Of a DNA stretch of 64,000 nt, positions 1-64,000 are shown piece by piece. This DNA comes from Armatimonadota bacterium. GTDB lineage: Bacteria; Armatimonadota; HRBIN16. Location of the stretch: assembly GCA_963677485.1 (NCBI GenBank), contig OY781964.1, positions 2,464,001-2,528,000 on the forward strand. The letters run 5' to 3'. The notes beneath the pieces are model-generated. The model was given only the letters and a program-made list of their open reading frames with translations. It had not been told where the DNA came from and searched no databases. The stretch's first letter is position 1; every line of letters starts with the position of its first letter. Made by a program: the position numbers and the translations under genes.

Positions 1-94
1 CCATATCCAGGCGGTGGTAACTGGTACATTCAGTATGGGCTAATAGAACCCAGTCACAATCGAAATAAACAGCATTTAGATATGAGGGGACATC

Positions 95-1168
95 ATGAAC
101 GCAAAAGAGAGAGTTCTCGCGGTGATCAACCGACAACCGGTCGATCGACTGCCTATCGATATATGGATGACCGGCGAAGTGCGCCAGTCGCTTCTTGAGC
201 ATTGTGGAGTGAACGATGACTTTGCTCTCTACAAAGCTCTGGGTATCGACAAAATCGTGTGGGTGGGTGCCGGCTATACTTACAACCCCACCGCCGAGGC
301 CGATGCTGCCGCTGGTCTATACCGATCCACCTATGGTCAGCCTTCGCGTGCGAAGCAGTCGGGCAACGCCATGTATCTGGAATCCGCTGGTGCTCCGCTT
401 TTGGGTTATGACACCATCGAGTCGCTGGATGACTACCCCTACTGGCCAGACCCGGACAAGTTCGACTATGAGGGCGGGGCGGCGGCCTGCAAAGCGGTCT
501 CTTCGGAATATGCCACCTTGGGCCCGTGGGTCAGCTTCTACGAGATTTTCTGCGGTATGCGCGGGATGGAGCAGGCGATGATGGATGTCATCGATGACCC
601 CGACTACGTGCAGGCGGTGCTGGACCGCATCGAATCGACCCAGACCGAGATGATGAAGCGCTTCTTTGCCGTTGTGGGTGATTCGCTGGACCTGGTGTTT
701 ATCAGCGACGACATGGGCAGCCAGTCAAGTCTACTGATCTCGCCACGACAGTGGGATATGCTGATCAAAGAGCGCATGCACCGCTGGTGCAAGATGATCC
801 ATGACGCCGGTTATAAGGTGTTTTACCACACCGACGGGGCCGCCGAGGCACTCATCCCGAGGTTGATTGATGCTGGCATCGACATCCTGAACCCCATCCA
901 GCACATCTGCCCGGGCATGGAGATGGACCAACTGAAGGCCAAGTATGGCGACAAGATCATCTTCCATGGCGGTGTGGATAACCAAGGGGCTCTGCCGTTT
1001 GGCAGCGTGGCCGATGTAGAGGCCGAAACAATGGACTGCTTGACCAAGCTGGGGGCCGGTAAAGATGGTTATCTGCCCTGCAGTTGCCACAACATCCAGG
1101 CTGGCACCCCCGTGGCCAACATCATCGCGATGATTGAGACCGTGAAAATTCGCAGCTCCGAACTGTAG
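95..1168 (+). CDS. Uroporphyrinogen decarboxylase / MtaA-CmuA superfamily protein
   Basis: 357 aa; N-terminal ERVLAVINRQPVDRLP, SDDMGSQ, FYHTDG, FHGGVDNQ and CHNIQ motifs typical of URO-D-like TIM barrels; GAGGGG RBS. Confidence 0.85.
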   Translation: MNAKERVLAVINRQPVDRLPIDIWMTGEVRQSLLEHCGVNDDFALYKALGIDKIVWVGAGYTYNPTAEADAAAGLYRSTYGQPSRAKQSGNAMYLESAGAPLLGYDTIESLDDYPYWPDPDKFDYEGGAAACKAVSSEYATLGPWVSFYEIFCGMRGMEQAMMDVIDDPDYVQAVLDRIESTQTEMMKRFFAVVGDSLDLVFISDDMGSQSSLLISPRQWDMLIKERMHRWCKMIHDAGYKVFYHTDGAAEALIPRLIDAGIDILNPIQHICPGMEMDQLKAKYGDKIIFHGGVDNQGALPFGSVADVEAETMDCLTKLGAGKDGYLPCSCHNIQAGTPVANIIAMIETVKIRSSEL

Positions 1169-1200
1169 CGGATGCGGTGGTTTGGCCGTACAAACCAAAT

Positions 1201-1235
1201 GCAGGGCGAGTGATCATCGCCCCTGCGTTATTTTT
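1201..1235 (+). terminator. Intrinsic terminator between convergent genes
   Basis: GCAGGGCGA-gtgatca-TCGCCCTGC stem followed by gttattttt. Confidence 0.7.
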
Positions 1236-1289
1236 AGTAGCACCTTATTGGGCCACCCAATCCGTCCGATGAACGAGCAGCAACAGCCT

Positions 1290-2120
1290 CTACCGTCCCA
1301 TTATCGCCTCAGCCACGCGGACGGCGGGTACCACACGCTCCACATCATGCACCCTCAGCACATTCGCGCCGTTCATCATGCCAATAATGCAGGCGGCGAT
1401 AGTGCCATCTACGCGTTCCAATGGGGGTGCGCCGTTCAGAACGGCACCGATGAAGCTCTTCCGCGAGGCTCCGAGCAGGATGGTCATCCCGAAGCGTTTG
1501 AACCGGTCCAGCTCGCGGATGATCTGCAGATTGTGCTCCACGGTCTTACCAAACCCGATGCCGGGATCAATCCAGATTTTCTGCTGCTTCACGCCAGCCT
1601 TCAAAGCCACCTCGATCTGGCGTTCAAGAAAATCGCAGATTTCGCCGATGAGGTCATCATAGTGGGGGTTGAGCTGCATGGTGCGGGGGTCGCCTTTGGT
1701 GTGCATGATACAGCAATGTGCGTCATGTTCTGCGATCACACGGGGCATATCGGGGTCCGCGGTCAAACCGCTGACGTCATTCACCAAAAAAGCACCAGCC
1801 TCAAGAACCATCGCTGCAACGGCAGCCTTGGTCGTATCAATTGAGACTGGTGCTTTGGTAACTAGCGTCTTGACCACCGGCAGCACCCTTTTGATCTCTG
1901 CCTCTTCCATAATAGGGAGGCTCCCCGGACGGGTGCTTTCGCCACCAACATCGATAAGATCAACGCCTTGCTGTATCAGCTCGAGACCGCGATGAACCGC
2001 GTTGTCATGGCGAAGGAACCGCCCACCATCTGAGAAAGAGTCTGGGGTTACGTTCATTATCCCCATAACTAAGGTGCGATCGATGCTCAGACGCTCCGAA
2101 CTCTGCGGGGGATTCTCCAA
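1290..2120 (-). CDS. folP: Dihydropteroate synthase
   Basis: MGIMNVTPDSFSDGG, DVGGESTRPG, IDPGIGFGK, GASRKSF and LRVHDV motifs; TTG start after AGGAG. Confidence 0.96.
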   Translation of the reverse strand: MENPPQSSERLSIDRTLVMGIMNVTPDSFSDGGRFLRHDNAVHRGLELIQQGVDLIDVGGESTRPGSLPIMEEAEIKRVLPVVKTLVTKAPVSIDTTKAAVAAMVLEAGAFLVNDVSGLTADPDMPRVIAEHDAHCCIMHTKGDPRTMQLNPHYDDLIGEICDFLERQIEVALKAGVKQQKIWIDPGIGFGKTVEHNLQIIRELDRFKRFGMTILLGASRKSFIGAVLNGAPPLERVDGTIAACIIGMMNGANVLRVHDVERVVPAVRVAEAIMGR

Positions 2121-2159
2121 TATTTGCTCCTTTGTTGGGCGTTTTGAAGTCTCCTACGC

Positions 2160-2320
2160 GTCCGCTCATACGGTGTCCTCGACTTTCTTGTCAAGTTGCG
2201 GACCTGCTACCCGGCCTTTTTCTCTTTCCGTTTTACCAAACTTGCCGGGTTGCTTGCTACTCGAGGTAACCGCTTCGGCTACCCGATTCGCCGGTAATGA
2301 GAACTTGCCAGGATAGTTCT
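2160..2320 (-). other. Candidate structured leader or ncRNA upstream of folP
   Basis: Five stems readable in sequence (2160-2165/2198-2203, 2178-2195, 2206-2215/2244-2253, 2265-2283, 2300-2320); family not recognised, strand inferred from folP. Confidence 0.35.
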
Positions 2321-2510
2321 GGTATTCAGTTTACCTGCTATCTTATAGCGGGCTTGGTATCAACTGAACTATATTAGTAATACCCGGTCCTGACAGCTTG
2401 AATCTTCTTTTTATGCCCAATTACATAAGTATTATTACTAGTTTTTTGGTATCACTTGACACTACACAGTATTGCAAGGTTATTCTTTGGTAGCTACTCA
2501 GACATTAATG

Positions 2511-2670
2511 GCTATGTCCGGGGCGGTCTGTGCGTAGGCTAGCGGATGCAGAAGGCTCAAGACCGCGCCGGTCTGGCGGTTAGCCCTAAAAGATTTTTGT
2601 CGGGAACAAGACCGGCGCGGTCTATAGACTGTGGCCACCGCAGGCGTACTGACAGACCGCCCCGGACATT
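2511..2670. repeat. REP/BIME-like palindromic element (GTCCGGGGCGGTC...AGACCGCGCCGGTCT...GACCGCCCCGGAC family)
   Basis: Terminal inverted arms ATGTCCGGGGCGGTCTG/CAGACCGCCCCGGACAT; left half matches the reverse complement of the unit at 19650-20284. Confidence 0.8.
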
Positions 2671-2697
2671 GGTAAACCAGTGAGTTCAAGGGAAATC

Positions 2698-5208
2698 TCA
2701 CAAGGTGCTGGTCGGGTCGATGTCGATACTGAGTTGGCAGCCCTCCGGAAGGGTGATTCGCGGCAACGCCGCCTCCAGCAGAGCGGGCAGCTCGGACGGC
2801 TGCTGCACCTTCACCAGGCAGTGGTATCTATAAACACCCCTCACTCGACTGAGCGGTGCCGGCGCGGGGCCCATCAGCAGAGCCTTGGTGTTGCGGAACT
2901 GCACCATCTCCGCGAGCCGTAGCACCAGTTCGGCTGCGCCGACCTTGGCATCGGCTTCGACTTCGCTATTCACCACCAGGTTCGCCAGCCGTGAGAAGGG
3001 CGGGTAGCCCAACTGCCTGCGCAGCGGGATCTCGTGCTGGTAAAAGCCGAGGTAATCATGCTGACTGGCGCAAACCACCGCCTCATGCTCCGGGTTGAAG
3101 CTCTGCACGAACACCAGACCGGGTCGCTGCGAACGTCCCGCTCTTCCCGCCACCTGCGTGAGCAGTTGGAAGGTGCGTTCGCTGGCTCTAAAGTCGGGCA
3201 GGTTCAGCCCGCTGTCGGCCATCACCACACCTACCAGGGTGACGTTCGGAAAGTCCAGCCCTTTCGCCACCATTTGGGTACCGATCAAGATATCCGCCTC
3301 ATGGGCACGAAACTGGGCCAGTAGTTCGTGGTGAGATCCCTGACGCTGGGTGGTGTCGCGGTCCATCCTCAGAATGCGGGCATCCGGGAATAACCGCTGC
3401 ACCTCCTCCTCCACCCTTTCGGTGCCAAGACCAAACGGCAGCGGATTGGGGGCCTGGCAGGTGGGGCACTTATCCGGTAGGGGGATGCTGTAGTCGCAGT
3501 GGTGGCACCGCAACAGCCCGTCAGCCTTGTGATAGGCCAGCGACACCGCGCACTGGTTGCACTTGATGGCGGTGCCGCATTTGCGGCACATCACGAACAT
3601 CGCCCAGGCCCGGCGGTTGATCAGCAGGATCACCTGCTCCCTCCAGCGCAGCGTATCTGTAATGGCGTTGGCCAGTGCGGAGCTGAAGATGCTGTTCTTC
3701 ACCCGCGAGGCTTCGCGCATATCGACGATATGCACCTCCGGCATGGCGTTGCCCGACACGCGGCTGGGGAGGCAGAGCAGTTGCTCCGCCTGTTCCGCAT
3801 GGTAGTAGCTCTCGATACTCGGCGTGGCGCTGCCCAGAAGCAGCACCGCTCCTGCCTGCTTAGCCCGGAACAGCGCGACGTCACGCGCGTGGTATCTGGG
3901 CGAGTGGTCCTGCTGTTTGTAGGTCGCCTCGTGCTCCTCGTCCAGAATGATCAGCCCCATATGCTTTAACGGCGCGAACACCGCGCTGCGGGCGCCCACC
4001 ACCACCGGGGCTTCGCCTTCCGCTACCCGCTGCCACTCATCAAACCGCTGACCGTTGCTCAATGCGCTATGCAGCACCGCCGCAAGCTCACCGAACCGCT
4101 CGCGCACCGCCTGCACAAGCTGGGAGGTCAGCGCAATCTCAGGCACCAGCAGCAGCGCGCTCCTGCCCTGCTTCAGGCAGTGCTCGATCGCCCGCAGGTA
4201 GACCTCCGTCTTGCCTGAGGCGGTCACCCCAAACAACAGCCACTGCCGGAACTCCGATGTATCGAGCCCGGTGTTGATGGTATCCAAAACTTCCGCTTGG
4301 TCCGATGTCAGCTCAAACTCGTGGTGCATCGCCGCTTTCTTGAGGGCTGCATCCACCATCGTAAATGGGTCGCGGCGCACAGCCCGGTCGGTGATGCGGA
4401 TGATACCCTTGTCCGACAGCGATTTGGCTGCGGAGCGTGTGGTGTGCAGCAGTTCCAGAAGTTCGGCCAGAGGCACGACCGCATGATCCGGCTGCATCAG
4501 ATGCGCCAGCAACGCTGCCTGTTTGGGCGCCCTATGCTTAAGGCCTTCCATGAGTTCCTCGGCCAACGCGTGACTGCACGCCAGCTCCGCGTGCTGCACT
4601 AGCTTCTGGCGTGTGCTGGGCAGCTTCACCACACTCGCCTCGACCAGCAGGTTCCTGCGCTTCAGTTTTTGTATGGCGATGCTGAGCTGGCTCGCTGGTA
4701 TGCGGGCCTTTAGCCCCGCTTCCGGCAGCTCTCCACCGGCATCGCGGAGCAGGTTCAACAGCCGCTGCTCTACCGACAGCGCTTCGTCCTCAAACAGCTC
4801 CCGCTGATCGGCCTGAGGGGTCAGCCGCACCACCTTCTGTATTCGGGCGTGCATCTGCACCGGCGCAAGCAGATTAACGCACCGGCTGAGGGGGGCGTGA
4901 TACTCCGCCGCCATCCACTCCGCCAGTTGCAGCCGCGGTCCGTCAATAGTGACCTCACCTTCTACAAACAGGCTGATCGGCTTGAATGACTCCATCTCAC
5001 CAGGCTGACAGGTACGCAGCCGCGCCACGATGCCCAGCACCTCACGCCCGTGGAAGCTCACCAGCGCGCAGCGACCCAACGCCGCCTCCGGGACCAGTTC
5101 CACAGGTACAAGATAGCTATATAACTCCTGAAGGGCCACAGCCAGGTTGATGACCAGGTCGGCCACGAGCGGAGCAGACAGGCAGGTATTTTCTTCCATC
5201 ACAGCCAA
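2698..5208 (-). CDS. priA: Primosomal protein N' (replication restart helicase)
   Basis: GVTASGKTEVY Walker A, DEEHE, four CxxC Zn motifs, IGTQMVAKGLDFP, QVAGRAGR. Confidence 0.97.
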   Translation of the reverse strand: MAVMEENTCLSAPLVADLVINLAVALQELYSYLVPVELVPEAALGRCALVSFHGREVLGIVARLRTCQPGEMESFKPISLFVEGEVTIDGPRLQLAEWMAAEYHAPLSRCVNLLAPVQMHARIQKVVRLTPQADQRELFEDEALSVEQRLLNLLRDAGGELPEAGLKARIPASQLSIAIQKLKRRNLLVEASVVKLPSTRQKLVQHAELACSHALAEELMEGLKHRAPKQAALLAHLMQPDHAVVPLAELLELLHTTRSAAKSLSDKGIIRITDRAVRRDPFTMVDAALKKAAMHHEFELTSDQAEVLDTINTGLDTSEFRQWLLFGVTASGKTEVYLRAIEHCLKQGRSALLLVPEIALTSQLVQAVRERFGELAAVLHSALSNGQRFDEWQRVAEGEAPVVVGARSAVFAPLKHMGLIILDEEHEATYKQQDHSPRYHARDVALFRAKQAGAVLLLGSATPSIESYYHAEQAEQLLCLPSRVSGNAMPEVHIVDMREASRVKNSIFSSALANAITDTLRWREQVILLINRRAWAMFVMCRKCGTAIKCNQCAVSLAYHKADGLLRCHHCDYSIPLPDKCPTCQAPNPLPFGLGTERVEEEVQRLFPDARILRMDRDTTQRQGSHHELLAQFRAHEADILIGTQMVAKGLDFPNVTLVGVVMADSGLNLPDFRASERTFQLLTQVAGRAGRSQRPGLVFVQSFNPEHEAVVCASQHDYLGFYQHEIPLRRQLGYPPFSRLANLVVNSEVEADAKVGAAELVLRLAEMVQFRNTKALLMGPAPAPLSRVRGVYRYHCLVKVQQPSELPALLEAALPRITLPEGCQLSIDIDPTSTL

Positions 5209-5240
5209 TATGATAGCAGAACAAACCGGAGGTTGCGCCT

Positions 5241-6764
5241 TTGCCTAAACCAAACCTGCTCTTTCTGATGTGCGACCAGTTGCGTTTCGATGCCATCGCA
5301 GCACTAGGCAATGCGCAGATATGCACCCCAAACATTGACCGACTGGTGAAGCGGGGTGTCTCGTTCACCAATGCCTACAGCAGTTGCCCGGTGTGTGTAC
5401 CCGCTCGGGCCACACTGCGGACCGGCTGTGAGCCCTTCCACACCGCCGTGACCGAAAATGCGATGCCGCACCCGCTGCCCGATCAACCCGCAGATATGGA
5501 AGAGCGGTGCGGCAAATTCCTGGGTCGCACCATGCAGGGCCTGGGCTACCGCACATTTGGCATCGGTAAGTTCCATGCTGTGCCGGATGCCTGGCAGAAC
5601 CTGGGTTACGACATCCAATTACACAGTGAGCCGCAGCCCCAAAGTGCAGAATGGCGCAAGCGTGACCACTACACCCATTGGATTGAGACCGAACACCCCG
5701 ATTTTGCCTACCTGGAGAGTTTCCAGGGCGAACGCAGTGACTGCTACTACATCCCGCAGTGTGCCCCCCTGCCCCGCGATCTGTGCATGGAGGGCTGGGC
5801 AGCCGAACAAACACGCAAGTTCATCAGTGAGCAGCCGACAGGGCAGCCGTGGTTTGGGTTTGTCAGCTTCTTTGGCCCGCATCCGCCTTTTGCACCACCC
5901 GTGCCTTTTAATCGCATGTACAACCCAGAAAACATGGATGTACCCATACTTGGTGAGATCGGCACCGACCATTTGGATGACACCATACCCAGCATGAACT
6001 ACGCGGTCTGGGCTGAGCAGATCGGGCCTTTGCTTAACCGGCAGCTCAAGGCGCGATATTATGGCGAAATCAGCTATATCGACTGGTGCATCGGCATGAT
6101 TCTGGATGAAGTGGAGAAAAGGCCCGATGCCGCCAACACCCTCATCGCGCTCTTCAGCGACCATGGCGACCACCTCGGAGACCATCACGCCTGGCAGAAG
6201 GAGAGCTTCTTCGAAGCAAGCTGCCACATCCCTCTGCTCATCAGTTGGCCTGGCCAACTCAAAGCGGATGTGCGTGACGACCAACTGGCGGCCCTGACCG
6301 ATCTGTTCGGCGTGGCCACCCGAGCAGCCGGAGCGGCCGAAATGCGCGACGGGCACGATATCCTGGGAGCTCATTTAGGGCAGGTGGCCCCACGCGAACG
6401 GCTGTATGGTTATTACGGCAGCCCTGGGGAGCGCAGCTTCAAGACTATGGTGCGATGGGAGCACTGGAAAATGATCACAATGGCCAATGGCGGCCGAACG
6501 CAGCTGTTTAATTTGGAAACCGACCCCTATGAGATGAAAAACCTGGCCTATTCCCAAAGCAAAATATCAAAACGAATGGTAGAATGGTTGACAGAGCAGT
6601 TGATACGCCATCCATTTACAGCTCAGGCAGTACATGATGGACAGCTTATACAACTCGCATTCGAAATGGGTCCACGGCAAAGGCTGTGCCAGTTTGGATA
6701 CCCTGGACCTGTTGGCTCTTTCTTCCCGGACGACCCTGCTGTTGTGTGGAAGGAACTAAAATAA
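5241..6764 (+). CDS. Formylglycine-dependent sulfatase (S1 family)
   Basis: PNLLFLMCDQLR, CVPAR (CxPxR), GKFH, PHPP and SDHG motifs; GGAGG RBS before TTG. Confidence 0.93.
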   Translation: MPKPNLLFLMCDQLRFDAIAALGNAQICTPNIDRLVKRGVSFTNAYSSCPVCVPARATLRTGCEPFHTAVTENAMPHPLPDQPADMEERCGKFLGRTMQGLGYRTFGIGKFHAVPDAWQNLGYDIQLHSEPQPQSAEWRKRDHYTHWIETEHPDFAYLESFQGERSDCYYIPQCAPLPRDLCMEGWAAEQTRKFISEQPTGQPWFGFVSFFGPHPPFAPPVPFNRMYNPENMDVPILGEIGTDHLDDTIPSMNYAVWAEQIGPLLNRQLKARYYGEISYIDWCIGMILDEVEKRPDAANTLIALFSDHGDHLGDHHAWQKESFFEASCHIPLLISWPGQLKADVRDDQLAALTDLFGVATRAAGAAEMRDGHDILGAHLGQVAPRERLYGYYGSPGERSFKTMVRWEHWKMITMANGGRTQLFNLETDPYEMKNLAYSQSKISKRMVEWLTEQLIRHPFTAQAVHDGQLIQLAFEMGPRQRLCQFGYPGPVGSFFPDDPAVVWKELK

Positions 6765-6893
6765 AGCATCAAAGTGTATTCTGTGTTACACTTATTCAGC
6801 TAACCGTATATCGAACACCATGCCCCCTGTTGGGCACCAATATCGCTAGCTTTCCATAGCGTAAATATACCATGCTGTAACAGGAGGATCCCC

Positions 6894-9800
6894 GTGCGTC
6901 GACGCTTGCTTGCAATACCCATGCGATGGCAACTAATGGTGCTTGTGATCGTCACTATGGCTCCTCTTCTTGTGGGCTTGAGTTTGTTGTATTTGGATAT
7001 ATCCTCCAGCTCATACCAGAATGTGATCAACAATACTAAGAGCATCTCACAGGCATTTACCACCAGCCAGGAGACACTGCTTGATAACACCTATACTTTA
7101 CTCTCCACCCTGGCCGATGTGGCAGCGCAAAAAGACATAAACCAGCTCCATAAGATACTGACTCAGGTCCATCGCCGCTCACCAGAATACCTGAACCTGT
7201 TCTATGTTTCTGCCGATGGGGTAGTCCGGTCCTCCGTATTACCCGCTCACCAAACATATCTAGGTGACCGAAGCTACGTGAAGGATGCGATCAGCAACCG
7301 GTCTTTCACAGTGGGCAGTTATCAGGTTGGACGCATTACCAAACAACCCACAATTAACTGTGGGTATCCTGTCTTGGATTACTCAGGTAAGGTGATCGGG
7401 GTGGTGGCGGCCTCTATCGGCTTGTCGAATCTTTCTGAGATGTTTCAACGTTCTAACCTGCCAGAAGGCTCCCATATGGTTATGAGCGACCGCAATGGGG
7501 CTGTGCTGGCATCGACCGATGCCGATACGCAGGTAGGGCTTCAGGAAACCGAATATGTCCGCATGATTCTGGCGAACAGGCGGAGCCTGGCAGACATGGT
7601 AGAGGAAAAATCGGACCATGGGGTAGTTTACCATCACATCACTCCCCTGTTCATACGCCAATCCACTGTGCCGTACAGCTATTTGCGTATCAGCATACCT
7701 CGATCATCTATCATGCAAACAGCACACCATAGGTTGCAGTGGCTGTCCGGTTGGCTGATACCCTTTCTCATTCTTCCGTTGGTATTGTCATACATAGTAG
7801 GTCATCGCTACATCAGCAAGCGCCTTGATGCGGTGGTACAGACCGCGCGGAAACTGCAATCTGGGGATCTGTCTGCACGCTCAGCGCTTGAAGACGACCT
7901 TGGTGAGATTGGGATGCTGAGCAGTGTGTTTAACGAGATGGCTGACTCGGTTCAAAAATGGTATCAGCAACACCAGTTGGTTGAGAAGCAGTTGCGCGAC
8001 AGCGAATCACGGTACCGCAATCTCGTGGAGCAGCTTCCTGCGGTCACTTATGTGATGGCATTCTCTAGTCACAGTGCTGAGGTGCTTTTCTTAAACTCGC
8101 ATATTGTGGATATCACCGGCTATAAGGCCAGTGATTTCATCACCAATCCCACATTGCTGTCCTCACTGGTGTATAGCCAGGACCAGCCTGCATATAGGGC
8201 CTCCATGAATGTAGTGGCGAGACGTGAGCCGGTAGAGCTTACCTACCGCATCATTACCAGGTATGGTGATACGCGATGGGTATACGAAAAGTCGCAACTG
8301 ATTGAATCTGCACAAGATGACAGTATCGTGATTCAAGGACTGCTGCTTGACATCACCGACACCCAGACCATGGCTGCTGAGCTGCACCAGAGTGAGGCGC
8401 GCTTCAAGCTGCTGGTCCAGTCAATGGGTGAGATGGTCATCACACTCGATTCAAACTATCGAGTGAATGGCATATACGGCTCCTCCGCCGATGTGCCGAT
8501 TGGAATTGCCCCTGCCATTGGCCAGAACATCACTGATTTCCTGCCCGACTCTATTGCAGAGCTGCATATTAGGTATATGAGGCTATCGGAGCAAGGTCTG
8601 CCGCAAAGCTTTGAGTGGACCATCAACCAGCACGGCTTCGAATGGTTCCTTTTGAGCTCAGTCAGTTCGGTGATTCATGAATATAATGGCCATCAAGGCT
8701 ATGTGGTCGTGGTGAAGGACGTCACTGAGATGAGAATGGCTGAAGCTGAGAGACGACAGCTCGATATGAAGATGCAGCAATCTCAACGGCTAGAAAGCCT
8801 TGGTTTAATGGCAGGCGGTATTGCTCACGATTTTAACAACCTGCTTACTGGTGTCATGGGACATACCAGTTTAGCCATGTCCTGCGTCCCACAAGATCAC
8901 CCGGTATACCAGGAGCTTGTTCACATATCGACAGCGACCCAATACGCCTCAGACCTGGTGAAGCAGATGCTCGCCTATAGTGGCCATGACAGCTTCCAGA
9001 AGCGAATACTAGACCTCAATAATGCGGTGCGGGATATGACCCAACTGCTGACTGTTTCCATACCGAAAAATGTGAAAATCAACACCGAGCTCCAGTCTGG
9101 TGTGCTCGCAATAGAATCCGATCCTGTGCAGCTTCAGCAGGTGCTGATGAATATAGTCATCAATGCCGGTGAGGCGATTGGAACCGCCGCTGGTCAGATA
9201 ACCATACGTACCGGCAACCGCCTGATCGGTGAAGACGAGTTATCAAACGGCTACATGAATGATGGGTTATCGGCCGGAATGTATACTGTGGTTCAAATCA
9301 TAGACACAGGATGCGGCATGGATGCGGAGACGCTGATCCGATTCTACGACCCCTTCTTCACCACGAAGTTCCCCGGACGAGGGCTGGGATTGGCCGCCGT
9401 TTTGGGTATCATGCGCAGCCATTCGGGCGGAATTCACGTGGTCAGTCGTCCAGGCGAAGGCACCACATTTACCTTGATTTTCCCATCTGTCTCGGAAGAT
9501 GTTCCTGTGGAGGTGACTGCTGCTGATGGTGAGGACTGGCAGCCGGAGCATCAACTACACGCGCTGATAGTTGATGATGAAGAGGGTGTTCGGTTGGTGG
9601 CTACAGCCATGCTGAATCGTTTAGGTCTGACCGTAGAGACAGCCTGCGATGGTCAGGAGGGTGTTAACCTGGTCACCGCAAGTCCCAGCAAATACGATCT
9701 GATCGTGCTGGACCTTACGATGCCGAATATGGGCGGCGAAGAGGCTCTAGAACACATACGACAGTTATGTCCGGACATCCCGGTCGTCATCTCATCCGGG

Positions 9801-9935
9801 TATACCGAGATCGAAATGGAACTGCATTCTGACGAACGCCGGTTCGATGCGTTCCTTCAAAAGCCATACAGGTTAGAGCAGGTAAAGCAGGTGATCTCAC
9901 AAGTTATGCGTGCCAGACAGACACGACATTCGTAG
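6894..9935 (+). CDS. Hybrid sensor histidine kinase (TM-Cache-TM-HAMP-PAS-PAS-HisKA-HATPase-REC)
   Basis: AHDFNNLL H-box, DTGCGM, FFTTK..GRGLGL, C-terminal receiver LDLTMP. Confidence 0.93.
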   Translation: MRRRLLAIPMRWQLMVLVIVTMAPLLVGLSLLYLDISSSSYQNVINNTKSISQAFTTSQETLLDNTYTLLSTLADVAAQKDINQLHKILTQVHRRSPEYLNLFYVSADGVVRSSVLPAHQTYLGDRSYVKDAISNRSFTVGSYQVGRITKQPTINCGYPVLDYSGKVIGVVAASIGLSNLSEMFQRSNLPEGSHMVMSDRNGAVLASTDADTQVGLQETEYVRMILANRRSLADMVEEKSDHGVVYHHITPLFIRQSTVPYSYLRISIPRSSIMQTAHHRLQWLSGWLIPFLILPLVLSYIVGHRYISKRLDAVVQTARKLQSGDLSARSALEDDLGEIGMLSSVFNEMADSVQKWYQQHQLVEKQLRDSESRYRNLVEQLPAVTYVMAFSSHSAEVLFLNSHIVDITGYKASDFITNPTLLSSLVYSQDQPAYRASMNVVARREPVELTYRIITRYGDTRWVYEKSQLIESAQDDSIVIQGLLLDITDTQTMAAELHQSEARFKLLVQSMGEMVITLDSNYRVNGIYGSSADVPIGIAPAIGQNITDFLPDSIAELHIRYMRLSEQGLPQSFEWTINQHGFEWFLLSSVSSVIHEYNGHQGYVVVVKDVTEMRMAEAERRQLDMKMQQSQRLESLGLMAGGIAHDFNNLLTGVMGHTSLAMSCVPQDHPVYQELVHISTATQYASDLVKQMLAYSGHDSFQKRILDLNNAVRDMTQLLTVSIPKNVKINTELQSGVLAIESDPVQLQQVLMNIVINAGEAIGTAAGQITIRTGNRLIGEDELSNGYMNDGLSAGMYTVVQIIDTGCGMDAETLIRFYDPFFTTKFPGRGLGLAAVLGIMRSHSGGIHVVSRPGEGTTFTLIFPSVSEDVPVEVTAADGEDWQPEHQLHALIVDDEEGVRLVATAMLNRLGLTVETACDGQEGVNLVTASPSKYDLIVLDLTMPNMGGEEALEHIRQLCPDIPVVISSGYTEIEMELHSDERRFDAFLQKPYRLEQVKQVISQVMRARQTRHS

Positions 9936-9988
9936 GTAATGCCCATAGATGGGCAGGTTCAATTTGCTGTCTGTCCAGGCAGCAATGA

Positions 9989-10120
9989 TTACTTCGCTGC
10001 TAAGGCAAAGGGCTTGATCTATTCCATTTTGTGGACATCAGTGGTAAAGCGGAACAGGTAGGCGTGGAAGCTGTCGTCGCCTTTCCATTTCATGACACAG
10101 GTGTCGCCGCCAAACTTCAC
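9989..10120 (-). pseudogene. 3' remnant of a paralog of the 13320-15050 gene
   Basis: Translates VKFGGDTCVMKWKGDDSFHAYLFRFTTDVHKME*IKPFALAAK* versus MKFGGDTCVVKWKTDDSFHTYLFRFTADAKK...IEWIKVFAKAAR* in the intact gene. Confidence 0.8.
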
Positions 10121-10166
10121 CGTAGCCCGTTATTCCCACTTCGCAAACACTTAACCTAAGGACACA

Positions 10167-13100
10167 ATGATGCACATCGGCCGAAGACTCATCTTGCATA
10201 CAGCACTCATGACTATGCTCGTTTTCGCATTACTCGGATCCGCCTTCGCCGCGAAGCTTGATGACCTGGAAAGGGCATTCACCAATCCGCCGGCAGCGGC
10301 GAAACCAGGCGTGCTCTGGATGTGGATGGGCTGCAACCTCAGTAAACAAGGCATCACACGTGACCTGGAGGCGTTGAAAGCGGCAGGCTTCAACCGCACC
10401 ACGATGTTCAGCCTGGCCGATGTCACTACACCATGGGCTGGGGAGATCGGCAACAGCCCGACCCCCGAGATCATATCATGGACCGAGCCATGGTGGTAGT
10501 TGGTGTGTCATGCGGCACTTGAATCGAAGCGGCTGGGGATGGACTTCGGGATGTTCAACGGACCGAGTTATGAGTCAAGCGGAGGTCCTTGGATCACTGC
10601 AGAGAACTCCATGCAGCAGATATGTTTTTCACAAAGCCCTGTTAACGGCGGAGGGCTGATCAGCATATCTCTGCCTCGCCCTACCGTGGATCTGCGTGCT
10701 GTGCAGTCATTCCCCGTGTTCAACCCGAACACCGGCCTGGTTGAGATGCCGATAATTCCTGAACGTCAGAGTTATTACCGCGACATCGCGGTGCTTGCCA
10801 TGCCCGCCGATGGTGTCGTGTCAAAAGACCAGATCATCGACCTGAGTTCCCAACTCAGTGCTGACGGCAGTCTTAACTGGAAGGCACCGACAGGGAACTG
10901 GATCATCTACCGGCTTGGTCATACCACCATGGGCACGCTCATCCAACCCGCACAATGGAAAGCAACGGGCTTCGAGTGTGACAAGATGAGCCTGGAAGCC
11001 GTCACGTTCCACATGAATCACATGGTGGGTGAGATCAAGAAGCACATCGGCGATCTGATCGGCAACAGCTTCACTCATGTGCATTTCGACAGCTACGAGG
11101 CAGGCACACCCTCATGGACACCCAAGATGCGGGAGCAGTTCGCCAAGAGGCGCGGGTATGACATGACACCTTACCTGGCTACATTCGCTGGACGCATTGT
11201 GGAAGGCGACCCACAAACCAGCAAGTTTCAAGCTGACTTCAATACCACCACTCAGGATATTTATCGCGATGTGTAGTTTAGTACCGTGCAAAAGATTCTT
11301 CATGAGGCAAAACTCGAATTCCTGTGCGAGCCATACGGCGGTCCATGGAGACAGACGGATATCATGCCAAAGGTCGATCGTGTGATGACTGAGTTCTGGA
11401 CCGGAGGCGGACGCTATCAGCCCTATGAGGTGGAGTCCACCATCGCGGCACTGAGGAAGAGTGGGCAGAACATCGTGGAGGCAGAGGCCTTCACCGGCGG
11501 TCCAGGAGACAGCCAGTGGAGCGAAACACCGGATTGGCTGAAACCCATCGGCGATGCGGCCTACTGTGCTGGCATCAACCGCTTCGTACTGCACCGCTTC
11601 CCGCAGCAGCCATGGGATGACCGATACAAACCGGGTGCCACGATGGGACAGTGGGGCACGCACTTCGACCGCACACAGACCTGGTGGGAGCCCGGAAAGG
11701 CGATGACCAAATACTGGCAGCGATGCCAGGCGTTGCTGCAGTTTGGCAAAATCGCACCACTGGATTTCGTGGTAGATGATTCCGCACCTTCCGGGTTTTC
11801 ACCACGAGCCATTCACCGACGCACTGCGAAGCAGGATGTATGGTTCGTGGCGAATCTAGAGCGTACCGAAGGCGTGGCTGCGTGTGTATTCAACATCTCG
11901 GGCAAACAGCCTGAGCTATGGGATGCAGCAACGGGTGAACGACGTGTTCTCTCCGATTTCCAGATATCAGGCGGAGAAACTAAGATTTATCTGAAGTTCG
12001 CACCCACCCAGAGCTTCTTCGTGGTGTTTCGCCAGCCGCTTACCAAATCTCAGATCAAGAAAAGCAACAACCCAAAACTTATACCAGTCACCGAGATAAC
12101 GGGAAGCTGGGATGTCAGCTTCGACCCCAAATGGGGCGGTCCAAAGTCCGCTAAATTTGACAAGCTGACCGACTGGACTTCCCGTCCTGAAGCTGGTATA
12201 CGCTATTACTCAGGGACGGCCATCTGCCGCAAGAGCTTCGATGCAACCCACTTCAAGCAGGTCACCTACCTGGAGCTAGGAACGGTGAATCACATTGCCC
12301 GCGTTCGCTTGAACGGTCGCGATTTAGGGGTGGTCTGGTGCGCTCCCTGGGGTGTGCATCTGCCCGCGAAACTGCTCAAACCCAAGGGCAACATGCTTGA
12401 GATAGAGGTCACCAACGTCTGGGCTAACCGGTTAATTGGCGATGAACAACAACCTGCCGATTGCGAATGGCTGCCTGGGCACATGGGCGGCTGGTTCTTG
12501 AAGCGGTTCCCCGATTGGTTTGTGAAGGGTCAAGCACGACCATCCAAGGGTCGCTATTGCTTCACCACCTGGAACTACTTCACCAAAGACTCTCCGCTGG
12601 TGCCTTCAGGCTTGCTGGGGCCGGTTCGGCTGATGTCGGAAGACTGGAGCTACGCAGGCGCGCCGGTCTTTCCGGTCACACCTATAACCCTCCGGTCACG
12701 GGTTGGCGATACGAGCTCATCCGAGTTTGAGAATGATGTCTTGAAAAGTGGATTAGTTCCGGTTGCCAGCATCACTGACACCGCACCCGCACGTGATGGC
12801 GGGGGCCAGAGCGCCGATGTACTGTTTAACGGCACCACGCTGAACGGCTCTGGCGGATCAGATACCCTTAACGATGGCAAGACCTTCCGCGGTTATGGCA
12901 CAGGCAGCCTGTTGGATATCCGCTTCGATACAGCCAAAAATCCCAAGGGTTACGACCTGACAGCCATTCGCAGCTTCGCCGGACACTTTGACAGCCGGTC
13001 CAGCCAGAGCTACACGCTGCTGGTCGCCTTTGCCGGTGACCCGATGAAGTTCATTAAGTTAACGTCGGTAAAGCTACTCTACGGCGGGAAATCCACTGAG

Positions 13101-13253
13101 TTACGAATCGCCGCACGGGATGGCGGCGTGCTGCGCAACGATGAGGGCTGCAGGGCCTCTGGCGTAGCGGCAGTAAGGTTCGCTTTCGATGATGGAGCTG
13201 TAGGCTTCAATGTCTACCGCGAAGTATGCATTGTTGGAACACCGACACGGTAA
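10167..13253 (+). pseudogene. GH106 alpha-L-rhamnosidase-like gene interrupted by two in-frame TAG codons (10497-10499, 11274-11276)
   Basis: Three same-frame ORFs; signal peptide, AKPGVLWMWM, HFDSYEAG, AEAFT, GINRFVLH, VTNVWANRLIGD and SGLLGPV motifs; about 1028 aa if joined. Confidence 0.82.
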
Positions 13254-13319
13254 ACAGGTCCGCACATAACTACAAGGGCAGACGACTAACGCGCTTAGAA
13301 GCTGCCCCTGCAGGCCTGC

Positions 13320-15050
13320 CTACCTGGCTGCTTTTGCGAAGACCTTGATCCACTCGATCTCTATCTTCGTGCCTGGGGTATCGGGGAAGTCCGCCCGGAT
13401 GTTCTTCAGCATCTCGTCTTTTTTGGCGTCGGCGGTGAAACGGAACAGGTAGGTGTGGAAGCTGTCGTCAGTCTTCCATTTCACGACACAGGTGTCACCC
13501 CCAAACTTCATCTTGTCCGTCTCCCAGAAGAAGTTTCCCTTATCGGATTCGCCAGCATTATTGATACGAACCCGTATGGCGATGCCCTCAATGTTGGATA
13601 TCGGCCCCCAGTTGCCCGGGATGATCATGAAGGGGTCTCCGTTGGTGACGGTCATCACGGCTTTGCCACCGATCAGCTCCGGACCGCTCATATTAGCGAT
13701 ACCCAAATTGGTCCGTAGCTGGCCGGCTGGCCACTCAGATATGGCGTTCTTGGGCAGTTCCGCAGGGTCGACTACATAGGCAACACTCTTGTTGGCGACA
13801 AATACCGGTGATGGTGGGCCAGCTTCAACCTTCACCGCCGCCGCGAGCTGCTCATCGTCAAGCACGCTGTATGACCGGACCTGCTCAGGGGTGGGACGGG
13901 CCCACTTGTTAGGGCCTTTGTTACCAAACACCCGGCGGACCGCATCGAGGTGCGAAAAGCCGAACTCCTTAGATGGCTCCAGGTGTGATCCCTCTCCCCA
14001 CTCATTCCAGGCCTCGATCATGAAGTATGGGAACTCGGGTTTGACTAGTGCTTTTCCGTTGCGCAGCATCTGCTCGAACAGCGCGGGCGTCCAGCCGGTG
14101 CGCACCCAGTTCGGCTGACCACCAGGAAGCGTCCGAGGGCTGTCGTCCCAACCCGCCTGCGCTCCCACGATGAACGGCTTCTTCTTGCCCAGCATCTTTT
14201 GCCAGATCGGCTTTACCCCTTCCACAATCTCCGAGTAGGGGGCTGAGCCGGGGAAGGTCCAGTAGGAGTCCGTCAGCACCCAGTGGTAGCTATAAGAGGT
14301 GAACGCATCGCCGACAGGCACATCCGCGACCAGGCTGGGCTCGTTGTTGTCCCAAACAAGGAAGAGATCACCCAGACCACGCGCCCGGCAGAGCGCATTC
14401 AATCGCGGCAGCACCTTGAGCTGGAACTTATCCGCCCCGCCGCATGCTGCCAGAATCGGCTTGATGTCCAGGATCATAAACACAGGTCGGCCCTTGATCT
14501 TGAGGTAGTTCGGGCGGACGAAGTAGTTGTCCACGCAGTATTTGATCATCGCTTCCAGCGCGTCAGGGTCAAATACGAACGTCCGCTTATAGTCAAGTCC
14601 GTGATTACACCAGTTGATGCAGAACTGCATCTGCTCGTTGTAGCGGGCGTTCAGGAACCCCTTCTCCAGACTTCTAGCCAGCCGCTTCTCGCCGTCACTA
14701 TAATACCAGTCGAAAGCAAACCAGCTAATACCCGCCTCAAGCGCCCACTTGATGTGCCAGTCGTTCACCTCGGGCATCGAGTCGTCGTAGAAACTCAGCA
14801 CCGGCCGCGGTTTTGGCAGCTTCGCGATAGCGGACATCCACTCACTCTGCTCATCGAAGGTCGGATATGGGTAGTCATTGGTGCCGGCTTTGCGGTACCA
14901 GCCAGGGAAAATGTAGGTTCCCACCTTGATGCTGGTTTCCACCGGTTTTGGCGGCGGCACCGGATAGGCAGTATCGGCACGTGTGATGACAGACACCCCC
15001 AGCATAAATCCCATCATACAAATCAGCAGCAGAGTTGTTGTTCTATCCAT
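13320..15050 (-). CDS. Secreted GH99-like / WbsX-family glycoside hydrolase with C-terminal beta-sandwich
   Basis: Signal peptide; FAFDWYY, FCINWCNH, AGWDDSPR and EAWNEWGEGSHLEP motifs. Confidence 0.8.
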   Translation of the reverse strand: MDRTTTLLLICMMGFMLGVSVITRADTAYPVPPPKPVETSIKVGTYIFPGWYRKAGTNDYPYPTFDEQSEWMSAIAKLPKPRPVLSFYDDSMPEVNDWHIKWALEAGISWFAFDWYYSDGEKRLARSLEKGFLNARYNEQMQFCINWCNHGLDYKRTFVFDPDALEAMIKYCVDNYFVRPNYLKIKGRPVFMILDIKPILAACGGADKFQLKVLPRLNALCRARGLGDLFLVWDNNEPSLVADVPVGDAFTSYSYHWVLTDSYWTFPGSAPYSEIVEGVKPIWQKMLGKKKPFIVGAQAGWDDSPRTLPGGQPNWVRTGWTPALFEQMLRNGKALVKPEFPYFMIEAWNEWGEGSHLEPSKEFGFSHLDAVRRVFGNKGPNKWARPTPEQVRSYSVLDDEQLAAAVKVEAGPPSPVFVANKSVAYVVDPAELPKNAISEWPAGQLRTNLGIANMSGPELIGGKAVMTVTNGDPFMIIPGNWGPISNIEGIAIRVRINNAGESDKGNFFWETDKMKFGGDTCVVKWKTDDSFHTYLFRFTADAKKDEMLKNIRADFPDTPGTKIEIEWIKVFAKAAR

Positions 15051-15163
15051 GGCGTTACTCCAGTCACACGGTCAGAAGAGATGAGATGATCAGCCGAAAT
15101 GGCCGCTCATCTGTATCATTGTAAGCCGAATAGGGTGTTCAGGGGAAGGCGCGGTCATTCTCC

Positions 15164-15269
15164 TTCGTGTTCATTCGTGTGAATTCGTGGTTAAGAGAAG
15201 ACCGGTAGGATGAGTAGGTCGAGTAGGACAGGTTCCATACCCTCCGCGTCCTCCGCGTCTCCGCGTGAC
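15164..15269. repeat. Composite short tandem repeat cluster (CRCRRAK family plus GTAGGA 9-mer)
   Basis: ttcgtgttcattcgtgtgaattcgtggtt; gtaggatgagtaggtcgagtaggac; ctccgcgtcctccgcgtctccgcgtg. Confidence 0.75.
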
Positions 15270-15388
15270 ACCATTACGGAACATAGCCAATCACGGCAGC
15301 GGCTTGTTATCATGATGGTGAGCTACCACTCAGTAGACCCTCACAACGAAGAATATTCATACTTATACGCACGCAATGGAGGAACCGC

Positions 15389-17737
15389 ATGGCTTTGAAG
15401 GTTTGGTATACACAGCCCGCCCAGCAGTGGGAACAGGCGTTACCGGTGGGTAACGGACGATTGGGCGCGATGCACTTCGCGGGCGCCTCAATTGACCTAC
15501 TGCAACTGAATGAACACAGCCTTTGGAGCGGTGGACCGCAGCACGCGGACAACCCTGGCGCGCGTGATGTTCAGGATAAAGTGCGTGAGCTGATTTTCGC
15601 CAACCGCTACGGCGATGCTCAGAAGCTGATGTCGGAGCATTTTGTGTGCAAAGGGCCCGGCAGCGGGATGGGCGTGGGAGCGAAGGTAGCCTTTGGCTGC
15701 TACCAGACCCTGGGTGACTTAAATCTGGAATTCGAAGGGGTCACCGAAACCAGTGCTTATCAGCGTGAGCTGGACATCTCGCAAGCGGTCGCCCGCTGCC
15801 AGTTCACCGCCGATGGCGTGGTTCATAAACGTGAGCTGTTCAGCAGTGCCGCGCATCAGGTGCTGGTCTACCGCTGCCAGGTGGATCGTCCCGGCGCTTT
15901 GTCGGTGAAGATCGCCATGAGCAGGGCAGACGCCGTCACCGTGGCAGTTGAGGCTCTGGACATCGTGATGCGCGGTGAAGTCACTGGCAGCGAAATGCGC
16001 CAGGGCACCCAATACTGGTCGCGGCTGCGCGTGCTGCATGACGGCGGCGAGCTGAGCGTTGAGGGCACCGCTTTGAAGCTTCAGGGGGCGACCAGCTTTA
16101 CGCTGCTGGTTTCTGCAGGCACAGACGTGGTGCCATACCAGCCTATGAAGCGCAACACCGAATTCGTATCTACGGGGCTCGATCGCCTGAATAAGGCAGC
16201 CAAAACGCCCTATTCGCTGATCCTCAGCGAGCACATCCGTGACTACCAGCAGCTCTTCAATCGCTTTGAAATCGAGCTCGGGCGCTCAGAAGGTGACCAT
16301 CTGCCCACAGATGAGCGGCTGAAGCGCGTGTCCAAGGGGCAATCCGACCCAGGCTTTGCGGCGCTCTACATGCAGTATGGACGATATCTGCTGATCAGCA
16401 GCTCGCGGCCAGGTGGCCTACCCGCGAATCTACAGGGGTTGTGGTCAAAAGAAATCCAGACACCTTGGAATGGCGATTATCACTTGAACATCAACGTGCA
16501 GATGAACTACTGGCACGCTGAGGTGACCAACATCCAAGACTGCCATGAGCCAATGATGAAGCTCATCGCCTCACTGGTGAAGCCCGGTCGTGTCACAGCC
16601 AAGCAAATGTACGGTGCCCGCGGCTGGGTGGCGCATGTGGTGACAAACATCTGGGGGTTTACCTCTCCTGGTGAGGACATCCGATGGGGCAGCACCCTCA
16701 ACGGCGCGGTTTGGCTCTGCCAGCACCTGTGGGAGCACTATTCGTATCAGCCGGATGAGGCGTTTCTGAAGTGGGCGTATCCCATCATGAAAGAGGCGGC
16801 GCTGTTCTTCTGCGATGACCTCGTGCGCCATCCGAAATACGGTTGGATGGTCACCTGCCCGTCCAATTCGCCGGAGAACCACTTCCGGTCGCCAGACGGG
16901 GTCGATGCCACCATCTGCGCGGGACCCTATATGGACACGGAGATCATCACGGAGCACTTCAGGAATTGCATTGCCGCTGCCGAGATTCTGGGCAAAGACA
17001 CCACATTCCGCAAGCAGCTCTCGGAGCTCATAGGCAAACTGCCCCCACTCAGGACAGGCAGCGAGGGCCAGTTGCTGGAGTGGCTGGAGGAGTTCCCGGA
17101 ACTGGAGCCCACCCACCGGCACACATCGCATCTGTTCGCACTGTATCCCGGGACGATGATCGACCCTGTGATGACGCCCGATCTGGCCACAGCCGCGAAG
17201 GTGACCATGAAACGCCGCGGGGATGTCAGCACCGGATGGTCAATGGCCTGGAAGTCGCTCTTCTGGGCACGGCTGGGCGAGGCTCAGCGCGCCTACGAGC
17301 TGCTGAGCGGCCTATGGCGCCCAGTGCTTAGCACTGAAGCCGACTACAGCGCAGGAGGGGGCAGCTACCCTAACCTGTTCTGTGCGCACCCACCATTCCA
17401 GATCGATGGCAACTTCGGCGGGGCGGCGGCGATTGCGGAGATGCTGCTGCAAAGCCACAACGGCGAGATTCGGCTTCTGCCGGCATTGCCGGACGCATGG
17501 CCGAATGGGCGGGTTTCGGGTATCCGTGCCAGAAACGGCCATGAGCTGAGCCTTCAGTGGCAACACGGCAAGCTGCAGCGAGTGGATCTGCGTGTGGGCA
17601 GCGCGGGAGATGTCAAGCTGCGCTGGCCGAAAGGCCTGCAGCCTCGCGGTCAGTCAGCCGATGCGAAGCTGGGTGAGGGCGAGATGCTGCTGTCCGGCTT
17701 AAGCGCAGGGCAGATGGTCAAGCTGGAGTTTTCGTAA
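15389..17737 (+). CDS. GH95 alpha-L-fucosidase
   Basis: ALPVGNGRLGAM, YGRYLLISSSR, NLQGLW, NINVQMNYW, HRHTSHL and FQIDGNFG motifs. Confidence 0.95.
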   Translation: MALKVWYTQPAQQWEQALPVGNGRLGAMHFAGASIDLLQLNEHSLWSGGPQHADNPGARDVQDKVRELIFANRYGDAQKLMSEHFVCKGPGSGMGVGAKVAFGCYQTLGDLNLEFEGVTETSAYQRELDISQAVARCQFTADGVVHKRELFSSAAHQVLVYRCQVDRPGALSVKIAMSRADAVTVAVEALDIVMRGEVTGSEMRQGTQYWSRLRVLHDGGELSVEGTALKLQGATSFTLLVSAGTDVVPYQPMKRNTEFVSTGLDRLNKAAKTPYSLILSEHIRDYQQLFNRFEIELGRSEGDHLPTDERLKRVSKGQSDPGFAALYMQYGRYLLISSSRPGGLPANLQGLWSKEIQTPWNGDYHLNINVQMNYWHAEVTNIQDCHEPMMKLIASLVKPGRVTAKQMYGARGWVAHVVTNIWGFTSPGEDIRWGSTLNGAVWLCQHLWEHYSYQPDEAFLKWAYPIMKEAALFFCDDLVRHPKYGWMVTCPSNSPENHFRSPDGVDATICAGPYMDTEIITEHFRNCIAAAEILGKDTTFRKQLSELIGKLPPLRTGSEGQLLEWLEEFPELEPTHRHTSHLFALYPGTMIDPVMTPDLATAAKVTMKRRGDVSTGWSMAWKSLFWARLGEAQRAYELLSGLWRPVLSTEADYSAGGGSYPNLFCAHPPFQIDGNFGGAAAIAEMLLQSHNGEIRLLPALPDAWPNGRVSGIRARNGHELSLQWQHGKLQRVDLRVGSAGDVKLRWPKGLQPRGQSADAKLGEGEMLLSGLSAGQMVKLEFS

Positions 17738-17753
17738 CTCGCCGGTACAGACC

Positions 17754-17785
17754 AGGGGCAGGCCGTTTGGCCTGCCCCTTTTTTC
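17754..17785 (+). terminator. Intrinsic terminator
   Basis: AGGGGCAGGCC-gttt-GGCCTGCCCCT followed by a T run. Confidence 0.9.
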
Positions 17786-17898
17786 AGTTGGACGGTGATC
17801 CCCATTCGACTCACCCCTCACTACCATCCGCCTCCGCCATTAAGCCGCTTCGAGTAGAATCTACTGGGTATAGAATTCACATAGCATGGGGTGTATAG

Positions 17899-19614
17899 AT
17901 GAGTATCAAGTATTACGAAACGCTGCCGGATGTATGGTCAGAAGGGGCTCTGTTTGCCTATTCAGGCATCGACGGACCTACCTGCACAGCATCGGGGTTT
18001 GTGTCTACTCTGCTGGAAAAACCTTTCGGGCTGCTAATTCATACACCCATGCAGCGCATGATCCGGTTTCTGCTCAAAGGCGGTGGACATGTCGACCTTG
18101 TCACGGGTGACTTAACGGCGATGGTAACCACTCTGGGTAATTTCGGACTGGCATACAGTGAGTGGCACACCATCATTGGGATATTACCTGAGCAGGCGGA
18201 AGTGCGTGTCGTCCGTGAGTTCGGCCTGTGGGAGAACCTGAACGATGTGGCGATCTCCGTGGACGAGGCAACTCACGACGCGGTGGTCATGCAGGCGGTG
18301 GGCAGCCGCCTCGCCATCTGCTACGGCGATTGTCTGGAGCAGGCCATGGGCCGTCTCGATGATGCATTGAAGCTGGACTTTGAAACAGTCGCCATCGAGC
18401 GTATGAGGTTCGCAGGATCCGTAATGGGCCTGACCGATAAGTATCAGGCGTTACTGATGAAATGTCTGTGCGTGATGAAGGTCAACACCTTATGGCCTGA
18501 GGGGGCCATCAAACGACGCTGGAGCACCCCTGACCGCCTGCCGCACCGTCATATGTGGATGTGGGATAGCGTGTTCCACGCCCTGGGCATGCTGCTGTAT
18601 GACAGCGCGCTGGCTTGGGACTTCGTCGATGCCGTACTCGACACCCAGCAGGAAGATGGCATGATCCCGCATATGGACCGCATTGACGGCACCCATTCCG
18701 AGATCACACAACCTCCGCTGCTGGCTTGGGCCGTGAGGGAAGTGGAATCGGGGCTGAGCGATCCTCAGTGCCTGCAGATGGCATATCCTAAGCTGCTGAA
18801 ATACCTGGAGTGGTTTGACGCCAACCGATGTGATGAGGCCAGCGGGCTGTATTACTGGCACATTAATGAGGATGCAAACAACCGCTGCGATGAGAGCGGT
18901 ATGGACAACTCCCCACGGTTTGATGGAGGCGTTCGGCTATTAGCCGTCGATCTGACCTGTTATCTGGCAAATGAGTGGGCCAACATGGCGATTATCGCCG
19001 AACGAATGGGGCTTGATGACGAAGCGGATCAGGCCTGGCAGCGGTCAGCACAGCTGGCGGAGCAGATTTATCTGCGCATGTGGAACGAAAAGAGCGGCTT
19101 CTACCATGACTTGCATCTTGACGGCTCGTTTAGTCCTGTGCTGGCCGTGAGTGGGTTCCTGCCGCTTCTGCTGCCCTCCTTGCCTAAGACACATCTGGCT
19201 TCACTACTGAAGCACCTGGATAACCCCATGACTTTCGGCACACGCTACCCGGTGCCCTCGGTGGCCGCGAACGACCCTTCCTATGGTCACGACATGTGGC
19301 GCGGGGCCACCTGGGTCAACATGAACTGGATGATCTACACTGGTCTGAAGCTGCAAAGAAAGCCCAAAGAAGCCCGCAAGCTGGCCAAGGCGACCATCGA
19401 CGCCGCCGAAGCAGCCGCTAAAGCGCATGGCGTGATCTTTGAGTATATGGACAGCGCAGGCAAGATGGCGCCTACTCTGCTTGACCGTAAGGGTAAATGC
19501 GAGAACAAGCCGTACCTGGTGGGCAAGATGGATTCCGTGCGTGATTACCACTGGAGCGCGGCATTACTCGCGCGCATGATCGTAGAGGTTGCCAAGCTCA
19601 AGAAGCAAGGCTGA
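17899..19614 (+). CDS. GH63/MGH1-like (alpha/alpha)6 glycoside hydrolase
   Basis: WMWDSVFH, TQPPLLAWAV, ESGMDNSPRFD and MWRGATWVNMNW motifs. Confidence 0.85.
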   Translation: MSIKYYETLPDVWSEGALFAYSGIDGPTCTASGFVSTLLEKPFGLLIHTPMQRMIRFLLKGGGHVDLVTGDLTAMVTTLGNFGLAYSEWHTIIGILPEQAEVRVVREFGLWENLNDVAISVDEATHDAVVMQAVGSRLAICYGDCLEQAMGRLDDALKLDFETVAIERMRFAGSVMGLTDKYQALLMKCLCVMKVNTLWPEGAIKRRWSTPDRLPHRHMWMWDSVFHALGMLLYDSALAWDFVDAVLDTQQEDGMIPHMDRIDGTHSEITQPPLLAWAVREVESGLSDPQCLQMAYPKLLKYLEWFDANRCDEASGLYYWHINEDANNRCDESGMDNSPRFDGGVRLLAVDLTCYLANEWANMAIIAERMGLDDEADQAWQRSAQLAEQIYLRMWNEKSGFYHDLHLDGSFSPVLAVSGFLPLLLPSLPKTHLASLLKHLDNPMTFGTRYPVPSVAANDPSYGHDMWRGATWVNMNWMIYTGLKLQRKPKEARKLAKATIDAAEAAAKAHGVIFEYMDSAGKMAPTLLDRKGKCENKPYLVGKMDSVRDYHWSAALLARMIVEVAKLKKQG

Positions 19615-19641
19615 TAATGCCTTTGACCGGGGCGGTCTCGG

Positions 19642-20284
19642 TTGCCTATGTCCGGGGCGGTTTTCCCTAACCACGCCGGCCTTGATCCATGCGTGACGAG
19701 GGATTTACGGCTAACCGCCAGACCGGCGCGGTCTTGAGTCTTCTGTAGCCGCGAGCCTCCTGTCAGACCGCCCCGGACATAGGCAATGATTGCTTCTCGA
19801 TATTATGGCCAGCGTCCGGGGCGGTTTCTCCTAACCGCGCCGGTCTTGATCTATGCGTGACGAGGGATTTACGGCTATCCGCCAGACCGGCGCGGTCTTG
19901 AGCTTTCTGTAGCCGCCAGCCTCCTGTCAGACCGCCCCGGACATAGGCAATGATTACTTCTTGATATTATTGCCAGAGTCCGGGCGGTTTTCTCCTAACC
20001 GCGCCGGTCTTGATCTATGCGTGACGAGGGATTTACGGCTATCCGCCAGACCGGCGCGGTCTTGAGATTTCTGCAACCGCAAGCCGCCTGTCAGACCGCC
20101 CGGACATAGGCAATGGTAGCTTCTCAATATTATGGCCAGAGTCCGGGGCGGTTTTCCCTAACCGCGCCGGTCTTGATCTATACGTGACGAGGGATTAACG
20201 GCTATCCGCCAGACCGGCGCGGTCTTGAGCCTTCAGTAGCCTCGAGCCACCTGTCAGACCGCCCCGGACATAGGCAATGGTAGC
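19642..20284. repeat. Tandem array of four ~164 bp palindromic units between convergent genes
   Basis: Unit starts GTCCGGG(G)CGGTT at 19650, 19814, 19978 and 20141; each unit has nested inverted motifs. Confidence 0.92.
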
Positions 20285-20307
20285 ACCAGCAATCCGCAGA
20301 ATCTCCC

Positions 20308-23300
20308 CTACGGCAGCCTGACATCCGTGTAGCTGCCGACGCTCAACTTCGCGCTGGCGGCACTAAGGTGGACGCGCATGGCGCCCTTGAACGGCTTATA
20401 CACCAGCTTCTCGACATCATAAAGAACAGGCAGTTTGGCGGTGGGGATGGTGGCCCGGTAGGCCCCGTCCTTACCCAGCGGGATGTCCTGCCAGATGTCC
20501 TCACTGGGCACAAACTCCGCGCGGATGCTGGCTGGTGTGAGCGGTTTGCCGCTGATTTCGTAGAGCCTGGCGGCGATCTGCAGACCGCTTTTCGAAGCCG
20601 TGACGCTGGTGCGCATACCCATCTGGCCCATCAAACGGCGGGCATGGGCGATAGCCTTCACATGGTCGCCTTCAGACTGCGCGGTGTTCATGGCCTCCAG
20701 CTCATACTGACTGGCCGCGGTGAGGGCTTTCAGGCCTTTCCAGCGTGCGGCGACAGTTTTAGCCTGCGCCACGGCGGCCTGAGCTTCTTGCTGTGTGCTC
20801 TTCTGCATGAACTGCACGTAGCATTTGCCGTTAGCCTCCATCGAGACCGTGCCGCTGAAGCCTTGCCCGCTCCAACTGTCGCTGGCTACAGCAGCACTGC
20901 TCTCATACCGCGACTCCACCAACCCGAACCTCTGTGCCAGAGGGCGCAAATCCACATCCATCTTGACCGACTGGTTGCTAGTGTTGATGAACACCACAAA
21001 CATATTCATGCCATCGCTGAGGGCCATCGTCTCCAGCCGCTGTCGTGCAGGAACATCCAACATGTAGCTGGCTTGAAGCAGTCTGGTACCCGGAACAGGC
21101 TGGTCGTTCAAGTAAGCCTGGCTGCCCTCGACCGCGTTTTTGGGGTCGCTCCACCAGCCCAGGTGCAGGTCCGGAGTGCCCTTGTCTGCCGTCATGCGCA
21201 CATAAACTGTGGCATTAGCCGGCGGTGATTTTTGCAGGGTGAGGGTGTAGTTGGCACCATCGGTGAGAGGGGCGTCGATATGCTTGCTTCCCAGCAGCTC
21301 ACCGGATGGGCTGTCGATGAACGCCTCCAGCGTCAGCCCATACTCATGCTTTTTCGTATAGGTAGGCACGTTGATGGAGATGGAGGTCAGGCCCTCTGCG
21401 AATGTTTTGATGGTCTGACCCAGACTGAGACCGTCGACCACCTGATGGGCATCCCGCGGGCCGTTGAAGTTGCCGTTGCTCCAAGTGGTGGGCTGCTTGG
21501 CCATGTCGCTATTGTTGACAAGCACCGTGCGCAAGCTGTCGGGCAGTTGGCTGGCCGCATCGAACACGCTAGTGCTGGCTATCCGTCGGATTTCGCCTTT
21601 GCCCACGCGCTCTGACGCCGGGCCAGGTGTATCGGTGATGAGTATACCGCCCTGCTGTACATACTCATCGAGCTTGGTCTGCACGTCGGGCTCGATCAGT
21701 GAGTTGCCCAGGCTGATGAGGTATTCATAGCCTTTGGCCTCACCTTTGCGCAGCAGATTGTCTGAAAGATAGTATTTGGCGATCTGGTTTTGTATACAAG
21801 AGATGTGTATCTCGTCCCACTTGGGTTGATACCCACGCAGTGCCCAGGTCGGGTGCGAGCGGTAAACCGCCACCGAGGGCGTCACGGGGTGCATCCCCTC
21901 CAGCACGGGTGAAAGCAGCTTCAACTCCATAAACAGCCGGTCGATAGCCTTCTCGCCTGGAGTGCCGCGCACGCCCCACTCGCCATCGGGCAGGGTACCC
22001 GACCACTGCACCAATCCGAGGTGCCAGGCTCCGCTGCCAATGGTCTCGCTGATGTAGCGGGTGGCGGCTTGTGGGGTGAAACTGCGTCCTCCACCGCGGG
22101 CGGTGGGATCCGTAAACTTGTAGGCCAGCCGGTTGGGGCTGTAGGGCTTGCCAAACGGCAGCAGGGTTTCAATATACTGCATGTTGAAGTAGCTCGGGTC
22201 GTCGTCTATGATGATCTGACCCGTCTCCCAGCCGTCGCTGTTGGAGACGAACAGATCAGGCGACCACCCCATGCCCGCGTAGGTGTTGCCAGTGAATATC
22301 GTGCCGTGGTTGCAGGTAAAGGCGGGCTTGCTGAGGTCCACATCACGGAAAGCCTGGTAGAACTGTCCCGAATGTTCCGCCATCGCCACGAAGCGGAAGT
22401 CCAGCCAGTCTTTCCAACTCTGCTGCTCGCTGGGAGCACGAGGCGCGTCCAGCTTCTCCCAGCTTGGGTTTTGGCTGCTCCAGGCCTTGTTCAACGCCTC
22501 TAGTGTGCCGTATTTATGTTTTAACCAGGCGCGGAAGTGGTTCAGGCTGGTTGCGCTGTAGTCGGTCCATCTATTGGCATCAAGATAGGTGTAGTAGAGG
22601 CTTTCACCGCCCATCAGCCAGTAGATGACATTCGGGAAATCGCTCAAGGCCTTGGCGTTGATTCGGCAAAACTGCCGTGAACCCAGCACAAATGCGGGGT
22701 GCTCTAGACCGTTGCAGGGCACCATGGTGCCGAACATCCCGCCTAAAATCGGCTGGTTATACTGGTCGAGTTGCACCGATTCGGGGAACTTCTTCATAAA
22801 CCATTCGGGCATATATGGGAAACCAGGGTTATTCCAGTTACCCAGATTCGCCACCACATATAGCCCCAATTTCGACATGATGGTGGCTTGGTTTGGACCT
22901 AGCACCAAGCACTGATGCTTCTGATCTGAGGCGACCACATCCTGCCACTGACCATTAGCATGGATCTGAAGTTCAAAATCGAAGTTGGCGTAGTTTCCAC
23001 CATCGGAGCCTGCCTTCCCCTGGGAATAGGGGTTGTTCTCCCGTGCCCACCAGGCGACATAGCTGCCGGTTGGGCGTGAAAGAACCAGCTGGTATTTACC
23101 GGCGGACTGGGGCTTAAATCGGAACTCGGCATGTTGATTGTCTTTCAGATAGCTGCTCTGCCCTTTGGCCGCGTCGGCCCACGACTTGCCGTTCCACTTC
23201 TGAAGGCTCCAGTTGCATTGGCTGTTGGTGCTCATCATGGTGGCCAGGCAAGGGCCGATACCGTCAAAAGCAGCCGTAGCGGTGAATGACTGCCAGAGCT

Positions 23301-23571
23301 TGGTGGGGGCCATCACATTGCTGACCCCGCAGCCATACGGTGCAGAGGCATCTTGCGTCGGAGTCCACATGGCACCAATCGAACCAGTATTGGCATTGGT
23401 CTTGGCCATTTCCGCCCAGTCTGCCTGCTGATCGACAAATGGATAGCCGTAATACTGAAGCGGCTGCTTCACTATGGGCTGCCATTCCGGTTTCAGCGAG
23501 GTGCTGATGGGACCAGCCATGGCCATTCCGCCAACGACTAGAGTGATACCGAGGTGTAGAATCCGACGCAT
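20308..23571 (-). CDS. Large secreted GH42-like beta-galactosidase-family protein
   Basis: Signal peptide; FRAWLKHKYGTLEALNKAW and WKDWLDFR typical of GH42-like barrels; trimerisation-like region and extra beta domains. Confidence 0.7.
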   Translation of the reverse strand: MRRILHLGITLVVGGMAMAGPISTSLKPEWQPIVKQPLQYYGYPFVDQQADWAEMAKTNANTGSIGAMWTPTQDASAPYGCGVSNVMAPTKLWQSFTATAAFDGIGPCLATMMSTNSQCNWSLQKWNGKSWADAAKGQSSYLKDNQHAEFRFKPQSAGKYQLVLSRPTGSYVAWWARENNPYSQGKAGSDGGNYANFDFELQIHANGQWQDVVASDQKHQCLVLGPNQATIMSKLGLYVVANLGNWNNPGFPYMPEWFMKKFPESVQLDQYNQPILGGMFGTMVPCNGLEHPAFVLGSRQFCRINAKALSDFPNVIYWLMGGESLYYTYLDANRWTDYSATSLNHFRAWLKHKYGTLEALNKAWSSQNPSWEKLDAPRAPSEQQSWKDWLDFRFVAMAEHSGQFYQAFRDVDLSKPAFTCNHGTIFTGNTYAGMGWSPDLFVSNSDGWETGQIIIDDDPSYFNMQYIETLLPFGKPYSPNRLAYKFTDPTARGGGRSFTPQAATRYISETIGSGAWHLGLVQWSGTLPDGEWGVRGTPGEKAIDRLFMELKLLSPVLEGMHPVTPSVAVYRSHPTWALRGYQPKWDEIHISCIQNQIAKYYLSDNLLRKGEAKGYEYLISLGNSLIEPDVQTKLDEYVQQGGILITDTPGPASERVGKGEIRRIASTSVFDAASQLPDSLRTVLVNNSDMAKQPTTWSNGNFNGPRDAHQVVDGLSLGQTIKTFAEGLTSISINVPTYTKKHEYGLTLEAFIDSPSGELLGSKHIDAPLTDGANYTLTLQKSPPANATVYVRMTADKGTPDLHLGWWSDPKNAVEGSQAYLNDQPVPGTRLLQASYMLDVPARQRLETMALSDGMNMFVVFINTSNQSVKMDVDLRPLAQRFGLVESRYESSAAVASDSWSGQGFSGTVSMEANGKCYVQFMQKSTQQEAQAAVAQAKTVAARWKGLKALTAASQYELEAMNTAQSEGDHVKAIAHARRLMGQMGMRTSVTASKSGLQIAARLYEISGKPLTPASIRAEFVPSEDIWQDIPLGKDGAYRATIPTAKLPVLYDVEKLVYKPFKGAMRVHLSAASAKLSVGSYTDVRLP

Positions 23572-23592
23572 ATGCTGTTCCTGTCCTTCCGA

Positions 23593-24330
23593 CTAGTAGC
23601 CGAGAGACTTCATGTAGTCGATGCACTCTTTAGCGACCTGCATCGGCTTGCCGTAGGTGTCGTCCTGTTCGATGATGAGGTATTCCACACCCTTGGTGGC
23701 CTCCAGTGCGAACAGAGCTGGCCAGTCGATGGTGCCGCTGCCCACGGAGATCATCTTGCCCTCAGTGTCCATATCTTTGACGTGCAGCAAGGGCAGGCGA
23801 CCTGCTCGCTTGTTGATGGCTCCTGCGATGTCCTGCCCGCCATGCTTGACCCAGAACAGGTCGAGTTCGGCGTTCAAGTCGGGCGCATTGGTGTAAAGAA
23901 GATCGAGACCGAGCTGACCTTCATAGGTGCCGAACTCAAAGCTGTGGTTGTGATAGCACAGGGTGATACCCAGCTTGGCCAGTTTTTCGGCTCCGGCTTG
24001 CATCATGGCCGCGGAGGCCTTCCATGCGGCCGCGTCGCTGCGCATCTCTTCAGGGATGTAAGCCACTGTGAAGTATTTTGCACCGAGTGTTTTGGCGTTG
24101 GCGGCGACGGTATCGCAGTCGGCCAGGTCGTTAGGACCGCCATGCATGGAGATGGCCTGCAGGCCGTGTTTTGCGAGTGTTTCGGCCAACTTTTCAATGG
24201 ACAGGCCGTAGGTGCCGGCGGTCTCAACATACTTATAGCCCATTGCGGCCAAACCGGCCAGGGTGCCGTGTAGGTCGGCATCGGCGGCGTCACGAACGGT
24301 ATACAGTTGGATAGCGAGTTGCGGTTTCAT
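23593..24330 (-). CDS. Sugar phosphate isomerase/epimerase (AP endonuclease 2 TIM barrel)
   Basis: QLYTVRD, YHNHSFEF, ELDLFW, LHVKD and IIEQD motifs. Confidence 0.9.
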   Translation of the reverse strand: MKPQLAIQLYTVRDAADADLHGTLAGLAAMGYKYVETAGTYGLSIEKLAETLAKHGLQAISMHGGPNDLADCDTVAANAKTLGAKYFTVAYIPEEMRSDAAAWKASAAMMQAGAEKLAKLGITLCYHNHSFEFGTYEGQLGLDLLYTNAPDLNAELDLFWVKHGGQDIAGAINKRAGRLPLLHVKDMDTEGKMISVGSGTIDWPALFALEATKGVEYLIIEQDDTYGKPMQVAKECIDYMKSLGY

Positions 24331-24532
24331 CTAGTCACCTCAAAAGAGTATTATGTGCGATGCGTACACCTTCATATTAACCAAGATGGGGGCTGGTTCC
24401 TCTATGTGGGCCCGATTTTAGAGCTGCGAAAACTACTCAGCCTCACGCGAAGACGCGAAGACGCGAAGGTAATGACCGGCGCGGTTTAACGACATGGGCC
24501 GGTGTCGTGGACCGAAGCTGATCAGCTCACGT

Positions 24533-25141
24533 TGCCGCGGGTTTAGTCACCCCATGAATGGGGTTCCCTCACCGCGCGTCTAGGTTATCGCAGCCCGCAA
24601 GCGGGCGCATGTTGCCCTCCGCCAGCGCCTGCAGGAGCGTAGCGACGCGGGCAGCCATCTAATCAGCGACGGGTGATGGAGCCCCCTGGGGCGATGGAAC
24701 CCGTCGACACGGGACGGTCGTTGATATCGGAGGTGTTTAGCCCTCGCTGCCGCGGGTTTAGTCACCCCGTGAACGGGGTTCCCTCACCGCGCGTCTAGGT
24801 ATTGGCAGCCCGTAATCGGGCGCATGGCCCTCCGCCAGCGCCCGCAGGAGCGAAGCGACGCGGGCAGCCATCTGATCAGCGACGGGTGATGGAGCCCCCT
24901 GGGGCGATGGAACCCGTCGACTCGGGGCCGCTCACCTATATCGCAGGCTACCAGCCTCGCTGCCGCGGGTTTAGTCACCCCATGAATGGGGTTCCTTCAC
25001 CGCGCGTATAGGTATTTGCAGCCCGCAAGCGGGCGCATGGCCCTCCGCCAGCGCCCGCTGGAGCGAAGCCGACGCGGGCAGCCAACTGATCAGCGACGGG
25101 TGATGGAGCCCCCTGGGGCGATGGAACCTGTCGACACGGGC
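24533..25141. repeat. Tandem array of three ~214 bp multi-hairpin units
   Basis: TGCCGCGGGTTTAGTCACCCC at 24533, 24748 and 24961; internal hairpins ACCCC..GGGGT, GCCCGCAAGCGGGC, CGACGGGT..ACCCGTCG. Confidence 0.9.
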
Positions 25142-25213
25142 GTGTTGACCCATGTCAAGGCAGGAGAGAAAAGGTATGGTCATAGCTACAAAATCCCTCC
25201 GCCGTCCGTTGCT

Positions 25214-26287
25214 CTACCAGCAGCTCTTCAGCAGCTCAATCATATACCGGAAGTTCTCAAACTTCGCGTCGGCAGGCACGGCGTGGTCGACCGCCGGTAT
25301 CCAGCCGCCCCGCGCATACAGCTCACAAGCCTTGGGCACGACCTCGTTCCACACATCCTGCCGGCTGCGTGACAACACCCGCTTGTCCAGACCGCCAAAG
25401 AACTTGAACTCGGGGAAGCGTCGGGCGTAGTCGAGCAGCGACTGCACCGAGGCGATCTCCACCGGACTGGTGCCTTCGATACCCGCCTCAATCCAGAGCG
25501 GAATCAACTCCGAAATATGGCCGTCGCAATCCACAAACACCGTCTCGCAGCCCAGAGATCGGGCTTCCTGCACCAGTTCTTGGTATCTTGGCACAAGCTT
25601 TTGCCTGATGATGGCCGGGCTGACCATGCAGGCGGTCTTGTAGGCCATGTCTTCGCTGATCATCAAGTTGTCGATACGGGCCCCAGCCAGATGCGTACGC
25701 AGCAGCCGGATGTTAAAGTCCAGAACGAAGTCGAGCATCTCATCGATCAACTCAGGCTGGTCGATGAAGGCGATGGAGAGCCCCTCAAACCCCAGCCACT
25801 GCCGCATGGTCCAGTAGAAGCCCAGTATGGTGAACATGAACGGCCGGTCGCTCGTATGGCTGCGGGCGATGGCCTCATCGTAACCGGGGTATTGCCGCCC
25901 CAGGTCTTCGGGGTCATACCTCTGCGTCATCGCCAGGAAGTCCTGCCTGCTTTCCACAGGGAACTTCAGCCATTTGCGTGTGACGAACCCGGAGCCCTGC
26001 GCGTCGACTCCGTCGATGCGCAGCGCACCCTCTTCGTCATAGTAAGTGATGTGGCCGTCTTTCTGCTCCACTACCCGTTTTTCAAACTGCGGGTAGTGTG
26101 AGATCGCCACCGGGATACCGTCAAACTGGTCATACCCCAGCAGCTCCTCAGTGGATATACCCTCAGGATGCCCCTGCTTCAGCCACTCCTTCATGGTGGC
26201 GGGGCGTGTGGGGAACGTCCAGATGAATGGAGCATCGGGACGTTCGAATCGCATGATCTTGTGGAATCGCTCCCTGGGTGTCATCAT
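25214..26287 (-). CDS. Uroporphyrinogen decarboxylase superfamily protein
   Basis: MTPRERF, SEDMAYK, VDCDG, GGLDKR and IPAVDHAVP motifs. Confidence 0.85.
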   Translation of the reverse strand: MMTPRERFHKIMRFERPDAPFIWTFPTRPATMKEWLKQGHPEGISTEELLGYDQFDGIPVAISHYPQFEKRVVEQKDGHITYYDEEGALRIDGVDAQGSGFVTRKWLKFPVESRQDFLAMTQRYDPEDLGRQYPGYDEAIARSHTSDRPFMFTILGFYWTMRQWLGFEGLSIAFIDQPELIDEMLDFVLDFNIRLLRTHLAGARIDNLMISEDMAYKTACMVSPAIIRQKLVPRYQELVQEARSLGCETVFVDCDGHISELIPLWIEAGIEGTSPVEIASVQSLLDYARRFPEFKFFGGLDKRVLSRSRQDVWNEVVPKACELYARGGWIPAVDHAVPADAKFENFRYMIELLKSCW

Positions 26288-26292
26288 GGCTA

Positions 26293-27528
26293 TTACCTGC
26301 GGTAATCGGCTAAGGGAACCAGCTCCGACAGTCGCACGTTGCGGTGCTCTGCAATGGAGGTGTTCGCCGAGATGCCGATCAGAATAGAGACGGCACCAGC
26401 ATAGGAACCCGCGGCGTGACCTAGCGGGTCAGGCACGTTGCCCTCGAACAGCATCTTCAGCAGCCGCGCATCACCACCGCCGTGGCCTCCGGTTGACTTT
26501 GGCACCGCGTAGGTCAGTTTAGCCCCGGTGCGGTCGTATATGTCGTAACTAAATGCCGGGTCGGCGGTACGCATTCCGCTATGATATTCGGCCGCTTCCA
26601 GCCGCCCCTTGGTTCCGCTGATGGCGATCTTCCAACCCTCATATGGCGAGTGGGCGATCAGCGAATAGGTGAGCAGAGCTCCGCGTGAATAGCGCACATT
26701 CACGCTCATGCTGTCCTCGATGTCTATCTCATCGGCGAACACGCAACGGTCACGGAAATAGCTGTCAGCCGATTCGCAGTTGAGGTACATCGCACTGCCG
26801 AAGCTGTCTTTGGTGATGTCGTAGAAGAATTCGCAAGTGTTCTTGTGTAGGCAGGTCAGGCATCTCTCGCCGCGGTTCTCACGGGTGGGACCATAGAATC
26901 GCCGTGTGCCGAATGCCATGACCTCTTCGGGCTCCTCGTCGATCCACCAGTTCACCATGTCAAAGTGGTGGGTGGATTTGTGAACCAGCAGGCCGCCAGA
27001 GTTCTCTTTTTTACGGTGCCAGCGGCGGAAGTAGTCAGCACCATGTGTGGTGTCCAGCAGATACTCAAAGTCCACATTTAGAATATCGCCCACGGCACCG
27101 TCCTTCAGCGCCTGCTTGATGGCGGTGACATACGGGGTATACCGATAGTTGAAGGTGATGGTCAGCTTCCTGCCCGTGCGCTTCTCGCACTCCAGCAGAG
27201 CCTGGCATTTCGCGGGGTCGATGGTCATGGGCTTTTCGGATATGACGTCGATACCGGCCTCCATGCACTTGATGGCATATTCATGGTGGAAGCGGTCGAC
27301 CGTGGTGATGATGGCGGCATCTGGCTTGGTTTCGGCCAGCATCAGGTCGACATCCTCATAGATGGAGCAGTCCAGACCGGCCTGCTTGACCACTTCCTGG
27401 CAGCGCAGAATGTTGATGTCATAGATTCCGACCACTTTAGCGCAGTGGCTGAAGGTGTTGGCGATGGGCTGGGCATACATATAGAGTGCCCTACCGCTGG
27501 CTCCGATCAGTACATATCTTTTTTGCAT
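26293..27528 (-). CDS. Gfo/Idh/MocA family oxidoreductase
   Basis: Rossmann start IGASGR, EKPM, FNYRY, GGLLVHKSTHHFD, GHGGGD. Confidence 0.92.
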   Translation of the reverse strand: MQKRYVLIGASGRALYMYAQPIANTFSHCAKVVGIYDINILRCQEVVKQAGLDCSIYEDVDLMLAETKPDAAIITTVDRFHHEYAIKCMEAGIDVISEKPMTIDPAKCQALLECEKRTGRKLTITFNYRYTPYVTAIKQALKDGAVGDILNVDFEYLLDTTHGADYFRRWHRKKENSGGLLVHKSTHHFDMVNWWIDEEPEEVMAFGTRRFYGPTRENRGERCLTCLHKNTCEFFYDITKDSFGSAMYLNCESADSYFRDRCVFADEIDIEDSMSVNVRYSRGALLTYSLIAHSPYEGWKIAISGTKGRLEAAEYHSGMRTADPAFSYDIYDRTGAKLTYAVPKSTGGHGGGDARLLKMLFEGNVPDPLGHAAGSYAGAVSILIGISANTSIAEHRNVRLSELVPLADYRR

Positions 27529-27546
27529 GATGGCTTTTGTTTTCCC

Positions 27547-28593
27547 TTAGCTTTTGTTGATAGCGACCGGTCCGGTGGAACCCCTGACGACCAGTTCAGT
27601 TAGTATGGTATGTGAGTTGGATGGTAACTGTGGTTGGAGACGCAGGTTGCGAAGCACCAGCACCGCCAGCCTGGCGATTTCGGCAGGGTTGTCCTTCACT
27701 GTGGTCAGAGGTGGATCACAGTAGAGCCCCTCTTCTGTGGCACCCCAGCCGACGATGGACAGATCGTCCGGTATCCGCAGCCCCATGTTCTGAGCACCTC
27801 GGATGGCACCGATCGCCAACGGGTCGTTGACGGCGACCATGGCGGTGACATCCGGGCGGCGGGTTAGAAGTTGTTTCACCGCCTCAATGCCTCCAGGGAA
27901 TGAGGCTTCCGAGCTGGTCTGGATCAGTGCAGGATCGAATGCGATCCCCGCCAACGCCAGACCTTCGCAGTAACCTGCGTATTTGGCCACCGAGGTGGCT
28001 CCGGTTAGGTCCGCGCCGGGCAGGAAGGCGATCTTCCGATGTCCCAGTGCTGCGAGGTGCGACACGCTGTCACGGAAGGCTTGTATTCGGTCTGAGGTCA
28101 CCGACAGGATATCGGCACCGCCGTAGGGGTAGAGGCTGACCAGCGGCGTTCCTGCTTGTTTGGCTTGCAGCATGTATTCCTGAGCGGCATCGAATGCATC
28201 CCACATCATCAGTATCCCGAAAGGCTGCAGGTCGATGGCGCGCTGGAACATATCGACCGTCTCCTGGTGTGATCCGGCGACGTAGACCGCCGTGGGCAGG
28301 TTGGCGATGGCGGAGTTGCGGGTCAGCTCCATGAACAGGTCCACCGTGCCGCCGCGGATGCGGGTGCCGGAGACGACGATGATGATCATGTCCAGATATC
28401 CGCGCTTCAGCGCCGCGCCGATGACATCCAGCTTATAGCCCATCGCGGCGGCGGTTTCCAGGATTCGGGTCCGCACCGAATCCGATATGCGCGAACTTTT
28501 CTTGCCAGAGAGCACATACTGCGCACTGGCGTAGGACACCTCGGCCGCATCTGCCACATCGCGGATTCGGACCTTTCGGCCGGCTTCAGCCAT
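27547..28593 (-). CDS. LacI family transcriptional regulator
   Basis: IRDVADAAEVS HTH; GHRKIAF, NDPLAIG, IPDDLSIVG, PPLTTV. Confidence 0.93.
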   Translation of the reverse strand: MAEAGRKVRIRDVADAAEVSYASAQYVLSGKKSSRISDSVRTRILETAAAMGYKLDVIGAALKRGYLDMIIIVVSGTRIRGGTVDLFMELTRNSAIANLPTAVYVAGSHQETVDMFQRAIDLQPFGILMMWDAFDAAQEYMLQAKQAGTPLVSLYPYGGADILSVTSDRIQAFRDSVSHLAALGHRKIAFLPGADLTGATSVAKYAGYCEGLALAGIAFDPALIQTSSEASFPGGIEAVKQLLTRRPDVTAMVAVNDPLAIGAIRGAQNMGLRIPDDLSIVGWGATEEGLYCDPPLTTVKDNPAEIARLAVLVLRNLRLQPQLPSNSHTILTELVVRGSTGPVAINKS

Positions 28594-28698
28594 AGTGATG
28601 GCCCCTTTCAGGGTAAGTAATTCGAGTAACCATGTTTATCATATCGGGTTTTCGTGGGATTTCAAGGGGGCAGGGAACAGCGGAGGGGAGGTGGGGCT

Positions 28699-29051
28699 GA
28701 ACCGCGGATGGACGCAGATAGACGCGGATGGGGAGGAGTATCTGAACCACGGATTACGCGGATGACACGGATGGGTTCGGATGGAGAGGGAGTGCCTACA
28801 CCACGGATGGACGCAGATAGACGCCGATGGGGGAGTGTCTGAACCGCGGCTTACGCGGATGACACGGATGGGTTCGGATGGAGAGGGAGTGTCTATTCTA
28901 CGGATGGACACGGATGGACACGGATGGACACCGATGGGTTCGGATGGGAGGTGCATCATCAACCACTATACACAGTTACTTATCCTCTATGGTTCAGATG
29001 CTCCCTCTCCATCTGTGTCATCATGAAAATCCGTGTAATCCGTGGTTCAGA
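28699..29051. repeat. Composite CRCRRAK repeat cluster with inverted closing module
   Basis: Repeated aaccacggattacgcggatgacacggat and cgcggatggacgcagatagacgc blocks, closed by atccgtgtaatccgtggttcaga. Confidence 0.85.
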
Positions 29052-29130
29052 AAAATAACTACAGCGGCAGTGGGCGTCGGGGATGTGCTAATCAGGCGAA
29101 CAGCAGAAGGCCATACAAACAAAAGGCATC

Positions 29131-29154
29131 GACCGCCCCGGTGAAGGGGCGGTC
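29131..29154 (-). terminator. Hairpin terminator downstream of 29169-29627
   Basis: GACCGCCCC-ggtgaa-GGGGCGGTC with a T-rich tail on the minus strand. Confidence 0.6.
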
Positions 29155-29168
29155 AACACTGGCGGAAG

Positions 29169-29627
29169 CTACTTGACTTCCAGAAGCACGGGGGCAGTGT
29201 AGTTGTCGGGTAGGGTATCTACCTGGTACTCGCGGCTGAGATTCGGGTAGTCTGAGAACTTCGCGAGCTTGGCTGTGATGGTGTCTTTGGCCTTGTTCTT
29301 CTTGATGGCAGGAACGATCTTGCCGTTCAAGATGCCCCATCGAAGCACGCGGATCACGGTGCCGGGCTTCACGCCATCGATTTTGCCACCCTTGACCGCC
29401 TTGACTTTCCACTCTTGTGCGATCAGCACATTCAGGTAAGGTTTCACACGGTTAGGATCCGGCACTGGAGTGACCTGGCTAATTGTGGCCGTGACGCTGA
29501 TCTTGGTGATGGCCTTGCCCTTAGGTGCCACGGACGGGGCCGTGATCTGCTGCGTACTGACGGCAGCTACCGTTCCTAGCATTAATACTGCTGCGAAAGA
29601 TGCTGGTACCCATTTTGCGATTTTCAT
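29169..29627 (-). CDS. Hypothetical secreted basic protein
   Basis: 152 aa, signal-peptide-like N-terminus, GAGAGGG RBS; follows 29649-31379 in a probable operon. Confidence 0.7.
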   Translation of the reverse strand: MKIAKWVPASFAAVLMLGTVAAVSTQQITAPSVAPKGKAITKISVTATISQVTPVPDPNRVKPYLNVLIAQEWKVKAVKGGKIDGVKPGTVIRVLRWGILNGKIVPAIKKNKAKDTITAKLAKFSDYPNLSREYQVDTLPDNYTAPVLLEVK

Positions 29628-29648
29628 TATGTTCCCTCTCGTATTTTT

Positions 29649-31379
29649 TTATTGCCATCGAACGGCGTCTAGGCCCAGTGTGATCCCTGGACGCTCACGG
29701 AAGTCAAATACCAGGAATCGGAATGTTTCCAAATCCGGTATTGAACTGAGTGGTATGCGGTAATCCATCCAACTGGAGCTGAATACGGAGCCTTTCGGCA
29801 CCAGAGTATACGGCTTTGATTGCCAGAACTCTCGGTCTGCCGCAAAGAAGATATTGACAGGCCCGGGCTTGCCGTCGCCTTTTAGCATCAAATGTATCTC
29901 CTTGGCTCCCTTCCATAACTGGGTTTCAAAGTTGAAAAGCTGCACGGTGTTATCGACAAACGGGGTAATTGAATAGGCTCGTTTGCCTTCCGGGGCCGGA
30001 GTTGTAAATTCTGTGCTGCCGGCGATGTTCACAAACAGATCGTCGCCGCTCTCGGCGTTGATCAGCATGTTCGGGTATTTCGAATAAGCCGCGGTAATAC
30101 CCAGTGAAGATGGCTTCACTATTTGCGGCAGGTTGGCGGATGCTCCCAGGTTTTTCGTTTGAACCTGTCCATAAACCATTAGCTGCATCTCCGGGTCGTA
30201 ACAGGGCAGATTGACCTGGTAGCTGCCGTCTGATTGTTTCACCGCGGGTATGCGATGCCAAACGCAACCCTCAAACCTGGGCAGGGTTTTATAGCTGTAA
30301 TTCACATCGATGTATACTGGGGCCTCTTCAGAGTTGAATGAGAAATAATACACCAACTTACCGTCGACCACTGACAGCTTCCCGTCTGACACCGTCGGAA
30401 TGGGCGGTGTGTTATACAGCGTATGGAATATCCAGGGGTTATACCCCTCCAGCTCTTTACGGCCGGTCTGCGAGTGTGCCCGGTTTGGCGCGATCGCCAG
30501 GAACTTCACGCAGCGCAAGTGCGAATACATGTAGATCAAGGCGTCGAACTGCGAAAGATAGTCGTTGGCGCAGGACTGCACGTAGATGGGTGATGATCCA
30601 TACTCGCAGTAAGCGGCTGGCGAGTAGAGCCGATACTGTGCATAGTTAGCCTTACCGACATAGTCGACTACGGATTCGTCACCTTGTTTGTCTACCAAAA
30701 AGCCAGTTCCGTGCCAGATGAGGAAGGATTTTGGGCGGTTTTCAATCGCATGAAGCAGACCGACAGCCTGCCCCGAGAGTGAATATCCTGAAACCATCAT
30801 CTGCGACAGGTCACACTCAGGGCGTGTGCCGACATAGGTAATCGTGCGCCGCAATGCGACCACCAAGTGGTAGAACCAGCTTTGCTGCGGATCCATGGGG
30901 TAGAACTGCTTGAACGGCGGGCCACCAAGGGTCAGCATCTGTTTTGGGTCTGTCTTGGCATCTGTGCTGCATACCATGACACCACACCGGCCGGCCAACG
31001 CTTCCGCTATCAGTGGCTTTGTATTGACTCCCTCATTGATGACCGTTAAATGCACCGGCAGTTTCTGAGCATTCTTGGGGTATACAAGGTAAAGAAATAC
31101 GCGTACACCGGGTCGACCAGTGATTCGGATAGCCTCGATGACGATCATCTTTTTGGTGCCGTCTGCCGCGGTCATCATCTGCTCTGTGCGTTTGATCACA
31201 TCAGGTGCCAACGGGACCGAATCGATGTCCTTAAGGTCGAAAATCCCTATCCTGCCGTTTACCGGTTGTCTGGGTTGAAGTGTCTGTGCGGTCAAGGCCG
31301 AAGCCGCTAGAGTAGCCAGAGCCACCAGCACGGCTATATTGCGGACACTTGTTTTGGCCATAAATCGTTCTCCATTCAT
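29649..31379 (-). CDS. Secreted alpha/beta hydrolase (esterase-like) with C-terminal CBM-like domain
   Basis: Signal peptide; LRRTITYV..PECD, nucleophile-like GYSLSG, ANDY, AHS. Confidence 0.65.
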   Translation of the reverse strand: MNGERFMAKTSVRNIAVLVALATLAASALTAQTLQPRQPVNGRIGIFDLKDIDSVPLAPDVIKRTEQMMTAADGTKKMIVIEAIRITGRPGVRVFLYLVYPKNAQKLPVHLTVINEGVNTKPLIAEALAGRCGVMVCSTDAKTDPKQMLTLGGPPFKQFYPMDPQQSWFYHLVVALRRTITYVGTRPECDLSQMMVSGYSLSGQAVGLLHAIENRPKSFLIWHGTGFLVDKQGDESVVDYVGKANYAQYRLYSPAAYCEYGSSPIYVQSCANDYLSQFDALIYMYSHLRCVKFLAIAPNRAHSQTGRKELEGYNPWIFHTLYNTPPIPTVSDGKLSVVDGKLVYYFSFNSEEAPVYIDVNYSYKTLPRFEGCVWHRIPAVKQSDGSYQVNLPCYDPEMQLMVYGQVQTKNLGASANLPQIVKPSSLGITAAYSKYPNMLINAESGDDLFVNIAGSTEFTTPAPEGKRAYSITPFVDNTVQLFNFETQLWKGAKEIHLMLKGDGKPGPVNIFFAADREFWQSKPYTLVPKGSVFSSSWMDYRIPLSSIPDLETFRFLVFDFRERPGITLGLDAVRWQ

Positions 31380-31627
31380 CGCATCGTGGCGAAAAGGTAT
31401 TCGGAAGAGTTTGTGCCCTACTGGGATGCGCTTACGGCAGCGTGAGCTAGCCCAAGATTCACGAACTGATGTTATTTTACACTCAACTACAATTATACTG
31501 ACTTTATATTGGCATACTATGGTATCAACTTTGATAAAGCAATGTTTTCGTGTTTGCCGCCGTTATTGTAAAATGATAACAACTGGTGACACCGCACATT
31601 ACCGTGTTTGCAGTAGGGAGTTATTCG

Positions 31628-32500
31628 ATGGACCACATCATAGGACCGCTGACACAGCTCTATTTATTACTCATGGTGGCATACATCGCCTTCATCATCG
31701 TGAATCATAATCGCACGGCATCTGGGCAACCACCTATACGCGCTGCCGTCTGGAGCTACACCGATGCCTGGCCGATGGTTCACGCTGTGGCGATTATATC
31801 GATGCTGGGCACACTGACGGCCGCCATGTTTAGAACGGGTAAAACCGGCTCTGGTCGATTGGATTTCCTGACTGTTTTGCTGCCTTCAGCGTTCATGCAG
31901 AATGCAGGCATGGTCATCGTGGTGCTGTTGTTTGTGTGCGCGTTATACCGAATCAGCGGCAAACAGCTTGGATTTACATTTGACGCCAAGCAACTTATGA
32001 AGGGGATCGCGATCGGTGTGCCGACTTTCGTTGCTGTGGCGCTCTTGGCCATCACTTTGATTGCGGTGTTACACGGGCTATTTGGGGCCGCTGCCGTGAA
32101 CAAACTTGTCGAAATAAGTGACAAGCTAAACGGTGCGAACCAGATCATGGGTGATTTGAAAACAAACAAAGAGCTGCTGGGATTTATCATCATGGCCTCG
32201 GTGTTGGCACCGATTGGTGAGGAGTTCTTTTTCAGAGGCTGGTTATTCAACATGATCAAAATCCGAACCACCAAAATTGGATTGGCAATCTGGGGATCGG
32301 CGGTGTTGTTTGCGCTCATTCATGTGGCCCCTTTATCGATTATGATGATCATACCGCTTGGCGCGTGGCTGGCATGGAGTTACCATATATCGGGAAGCAT
32401 ATGGAAGAACATAGGCATTCACTCATCGTATAATTTGATGATGTGCATCATATACGTAGTAGCGAAGTCTTATGGCTTAGATATCGACAAGGTAATATAG
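31628..32500 (+). CDS. CPBP (CAAX/Abi) intramembrane glutamic endopeptidase
   Basis: EEFFFRG, FALIH and HSSYN motifs; multiple TM segments; ATG at 31628 after AGGGAG preferred over GTG at 31586. Confidence 0.9.
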   Translation: MDHIIGPLTQLYLLLMVAYIAFIIVNHNRTASGQPPIRAAVWSYTDAWPMVHAVAIISMLGTLTAAMFRTGKTGSGRLDFLTVLLPSAFMQNAGMVIVVLLFVCALYRISGKQLGFTFDAKQLMKGIAIGVPTFVAVALLAITLIAVLHGLFGAAAVNKLVEISDKLNGANQIMGDLKTNKELLGFIIMASVLAPIGEEFFFRGWLFNMIKIRTTKIGLAIWGSAVLFALIHVAPLSIMMIIPLGAWLAWSYHISGSIWKNIGIHSSYNLMMCIIYVVAKSYGLDIDKVI

Positions 32501-32501
32501 C

Positions 32502-33314
32502 ATGGAAAAAAATAGAACTGGTATTATAGCGGCGTATGTGCTGCTTCTGATGTTTGGATTAGGTTTCATCGTCCGCTACAGCGGTTTGAGCCTAATTGGA
32601 GTGAAGCAGACGCAAGTGGCCTTCTCAAAGATAATGGACCAATCGGGTGACAGCCAGGCGTTGTACGAAGAGGCACTTCGGCGTTTAGGCGATCGGGCTG
32701 AGATTACGAAACAACAACAAGTATTGGGCATTCTCGCCAGTATGTCGGCATACCGTGCTGTCAGGCAGGTTGCCAGTCACCTGCTCAGTCAGCCCGATAT
32801 TGCCAATGACAAAGTCAACCGCCGTATGCTTTTGTCGATGAGAGGGGCAGCCTCCCTGGAAACCGGTTATATGAAAGAGGGTCTGGCTGACTATGAGGCC
32901 AACTGGAAGGCAAATTCTAGCGAAGCGAAAGCCAAAAACGACTTAGCTTATGCGCTGGTGCTGAACAAAGTGGACCTGGACCGTGCCGAGGGGTTGGCTG
33001 CGCAAGCCTACAACAGTGAGAACAACGCCAGTTTCGCAGACACTCTGGGATGGATAGCCATTTACCAGGGGAACTACAGCAAAGGGTTGCAGTTACTGCT
33101 GGATGCATCTGGCGATGTGCCGGATGCGTATGAAGTCAGATATCATGCCGGAGTGGCATACTGGGCCACGGGTGACTATGCCAAAGCTGCGACCGAATTG
33201 ACGATGGCGATCAAGCTTTACAAGACGAATCGCCGTGGTACGAACTCCGCCTATCAAGCGGTACTCGATCTAGTGAACGCCAAAACGCCTTTCAGGACGG
33301 AGCTGATTCCGTAG
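32502..33314 (+). CDS. Membrane-anchored tetratricopeptide repeat protein
   Basis: N-terminal TM; AKNDLAYAL, FADTLGWI and VRYHAGVAY TPR patterns. Confidence 0.85.
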   Translation: MEKNRTGIIAAYVLLLMFGLGFIVRYSGLSLIGVKQTQVAFSKIMDQSGDSQALYEEALRRLGDRAEITKQQQVLGILASMSAYRAVRQVASHLLSQPDIANDKVNRRMLLSMRGAASLETGYMKEGLADYEANWKANSSEAKAKNDLAYALVLNKVDLDRAEGLAAQAYNSENNASFADTLGWIAIYQGNYSKGLQLLLDASGDVPDAYEVRYHAGVAYWATGDYAKAATELTMAIKLYKTNRRGTNSAYQAVLDLVNAKTPFRTELIP

Positions 33315-33341
33315 TAAACCGCAACTTCTCCTCCGGATGGC

Positions 33342-33815
33342 CTCACGCGGAGAGCGCGAAGGGGAAGGACCATCCACAGATTACGCAGATTACGCAGATT
33401 ACGCAGATTGGCTGAACCGCGGATAGACGCAGATGAACGCGGATGGGACATCTCATGACCGGGGCGGTCATGCAGTAACCTGGCGGCACCAGAAAGCTCA
33501 AGACCGTGCGGGTCTTTTGTTTGAACCACGAATGAACACAGATAGACACGAATGGACGCAGATGAACGCGGGTGATCGAACCACAACGTATAAGCTATTG
33601 GCCAAACCGTAGTTAACGCCAGACACACAGTGCGTAGTCACATACCTCCGCGCCTTTGCTTCTTGGCGTCTTTGCGTTGAATCCCGATTCTACCATCCAT
33701 GTCATCCGATCCATCTGCGTTCATCTGCGTCTATCCGCGGTTAAGACAATCTGCGTAGTCTGTGTAATCTGTGGATGAATCCTCCCCCTCCGCGTCCTCC
33801 GCGTCTCTGCGTGAG
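33342..33815. repeat. Nested inverted repeat (A-B-C...C'-B'-A') built of CRCRRAK modules
   Basis: A ctcacgcggagagcgcg, B catccacagattacgcagatt and C aaccgcggatagacgcagatgaacgc, mirrored at 33711-33815. Confidence 0.88.
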
Positions 33816-33847
33816 ACACACCCACAGGAGCCCACACCACCCCAACG

Positions 33848-35602
33848 CTATATCCGCTCCGGGGTGCCCTTGCGCAGCTTCAGCATGTTGCCCTTCATCG
33901 TCAGCTCTCGCGCGGGTGTGGCCGCCAACTCTACCGCGGCGGTGACGTCGCGCCGCTGGTCGCTCATCTCATTATCGGAAATAGTGATCGCCTTGCATCG
34001 TGCCAGCCGGATCAACGCGGCCCGTCGGATGGTAGGCTTCTGCAGCGCGGTGCGGATGGTGTTCTTGCGGATGGTCACTTTGGCGCAAGCCTGCAGCGAG
34101 ATCGCACAGCCGGGATAGTCTGTGAAGGAGTTGCCCTCAATCAAAATGTTGGTGGCATACGGCGTGGCTGTGGGCGCGTATTTGGAGTCGATCGAGCCAA
34201 TCTCAATGGCCCCGCTTTGTGGACTGCCGCTGTAGAATCGCCCTTTGCCTGTGCCGATGATCTTGTTGTTTCGGATCACCAGGTTGTTGGGGATGGGACC
34301 TTCAGGCCAACCTGGGTCGTTGTGGATGACGAGCGCTGTGCCGTTGGTGTCGTTGATCAGGCAGTTCTCAACGATGCCGTTGCAGCCCTTCAAGTTAGCC
34401 GCAAACCGACGGTGCCCCTTCATGCTGCAACCTGTGATTTTGTAGCCATTACCGCTGGCGGACAGGTTATATAACGTGTCGGCCTTTTGGTGGGTATCGC
34501 CGACCACCACTCCACTAATGGGTGTGTCGAGGGTAATGGTGAGCTGCCCAGGCTGCTGATCAAGCTTGGTGACTCGCCCCTGCCCACGCACCACGCCTTC
34601 TAGACCGCTGAACACTTGCACCAGGTCGCCCTGCTTCATGTTGCTCCAGCCCATTTTGAAGCGCAGTTGGTCAGGGGCGGGCTGCTCGGAAACTACATAC
34701 GCGGGGCAGTAGATGTTGATGGCGTCGTCCGCCATGCCCTCGAAGTGGCAGTTTCGGATGAGCGGGCCCACGCGGTTGCTCTGGCAGTGGATGCCATCGG
34801 AGCAGGTGGTCAGCAGACGGTTGGTGCCCGGGCGAATCTTCACGCGAAGGTTCTCTATCAACGTCTGGTCTTTCGCGCCGACCAATGCCACATTCAGGCT
34901 GCTATAGCTGTAGATTGTGATATTGCGGAACACCACTTTGCTGCTGTCGATGGCGTGCAGAACGCTCAATCCCAACCGGGCCAGCATCACATACAGGTCA
35001 CCGGGTACCACATTGTCCAGTACCCAACGCTGTTCAGGGGTGGTGTCCAGTTGCCAGTCTTGGCCGCCCAAGTGGGTGTATTTGATCACGGGGTAGTAAT
35101 CACCCGCGCTGCTCTTTGGGTTGCGCGTTTTGGGGTCCATCACCATGCCCCAGTTCTGGTAGGGTGGTTTGGCCTCAGCATACCACGGCTTGTTGAAATC
35201 CGGGTAACCCTCATCCAGCCGCAGGTGCATGTTGCCTTCTTTGGCGTTGACCTTGATGATCACGCCCTGGCTGAAGGGCAGGGGGTCGCAGTCGAAGATG
35301 AGGTCTTTCACGGTGATGTTCTGGCAGTTCTGCAGCAGAATGCCCCAGTCACGCGGGTCGGTGAAGATCAGCTCCGACTTGCCAGGCACACCCTGCAGGG
35401 TGATTTCTTTCATGCCGTTCATCGTGAGGGTGTTTTGGTGGTTGGAACTGGGCTCGCAGTTCAACAGATACCGGCCGGCCGGTACCTGGATAATGGCGGG
35501 CTTGCCTAGCTGCTTGGCTTTGGCCGCCGCGGCGCGCAGTGCGGGGCCTGCATCTTCGTTTGGCTTCGCGCCGAAGTCCGTGATATTTAAAATTGTGGGC
35601 AT
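33848..35602 (-). CDS. Right-handed parallel beta-helix protein (GH110/pectin lyase-like)
   Basis: NITDFGAKP start; DCDPLPFSQG, CSDGIH and MADDAINI motifs. Confidence 0.8.
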   Translation of the reverse strand: MPTILNITDFGAKPNEDAGPALRAAAAKAKQLGKPAIIQVPAGRYLLNCEPSSNHQNTLTMNGMKEITLQGVPGKSELIFTDPRDWGILLQNCQNITVKDLIFDCDPLPFSQGVIIKVNAKEGNMHLRLDEGYPDFNKPWYAEAKPPYQNWGMVMDPKTRNPKSSAGDYYPVIKYTHLGGQDWQLDTTPEQRWVLDNVVPGDLYVMLARLGLSVLHAIDSSKVVFRNITIYSYSSLNVALVGAKDQTLIENLRVKIRPGTNRLLTTCSDGIHCQSNRVGPLIRNCHFEGMADDAINIYCPAYVVSEQPAPDQLRFKMGWSNMKQGDLVQVFSGLEGVVRGQGRVTKLDQQPGQLTITLDTPISGVVVGDTHQKADTLYNLSASGNGYKITGCSMKGHRRFAANLKGCNGIVENCLINDTNGTALVIHNDPGWPEGPIPNNLVIRNNKIIGTGKGRFYSGSPQSGAIEIGSIDSKYAPTATPYATNILIEGNSFTDYPGCAISLQACAKVTIRKNTIRTALQKPTIRRAALIRLARCKAITISDNEMSDQRRDVTAAVELAATPARELTMKGNMLKLRKGTPERI

Positions 35603-35690
35603 GGCACCGTCCTTTGGGTGGGTTATGATTACCTGTATGATAGCAGAACGGCGGGGCCAGGGGAAGGTGCTTCGCGTGTATCTATTGGTT

Positions 35691-36122
35691 TCGCAGATGA
35701 CGCAGGGGGTTGGTTAACCACGAATGGACACGAATGGGATCCAACGCAAAGGCGCAAGGATGCAAGGACGCAAAGGGGGTGAATTCCCTGGGACGTCAAT
35801 CACCTGATTGGCATCTTCCATCCCATCCTCCCCATCCGTGTCATCCGTGTAATCCGTGGTTCAGACAATAGACGTTCATCCGCAGTATATGCCAGTGAAC
35901 CACGCGGTCATACTCGCTCTGCGTCTTTGCCCCTTTGCGTCTTTGCGTTGGTTCCCATCCTCCCCATCCGTGTCATCCGTGTAATCCGTGGTTCAGACAA
36001 TAGACGTTCATCCGCCGTATATGCCAATGAACCGCGCGGTCACACTCGCTCTGCGTCTTTGCCCCTTTGCGTCTTTGCGTTGGTTCCCATCCCTCTCCGC
36101 GCCCTCCGCGTCTCCGCGTGAG
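35691..36122. repeat. Composite CRCRRAK cluster containing a 132 bp tandem duplication
   Basis: Unit TCCCATCC... at 35821 and 35953, with the next boundary at 36085; aacgcaaaggcgca and ctttgcgtctttgcgtt inverted modules. Confidence 0.85.
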
Positions 36123-36142
36123 TCAATCCCCTCTGCGTCGGA

Positions 36143-36547
36143 TCACTCGCAATACATCCGCACACCGTCACCGCCATCTACCATGTTGATCGTCATCTCG
36201 CCCAGACCATCGATCAGCTCCTCAATGTTCTCGGGGTTGATGTTGTTCAGGTCGAAATGCATGTTCTGCTCACCCATCTTCTTCAGCACTTCAGGGGGCA
36301 TCATCGCACCCAGTTTCACACCGGCGCGGATGAGTTTCAGCGGGATACGCATCTCCATTTTGATCTGGCCGCCTTCGATGATATTCATGATCAGCCATTG
36401 CGGTTTTGGTTTCGTCACCACAAGGGCGGGTGTGGGCTCGATGGGCTTTTCGGCCTCTTTCAGTGCGTCCAGTAGTTTCGCGGCCTCGTCCACGGTGATC
36501 TTTCCTTCGGCCAGCATGTCCAGTATCTTCTTACTTTGTTCTTGCAT
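36143..36547 (-). CDS. SHOCT-like domain protein (DUF2089-associated)
   Basis: KKILDMLAEGKITVDEAAKLLDAL N-terminus; MRIPLKL. Confidence 0.8.
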   Translation of the reverse strand: MQEQSKKILDMLAEGKITVDEAAKLLDALKEAEKPIEPTPALVVTKPKPQWLIMNIIEGGQIKMEMRIPLKLIRAGVKLGAMMPPEVLKKMGEQNMHFDLNNINPENIEELIDGLGEMTINMVDGGDGVRMYCE

Positions 36548-36563
36548 TATGCGCCTCCTGCGG

Positions 36564-36839
36564 CTAAATGATGGTGATTGAAAACTGCTTGTTGTTTTCG
36601 CGAAGGGTAAAATGCACCCCGCGCAGTTGCGATGGCAGCATAAACATGCGGAGAGCCACCTCAGTACCCCGCATTAGCCCCTCCGAATGGCATTGGTAGC
36701 CCACATAAAAACTCGATATCGCCGAGATGAGCAGGTGCACCGGTATGAGTAACGGCCAGAGAATGATGATCGGCAGCGGCAGATAATACCGTGACTGCGG
36801 GTTCTGCACATTCACGATCAACAAAATGGGCGGGATCAC
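36564..36839 (-). CDS. Small hydrophobic hypothetical protein
   Basis: LPLPIIILWPLL segment; 4-nt overlap with the upstream gene. Confidence 0.65.
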   Translation of the reverse strand: MIPPILLIVNVQNPQSRYYLPLPIIILWPLLIPVHLLISAISSFYVGYQCHSEGLMRGTEVALRMFMLPSQLRGVHFTLRENNKQFSITII

Positions 36840-37219
36840 TGCTTCAATCTCCGCAAAGCCTCTTCTGCGTTGATCTCGCCACGGCTGAGGGCGTCCAGCA
36901 CCTCGTCGCTATTCGGTTCTATCAGTGGCGGCGTGCTGACCTGCGGGGCGAGTGCCGCCAGTTGCTCCCCAATGGCGTTCAGCCGGTTCTTCACGGTGGG
37001 GTAGCTGATGCCGAACAGCTTTTCCATCTCCTTGATGCTGCCATGGCAGCGCACGAAGGCGGCGATGAACACCTGCTCGCTTTCGGTCAGAGTGGATAGA
37101 AGGGGCAGCTCCCAATGGCCTTCGATGGCCACACCCTCATCTGGAAGCGTGACCCTGCTGACGGTCATTCGGCGGTTGCCTGTCAAACTCAGTAATGCGT
37201 GCCATTCCATAGTGGTCAC
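36836..37219 (-). CDS. DUF2089 family HTH protein
   Basis: FVRCHGSIKEMEKLFGISYPTVKNRL; C-terminal LSRGEINAEEA. Confidence 0.9.
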   Translation of the reverse strand: MTTMEWHALLSLTGNRRMTVSRVTLPDEGVAIEGHWELPLLSTLTESEQVFIAAFVRCHGSIKEMEKLFGISYPTVKNRLNAIGEQLAALAPQVSTPPLIEPNSDEVLDALSRGEINAEEALRRLKQ

Positions 37220-37224
37220 CTCCT

Positions 37225-37330
37225 TACGTATTAATAATACCTGCTGATATGATGATAATCAAGTAATTATGGTGTATTTATTGAAAATATTAATAAATTA
37301 GTAAAAATATGTAGTGATAATTAGCATTAT
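37225..37330. promoter_or_regulatory. Very AT-rich divergent promoter region
   Basis: AT-rich tract between the divergent DUF2089 operon and the GntR-type regulators. Confidence 0.45.
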
Positions 37331-37486
37331 GTGCTCATCAACTCATCTCAACCGCCCGAAATGTGGCCTCTACGTTTCTGGTATTTAATGTTCATCGCGT
37401 GATCGATTTAGCACAACCCGATAATAACGTGTAGAATTAACAATAGAGTGTGTTCTTGATATGCCAAAACGTGAGGGTATTTCGCC

Positions 37487-38602
37487 GTGAATGGACAGTA
37501 CCAGCCGATCTGCCAGCTTATAGCGAACCGGATTTTGTTAGATATCATCAAGCATGACGCTCTACAATTGGGGGAGCGTCTGCCCACGATCGCAACCCTG
37601 GTGAAGCGCTACTCTGTCTCCACCACCACCATAAGTGCCGCACTGGCCCAACTGCAGCAGGATGGCTGGATACGGGTCATTTCCGGCAGCGGCAGTTTCG
37701 TAGAGCGTGTCTATATGCAGCACGTGGTCCGCGGGAACCGCTGCCTGGGGTTGATCGTGCCGATTGTAGATAAGGAATTGACGCTGCGTTTGTTTCAAGG
37801 AGTGGAAGCCGAAGCGAACCGGAACGGCTGGCAACTCTCGCTGGCCGAATCTCACCAGAGTTATGAGCAGGAGAGGGTTGAGTTGCAGCGGATGTTCGAT
37901 TCGGGCTGCGAGGCCGTCGTCATTTCAGCCGTCCCCCGCACATATGAGCAGATCGAGTATGACTATATGGCGCGCGAGTTTACAGACCGCGCCATAGTGA
38001 TGGTCGACTGTGCCACGGTCAGTCAAAGGCGTCCGCAGGTCGTGTTTGACAACTATGGTCTGGGGTTTGATATGGCCACACTGCTCATCAAAAATGGCCG
38101 CGACCGGATCGCGTTCATGGTGAGCGATGATCTATTCACGAAATACAGCAACCCCGTCGTACTCCGCAGGATGGCAGGAGTGCAAGATGCTGTGAAGTAT
38201 GCAGGCCTGTCCGATGACCACCTGACGGTATGCCAGACGCACTACATGTTTGAGAATGATGGTCCCAGTGTTGAAGACTACTTCTTGAAGTGGAAGCACG
38301 ATGTGAATCGTGCTAATGCTATCATCACGCTGAATGATCAGCCAGCGATGAATGTGGTCTCAGTGGCCCTGCAGATGGGTATTGATATACCCAATGATCT
38401 GGTGGTATTTGGCCACGATAACTTGATGGTAGCCCGCAATTTCACCCCTCAATTTAGTACCAGTAACCCAGATTTCCCGTTGCTGGGGGCAACGGCTGCA
38501 CGCCATGCCATGGGTCGTGCGACAGGCGCAGTCAATCATCCCAACATCGTGATGATCCCGGTGGGTATCGTGACAAGGGGGAGCATACTCAATGTGGGGT
38601 AA
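37487..38602 (+). CDS. GntR-HTH / periplasmic-binding-fold regulator (AraR-like)
   Basis: GERLPTIATLVKRYSVSTTTI..GSGSFV; LacI-like effector domain. Confidence 0.88.
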   Translation: MNGQYQPICQLIANRILLDIIKHDALQLGERLPTIATLVKRYSVSTTTISAALAQLQQDGWIRVISGSGSFVERVYMQHVVRGNRCLGLIVPIVDKELTLRLFQGVEAEANRNGWQLSLAESHQSYEQERVELQRMFDSGCEAVVISAVPRTYEQIEYDYMAREFTDRAIVMVDCATVSQRRPQVVFDNYGLGFDMATLLIKNGRDRIAFMVSDDLFTKYSNPVVLRRMAGVQDAVKYAGLSDDHLTVCQTHYMFENDGPSVEDYFLKWKHDVNRANAIITLNDQPAMNVVSVALQMGIDIPNDLVVFGHDNLMVARNFTPQFSTSNPDFPLLGATAARHAMGRATGAVNHPNIVMIPVGIVTRGSILNVG

Positions 38603-39674
38603 TACACCTGAGAAGCTGGCTCATGCGGTATGGGCTCGATTTGTCGTGGGCGCACAGGATTTCGAGTGTGATGTGCTGCCACCCTTTGCGCATCTGCAGC
38701 GGTTGTTCGATTGCTCAAGGCGCGCTCTTGTGGGGGCCGTATCTTATCTGGAACAAAAAGGTATCGTCTCAAAAGACATCAAGCGTAAGGCATGGCACAT
38801 ACACCGTGATGTGACCTTGCCTTTGACCAAACGACGGCTGGGCGTGGTCATACCGATATTTGAACATGACGTGATCAAGAACTTGCAGGATGGTTTGCAG
38901 TCAACGGCTGAGCAACTTGGTGCCGTTCTAGTGCTCATGAAACATGAGTTAAGCCTGGCGGGTGAGAGAGAATGTATAGAGACTTTGATCAAGGCTGGCT
39001 GCTGCAGCCTGGTCGTCTATCCTTGTAATCGCACCTCCAGGCAAAAGACAAATGACTACCTGCTAACTGAGCGATATGGCATTCCCATAGTGATGGCTGA
39101 TTACGACTATTCTGAGCATGGATATCCCACAGTAGGCATCGACAACTACCAGTTAGGATTTGATGTGACGCAAACACTCATACAGATGGGGCATCAGCGG
39201 ATCGCATTTATGAGTTTTCCGCTCACCCCGGATAGTGCCCCAAATGGTGCCGTTCCGCCGCGGTACCGGGGGTACCGTAATGCGATGGCGAATGCGGGGT
39301 TGTCAGTGTTGCCCGAGGATCTATTGGTGGTCGGCAACACATCACTTGAGAATCTGATCGACCCGATGGCCGACTACCTGGAGAGGTGGAACCTAAACGG
39401 ATCTGGGCCCACTGCGATGATTGCATTGGATGACTTCTCTGCCCAGCAAATGCTCCAGATCGGTGAGGATCATGGGATTGAGCTAAAAGGCCGCTTAGCT
39501 TTAGCCGGATTTGACAACCTGGTAGGGATGCAGGATGCCCCGATAGCACTCAGCACCCATAGCGACTTCTACACTTTGGGCCGAATCGCCGCCAGGATTG
39601 CCTTATACGGAATACAGAGCGGTCACTATCGAATCCCAGCCAATGTGATCATCCGGCAAGACAGCAGCAGTTAG
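38592..39674 (+). CDS. Second GntR/LacI-type regulator (divergent HTH)
   Basis: LPPFAHLQRLFDCSR HTH; GHQRIAF, RYRGY, GFDN. Confidence 0.82.
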   Translation: MWGNTPEKLAHAVWARFVVGAQDFECDVLPPFAHLQRLFDCSRRALVGAVSYLEQKGIVSKDIKRKAWHIHRDVTLPLTKRRLGVVIPIFEHDVIKNLQDGLQSTAEQLGAVLVLMKHELSLAGERECIETLIKAGCCSLVVYPCNRTSRQKTNDYLLTERYGIPIVMADYDYSEHGYPTVGIDNYQLGFDVTQTLIQMGHQRIAFMSFPLTPDSAPNGAVPPRYRGYRNAMANAGLSVLPEDLLVVGNTSLENLIDPMADYLERWNLNGSGPTAMIALDDFSAQQMLQIGEDHGIELKGRLALAGFDNLVGMQDAPIALSTHSDFYTLGRIAARIALYGIQSGHYRIPANVIIRQDSSS

Positions 39675-39749
39675 GATTGGGCAGAAGGCAGGAGATAAGA
39701 GATAGCACCGTCGCATGAGCTCATGGCAGCCCGTACTGTATTTGATACG

Positions 39750-39838
39750 GTCGTAGGGGCGTCCCTTGTGGGCGCCCTAAAAACAAGAACTATAGAATGA
39801 ACAACGATTAGGGCGCCCACAAGAGACGCCCCTACGAC
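39750..39838. repeat. GTAG-type REP doublet (REPIN-like)
   Basis: 31 bp inverted arms GTCGTAGGGGCGTCCCTTGTGGGCGCCCTAA with one mismatch; 27 bp spacer. Confidence 0.85.
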
Positions 39839-39897
39839 TAGTCTTACTTGTCACATCGTCTCATGAGTTTCCATTCCCATATATAGGAGCGTGACGT

Positions 39898-41925
39898 ATG
39901 GCGCATATCACCGTGTTCATCGACGAAAGCGGCAATTTCTTGGAGAAGGAAGAGTGGCTGGTCGCTGGGGTGGCCATCCCGGTCAGGTATAACGACGTTA
40001 GCACCAAACTGCTGGAGAGCAGTATGAGAGGCTTCCCAAAAAGTGTGGGCTTGACCGATCGTTCTGAATGCCACCTTTCGGTGCTGCGGCAGAGGTATAC
40101 CGCCAGTGGGTTACCGCGTGAGCAGACTCCTGAGCAGATCGCTGAGGTGCTTTTGAATCGGTTCGCTCAACACATCCCCAAGTATGTGGTGGCGATGGGA
40201 CGCTCAGGTGGACAGAACGCACGTGAAGAGACGTACAGGCTGCTGCTGCAGGACGTGCTCTGGCTCACCCAATCGGTGTTATACCGTGAGACCGACATAG
40301 AAACCATGGATGTGGTGGTCTCCAGCCGCACCATCGATGGCTGCCTGGCCACCGATGAGCTGGACATCGAGCGTGATGTGCTTCAACCGCTTCACACCGC
40401 CGTACAGCACGGGCTGGTGTCGCTGGGAATGTATGACCTACTGCACCATAAGCGGATACGGCTGTACCTCGTCCAAGCCAACGACTGCTGGGGCACGGTA
40501 GTTGCCGACTTCGTGGCTAACCTGGTTCATAACCGCGGGTATGAGGAGTGCCAGCGGTTGATCGACCGCTACGACGTAGAGCTGTTTGAGTCACTGAACA
40601 GCATGGAAGAACGCCGCGCTTTGGTGGCCGAATCCGATTCGGATATCGGCTCCGCGCTCTACCTGTGGTCGCTGGCGGAATCCAGCCAGCATAGCAGCCA
40701 TACACGAGTGCAGGCAGGTTTTCAACGTCTGGCCGTGCAGATAGTCAACAGCCGTCACGCTCTGGCCCCTTTGTATATCGTGGATGGGCTGATCGAACGT
40801 CTGCATCGGTGCCGGCTTCCGGATGGCGATTCGGGAAGGCTGCGGGCCCTGCAGACCCTCTGCACGAATCTGGAGGAACTCTACCAGCAGAAGGGCTCAG
40901 CGGTTCGGAGCACGGCTCTGGCGTTATACCGCCTCAGGGCCTACATGTCATTGCTGTGCGCCAGGTTAGGCCAAAGCAGCAAGGGGGAGCAGTTACAGTC
41001 CAGGCAGCCGGAGGTGGAGCCTGTCGCTTTGGCGGAACCATCATCACTGGAGTTGCTGTTCACCAATGTCAGCGCACAGGTGGAACTGAAGCTGACCATG
41101 CTGGACTATGAGAATGCGCTTTCTGATGCGCACCGGGCCATGCGGCTGGCGCGGAACCTGCAGGGGCACTGGGAAGGCTGGATGGCAGACATGCGCCGCG
41201 AGGGTGTGATGCCGGACACCAACCTGACGGGCACCATCATCGCCCGTGCTCAGGGGCAGCTTCACCGCGTGCAGGTGTATCACTTAACCCCAGATGAGAA
41301 GGAGAGCCTGCTAGGAGTGGCTCAGGAGATAAGAACATCTGGAGATATCCGCGACCGCGAACGTCAGGTGCTTGTCCATGCGCTGTTGAAGGCCGGGCAG
41401 GCACAACAGGCAGTTCCGCTACAGGTGATGAAGATCGCAAGCGGCAACCACACTCTTTGGGATATCTACTGGCTGCTGCGGGCGATCAACGACAGTGCCT
41501 TGATGGCTCCTGAGAGTCGGCCTTGTGCGGAGTTGATTGTGCAATATGTCATCCCCGCACTGCAGCAAGTTGACCCTGATGGCATCATCATGTCACTGGT
41601 ATTCCGTGAAGCCTGGCTGCTCTGCCAGCTCTACCCAGAATGCGGTCTGCGGGCGTTTGACGGACTTCAGCAGGGGGCAGCCCAGCAGGATGGGCACAGT
41701 GCAGAGCGTCTGATACGGCAGGTCAGTTATGATGTCTTTCCCCAATGGCTGCACGGCCAGCAACTCCCTCTGCAGCACTACCTGTTCAACATGCACGATT
41801 ATCCGCCAGAATCATTGCAACAGGCGATGGCTTATATGACGCGAGCGCAGGAATCTATCGATAAAATGAAACTGGAAGAGCCGTATCACAGGCTGTTGGC
41901 ATTTCGGCAATGGCTTCCGTGGTAA
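39898..41925 (+). CDS. DUF3800-like (RNase H-fold) N-terminal domain fused to a helical/TPR-like region
   Basis: VFIDESGN at the N-terminus and VADFVAN closing the domain; ~450 aa alpha-helical C-terminal part; AGGAG RBS. Confidence 0.7.
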   Translation: MAHITVFIDESGNFLEKEEWLVAGVAIPVRYNDVSTKLLESSMRGFPKSVGLTDRSECHLSVLRQRYTASGLPREQTPEQIAEVLLNRFAQHIPKYVVAMGRSGGQNAREETYRLLLQDVLWLTQSVLYRETDIETMDVVVSSRTIDGCLATDELDIERDVLQPLHTAVQHGLVSLGMYDLLHHKRIRLYLVQANDCWGTVVADFVANLVHNRGYEECQRLIDRYDVELFESLNSMEERRALVAESDSDIGSALYLWSLAESSQHSSHTRVQAGFQRLAVQIVNSRHALAPLYIVDGLIERLHRCRLPDGDSGRLRALQTLCTNLEELYQQKGSAVRSTALALYRLRAYMSLLCARLGQSSKGEQLQSRQPEVEPVALAEPSSLELLFTNVSAQVELKLTMLDYENALSDAHRAMRLARNLQGHWEGWMADMRREGVMPDTNLTGTIIARAQGQLHRVQVYHLTPDEKESLLGVAQEIRTSGDIRDRERQVLVHALLKAGQAQQAVPLQVMKIASGNHTLWDIYWLLRAINDSALMAPESRPCAELIVQYVIPALQQVDPDGIIMSLVFREAWLLCQLYPECGLRAFDGLQQGAAQQDGHSAERLIRQVSYDVFPQWLHGQQLPLQHYLFNMHDYPPESLQQAMAYMTRAQESIDKMKLEEPYHRLLAFRQWLPW

Positions 41926-41950
41926 CCAACTTGTTTTTTGAGGTGTATGG

Positions 41951-42739
41951 ATGTTCGATCTTAGCCACTACCTGAACCCCGAGCGTATCGCATCGGTCAT
42001 CGATGCGGCGATAGCGTTGATTCGGGTGCTGTTGATTTATGCTGTGGTGCGCTGGATACTACTGCGGTTCATCCGGGCGTTTTCTATCAAGATTGCGGAT
42101 GCGGCATTACTGGAAGAACGGCGTGGGCGGGTGAAGACTCTGGGCCGTTTGATTGAGAATGTCACCAACTACCTGATCATCACCTTGATGGTCTTGACCG
42201 CCCTGAAGAGCATCGGGGTAGACATCGCCCCTCTGCTGGCTACCGCTGGAGTGGCTGGTCTAGCCATTGGTTTCGGCGCGCAGAAGCTGGTGAAGGACAT
42301 TATTGGCGGATTTTTCCTTCTGGCGGAAGAGCAATACAACGTGGGTGAGGTGGTGACCATTGGGGCACAGGTGGGAACCGTGAGTCAGCTTGGGATGCGT
42401 GTGACCAAACTGAAAGACTTTGACGGCAAGACGATCTTCATTCCAAACGGTGATGTGGGCGTGGTTGTCAACCACTCACGGCTTGATGGTTCCCGCTGCC
42501 GGGTGAGTGTGAAGTGCAAGCCCGCAGTCGACCCCAAAGCGATTATCGAGTTGATGATTCAACAGGCCACGGCGATGGGCTTTGGGCGTGTAAGCTGCGG
42601 GGTCAGTGCGTTTGATGCCACCGGCATCACCATTGAGGTGACTGGCATGGTTCTGGCAGGCACTGTGGAGCTGCGCGAACGCGAGCTGCGTGCCAAGCTG
42701 TGGCAGAGCCTGGTCGCCATGCCCGACGTGCTGGCGTAG
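41951..42739 (+). CDS. mscS: Small-conductance mechanosensitive channel (MscS family)
   Basis: LLATAGVAGLAIGFGAQKLVKD, GMRVTKL, IFIPNG. Confidence 0.9.
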   Translation: MFDLSHYLNPERIASVIDAAIALIRVLLIYAVVRWILLRFIRAFSIKIADAALLEERRGRVKTLGRLIENVTNYLIITLMVLTALKSIGVDIAPLLATAGVAGLAIGFGAQKLVKDIIGGFFLLAEEQYNVGEVVTIGAQVGTVSQLGMRVTKLKDFDGKTIFIPNGDVGVVVNHSRLDGSRCRVSVKCKPAVDPKAIIELMIQQATAMGFGRVSCGVSAFDATGITIEVTGMVLAGTVELRERELRAKLWQSLVAMPDVLA

Positions 42740-42758
42740 CGGTTGGCCCAGATGTGAT

Positions 42759-42920
42759 TTAACGCAAAGGCGCAAAGGTGCAGGGACGCAAAGTGATGAC
42801 CTTTTGTCTGAACCACGGATTACGCGGATGACACGGATTTCACGGATGGGGAGATGGCTTAAGACCGCGCCTGCTATATACCTTCCTCCTTTGCGCCTTG
42901 CTTCCTTGCGTCATTGCGTT
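42759..42920. repeat. Composite CRCRRAK cluster with inverted outer arms
   Basis: aacgcaaaggcgcaaag...ctttgcgcc..cattgcgtt enclosing aaccacggattacgcggatgacacggat. Confidence 0.8.
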
Positions 42921-42955
42921 GCTAACCGCTAAGAATCTTTCAACAATGAGGTGAG

Positions 42956-43288
42956 ATGATGCCGGATTACATTCCATACATGATTGCACTGTTCATCTGC
43001 TGTGCTCAGGCAGGGTTTCAAACTAACCATGTGTTCCCACTTAGTCGCGCTATGATGGGGATCAAAGAGACCAAGTACCGCAGCAAGTATACGGTGCATC
43101 AACGGCTCACCATATCGTCGGCTTATCAAGTGATCCGGGCAGGTTGCTTGATACTGGCAATGGGGTGCATCAACACCTGGGCAGTGGGCATTCCTATCAT
43201 GGTGGTCGGGCTCATACTAATCGTGTTGGGCTGCCGGATGCAATCTATACTAAAGAAGCGGTTTGGAAGGGTAGACCACGATGCTTGA
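42956..43288 (+). CDS. Small hypothetical membrane protein
   Basis: 110 aa with hydrophobic segments; GAGGTG RBS; overlaps the next ORF. Confidence 0.6.
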   Translation: MMPDYIPYMIALFICCAQAGFQTNHVFPLSRAMMGIKETKYRSKYTVHQRLTISSAYQVIRAGCLILAMGCINTWAVGIPIMVVGLILIVLGCRMQSILKKRFGRVDHDA

Positions 43289-43511
43289 CAGTGCAAACCA
43301 TAATATTGCCGTCGCCTCTCTTATTGCGGTGGCTGTCTACCTCATATATCTGGTGCGTTCTGGGATGTGGCGTGATATCATTGCGCCGCAGAACATGGAA
43401 CGCAGCCACAGGTCTCTGGCATCCACCATCGTCGCCACCGCGGTCTTTGGTATCGCCGCTGTGGTCATCATGTATTTTGGTGCCAATAGTATCTTACCAA
43501 CCATATTTTGA
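43281..43511 (+). pseudogene. 5' part of a small membrane-protein gene, probably interrupted by the adjacent element
   Basis: Two TM segments; same frame as the TM-containing segment resuming at 45141. Confidence 0.5.
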
Positions 43512-45143
43512 ACACGGTGTATAGAATATTCTGATATTACGCACCACACAAAGCGTTAGGCACAACGATCTGGCGAATAGCAAGTGCTGCCATGATGATA
43601 CGCTTGCCAAGTGCAGTGAGGTAGTATTTGTAGCGTTTACCGCATTTTTTAACGAGCCGGAATACTCGGCATCGCTTGATGAAGTATGATATCTGAGAGC
43701 TGGACATCTGCGGTAAGGCTTTTTGAAGCATACGGTTTGTGATCCCGCTGATGCATCCCTCTCCGCGAGCAAGTGCAATGAGACATTCCAAATCCTTCTT
43801 GAGGAAAAGGTTGAATCCTCGATACGAGCGATGATCACGGGTGGTCGAGGTCGCGATTTTGATGATCTGATGTTCACCATCGCTGTTGTCATCAAGGGCG
43901 GAAAGAAAGTCAAGATATCTGTTGTTTGCAGATAATAACAGTTCCCTCAATGGAGGAAGGCTGTAGATGGTCTTTTGCATAGGGGCGTATTTAATCTCAG
44001 TCGTCCCATCATGATGTTCTACCTCACGGTAGTGTTTAAATTCAGAGACGTCATTCACAGTCGTCTCGATACGCAAGATTATCCCTTGCTTGTCATACAT
44101 TTTGATAGAAGCCCATCCCATGTAGTGTTTGATGCGCGTGCCTTGTATGCGGCGATCGAACTTGTAGTCAGTGCCGATCTCAGCGAGTGTTCGCCCATCA
44201 AGTTTCTTACCAAGAAACATCGCGATAGACTCTGGCGTTACCGTATGTATCGCTGTTTTGACTAGATTATCGTAGATGGCTTTGAGGTCTTCGGCGCGTT
44301 TGAACACGATGTCTGTAGCATATTCCACCTGCATTAGCGACCAATGATATGAATTGTCAGCAAGCCGTATCACGGGGCAATACATTCTGGCAAATGCATC
44401 CAGCGCATGGTGCAGCTTATCAGCAGGAAAAGCGTCTGCCAGCCTCTGAGCACAGCTAAAGTCGTCGATTTTTACAAAGGCGTTGTCCAGTGGAGTGAAA
44501 ACTACTCCCTCGGATTGAAGGCAATGCGCGAGATAATTGTGTCCATTACAATAGAATTGCAGACGGAAGGGCACCCAGGTCGGAACTCGTAGATAGCACA
44601 GTCCAAACTCTGCATCGATGAAATAGAAGTAGTAATGAAGACACTTGGTCTCCTTGATATTCAGCCGGGTTTTGTGGGTAATCTTGTCGTGCCACGGGGT
44701 GTATGCAGGACATTTTTCCAACACTGAGAATATGTGGACGAGACCGGGGTGACACCCTCGACTACTAATGATCTCTTTGATGCGGTCTTCTTTTCGAAAT
44801 GAAGAGGCACGGCGTATATACTCAATTTCAATGCTGTTGGTAACGGCAAGGCGTTCCGCATTGGCTTTGATCTCATCTCGTAGAGGTTCGGCAAATTCCT
44901 TAGGAAAGTCAAATAGCCTGATGTTGCGTTGATGAAGATAGATGCCCATTCCGTCGCTATGACACCAGCCTGGGATTGTACCGGTGATAACTATGCGGTC
45001 GAAGCATGAATATACCCCAGCTATCTGCTTTGCATAGCGTTCTTGAAGTGATGTCATTCTGGGCAACCTCACGAAAGGGTGTTTGAATGTATATTACGTG
45101 GCGAATGCAATCATTCCTTTTTTGGTTGCGGCTAAGCCGCCTT
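43494..45143 (-). mobile_element. Putative insertion element without terminal inverted repeats (~1.65 kb)
   Basis: Lower GC than flanks; single large ORF; subterminal hairpin GCGGC-TAA-GCCGC at 45128-45140; CTTA at both junctions; flanks rejoin into a plausible ORF; exact ends uncertain by a few bp. Confidence 0.6.
43537..45072 (-). CDS. Putative transposase/replication-initiator-like protein with C-terminal winged HTH
   Basis: 511 aa (ATG at 45057 likely); CFDRIVITGT, QVEYATD, IKMYDKQG..LRIETT; wHTH GITNRMLQ...YKYYLTALG. Confidence 0.7.
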   Translation of the reverse strand: MRLPRMTSLQERYAKQIAGVYSCFDRIVITGTIPGWCHSDGMGIYLHQRNIRLFDFPKEFAEPLRDEIKANAERLAVTNSIEIEYIRRASSFRKEDRIKEIISSRGCHPGLVHIFSVLEKCPAYTPWHDKITHKTRLNIKETKCLHYYFYFIDAEFGLCYLRVPTWVPFRLQFYCNGHNYLAHCLQSEGVVFTPLDNAFVKIDDFSCAQRLADAFPADKLHHALDAFARMYCPVIRLADNSYHWSLMQVEYATDIVFKRAEDLKAIYDNLVKTAIHTVTPESIAMFLGKKLDGRTLAEIGTDYKFDRRIQGTRIKHYMGWASIKMYDKQGIILRIETTVNDVSEFKHYREVEHHDGTTEIKYAPMQKTIYSLPPLRELLLSANNRYLDFLSALDDNSDGEHQIIKIATSTTRDHRSYRGFNLFLKKDLECLIALARGEGCISGITNRMLQKALPQMSSSQISYFIKRCRVFRLVKKCGKRYKYYLTALGKRIIMAALAIRQIVVPNALCGA

Positions 45144-45287
45144 AGGGTATTCAGTGGTTTGGTTGTCGCCTTGGCGTTGGTCTGGCTGGTTGTGGAGGTG
45201 TCGCCTGGCACATTGCTGAACCCCGCGAAGAAGCTGGATGAAGCAGAGCATCCGACTGGCGACGATGCATCGCCGAACGCCGATTAG
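45141..45287 (+). pseudogene. 3' part of the interrupted membrane-protein gene
   Basis: LRVFSGLVVALALVWLVVEV TM plus an acidic tail, in frame with 43281. Confidence 0.45.
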
Positions 45288-45399
45288 ATGGCAGGATACG
45301 CAAGCAACGGAAGTGAACAGTAGAAGGTAATCGTGACAGAACCACGGGTTGCGCTGACGTTGACCCGTCGCAGCGAGGCTGGTGGTTTGTATCTGAGGT

Positions 45400-45488
45400 G
45401 ATCAGCCACGTTGCCGCGGGTTTTGTCACCCCGTAAACGGGGTTCCCTCACCGCGCGTCTAGTGTGCAAGCTGCCCGCAAGCGGGCGC
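45400..45488. repeat. Solo partial copy of the ~214 bp unit
   Basis: gttgccgcgggttttgtcaccccgtaaacggggttccctcaccgcgcgtctag..gcccgcaagcgggcg. Confidence 0.85.
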
Positions 45489-45572
45489 GGCGGATCAGCG
45501 ATGCGGTCGACATTTCAGATCTGCAAATGACGCAGATGGGCCTGACTGCCATGAAACCGAATGGTCATCAGA

Positions 45573-45980
45573 CGACCCCCGTCCGGGGGTAGGGTTTCGC
45601 GGCCATTTCCAGGGGTATCGCTTCGCTCACCCCTGGCTGTAAGGAATCTTACCCACTCCGTGGGTGCTCGGAGGCTGCGTGGCGGCCTCAGACTGCTTCA
45701 GCAGGCTTGATTGTCAGTAGCCGAGACATTTATGTCGCGGCGGGAGGGCCGCTGGTGTAGGCGCTCCGCCAGACTACCGGGACCGCACCGGTCCTCACCT
45801 AATCTACGCCATCTGTGTAATCTGTGGATATTACCACCCCTTCGTGCCAATCGCTCGTTGCATGGGAACCAAACCGGCGCGGTCTTGGACCGTCTGCCAC
45901 CGCTAGCGATCCGCCAGACCGCCCCGGACATAGGCAGCATATCCTCACCTAATCTGTGCCATCTGTGTAATCTGTGGATA
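45573..45980. repeat. Mosaic of REP-like hairpins and CRCRRAK modules
   Basis: ccaggggtatcgcttcgctcacccctgg; gtagccgagacatttatgtcgcgg (inverted copy near 60320); a GACCGCCCCGGAC element; two atctgtgtaatctgtggata copies. Confidence 0.7.
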
Positions 45981-46000
45981 AAAGCTCCCAAATCCCTGAC

Positions 46001-49000
46001 TCATTTCGCGGGCCAGGCGATGATATCGCCGCCCCAGACGGAGCAGCTCCACCAGCCGTTGGTCACGGCACCCGGCTTCACCGGGGCCTTGGCCTTCACA
46101 CCCTCAATGGCCACCGGAACAGGCCAGTCGGTGGCCCTTAATTGCAGTTGCACTGCGCGGTCGGTGGGCAGCACACGCAGAACCCAGCGGTCACCTTCAC
46201 GGCGGAGCAGCACGCTGCCGTCGGTCTTGATATCGCCGAAGTCCATCATCCTACCGGTGGCGTTGACCGCGGAGCTGACGGGGTGTGGTTCCTCAACGAA
46301 ATCGGTCTTGACCATCTTCAACGTCTTGCCCCCGTCGCGCAACTGCACCGTGCCAATGATGCATCGGCCAGTTTCGTCGCGTTTACCGACTAATGTCAGT
46401 CGACCTGCGCTGGAATACATGCCCACACAGATCTGATAATCGCCGTCGGCCATACCCTCGGGGATGCTGACCTCCAAATCAGGCGAGTTCACGATGCTGC
46501 CTACCTTCCACTTACGAGTAGCCAGCTCCGGCGTGTAGTCGCTTTGGAAGGCGATGTTCTCGATGTTTTTCGCCTGGGGATTGGTGTAATGCACTAGCAC
46601 GTTGCAGTCGGTGGGGATACGGCCTTGCACCTTCCATTGGAACTGGATTTTGAACTTACCTGCGCCGGTCTGCTGGAATGAAGCCACCGATGGCTGCACA
46701 TTCGCCGTGCTGCTTAACTTCCAATCCTCAGGATGCCGGGCGTTCACGAATCGTGAGTTCGGGATTTTGACATCATCATACCGGCCGTCCTGCCCTGTCA
46801 TCAAGCCGGAGATCGCGCGGATATTCTGACCGATCACACACCAGCCGTATTGCGGGATGGTGTCGGTGCCCCAGCGAATTGGCTTCTCAGAGCGGTTCGC
46901 CACCACGGTCACCCCGTTCTTGTAGTTTACCTTCACCGTATCCCATTGCTCGCGCTTGGCGGCGGTGTCAGAATCGACCCATGTTTTGCCATCGACAAGA
47001 TAGCTGATGTCGGTCGGCAGTTGACCGGCGATGGCCTCCGAGATGGGCGTCATGGTGTGGTATTCCAGCCAGGCGAAGGGCAGCTGACCGCATACCATCG
47101 AGTCCAGAAATCCGCAGTGACCGAACGCGACTTCCTGCATGCGGTAGCGGTCGAGGGTCTCCATGCTGGCGGTCGCTTTCGGGTCTATGGTATCCCACCA
47201 GCGGGAATAGTAGCCCATGCCGTGGTTGCTTTGCAAAGGATGGATGCGCAACAGGTCGAAATCCACCAGCAAGGGCACATTCCAGCCTGTTGCCACTTGC
47301 GCTTCAGCACCGTCCAGCAGCCCGCTCCAATACCAGTGGTTACTGCCCTCGCCGAACACCGGGCCCTTGTGGGTATCGCGTTCATACTGCCACAGAGCGG
47401 TACTCTGCAGGCCCATATGGCGCAGCATACCCGCCATAGGCACTCCCGCCTGCATATCGGCGCGCCAACTGGGTGGTACCGAGCTGTTCACGTCCAGGAA
47501 CATTCCGTTGGTGCCGTAGCGCTCGTGAATGATCGGCGACTGCGTCTGCGCCAGAGGCACCATCTGGTCGGGTTTGATGGCGAATGACTGTATCTTGGTG
47601 CCCTCGTTATACCAGGCGTTTTGCTTAGTGCCGTCGCTGTTCAACATGATGTGCTTGAGATCAAACCCCGGGTAGTTCGGGTAGTAGTCTACATAATTTT
47701 CGTGCAGCATCATACGGGCACCGGCCGCCACGCCTTGCTTCACCGTGTTCACCAGCTCTTCGTCGGTGCCCATCCCCGGGTTCGCGGGGTAGTGCAGCGG
47801 AAGGCCGTTATCGTAGCCCATGTTCTGCCAGGCGTGGACAATCGCTGCCGTCTGGTTGATGCCGTATTCGCGCTGCTCCGCCATCAGCTCTCCAATTTGC
47901 GCATACCGGGTGCCCCACAGGTCCAGCACCATTCGCTTGCTGATGTCCTTGATGTTGGGCGATGGCGGGTTAGGTGTGCTGGGCAGCACCGCCTGCAGAT
48001 GCGGTGACACGGTGATGATCGCCGTCTCACGCAGCAGATTGCGGCTGCCGTCGGTCAGTGCTCCATATGTGGCGATATTCCCTGGTAAGCTGGTGGCGTT
48101 AGTGGCCGTCCAGTCGAAATAGCTGCTGCAGAACAGATCCTGTGCACGCAGGTAGAATACGGAATGGTCGAGGTAAGGCACCGCAATCCAGCGCCGATAC
48201 ATCACCGGCATCACCCCGCCGCCATCGAGCGCACGCACCACCGGCTTGTCGCAGCTCCAACTGACGCACAGGCTGTGCTGCTTCACAGACATGCTGGTGG
48301 TGACTGTGGCTTTGACACCGCCAGCATCGAACACGCGAATCCAGTCTGCCCGGTCACCATGGCTCTCGAATACCGACTCGATGAGTTTCACCTCGCGTGT
48401 AAACATCAGCCGTGAGTTGGAGAGCAGAGGGATGGTCCCAGCCTGACTGCCTTTTTCTTGCGCGGTGAGTAGCCCTGCCGCGGAGTCATCCTCAGCTCCC
48501 AGCGGGTTCCATGTGAAAACCAGTTGGGTAGCTGCATGAGGCAAGGTGAATACCGCGCCATTCGCACTCAATTTTGGGCTGGCGGTGCCATCGCCGGTGC
48601 CCGATGGCGGCAGCACATTGTTGGCTCGGGCGGTCGCGTAGACCACCGTGCTGTTTCTTTTTCGAGCAGGTACCGCACGCAAACTAGCCAGATTGCTGGC
48701 CTCAATCCGACGGCTGCCCCACATTGCGCTGTCAAATGAGGTGTCATTTTTCGGTCCTGGGCCGTTGATGAACTTCAGACTGATGGTCTGGCCTTTGCAG
48801 GCGCTGAGGTCGATATCAAAATCCTTCCATTCATTCGTCTTGGCCAGATAGCTCCAGATGCTTTTCCCGTTCAGCTCAATGCTGAACTGCACTCCATCGC
48901 TTTTGCCGACCACGTCCTTGCCTAAGGCCACCGAGCCCATCAGCCGCATTTTGCCAGTCGCGGGCATCTTGATATCAAAGTTCTGCCACTCGATGCCTGC

Positions 49001-49258
49001 GCCGGATGTCCAGGGCTCATGCAGGTTGGTGACAGATCTTCCGAGAACCCGCATTGGTGTCAGGCACATCCCGGTACTCGGTTCATAGGGGCCTACCCAG
49101 CCCATCGTCAGCGTGGCTTCACGCCCGCTGAGCAGGCGATAACCTGTCGTATAAACGCCCACATCCTCAAGGTCGGTGATCTTGTCGATCAACTGTAGTG
49201 GTGCTGCGGAGAGAGCGGCGGAAAGTGCCGCGATAGCTGCGATGAGTGAGTAACGCAT
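46001..49258 (-). CDS. Large secreted putative glycoside hydrolase (DUF5696-like TIM barrel) with NPCBM-like N-terminal domain
   Basis: Signal peptide; SDGVQF (NPCBM-like), WQNMGYDNGLP, LHENYVD, FLDVNS, GPVFGEG. Confidence 0.7.
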   Translation of the reverse strand: MRYSLIAAIAALSAALSAAPLQLIDKITDLEDVGVYTTGYRLLSGREATLTMGWVGPYEPSTGMCLTPMRVLGRSVTNLHEPWTSGAGIEWQNFDIKMPATGKMRLMGSVALGKDVVGKSDGVQFSIELNGKSIWSYLAKTNEWKDFDIDLSACKGQTISLKFINGPGPKNDTSFDSAMWGSRRIEASNLASLRAVPARKRNSTVVYATARANNVLPPSGTGDGTASPKLSANGAVFTLPHAATQLVFTWNPLGAEDDSAAGLLTAQEKGSQAGTIPLLSNSRLMFTREVKLIESVFESHGDRADWIRVFDAGGVKATVTTSMSVKQHSLCVSWSCDKPVVRALDGGGVMPVMYRRWIAVPYLDHSVFYLRAQDLFCSSYFDWTATNATSLPGNIATYGALTDGSRNLLRETAIITVSPHLQAVLPSTPNPPSPNIKDISKRMVLDLWGTRYAQIGELMAEQREYGINQTAAIVHAWQNMGYDNGLPLHYPANPGMGTDEELVNTVKQGVAAGARMMLHENYVDYYPNYPGFDLKHIMLNSDGTKQNAWYNEGTKIQSFAIKPDQMVPLAQTQSPIIHERYGTNGMFLDVNSSVPPSWRADMQAGVPMAGMLRHMGLQSTALWQYERDTHKGPVFGEGSNHWYWSGLLDGAEAQVATGWNVPLLVDFDLLRIHPLQSNHGMGYYSRWWDTIDPKATASMETLDRYRMQEVAFGHCGFLDSMVCGQLPFAWLEYHTMTPISEAIAGQLPTDISYLVDGKTWVDSDTAAKREQWDTVKVNYKNGVTVVANRSEKPIRWGTDTIPQYGWCVIGQNIRAISGLMTGQDGRYDDVKIPNSRFVNARHPEDWKLSSTANVQPSVASFQQTGAGKFKIQFQWKVQGRIPTDCNVLVHYTNPQAKNIENIAFQSDYTPELATRKWKVGSIVNSPDLEVSIPEGMADGDYQICVGMYSSAGRLTLVGKRDETGRCIIGTVQLRDGGKTLKMVKTDFVEEPHPVSSAVNATGRMMDFGDIKTDGSVLLRREGDRWVLRVLPTDRAVQLQLRATDWPVPVAIEGVKAKAPVKPGAVTNGWWSCSVWGGDIIAWPAK

Positions 49259-49345
49259 ACTGCCCCCTTGGTTCGTGTGGTGTCTGCTGTAAGTTTATCG
49301 GTTCACAAGGCGTATTCCTGCAAATGGATTTATTAGCGGGTTTAT

Positions 49346-49512
49346 CTCACGCGAAGACGCGAAGGCGCGAAGGGGGAAGATTCATCCACAGATTACGCAG
49401 ATGACACAGATTGTCTCGTGAATTGGGTAATGACCGGCGCGGTTTATCGTCCGTAAGTGCGAATGGCCGTTCACCCCTGCATCCGTCCTACTCGTCTTAC
49501 TCATCCTACCCG
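49346..49512. repeat. Composite CRCRRAK cluster plus GTCCTAC 9-mer
   Basis: ctcacgcgaagacgcgaag...catccacagattacgcagatgacacagatt in the same module order as 33342; gtcctactcgtcttactcatcctacc is an inverted copy of 15205. Confidence 0.8.
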
Positions 49513-49647
49513 TCCCGTGCTAACCACCAATACCCACAACCTGCACCGGTATGGGCGTGGCGGTTACAGCGGGGTAAAATGCATTGTAGCCATGTGATGC
49601 CTAGAACCGAACCCAGGGATAACCTCCAGAGAGTGTGATGATCCATC

Positions 49648-50841
49648 GTGAGATTATTGTTAGCCGCCGACCTGCATCTTGGTAAACCCTTCTCCAACGG
49701 CAAGAGTGGGAGTGTGACGCAGAAAAGCCTGCGCGACGCCACTCACATGGCCTTCACGAAGCTGGTCAACACCGCGATTGAAAAGCGCGTGGATGCGCTT
49801 CTGCTGGCGGGGGATATCCTCGATATCGACTTCGCGGTGCTTCGGGCGCGCCTGTTCTTCATCGGCGAGGTGAAGCGGTTGGCTGAGGCCGGGGTTCCGG
49901 TGTTCATCGTACATGGCAACCACGACCCCATGAACGGCACCAGTTGGAGCGGGCTGCCTGAGAACTGCCTTGTGTTCGGCAGCACCCCGGAGGAGAGATG
50001 CATCACCACCGCATCCGGCGAGGTGTTGAGTGTGGTGGGCTGCAGCCATCAAACCAAAAGCATTACTCAAAACCTGGCTAGTCAGTTCCCCCAGGCGCCC
50101 GATACCGATGTGAAGGTGGCCCTTCTGCACGCAAATCTGGGCGGAGTGGGAGGGCACGAGAACTACGCTCCCTGCCAGCTCAACGATCTGCAGGGCAAGG
50201 GTTACGATTTATGGCTGCTGGGGCATGTGCACACCCGTATGACGGCCCAGAAGGCTTCGCCCGCGGTTCTGTACCCGGGTTCGCTGCAGGGGCTCAGCAT
50301 CCGCGAGACCGGCGCGCATGGCGCGGTGATGGCGGAGATCAGCCATGGTCAGGTGCACACCGAGTTCCTGCCGATGGATGTGCTCCGATGGCACTCAGTT
50401 GAGCTCGACTTGACGGGGTGCGACGAGTTGCCGCATTTCTACAACAAGCTGCAGTCGGCGATGGATGCGCTGGCTTCATCGGATTTCACCTCCGTGGTGC
50501 GCCTGACGTTGAGTGGTCGAACCGTGCTTCATGATGAACTGAGAAAGTCCGAGGATGTGGCTCTGGATTTTGCCCAGGACGGAGTGGTGTTCGAGAGCGT
50601 GCGTGACAACACCCTGCCCGCCATCAACCCGGACGAGTATGAGGGCAAGGAGAGCGTGATGGGTGAAGTGGTGAAACGCAGCCGCGAGTGGGTGAATGAC
50701 GCGGAGCAGATCCAGCACCTCACCTCCCAGGCGCAGGAAATGGCGAAAAAGTATGGCTGTGAGATCACCGAAGATGACATCCGTCAAGCTGTGGCGGAGG
50801 CTGGCATCGATGCACTCGGCAGCTTAAGCGGTGAGGTTTAA
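49648..50841 (+). CDS. Mre11/SbcD-type metallophosphoesterase nuclease (YhaO-like)
   Basis: ADLHLG, AGDILD, HGNHD, LLH and LGHVH phosphoesterase motifs; YPGSLQG. Confidence 0.92.
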   Translation: MRLLLAADLHLGKPFSNGKSGSVTQKSLRDATHMAFTKLVNTAIEKRVDALLLAGDILDIDFAVLRARLFFIGEVKRLAEAGVPVFIVHGNHDPMNGTSWSGLPENCLVFGSTPEERCITTASGEVLSVVGCSHQTKSITQNLASQFPQAPDTDVKVALLHANLGGVGGHENYAPCQLNDLQGKGYDLWLLGHVHTRMTAQKASPAVLYPGSLQGLSIRETGAHGAVMAEISHGQVHTEFLPMDVLRWHSVELDLTGCDELPHFYNKLQSAMDALASSDFTSVVRLTLSGRTVLHDELRKSEDVALDFAQDGVVFESVRDNTLPAINPDEYEGKESVMGEVVKRSREWVNDAEQIQHLTSQAQEMAKKYGCEITEDDIRQAVAEAGIDALGSLSGEV

Positions 50842-50843
50842 CT

Positions 50844-53800
50844 ATGTGGATTGAGCGCATTGAGATCGAGCAGTTCCAGGCGATGAAGCAGCAGAGCATC
50901 GGGCCTCTGCAGCCGGGGATGGTGCTGTTTCTGGGCATGAACGGCGCCGGCAAGACCACCGTGATGGAGTTCATCCGCTGGGTTCTGTATGGAGATATCA
51001 CCAGTGCGGCGAATCGGCTGGCAACGGGTGAGGAAAACCACAAGAAGCAGGGTGGCATCACATTGCGTGATGCTGATAAACCGTATCACCTCCAACGAAT
51101 CCAAACACCCTCGGGCTCCAAGAAGGTCAACACCACAATCACGCTGAACGAAAAACCTGCCACACAGCCGGATGTGGATGAGCTTCTGGCGCGTATCGAC
51201 CGTGACACCTTCCGGAAAGTGTTCGCGATCGGGTTGGAGGAGCTGCGTCAGTCCGATGACATCAAGACCGTCCAGGACCGGCTTGCCTCCGCACTGCAAG
51301 GCACGGGAGCGGCAAGCCTGCCCACCGCCGTCAGCTATTTCGAGGAGGAGGCGAAAAAGTATGTCGCCTCACATGGCCGTACCAACACAGAGGCCTCAAG
51401 AGCACATACCCAATTGGGTGAGGCGAACCGGCAGATTGCGGAATTGAAGTCAGAACAAGACCAGTATGATACCCTTCTGTCCAAGCTCGCGCGGCTGCAG
51501 GCCGATAACCAGCGGCTGAAAGCGGAACAAGCCGATTTGGCTGCCAGCCTGGGCAAAGCTCAGGTGCTTGAAGCTGCCTGGGCGGACTGGTGTGAGCTTC
51601 AGGCCCTCCAGACCCAGCTTGAGCTGCAAAAGGATGCGCTAAGCTTGCCCCTGGCCCGACGCGAGGATTACCGGCAGCTCAAGGTTCAGCTTGAAGGGCT
51701 GGCCACGCAGTTGGAGGAACGGCGGTCAGAGATCGCGGAGAAGCAGCATCAACTTCAGGGGGCTGTCGATCAGACCAACCAGCCGCTGCTGGATCAACAG
51801 CAGGCCGTGCAGGACATCTGCCAGCGCATCAAGTCGCATGATGAGCTGCTTCGAGGAATCGCAACGCTGACTCGGGACTGTGAGTCGATGCGGCAGCAGA
51901 TCGAGGACGAACTCAATAAGCTAGGCCCAGGCTGGAATGAAGAACGGTTGAAACGGGCTCAAATCGACCTGCAGCTTCACACGAGGCTGAATACCACTAA
52001 CGCTGAACTGGTGAATGCGAACCAGAACCATGAGCGACTTCAGGTAGAGCAGCGGAATCTGGCACGCGAGATAGAGAGTAAGCAGCAGGAGATCACCAGT
52101 AGGCGTGATCGGCTTGCTGAATACGACGGCCTGCCTGCACTGGAGCAAGTCAACGAACGTAAAGCGCAGCTCAGCGAGTTGACCGAGAAGCTGCAGTATC
52201 GTCAGAACGTACAGACGCAGATCGCTGCGATTCCGCCTAGTGTGGCAGCACCTGCTTCACCCTGGTGGCTGCTGGTGGTCCTTGGGGTGCTGCTGATCAT
52301 CGTTGGTGGATGGCAGCTTGCGGCGGGACAACAGGCGGTCGGTATCGTGCTGATACTGGTGGGCATCGGGTTGATTGTGCTTGCACTGGGCATACGGCCA
52401 CAGACACGGTCTACCGCTCAGCCTACGGAAGCCACCAGCTCCCCGTTGGAGGAGCAACTGAACAATTATCAGAGTTCCATCGCACAGATATGCCAGCAAC
52501 TGGGTATTTCTGAGGCAGACCGCATCAGCCTGCAGCAGACGCTTGAGGACCAAACGGTGAAGGTCAGTAACTGGCTATCACTACAACGAGAGATTGAATC
52601 GCTGGAAGCCGATCTCGCCCGCTTAACCGTTCAGCAGAACAGTGAGGCCCTGCTCGATGCGGCTCAGCGGCTTCAGGGGGCGCAAACCCGCTGGGATCAG
52701 CTCATGCAGGAGATCGGTCTGCCGGAAGGCTTGACACTGGAGATGGCCCAGCATACCCTAGAGCGCATTCAGCGCACGCAGAGCATACAGCTCAAGCTGG
52801 AGCAAAACACCCAGGAGCTGGAGAAGGCCCGGGCGGTTCATGAAGAGCTCAACGGGCCGATACTGCCTCTGCAGGCACTCATCGATACCGATCCGACCGC
52901 CGCCTTGTGGATCCGGGCCGATGATTTATCCGCCCGACTCACCATGAACCTGAACTATGATTCGCAGCGCGTGATGCACGAAAGTGAAATACAACGGCTA
53001 TTGCCGTCTGTGCCTCTTATCACGAAAAAGATCGAGGAGGCCCAACAGGCGATGGCCGAAATCCTGCAGGCGTTTGGTGTGGAGGATGAGCTGCAGATGG
53101 AGCAGCAGTGCGAACGAGCTCATCGAGCCCGTGAAGTTGAGGTGAACATCAACAATCTGGAGACATCGCTGGTCGCCAGGACGGGTCCCGGCGAAGCACG
53201 GGCACGGCTTAACGAGCAACTGGCTGAGGTCACTGAGAAGCTGGAGCTAACCCAGCGTGTCCAGCAACTTCAACAGCAGATCGCGGAATCCAACACACTG
53301 GTCGACCGACAAAACACAGAGTGCGGCCAACTACAGGCGAAGATCGAGCGGCTTGGCACCGACACGGCACTGTCGGAGCAACTGGTGATCCGCGAGCAGG
53401 CCAAACAGTCGCTGCAAGAGGCGATGAAGAAGTGGCTGCGTCCGTGGCTGGCGCACAGGCTGCTGACCGACATTCAGGCGAGTTATGTTAATGAGCACCA
53501 GGGGCCTGTGCTGGCACTTGCCTCGGAGTTGATCCTGCAGATCACCAACGGCCGCATCAAGCAGCTTAAGGCGAATCCGGTGGGCAAGGAGATCGAGTTT
53601 GAGGCGATACCCAGCGATGGCTCCGAACCGCTGAAGCCGTCATACTGGAACCAGGCGCTCAGGGAGCAGGTCTACTTCGCAATCCGGCTGGGGTATATGC
53701 TGAACCACTTCGAGAACCAACGGCCGGTACCGGTGGTGCTGGATGACATCCTTGCGAATTGCGACCCTCACCACCAGCGGCGTCTAGCGGATGTGATCGC

Positions 53801-53921
53801 GGGCATCGCCCAGCGTGAGGGGCACCAGTTGCTGTTCTTCACCTGCCATCCTGAAACCGCGGAGCTGTTCCAGGGCTGCCAGCGGGGTGAAATCAGCGCG
53901 CTTCAAGTGGTGCTGGGGTAG
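50844..53921 (+). CDS. Rad50/SMC-like coiled-coil ATPase with central TM hairpin (YhaN-like)
   Basis: GMNGAGKTT Walker A; long coiled coils; two TM helices; VVLDDILANCD Walker B; FTCH. Confidence 0.9.
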   Translation: MWIERIEIEQFQAMKQQSIGPLQPGMVLFLGMNGAGKTTVMEFIRWVLYGDITSAANRLATGEENHKKQGGITLRDADKPYHLQRIQTPSGSKKVNTTITLNEKPATQPDVDELLARIDRDTFRKVFAIGLEELRQSDDIKTVQDRLASALQGTGAASLPTAVSYFEEEAKKYVASHGRTNTEASRAHTQLGEANRQIAELKSEQDQYDTLLSKLARLQADNQRLKAEQADLAASLGKAQVLEAAWADWCELQALQTQLELQKDALSLPLARREDYRQLKVQLEGLATQLEERRSEIAEKQHQLQGAVDQTNQPLLDQQQAVQDICQRIKSHDELLRGIATLTRDCESMRQQIEDELNKLGPGWNEERLKRAQIDLQLHTRLNTTNAELVNANQNHERLQVEQRNLAREIESKQQEITSRRDRLAEYDGLPALEQVNERKAQLSELTEKLQYRQNVQTQIAAIPPSVAAPASPWWLLVVLGVLLIIVGGWQLAAGQQAVGIVLILVGIGLIVLALGIRPQTRSTAQPTEATSSPLEEQLNNYQSSIAQICQQLGISEADRISLQQTLEDQTVKVSNWLSLQREIESLEADLARLTVQQNSEALLDAAQRLQGAQTRWDQLMQEIGLPEGLTLEMAQHTLERIQRTQSIQLKLEQNTQELEKARAVHEELNGPILPLQALIDTDPTAALWIRADDLSARLTMNLNYDSQRVMHESEIQRLLPSVPLITKKIEEAQQAMAEILQAFGVEDELQMEQQCERAHRAREVEVNINNLETSLVARTGPGEARARLNEQLAEVTEKLELTQRVQQLQQQIAESNTLVDRQNTECGQLQAKIERLGTDTALSEQLVIREQAKQSLQEAMKKWLRPWLAHRLLTDIQASYVNEHQGPVLALASELILQITNGRIKQLKANPVGKEIEFEAIPSDGSEPLKPSYWNQALREQVYFAIRLGYMLNHFENQRPVPVVLDDILANCDPHHQRRLADVIAGIAQREGHQLLFFTCHPETAELFQGCQRGEISALQVVLG

Positions 53922-53950
53922 ATAACCCGGATTATCGCATGAAGGCCCGC

Positions 53951-54022
53951 GTAGGGGCATGGCGTGCCGTGCCCACCACGCCCGGGCATGAAAATCGGGG
54001 GCACGGCACGCCATGCCCCTAC
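53951..54022. repeat. GTAG-type REP doublet between convergent genes
   Basis: Perfect 24 bp inverted arms GTAGGGGCATGGCGTGCCGTGCCC. Confidence 0.88.
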
Positions 54023-54031
54023 ACGTCGCCC

Positions 54032-55102
54032 CTACCGCTTGCCTAGCTCGTTCACCAGCTCAAAGTAGTATTTCGCGTTCTCCATGGGCACGTTGGCGGG
54101 GATGTGGTTGCCCACGGCCATGATGAAACCGGGACAGTCTTTGCCTGCCTTTATGCAGCGTACAACCTCGGCTTCAATCTGCTGCTTGGTGCCCCAGGTG
54201 AGGATGCGGGTGTCGGCATTGCCCACAATCACGTGAGTTTTGCCGTATTTTTCGCACATATACTCCATGTTGGTCATGGGCTCTAAAATAAAGCCGTCGG
54301 CCCCGGCGTCGGCAATATCATCGATGAACTGCGTGTAGTTGGCATCTGAGATGTAGATGAGCTTCTTGCCCTTCTGCTTCAACACGCTCCAGAGCTGCTT
54401 ATATCGGGGGAAGATATACTCACGGTAGAATTCCGGACGGAATATGGCGCCTTCGGTCCAAACCATATCGTCATGGCAGATGAATGCTTCGATATCGGTC
54501 TCCGCCCAGGCTTTGTAGTTGGCAAGGCTGACTTGAAAGATACCTTCCAGCACCTCTTCGCCGAACTGCTTGGGGTCGGTGGCCTGAGCCATCAACAACT
54601 GCTCCCAGCCGAAGCACTCAATCGCGCCGCTCATGATGGTCTTGTAATACCCACCGGGGATGAACTGGTTGGGGTAGAGCTGCCGCACCTGGTTGACCTG
54701 CTGCTGGAACATCCGGCTGCGCTCCGCGATGTCCGGCAGGCCATACTCCTTGTCTGCGCGGAACTCCAGCACCTCTTCAGGCTCGGTAAAGGGGCAGTGT
54801 ACGTCGTCGTTGCGGTCGGTTCCGCCCTCTGCATACACCGCGTGGCCCATGCTGGTGGTGCGCCCCTGCCAAACCGGGCCATCGTCGGTGTTCCACAGGA
54901 AATCCAGATCAAGATGGTCGTAGAATGCCCTCATCGCCGCATTATAGTCCACCGCGGGGTCCAACCCCACCATGTCCTGCACCAGGCTGGGGTAAGAGAA
55001 GCAATATTCGGTGCGTCCCACGCGGGGTGTGGGAGCCAGTTCCATGATGATTTTACGGCCGATATCAACAGACATTCGGGTGACCTCCAAGAGTACGAAC
55101 AC
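54032..55102 (-). CDS. Uroporphyrinogen decarboxylase superfamily protein
   Basis: CHDDMVW, YISDAN, VGNADTR and AVGNHIP motifs; true start may be ATG at 55075. Confidence 0.85.
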   Translation of the reverse strand: MFVLLEVTRMSVDIGRKIIMELAPTPRVGRTEYCFSYPSLVQDMVGLDPAVDYNAAMRAFYDHLDLDFLWNTDDGPVWQGRTTSMGHAVYAEGGTDRNDDVHCPFTEPEEVLEFRADKEYGLPDIAERSRMFQQQVNQVRQLYPNQFIPGGYYKTIMSGAIECFGWEQLLMAQATDPKQFGEEVLEGIFQVSLANYKAWAETDIEAFICHDDMVWTEGAIFRPEFYREYIFPRYKQLWSVLKQKGKKLIYISDANYTQFIDDIADAGADGFILEPMTNMEYMCEKYGKTHVIVGNADTRILTWGTKQQIEAEVVRCIKAGKDCPGFIMAVGNHIPANVPMENAKYYFELVNELGKR

Positions 55103-55487
55103 TTATGTTAGTACCATACATAATGCGGGCTTATAATGCTAGTTATGAAAAGCCAGCTCACAGACATCAAAATGGAAAGCTCGTACCATATGCCAGACCG
55201 CCCAGATAGGGCCTAGCCAGATGCCACTGCAATGTCTGTGCTGCATTCTATGGCTTTGCGTCATGGTGTTGCGCTTCCCGCTACCCGTATCATCAGATGG
55301 CAGCTAGAGCTCCACACTTTAGGGCACCCACAAAGCAATGTCCACACTGATATCTTAGTGCAAACATTATTATTACTACATCATGCATGATACAATAGTA
55401 TAATCTACCTAGTGCCCTCACTGCACCAGTTGTCGTGCCGCGTAAATACAGTGCTGATGACCCATCACCATATGGAGACTGCGACCC

Positions 55488-57854
55488 ATGAGTTTGTCAA
55501 TCAAACAAAAAGCCCTTCTTATCTTCGCGATCAGCATGGGGCTGTTCGCAGTCATTCTGTACTCTGGATCTTGGTACCTTATGTACTCAGGGATTAAAGA
55601 CCTGGAATCAGAAATCGCTGTAGCGAACCTGCAGCGTGTAAACTCCGAATATGATAGCGACATCACCTCAATGGATATCGTGGCTCAAGACTGGAGCCGT
55701 TGGCGTTTCGCGAAAACTTTGCTGCAGCCAGGTACAGACCGCCCCTTCAATGATGCTTCAGCCACATTCCCCGCTGGTAATGTAGACCACATTCTGGTGT
55801 TGAACCAGGCGAATAAGGCGGTATGGCAACGGTCGCGCGGTCTTAACGGCGCAGGCAGTAGGCCGATCCCAGCCGATATTTTAACTTCACTTCGCAACTA
55901 TGTGATGAGTAATCCCTGTCCTATCGAGGGTGATTGCCGTAATGGAATCATTCTGTTGCCGAAGACGGTACTGCTTGTTGTGGCACAGAGTATAGTCGAC
56001 CCAGCACGGCCAGGCATTACGCAAGGGCAGGTTTTAGTTAGCCGTTTGATCGATCGGGAGGCAGTACATCGGCTTCAGCGCTTTACTAGCCTGCCGATTG
56101 ATATATACCGTGTCGATGACAGAAACCTACCGGCTAATGTGAAAGCGGTGCTGTCTCAGCTTAGCTTAACGCAGCAGGCACAGCAAGACGGACAAGGGGT
56201 CATCTACAGCTACCAGAGCATCAACGACCTCAACGGTCGGCCGGCCTTGATCATGAAGGTCACGACACCCAGAAGTCTCGCCCAGCGCACCGACTTCCCC
56301 CGTCACTACATTTTGCTGACCATCATTGGTGCTGCGGCCCTCTTTGGGTTCATGATGCTCTATCTTGTATACAAGACGATTTTGAACCGAATGCTTGATT
56401 TGAAAGGCGAAGTCAGTGCCATCGCCGATGCTGGTGACTTGAACGCCCGTGTACACATAGGTGGCGGCGATGAGATTGCCCACCTGGCCACTCAAGTCAA
56501 CCAGATGCTGGAATCACTTCAGACCGCGGTGCAGGAGAAGACAGCCAGCGACCAACTCTGCGAGACGATGAGTGACAGTGCCTTCGACATCATGTTGGTG
56601 TTGGACACTCACCTGCGCATACAGTATCTCAACCGGAATGCCTGTGATTCACTTCACATCAGTGCTGATAATGCCATGGGTCGGTATATGGAAGAAATCC
56701 TTGGTGATGAAAACGGCACAGAGCTGATCACCACCATCGAACGCACGCTCAAGCTGAATAGTGGCGGACGAATCGAGCTGGTGCTTGGCAGCGATGACGC
56801 CCGGCACTACCTGCAGATGGATGTCATTCCGTTATGCAAGCCCAACGGCCGTCCAGACCGTGTGCTGCTGACCGGCAAGGATGTGACCTACGCACGCAAC
56901 CTTGAAGAGGTGATTCAACAGCAGCTTCGGTTTGAGGCCAAACTGGTCGATACCATCCCTATCCCAGTCGCATTTACCGATAATTCGGGCAATTACCTTG
57001 CTGCCAACCGTGCGTGGGCAGAGGTTTTGGGGCTGAAAGTTGAAAACATACTGAAGCACACCGTGACCGATATCTTCCCGAAACAGTTTGCGGAGGGTTA
57101 TCTGCAACTGGCAGATCAAGCAAAGTTGCAAGATGAGCCGGTTCATGGCGAACTAACCCTCGTCCTGCAGGATGGGACGACACGCCAGGTTGTTTTATTC
57201 AACTCATCGTATCGTTCGACTGATGGAAGTATGCTTGGAACTATCACCGCTGTCATGGATATTACGGAGTTAAAAAGTATACAAAGCGCTTTACAGGCCA
57301 GCGAAGCAAGGTACCGCGGAATTGTGGATTCGCAGAATGATTTGGTCGTTCGGTGCGGATTAAACGGTGACTTTACCTTTGTGAATCAAGCCTGCAGCAT
57401 CACGCTTGGTAACTCAATCAATGAGTTGCTGGGAAGCAATATCAAGCGTTTTGTTTTACCGGATGATTTGCCACTGGTTAATGAAAGTGTTCAGAAACTG
57501 ATGGTGGCACCGCATCGGCAGACATTGACACACCAGGTTCCGTGTCTGCGAGGCATTCGGTGGATCGAGTGGGAGTGCGTGGCCATTCTAGATGATAAGG
57601 GTACGATCACGGAGTTCCAGCTGAGCGGACGTGATGTGACCATTCAAAAGCAGATGCATGATGAGCTGGAGCAGCGCGTTCAAGAGAGAACGCGGGAGCT
57701 GGCTGAAGTGAACAACATGCTTCGTGACCAGTTGAACTTCGCCCATATGCACGCCGAAATGGCTAACCGTATGATAGGAATCACGCCTGATCACCTTGAG
57801 TCACGTTACGTGAGGGCCAACCAGGAGATGGCATTAAGCTGCGACGGTAACTAA
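55488..57854 (+). CDS. CHASE4-HAMP-PAS sensor; N-terminal part of a split hybrid kinase
   Basis: TM-CHASE4-like (DWSRW)-TM, HAMP DEIAHLA, three PAS domains; ends at an in-frame TAA. Confidence 0.75.
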   Translation: MSLSIKQKALLIFAISMGLFAVILYSGSWYLMYSGIKDLESEIAVANLQRVNSEYDSDITSMDIVAQDWSRWRFAKTLLQPGTDRPFNDASATFPAGNVDHILVLNQANKAVWQRSRGLNGAGSRPIPADILTSLRNYVMSNPCPIEGDCRNGIILLPKTVLLVVAQSIVDPARPGITQGQVLVSRLIDREAVHRLQRFTSLPIDIYRVDDRNLPANVKAVLSQLSLTQQAQQDGQGVIYSYQSINDLNGRPALIMKVTTPRSLAQRTDFPRHYILLTIIGAAALFGFMMLYLVYKTILNRMLDLKGEVSAIADAGDLNARVHIGGGDEIAHLATQVNQMLESLQTAVQEKTASDQLCETMSDSAFDIMLVLDTHLRIQYLNRNACDSLHISADNAMGRYMEEILGDENGTELITTIERTLKLNSGGRIELVLGSDDARHYLQMDVIPLCKPNGRPDRVLLTGKDVTYARNLEEVIQQQLRFEAKLVDTIPIPVAFTDNSGNYLAANRAWAEVLGLKVENILKHTVTDIFPKQFAEGYLQLADQAKLQDEPVHGELTLVLQDGTTRQVVLFNSSYRSTDGSMLGTITAVMDITELKSIQSALQASEARYRGIVDSQNDLVVRCGLNGDFTFVNQACSITLGNSINELLGSNIKRFVLPDDLPLVNESVQKLMVAPHRQTLTHQVPCLRGIRWIEWECVAILDDKGTITEFQLSGRDVTIQKQMHDELEQRVQERTRELAEVNNMLRDQLNFAHMHAEMANRMIGITPDHLESRYVRANQEMALSCDGN

Positions 57855-57866
57855 CTCGACTTTTGG

Positions 57867-60227
57867 GTGTATGGCGTCGACCAATCCAGGTTCAAACCCA
57901 TTGCGCGCTGGATAGATAGGCGTGTCTACTCTGGTGAGTGTCATATCGAAAACCTGAATTTTGAAAAACTGGACTGGTTGATGAGCTGGCTCAGAACGGG
58001 CAAAAGTCTGGTGGTTCATGACCTGGCTGAGTTGCCTATTGAGGCGGCTGCGGAATTGTCTGTGCTGCGCAGGTATGATGTGCAGGCAATCATCATCTGT
58101 CCTGTCTTGCAGCAAAACACCATCGTAGGCATGGTATATGTGGGCAGCCGTCGGCCGCGTCCAACCTGGGGCGAAAGCGAAGCCGCGTTGCTGCGGTTGT
58201 ATGGCGAGACGTTGATGCTGGGTTACGAACGCAGCCTGGCTCAGATGGAAGTGGTAAGAAGCGAAGCGCGGTTCCGCACGCTGTTCGAGCGTTCGGCCAT
58301 GGGCATTGCATTGACTGACATTGAATGGCGGTTTATCAGTGCCAATAATGCATTAGCTCAACTGCTGGGATACACCGAATCCGAACTATGCGATTTGACG
58401 ATGGAGAACATCACGCATCTTGATGATATAGATTCTGATGCGAACCATATCGACACACTCTTGAGCGGCCGAATGTCAGAATGCCGTATGCAGAGGCGTC
58501 TCATCCGCAAGGATGGCCAGATCATATGGGTCAGCATGATTGTGTTCATCCTGAACTCAAGCGATGAAGGCACGATACTGGTCAGCACCATCGAAGACAT
58601 CACCTCAGAAAAGCGGGCTCAAGAGGACCTTCAAAACGAACGCGAGATGCTGGAGCTGCGTGTTCAGGAGCGAACAGCTCAGATTACCGCCACGAACCAG
58701 GAACTGGCTCGGGCGAACCGCATGAAGGACGAGTTCCTGGCTAACATGAGCCATGAGCTACGCACGCCCCTCAACGCCATCATCGGTATTTCCGAGGCGA
58801 TGGATGAGGGCGTGTTTGGTCAGGTTGGCGACATGCAGCGTGATGCATTGGGCCGCGTTCATGACAGCGGACATCACCTGTTGAGTTTGATCAATGACAT
58901 TCTTGACCTTAGCAAGATCGAAGCCGGTAAGGTAGCACCAAACTACGAAGTGGTGGACCTGAATCTGTTATGCTCGGACTGCATGCGTATGGTGAAGGAC
59001 ATTGCCCACAAGAAGCATCTTGATCTGGTGGTGAATATCCCAACCGACATGGCCCCCATGGTTGCGGACGGGCGCAGGTTGAAGCAGATACTGGTGAATT
59101 TGATCTCTAATGCGGTCAAGTTCACTCCTGACCACGGAAGGGTTGAGCTGCACGTGGAGCAAGGCCACGATGGCATGGTGGTGTTCAAAGTCACGGATAC
59201 CGGTATAGGCATATCAGACACAAACCTGGCCAGGCTATTCCAGCCCTTCCACCAGGTTGACAGCGGCTTGAACCGCAAGTTTGAGGGCACCGGCCTTGGG
59301 CTGGCTCTGGTAAAAAAACTGGCGGAGTTGCATAACGGCACCGTCAGTGCGCAGAGTATGGTTGGAAAAGGCAGCAGTTTTATCGTGCGAATACCATATC
59401 GGCCCGCGCCTGAGGCCCTCAGCGTGAATAATAGCTGTCGGGTCAATCTGCGTCGAGCGTTGGTGGTCGCATCCGGTGATATGGAGCGGCTCAGTATCGA
59501 GGTGGCATTGCAAAAGCAAGGGGTTGAGGTGCAGACGGTCTGCAGCACCCTTCAAGCCCCTGAAGAAATCCGCAGGTTCAAACCAGAATTAGTGGTGATG
59601 CATCTGGATATGGAAGACGGCGCAGGATGGCATCTGTTAGATCGGTTGAAGGGTGCTGTGAGCGACGGCGAGTATGCATTGGTGGCCATCACCGATCAGG
59701 ATCTGCGTCAGGAGGCAATAGCCTGTGGGGCGAGTGCGAGCCTGACGTATCCACTAGACGCCGAGAGCGTGCAGATATGCATCGACCGGTTCGCAAAAGA
59801 TGGCTTGGAAGGGCCCTCGAAGGACATGCCGGATCGCGGCTCAGAAAAGTCGGAGCATCACAGGCAGCGGATGGTGCTTCTTGCCGAGGACAATGAGATT
59901 AGCGCCGAACTATTCACCACGTACCTTAGCAACAAGGGGTATCAGGTGAGTTTGGCTTCAAATGGCCGCGAGGCGTTTGACTTAGCTGTGAGCCTGCATC
60001 CTGACATTATTTTGATGGATGTGCAGATGCCCGAGGTGAACGGTATCGAAGCCACACGGATGATCCGCGAAATCCCGGAGTTGAAGAACACCCCGCTGGT
60101 GATGCTGACGGCCTTGGCGATGCAGGGCGACCGCGAACGGTGCTTAGAATCGGGTGCTGATGACTACCTGAGCAAACCGGTGCGGCTGGCCCAGCTTCTA
60201 GGCACTATTACCAAATTCATCGGGTAA
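57867..60227 (+). CDS. GAF-PAS-HisKA-HATPase-REC-REC; C-terminal part of a split hybrid kinase
   Basis: FLANMSHELRTPLN, NAVKFT, GTGLGL, MDVQMP; same frame as the upstream ORF. Confidence 0.8.
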   Translation: MYGVDQSRFKPIARWIDRRVYSGECHIENLNFEKLDWLMSWLRTGKSLVVHDLAELPIEAAAELSVLRRYDVQAIIICPVLQQNTIVGMVYVGSRRPRPTWGESEAALLRLYGETLMLGYERSLAQMEVVRSEARFRTLFERSAMGIALTDIEWRFISANNALAQLLGYTESELCDLTMENITHLDDIDSDANHIDTLLSGRMSECRMQRRLIRKDGQIIWVSMIVFILNSSDEGTILVSTIEDITSEKRAQEDLQNEREMLELRVQERTAQITATNQELARANRMKDEFLANMSHELRTPLNAIIGISEAMDEGVFGQVGDMQRDALGRVHDSGHHLLSLINDILDLSKIEAGKVAPNYEVVDLNLLCSDCMRMVKDIAHKKHLDLVVNIPTDMAPMVADGRRLKQILVNLISNAVKFTPDHGRVELHVEQGHDGMVVFKVTDTGIGISDTNLARLFQPFHQVDSGLNRKFEGTGLGLALVKKLAELHNGTVSAQSMVGKGSSFIVRIPYRPAPEALSVNNSCRVNLRRALVVASGDMERLSIEVALQKQGVEVQTVCSTLQAPEEIRRFKPELVVMHLDMEDGAGWHLLDRLKGAVSDGEYALVAITDQDLRQEAIACGASASLTYPLDAESVQICIDRFAKDGLEGPSKDMPDRGSEKSEHHRQRMVLLAEDNEISAELFTTYLSNKGYQVSLASNGREAFDLAVSLHPDIILMDVQMPEVNGIEATRMIREIPELKNTPLVMLTALAMQGDRERCLESGADDYLSKPVRLAQLLGTITKFIG

Positions 60228-60234
60228 CGCTAAC

Positions 60235-60273
60235 AAACAGCCTGGGCGAACGTCGTTCGCCCAGGCTGTTTTT
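60235..60273 (+). terminator. Intrinsic terminator
   Basis: AAACAGCCTGGGCGAAC-gtc-GTTCGCCCAGGCTGTTTTT. Confidence 0.9.
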
Positions 60274-60557
60274 GCAGTCTACTAACCATATATGAACAAC
60301 GGGTATACTGCCTCCGATTCCGCGACATAAATGTCTCGGCTATTGACCACTAAGACTGCTGAAGCAGTCTGGGTGCAGCCATCGGCCGCACATTCCAGGG
60401 TGAAGTCCCGCAGCCTGCTTCAGAAGGCTTGGCAGGTCAATAGCCATGTGCTTTAGCGCGTGGTATGGTGGAACGCGTTAATTTACCAGCACGAACCCCC
60501 ATCTGTATTTGTGTGCAGTTGACTGGGCTTGCTGGGGAGCAGCTAGGACGGCTCCTT

Positions 60558-60625
60558 GCCTCCTGCTCTCCTAACTTCTCCCCTCCTGACTTCTCGCCTC
60601 CTAACTTCTCACCTCCAATCTCCTC
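60558..60625. repeat. Pyrimidine-rich ~15 bp tandem repeat
   Basis: ctcctaacttctc / ctcctgacttctc / ctcctaacttctc units. Confidence 0.7.
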
Positions 60626-60631
60626 CCCCCG

Positions 60632-62854
60632 CTACTTCATCCCGTCAGCTATCGCCTGCAACACGGCGTTCTTGTGCTTTTCGTAATCGGGGCCGGGTTC
60701 TGGCCGGCAGACTGACACCACCAGGTTGTTCACCGGATCCACGCGTAGAATGGCCCCGGTAGCGGCTCCGTGCGCGATGGTTTGCTTACTTAGGATGGGC
60801 AGTTTGTCGCCTTTTGCGTCGGTCTTCGCATTTTCGGGGATGTCCAGCATGTAGGTAAAGCCCACACCATACACCCAGTTCGGGTCATTCAGCTCAGGCT
60901 CGATGTCCTTCACCTTGATCGGCATTAGCTTAACAAAGGTTTCGGGGCTCATGAACCTCATGTGGCCATAACTGCCCTTGTTCATCACCATCTGCCCAAT
61001 GCGCGCAAGCTCCATAGAGCTGCAGTTGATGCCGTAACCGAGGTCCTCGACGGTGACATTCTCATGGCCCATCGGTCCGAATAGATACTCATGGAACAGC
61101 CGGAAGATGCTCTTCTGGCCCACCACCTCCATCAGCTTGCCAGCGAGGTCAAAGCCCATGCCATTGTAGATGGCGACTTTTCCCGGCTTCAGGTTGCTGA
61201 GTCCGTTGCGGATGGAGTTGTCCAACCAGGGGTTGTTCATACCGCCCCAATCGCCGTGCCCTTCCAGACCGGTGGTGTGGTTGGTACACATGCGCAGGGT
61301 GATGCGCTTGTCGCCCTCTGTGGGGAAGTCTGGCAGATATTTTCCGATGGGGTCATCCAGGCTCAGCAGCCCCTGATCAAGGAACATGCCCAGCAACAGC
61401 CCCGCATGCATCTTAGTGAGTGATGCCAGCGGAAGCTTGGCCTCCATATCCAACGGCTTGCCTTTTGGATCGGTGCCGAATGGCTCCGCATAGAACACCT
61501 TGTTGTCACGCGCGACCACCACGGTAAATGGGACTTTAGTGGCATCCCACCACTGCTGGCAGGCGGCGCGGATTGCTGGTATGCACTCTGGGGCCATGCG
61601 AGCCGATTCGGGAGTGCCCATCTCCAGCTCAGGCGCGGGTACAGCCAACTCCGCTGGCTTTCTAAGTTCAGCATATTTACCCACACGACCCAGAATTTTC
61701 AACTTCATGGCCAGTTGCTTGTCCTGGTGCATGGTGACAGGCCACTCCAGTTGCCCCACAGGATCGGTGCCAGGTTGCGCTTCCATCAACCCAGCGATTG
61801 TGATTCCACCCATCTGCTTGAAGAAGACATCCTCAGCCACCTGCTGACCGAAGGTGGTGTTGATGGTCGATTGATACCGACTCCACACGCCCTCTGGCAG
61901 CTTCAGGTTGTTGAGCGGAGGTGCTTCAACTTTATAGGGCTCTGGACCCATCCATGGGTGCCAGCCTGGGTCTACACATACCGCGGTGCAGCTCCGACGC
62001 AACAGAGAGCCATCGGGCAGCTTCGCTTCCAGATAGGCCATGTAACGTCCCGCTTCGCTGGGCTTGGTGACCTCTTCCATTTTCGTGTTGAACCAGCGTA
62101 CCGGGTGTGTTTCGATCTTGCCATAAACCGTCTGCAGCAGCTCCGGTTTTTCCCAGTTCACATACGGAAAGCCGGTTTTATCGAACACACTGGGTTCGCA
62201 GGTCAGTTGCATCCCCATCACGGACTTCAGTGTTTGGACCTTTTGGGCCTCTTTGTCTAATATATCGATCTGCTTTTGCGTCACCTTACGAAGGCTCAAA
62301 GCCCATGGCCCTGTGCTTTGGTCCACTTTGACCATCAGGTTGTTCAGACCAGGCTTGAGTTTCAAGCTTAGCCGTTCCTCCTGGGGATTCAACGGACGTC
62401 CCTCACCCTTCCAGGTCTCCGATACCAAGTCGCCGTTCAGCCAGACCTTCGCCCAGTCGTCTGAGCCGAAGAAGCAGAGCAGCTCCTTCGATTGCGGGCT
62501 GTCGATCTGCACAAAGGCGTAAGCCGTGGATTTAGACTGTTCTCCGAAGAGCTTGGCCAGGTCCAGCACGCCCTCTGAACTCGCTTTCACGCGCCGGCAA
62601 CTGAGTTCGCCGATTTTCTGGCCAGGTGCGAGCTTCACCTGAGCCTCGCCGCCGATGGAGCTGAGGTAATCCGTATTGAAGCCGCTGCGGGTGGCCCCGT
62701 TGGCTTCTGGTTTTACTAGCGTCGAACCGGCAAACGGCCCGACCACCACCCACTCTTTCACCGCGCCTGATTGGGTGCTGGTGATGACGGAGGGAGCGGC
62801 ACTAAGGGCAGAGGCGGCCATGCATACCATCGTGCCAAGAAGTAGTTTTTTCAC
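60632..62854 (-). CDS. Secreted serine hydrolase (beta-lactamase/class C fold) with N-terminal PA14-like beta domain
   Basis: Signal peptide; WVVVGPF and GSDDWAKVWLNG; SLTK (SxxK), IYNG, HGAATG. Confidence 0.85.
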   Translation of the reverse strand: MKKLLLGTMVCMAASALSAAPSVITSTQSGAVKEWVVVGPFAGSTLVKPEANGATRSGFNTDYLSSIGGEAQVKLAPGQKIGELSCRRVKASSEGVLDLAKLFGEQSKSTAYAFVQIDSPQSKELLCFFGSDDWAKVWLNGDLVSETWKGEGRPLNPQEERLSLKLKPGLNNLMVKVDQSTGPWALSLRKVTQKQIDILDKEAQKVQTLKSVMGMQLTCEPSVFDKTGFPYVNWEKPELLQTVYGKIETHPVRWFNTKMEEVTKPSEAGRYMAYLEAKLPDGSLLRRSCTAVCVDPGWHPWMGPEPYKVEAPPLNNLKLPEGVWSRYQSTINTTFGQQVAEDVFFKQMGGITIAGLMEAQPGTDPVGQLEWPVTMHQDKQLAMKLKILGRVGKYAELRKPAELAVPAPELEMGTPESARMAPECIPAIRAACQQWWDATKVPFTVVVARDNKVFYAEPFGTDPKGKPLDMEAKLPLASLTKMHAGLLLGMFLDQGLLSLDDPIGKYLPDFPTEGDKRITLRMCTNHTTGLEGHGDWGGMNNPWLDNSIRNGLSNLKPGKVAIYNGMGFDLAGKLMEVVGQKSIFRLFHEYLFGPMGHENVTVEDLGYGINCSSMELARIGQMVMNKGSYGHMRFMSPETFVKLMPIKVKDIEPELNDPNWVYGVGFTYMLDIPENAKTDAKGDKLPILSKQTIAHGAATGAILRVDPVNNLVVSVCRPEPGPDYEKHKNAVLQAIADGMK

Positions 62855-63124
62855 GAGTTACGATCCCTTCCGGGGAAACCCCGATATTCACTCATTAGGT
62901 GTATATAATTCGAGTGTAATATGTATGCTATCACAGCTATTGGATCAATGCAAACAGCAACCATTACACCGGACACAGCTCATTATATCGGTGCCATGTA
63001 CGATATGGCAATGCTGGTTATTTCGACCAGCCGAGTGTCGTAGATCAAGCAAAACATCGCCTATTCGCAGTATCATGCAAGAAGATATCTCGAAATATTC
63101 CACAACGTGTATGAGGAGACAATC

Positions 63125-64000
63125 ATGGACTTATGGGTGCTGGCCGGACAATCGAACATGGTGGGAGCCGCGGCGATGCGCGGTGCGGGAAAACCAGACA
63201 GCCGCATCAAGCTGTTCAACCTGGACAACAAGTGGATACCTGCGCAGGAGCCCATCCACCGGCTGTTCGAGGCCGAGGCGCCGGTCTACCGAGACCTGTT
63301 TTTGAACAAGAACGTCGGTGTGACACCTGAACAGTTCGATCAGTATCGGGCCATGAGCCTAAAAACACCTCTGGGCACGGTGGGTCCTGGACTGTTCTTC
63401 GCCAAGTACCTCGCGAAATACATACCGGATCAGATCGGCTTGGTACCATGCGCCTACGGAGCTACCAGTATGGCCGACTGGAGCCCCGACACGAAAGCCA
63501 AAGGCGGGCACTCGCTTTACGCCACGATGATTGAACGCATGAAGCTGGCGGGAGGCAATATCAAAGGCGTGCTGTGGTATCAAGGCGAAAGCGATGCCAT
63601 GGCGGATGTCACCGCTCAGAATTACGAGCCCACCTTCATGAAATTCATGGAGGCGGTACGCAAAGATTCCGGTCAGCCAGATCTGCCCTTCCTGACCGTA
63701 CAGATCAGCCGCTTCGCTCTGGATTACAGCCTGCAGGCGGTCGGCTGGGAGCAGGTTCGTGAGGCTCAACGGCAGGCGTGCCGTCACGCGAAGAACCTGC
63801 TGATGACCAGTGCGATCGACCTGGAGCTGGGCGATGCCATCCACATCTCGTACGAATCGCAGCAGCAGCTTGGCAAACGGTTTGGTGAAATCGCGTTGTC
63901 CAAAGTGTATGGCAAGCATGGCCATGGCACCCCCATTGACCTCAAGGGCGTGGAGCGGATGGAGCCGGTCGGCGGGATGCAGAGACTGCGGGTTCGCTTT
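63125..64000 (+). CDS. Sialate O-acetylesterase (SASA/CE6-like SGNH hydrolase), runs off the window end
   Basis: Not in the ORF track; reads MDLWVLAGQSNM...GVLWYQGESD...DAIH; GAGGAG RBS. Confidence 0.9.
   Translation, partial: MDLWVLAGQSNMVGAAAMRGAGKPDSRIKLFNLDNKWIPAQEPIHRLFEAEAPVYRDLFLNKNVGVTPEQFDQYRAMSLKTPLGTVGPGLFFAKYLAKYIPDQIGLVPCAYGATSMADWSPDTKAKGGHSLYATMIERMKLAGGNIKGVLWYQGESDAMADVTAQNYEPTFMKFMEAVRKDSGQPDLPFLTVQISRFALDYSLQAVGWEQVREAQRQACRHAKNLLMTSAIDLELGDAIHISYESQQQLGKRFGEIALSKVYGKHGHGTPIDLKGVERMEPVGGMQRLRVRF

Follow-up and report, generated by a model that had tools for sequence, protein, structure and literature searches.

The locus and the interrupted gene

A block of 1660 bp occupies positions 43487–45146 (minus strand) of the window, by which the whole stretch of 64,000 nucleotides that was analysed is meant, and is common to 22 full copies in the source genome (G000). 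It is a real, active insertion sequence (IS). GC content is 0.45–0.48 within the block and 0.52–0.62 outside it, and a single long ORF lies at 43537–45072 on the minus strand (511 aa from a GTG), as anticipated in a preliminary description of the sequence, which had noted a lower-GC block with one ORF of ~510 aa. The start used by homologues is an ATG at 45057, which gives a gene for a putative transposase of 506 aa at 43537–45057 (minus strand), with a predicted catalytic region of approximately residues 1–400 followed by a C-terminal winged helix. A promoter and terminator scan revealed no promoter-like site inside the element upstream of this gene.

The block splits a host ORF that is read from the plus strand. 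Its 5′ piece (43281–43487, plus strand) comprises 69 codons and its 3′ piece (45144–45287, plus strand) consists of AGG, then 46 codons and a stop, as seen in the ORF list and the sequence; the frame of the former continues once 1656 bp are removed, leaving an open host frame (...YFGAN-R-VFSGLVV...) of about 116 aa. An in-frame split had been recognized in the preliminary description and stands, although the restored product was put there at ~119 aa and the excision at 1647 bp, which is superseded by the net insertion of 1656 bp measured at empty sites.

Copies, insertion target and empty sites

The 22 copies occupy unrelated sites of the source genome and 19 of them are identical; two of the others carry one mismatch each and the third 12 mismatches and one gap. 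Unitig depth within the element exceeds that of its flanks ∼9–20-fold (two runs). Solo ends and gene-less or miniature derivatives were searched for in the source genome and none was found. The element was not found in two genomes of the same genus or in the other 15 genomes of the same family that were searched and is present in 12 of 201 genomes of the same phylum, a distribution that is not confined to syntenic positions and that, together with the multiple copies and the empty sites of two of them, bears out the original proposal of a mobile element. A hand count of how the 22 copies are oriented with respect to replication gave 15:7, a bias short of significance; any tendency in it would place the gene-sense strand on the leading-strand template, unlike the situation in IS608-type elements.

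The block begins with TAG at its window-left end and finishes with TAGG at its window-right end, and the word repeated at the junctions is TAG (43487–43489 and 45143–45145). A CTTA at 43493 and another at 45141 had been suggested to mark the junctions; both occur, but the left one lies inside the element and neither is the repeat. Read in the orientation of the gene, all 22 copies have CCT at one side and A at the other, the next base being A in 18 and T in four, and the insertion target is thus CCT|A(A/T), or TAGG in window orientation. The target-derived CCT of the window copy (45144–45146, minus strand) stands immediately upstream of the 5′ junction CCT|AAG, as it does in 22/22 copies, and is kept once in the empty sites.

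Two empty sites, both belonging to copies other than that in the window, fix the net insertion at 1656 bp, with TAGG as its target. One is an uninterrupted paralogue of a repeat that a copy has entered (...GAGTA-TAGG-TGTTT...), and the other is the orthologue, in genome G001, of a gene hit by another copy, which equals the G000 flanks plus one TAGG at exact length. TAGG is retained once in these sites and no conventional target duplication has been made. For the membrane gene in the window itself the search for an empty allele, which had been recommended at the outset, yielded no DNA match in 40 relatives, and the 69-aa N-terminal host piece had matches in 0/40. Cleavage at CT|A on either side would make the mobile unit the 1656 bp at 43488–45143 (minus strand), running in gene orientation from AAGGCGGC... 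to ...GATACT; the position of the cut within the shared CTA is deduced from the variable base that follows ACT in relatives and from the published CT′AA nick site discussed below.

IS5 is a DDE insertion sequence with a YTAR target. An IS5-like 4-bp duplication of YTAR was considered for the element and rejected, because the left and right junction words differ (four of 22 left junctions read ATAG, whereas all right junctions read TTAG) and because an empty site contains a single ATAGG. Membership of the IS110 (DEDD) group was likewise rejected, there being no Pfam match and the flanks beyond CCTA(A/T) differing among the 22 copies.

A widespread family with conserved, dissimilar ends

The element has no terminal inverted repeats, as first described, since none of the nine inverted pairs detected in 43470–45165 connects both ends. 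Instead, the 5′ end carries a subterminal hairpin, GCGGC-TTA-GCCGC in gene orientation (45128–45140, minus strand), situated 3 nt inside the junction and 71 nt upstream of the ATG; this is the structure previously noticed on the opposite strand as GCGGC-TAA-GCCGC. It is followed by the box AACCAAAAAAGG (45116–45127, minus strand; family consensus AACCAAACAGG), the conservation of which was evaluated in 57 sequences. The 3′ end consists of the terminal box GGTAAGATACT (43488–43498, minus strand; family consensus GTAAG-R-N-ACT), which would extend up to the 3′ cut, and is preceded by a short inverted repeat, AATAT-caga-ATATT (43525–43538, minus strand), that overlaps the stop codon and is a possible counterpart of a 3′ hairpin in many relatives.

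The element belongs to a very large and widespread family, so far unclassified and unannotated, which comprises 6552 clusters at 50% identity from many bacterial and some archaeal phyla. Members are named in databases as hypothetical proteins or as MarR, ArsR or PadR family regulators, never as transposases. Most homologues lie on contigs of 1.6–2.5 kb, and contigs close to the element in length carry them in thousands of assemblies; copies are also present in cultured bacteria, among them Paraburkholderia phytofirmans OLGA172 (plasmid pOLGA1). Repeated copies in six further genomes served to map the element boundaries; the repeat detected in one additional genome proved to be a larger duplication.

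The 5′ pattern of CCT|AAC, hairpin and AACCA is found at 76 of 80 related loci (67 with the strict pattern, seven with a perfect hairpin and variant flanks, and two with one stem mismatch); of the remaining four loci, three are ended by a contig end and one lacks any 5′ pattern. Folded alone, the window hairpin is no better than shuffled sequence (z −0.8), and single-sequence folding of both ends likewise gave nothing better than shuffles; the significance of the hairpin derives from its conservation in relatives. Stem pair 13–25 is CG in 52 sequences, UA in three and GC in two, pair 14–24 is CG in 50 and UA in seven, and neither is ever broken; the stem shows 12 compensatory double changes, a number reached by 0/500 shuffles. 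The expectation that the boundary hairpin would be conserved upstream of homologues was thus realized. In the region of the AACCA box, all 57 sequences have A27, C28 and C29, and conservation in the adjoining columns is 90% or more.

At the 3′ end the strict pattern is present at 61 of 75 evaluable loci and ends in ACT at 57 of these 61; ACT is followed by AA at 48 of the 61 loci and by other bases at 13. Since the base after ACT varies, the border between element and flank lies directly after CT. At one locus (L077) the ACT of one element is followed directly by a second element. A perfect 3′ stem of at least 5 bp was counted, sequence by sequence, in 21 of 48 relatives vs. 19% of shuffles, a moderate excess, and RNAalifold gave no consensus pairs for the 48 3′ ends. 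Two further pairings were examined by eye and rejected for want of covariation, namely that of the 3′ GTAAGG box with the 5′ junction and a GGG-ACTAA-CCC mini-hairpin at the joined ends.

The ends bear on two other modes of movement. The occurrence of TAG at each junction, against a single TAG in the empty sites, is formally a 3-bp duplication, such as a 3-bp staggered cut at TAGG by an unrecognized double-strand transposase (e.g., a cryptic DDE enzyme) would leave, and the protein does possess invariant acidic residues (D20, E245, and E331) that could serve one. This explanation is nevertheless improbable. The two ends are quite unlike each other and not inverted repeats; no model of a DDE or other transposase matches at E up to 1; and covariation of the stem is not needed for a double-strand binding site. 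With CT fixed in relatives and a variable base behind ACT, the word in common can be as short as two bases, and duplication of TAG does not explain the constant G after the right-hand TAG in all copies. A DDE insertion sequence in particular was discarded on the missing model match, the lack of terminal inverted repeats and a shared word of only three bases within a fixed target.

The identical core CTA(A) at junction and target, with no duplication beyond it, would also suit a novel site-specific recombinase that forms a double-stranded circle, the ACT-AAC junction of which recombines with CCTAA in the manner of IS607 or tyrosine-recombinase elements, and the winged helix would provide such an enzyme with a DNA-binding domain. 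However, no serine- or tyrosine-recombinase model matches the protein, and the ends are asymmetric, with a covarying hairpin at one end only and a GNA-type triloop in that hairpin in many members, which makes a recombinase a doubtful candidate.

The element protein

The 506-aa protein has no match in Pfam (E up to 1), NCBIfam or PHROG, and a search of the ESM Atlas retrieved only the family's own unnamed clusters. The C-terminal winged helix (MarR-like, presumed DNA-binding; 43558–43770, minus strand; approximately residues 430–500) is weakly seen: PF25213 matches 11 of 67 family members in this region, and a profile search of PDB sequences found a MarR chain (E 0.017) at profile positions 456–500. 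The fusion to a winged helix-turn-helix perceived in the preliminary description is, to this extent, recovered.

This domain and the database names (MarR, ArsR or PadR family regulator) would allow the protein to be a MarR/ArsR-type regulator, as annotated, in a repeat that is moved by some other enzyme. That is very hard to reconcile with the gene being the only ORF of the 1660-bp unit, 92% of which it covers, and with ∼400 conserved residues beyond the winged helix, as well as with homologues on element-sized contigs in thousands of assemblies and the lack of gene-less derivatives in G000.

In 79 sequences of two subfamilies, D20, E245, K319, Y321, R329, and E331 are invariant, in this order, as are eight more residues (R21, G105, Y143, Y145, G152, P163, N171, and N192). 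The segments QVEYATD, KMYDK and LRIE, singled out earlier as resembling Rep_trans motifs, fall on invariant E245, K319, Y321, R329, and E331 in the Rep_trans motif order, and the reported absence of DDE and HUH motifs is matched by the failure of any such model to detect the protein. The proposed catalytic tyrosine is Y321 of the K-M-Y-D-K motif (codon at 44095–44097, minus strand); its catalytic role is inferred, and hhalign sets it on the tyrosine of RIYDK in Rep_trans proteins. The eight further invariant residues are without a place in a Rep_trans-like scheme. Y143 and Y145 sit in a HYYFYF stretch, of which the H of HYY is not conserved.

Comparison with Rep_trans initiators and MOBT relaxases

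MOBT relaxases have been described as nicking at a conserved site, CT′AA, which is identical to the dso sequence of Rep_trans initiators (in the text available from PMC9371924). The element junctions CCT|AA and ACT|AA adjoin a GC hairpin, with the word outside the hairpin loop. For Rep_trans proteins, motifs N′ (D), I (RxD), II (T/SxY/ExG), III (YxKxxE), and IV (W/LxRxE) are listed, with the catalytic tyrosine on a beta strand (in the portion consulted of PMC5714925). In the element protein, D20, QxE245, K319-x-Y321-x-K323, and L-R329-x-E331 follow this order, whereas neither motif II nor the glutamate of motif III is recognizable in the family.

Profile comparison by hhalign with 62 Rep_trans proteins gave, for the whole protein, a score of 29–31 (P 0.0044–0.0062, probability 6–8%); the reversed profile scored 15, and the highest score among 40 block shuffles was 27.7, narrowly below the real 29.0, and with a hand-cut segment the probability was at most 50%. 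The alignment lays KMYDK on RIYDK and, when extended, also LRIE on IRVE, whereas the automatic alignment offsets Rep_trans motif I from QxEYATD by two residues and does not bring D20 onto motif N′. A regular expression for motifs I, III and IV, composed after both families had been seen, matched 54 of 62 Rep_trans proteins; of the 79 family members it matched 35 in its strict and 52 in its loose form, and of 2792 other G000 ORFs of at least 250 aa, none. The PF02486 model matched neither the protein nor 67 relatives nor anything in G000, although it did give matches in three of 61 same-phylum genomes and in the Bacillus subtilis control, and the profile search of PDB sequences contained no Rep_trans chain. 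Homology to Rep_trans is thus suggestive by profile comparison and unproven. The earlier reading is largely borne out; the segments that it named lie in the Rep_trans motif order, and the ends and target of the element carry CT|AA, with homology not established.

These figures also leave some room for a tyrosine enzyme of unrelated fold that nicks and joins a single strand at CT|A beside a hairpin in the same way, its likeness to Rep_trans being due to convergence or chance. The missing HMM-level match to PF02486, the low hhalign probability with shuffles close behind and the eight unexplained invariant residues, Y143 and Y145 among them, speak for this alternative. It is set against four catalytic-type residues in Rep_trans order, [RK]-x-Y-x-K and R-x-E strands common to both families, a composite motif that is missing from 2792 other G000 ORFs and an identical four-base nick word, and appears rather unlikely. 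A Rep_trans-like tyrosine nicking-joining enzyme is preferred: the window copy, an active IS of an unclassified family, is probably moved by such an enzyme.

Proposed mechanism of transposition

The 506-aa protein is proposed to be a tyrosine nicking-joining enzyme with an active site (D20, E245, K319-x-Y321-x-K323, and R329-x-E331) built like that of Rep_trans and MOBT proteins, which the C-terminal winged helix would hold on the element end. One strand would be nicked at CT|AA beside the 5′ hairpin, with Y321 becoming joined to the 5′ phosphate. The strand would then be displaced, probably with host replication, and the donor copy would therefore stay in place. A second cut and joining at the 3′ ACT|A may release a single-stranded circle with the junction ACT-AAC, and this circle could be inserted at a CCT|AA site by the reverse reaction. 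Logan contigs of four sequencing runs (X4, X5, X6 and X8), a kind of data in which rare forms do not appear, contained neither a circle junction nor an empty-site joint. Mobility, the ends and target, the empty sites, the covariation of the hairpin and the conservation of the residues are shown by the data; inference supplies the choice of strand and the precise point of cleavage in CTA, as well as the circle, a replicative mode, the assignment of catalytic residues and the Rep_trans homology.

Significance

To our knowledge, the single-strand or rolling-circle transposons described so far all employ HUH enzymes. According to the abstract of the Replitron preprint, three groups of Rep-mobilized elements are known, namely IS200/IS605, IS91/ISCR and Helitrons, and no paper on a Rep_trans-type transposon was found in a literature search that covered mostly sources outside the subscription journals and excluded ISfinder. 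There is perhaps an even chance that the element represents a new catalytic class of transposase, in which a Rep_trans-like (TBP-fold) tyrosine nuclease joined to a winged helix drives one of the most widespread IS superfamilies of bacteria and archaea; on this reading the family would have escaped notice through the naming of its members as hypothetical proteins or MarR/ArsR regulators.

If true, movement would take place as a single strand between CT|AA sites, and the superfamily would be to Rep_trans what IS91, IS200/IS605 and Helitrons are to HUH Rep proteins, a second, independent family of replication initiators recruited for transposition. A transposon lineage would thereby be connected with pT181-type plasmids, CTX-type phages and ICE relaxases, and thousands of database entries for regulators or hypothetical proteins would be transposases. 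The system would be a compact one, with a single protein, a hairpin as its recognition site and a target defined by 5 bases. Metagenome assemblies are also broken by the element, as seen from the 1.6–2.5 kb contigs that carry most homologues.

Relationship to known systems

The end features of the element are those of the IS200/IS605 family (IS608, ISDra2), the 3′ hairpin being weakly supported. In accounts of that family, consulted in part, the elements have no inverted ends and make no target duplication, insert on the 3′ side of a short fixed sequence, which afterwards borders the left end, and carry subterminal hairpins, with the left cut upstream and the right cut downstream of its own hairpin. 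The Y1 HUH TnpA of these elements has ∼150 aa, whereas the present protein has 506 aa, lacks a HUH motif and has no Y1_Tnp match; strong lagging-strand bias (15:7) and a TnpB-type second gene are also absent. With IS91/ISCR elements, as described in the available text of PMC5714925, the element shares one long transposase gene, a lack of terminal inverted repeats and of duplication, a tetranucleotide target that abuts one end, and distinct ends corresponding to an “origin” and a “terminus”. It differs from them in having no HUH/Y2 domain (no Pfam match, E up to 1), in its target word and in an origin end made up of a hairpin and AACCA.

In protein architecture there is a parallel with the archaeal rolling-circle initiators Rep-Arvir (DUF7845, PF25227), for which an N-terminal catalytic domain of ∼300 aa followed by a MarR-like winged helix has been reported, with a relation to Rep_trans visible only by structure (in the sections seen of PMC13107129). 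Its size of 486–715 aa is near that of the element protein. Pfam gave no DUF7845 match, hhalign against 30 DUF7845 proteins (P 0.25) aligned the winged helix only, and no similarity was found in the catalytic part. The comparison of Rep_trans with DUF7845 is equally blank, in agreement with the sequence-invisible relation that this source, in the same sections, describes. Rep-Arvir proteins, unlike the present one, are encoded on viruses and plasmids rather than on IS-sized repeats, and their tyrosine motif is KHYYM.

Likeness to Rep_trans and MOBT systems (pT181 RepC/RepD, ICEBs1 NicK, and ICESt3 RelSt3) extends to the CT|AA word beside a GC-rich hairpin, to the order of an acidic N′ residue, [RQ]-x-[DE]-x-A-x-D, [RK]-x-Y-x-K and R-x-E, and to the joining of a helix-turn-helix-type DNA-binding domain to the catalytic part. 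Relative to Rep_trans proteins, the element protein has ∼130 more residues separating the first acidic motif from the second, the family has E in place of D in motif I, and its Y-to-E spacing is 10 residues vs. 18 in the Rep_trans alignment. The nick site of Rep_trans origins lies in the hairpin loop, whereas that proposed here would be 3 nt outside the hairpin. Finally, Rep_trans and MOBT proteins act on plasmids, phages and conjugative elements, while the DNA unit in this case is a 1.66-kb chromosomal insertion sequence.

The element and its copies in the genome

The block at ~43.49-45.15 kb of the window has a GC content of 0.45-0.48, against 0.52-0.62 around it, and contains a single long open reading frame (ORF scan, 43537..45072, minus strand), for which the start of homologues corresponds to the ATG at 45057, giving a protein of 506 aa. 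A search of the host genome (one contig of 5.22 Mb) with this stretch detected 22 full-length copies, which by blastn have in common a block of exactly 1660 bp (window 43487..45146). Nineteen are identical, two have one base changed and one carries 12 mismatches and a 1-base gap; neither partial copies (blastn) nor solo ends were found in this genome. Unitig depth inside the block was 9-20 times that of the flanks in two runs. Searches of two same-genus genomes and of 15 further genomes from the family did not detect the element; across the phylum, 12 of 201 genomes have it, often in fragmentary form. On these grounds the element is an insertion sequence (IS) that was acquired horizontally and has expanded recently.

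The orientation of the 22 copies relative to replication (origin near 2.15 Mb, terminus near 4.75 Mb), counted by hand, is 15:7, which is not significant. Dispersed repeats of ~40-140 bp that are unrelated to the IS lie at window 45363-45446 and in the flanks of other copies; dozens of them occur in this genome and in G001, a genome of the same genus. Protein names in the same-phylum genomes include Armatimonadetes and Capsulimonadaceae, from which the host genome probably is a member of that phylum.

Junctions and target site

Nine inverted pairs were found in the block, none of which joins the two ends of the element, and no duplication is common to the flanks of the 22 copies. In window orientation the copies start with TAG and end with TTAGG, the exception at the start being the copy at 4184648; the preceding base is T in 18 and A in four, and the following base is never C (0/22). 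The exceptional copy (L021:1500-1503) has TAA for TAG at its window-left junction, and its proposed 3′ nick site, ATT^A for ACT^A (the caret denotes the proposed cut or junction), is its sole deviation from the consensus.

Empty sites were available for two copies. That at 824515-826173 sits within another repeat, the occupied site being GAGTA^TAG-TATC...CCT-TAGG^TGTTT, and intact copies of the repeat read ...GAGTA-TAGG-TGTTT.... A second copy splits a gene whose orthologue in G001 is uninterrupted and exactly as long as the flanks and one TAGG together. It follows that insertion adds a net 1656 bp at TAGG, TAG being found on either side. In gene orientation (the reverse of the window) the target is CCT-A-(A/T), and the occupied site reads CCT^AAGGCGGC...GATACT^A(A/T). 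The 1647-bp excision with CTTA junctions proposed in the preliminary description is not borne out by these empty sites. Removal of 1656 bp from the window copy leaves the host frame open (...YFGAN-R-VFSGLVV..., ~116 aa); a search for an uninterrupted relative of this gene was negative.

Conservation of the ends

Comparison of copies in six other multicopy genomes gave the boundaries (C)CCT^AAC... and ...ACT^AA, and in a seventh (loci L098/L100) the repeat is a larger duplication. The duplication at L098/L100 includes ~40 nt outside the 5′ junction and continues for at least 1.4 kb beyond the 3′ end (ACT^AG here); it arose either by segmental duplication or because a weak 3′ end was read through and flanking DNA was taken along.

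The 5′ end was sampled at 80 loci encoding proteins 50-59% identical to the query. A strict pattern (CCTAA-like word, fully paired 4-6-bp stem, AACCA) was present at 67 loci, and at seven more the hairpin is perfect but a flank varies or is truncated by the contig; two have one stem mismatch, one lacks both hairpin and pattern, and three end at a contig edge within 85 nt. In an alignment of 57 distinct ends, including six that miss the strict pattern, the outer two stem pairs are unbroken throughout (CG/UA/GC, 52/3/2; CG/UA, 50/7) and shifting the stem partner abolishes pairing. The 12 double changes in the stem were matched by none of 500 shuffles, 50 of the 57 rows having been chosen in advance for a stem free of mismatches. 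Many loops are G-N-A with a C-G closing pair, a combination that makes DNA mini-hairpins very stable.

At the 3′ end, TA[AG][GA]...CT was found in 61 of 75 evaluable loci, with ACT terminal in 57 of the 61. The two bases that follow are AA in 48 of these and other in 13, and because of this variability the border between element and flank is placed directly after CT. A subterminal inverted repeat at the 3′ end, common but poorly aligned, has a stem of at least 5 bp in 21/48 ends, against 19% of shuffles, and RNAalifold detected no consensus stem in the 3′ ends. On plasmid pOLGA1, Paraburkholderia phytofirmans carries a copy with the same end architecture.

At one locus (L077:150-215) an element starts exactly behind the ACT of a related copy's 3′ end (...GGTAAGGGACT^AACCCGGC...), a head-to-tail junction that would be expected if the 3′ ACT^AA itself serves as a target or nick site. 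Short tandem CCTAAT or ACCTAA-like units adjoin element ends in the 3′ flank of L097 and the 5′ flanks of L053-L055, and may be favoured targets or traces left by repeated nicking.

The protein family

The 506-aa protein has no match among Pfam, NCBIfam and PHROG models or PDB sequences, the single NCBIfam match, to a heme-degrading-protein model, being at chance level (E 0.11). The family is large: in a word-indexed search 7998 of the 8000 candidates had E ≤0.001, and an exhaustive search yielded 6552 clusters at 50% identity (3173 at ≤1e-10 and 658 at ≤1e-30). A second subfamily of ~535 aa, 19-22% identical, is equally large (8000/8000 candidates scored). The contigs on which most members are found measure 1.6-2.5 kb, in keeping with a repeat that breaks assemblies. 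Named genome records include Acidobacteriota, Chloroflexota, Nitrospirota, Planctomycetota, Desulfobacterota-type lineages, Gammaproteobacteria, Bacteroidales, Firmicutes (Pelotomaculum, Hydrogenispora), Actinomycetes, Spirochaetota and Parcubacteria, together with two archaeal MAGs (ANME-2, Bathyarchaeia-type), and several of the genomes have 3-7 copies; members are also carried by plasmids of cultured Paraburkholderia, Burkholderia, Rhodococcus and Mycobacterium.

Members are named in their sources as hypothetical proteins or MarR/ArsR/PadR regulators (one is a MarR regulator in RefSeq), and never as transposases. The C-terminal ~70 residues are predicted to be a winged helix, with 11 of 67 members matching PF25213 and a MarR chain matching at E 0.017. 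Across 79 sequences of both subfamilies 14 columns are invariant: D20, R21, G105, Y143, Y145, G152, P163, N171, N192, E245, K319, Y321, R329 and E331.

Possible relationship to Rep_trans initiators

The Rep_trans active site comprises five regions, N′ (conserved D), I (RxD), II (T/SxY/ExG), III (YxKxxE) and IV (W/LxRxE), with three acidic metal ligands and the catalytic Tyr on a beta strand (PMC5714925, section 10). In the family, D20, Q-x-E245-x-A-x-D, K319-x-Y321-x-K323 and L-R329-x-E331 occur in the order of N′, I, III and IV; no counterpart of motif II was seen. At the level of sequence the evidence for the link, advanced in the preliminary description, is weak. The Rep_trans model PF02486 detected nothing in the host genome, the same model matching 3/61 same-phylum genomes and the control. 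When the family profile was compared by hhalign with an alignment of 62 Rep_trans sequences, the score was 29.8 (P 0.0062, probability 6%), rising to 31.2 (P 0.0044, probability 7.8%) over 106 columns with the second subfamily added; this alignment is co-linear from the NG strand to KMYDK/RIYDK. A hand-cut segment gave P 1.6e-4 and probability 50%, and an extended alignment placed LRIE on IRVE. Among the controls, the reversed profile scored 15, the best of 40 block shuffles 27.7 (29.0 for the real alignment), the family against 30 DUF7845 proteins (Rep-Arvir, archaeal initiators) 19.1, and Rep_trans against DUF7845 15.4, a relation described as visible by structure only (PMC13107129). A composite motif expression, drawn up after both families had been inspected, matched 54/62 Rep_trans proteins and 35/79 (strict) or 52/79 (loose) family members, and none of 2792 other host ORFs of at least 250 aa or of 30 DUF7845 proteins.

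The catalytic domain has an even or slightly better than even chance of being a Rep_trans relative. Against the link, the nick word is not in the hairpin loop but 3 nt beyond the stem. The Tyr-to-Glu spacing is 10 residues in the family versus 18 in the Rep_trans alignment, and the proposed scheme assigns no role to eight of the invariant residues (positions 21 to 192), two tyrosines among them.

DUF7845 genes, some of them broken, occur at eight places in one archaeal genome (G403) and five in another (G543), a copy number above that expected of a replication gene from a plasmid or provirus.

Proposed transposition mechanism and comparison with known systems

The asymmetric ends, covarying hairpin, fixed cut and target word and lack of duplication match, by analogy, single-strand transposons. 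Whatever the fold of the enzyme, transposition quite probably proceeds through nicking and joining of a single strand at CT^A. The enzyme would nick CT^AA beside the 5′ hairpin via Y321 and the nicked strand would be displaced; a further round of cutting and joining at ACT^A of the 3′ end would generate a single-stranded circle, which could then be inserted at CCT^AA by the reverse reaction. Contigs assembled from four sequencing runs, in which rare forms would not show, contained neither a circle junction nor an empty site. The proposed cut word CT^AA, given as the nick word of Rep_trans and MOBT proteins (PMC9371924), is the informative feature.

A full-text literature search found no transposon described as having a Rep_trans-type enzyme; ISfinder and most subscription journals lay outside this comparison, and the family may already carry a name. 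A bolder reading would be a new catalytic class of transposase. The same transposition logic is known for IS200/IS605 (literature abstracts) and IS91 (PMC5714925, section 7), which employ HUH enzymes, whereas no HUH domain was found in the element's protein with Pfam. The Rep-mobilised elements set out in the Replitron preprint abstract form only three groups, all HUH, and the element is rated here as a hairpin-ended, single-strand-type IS with a different enzyme.
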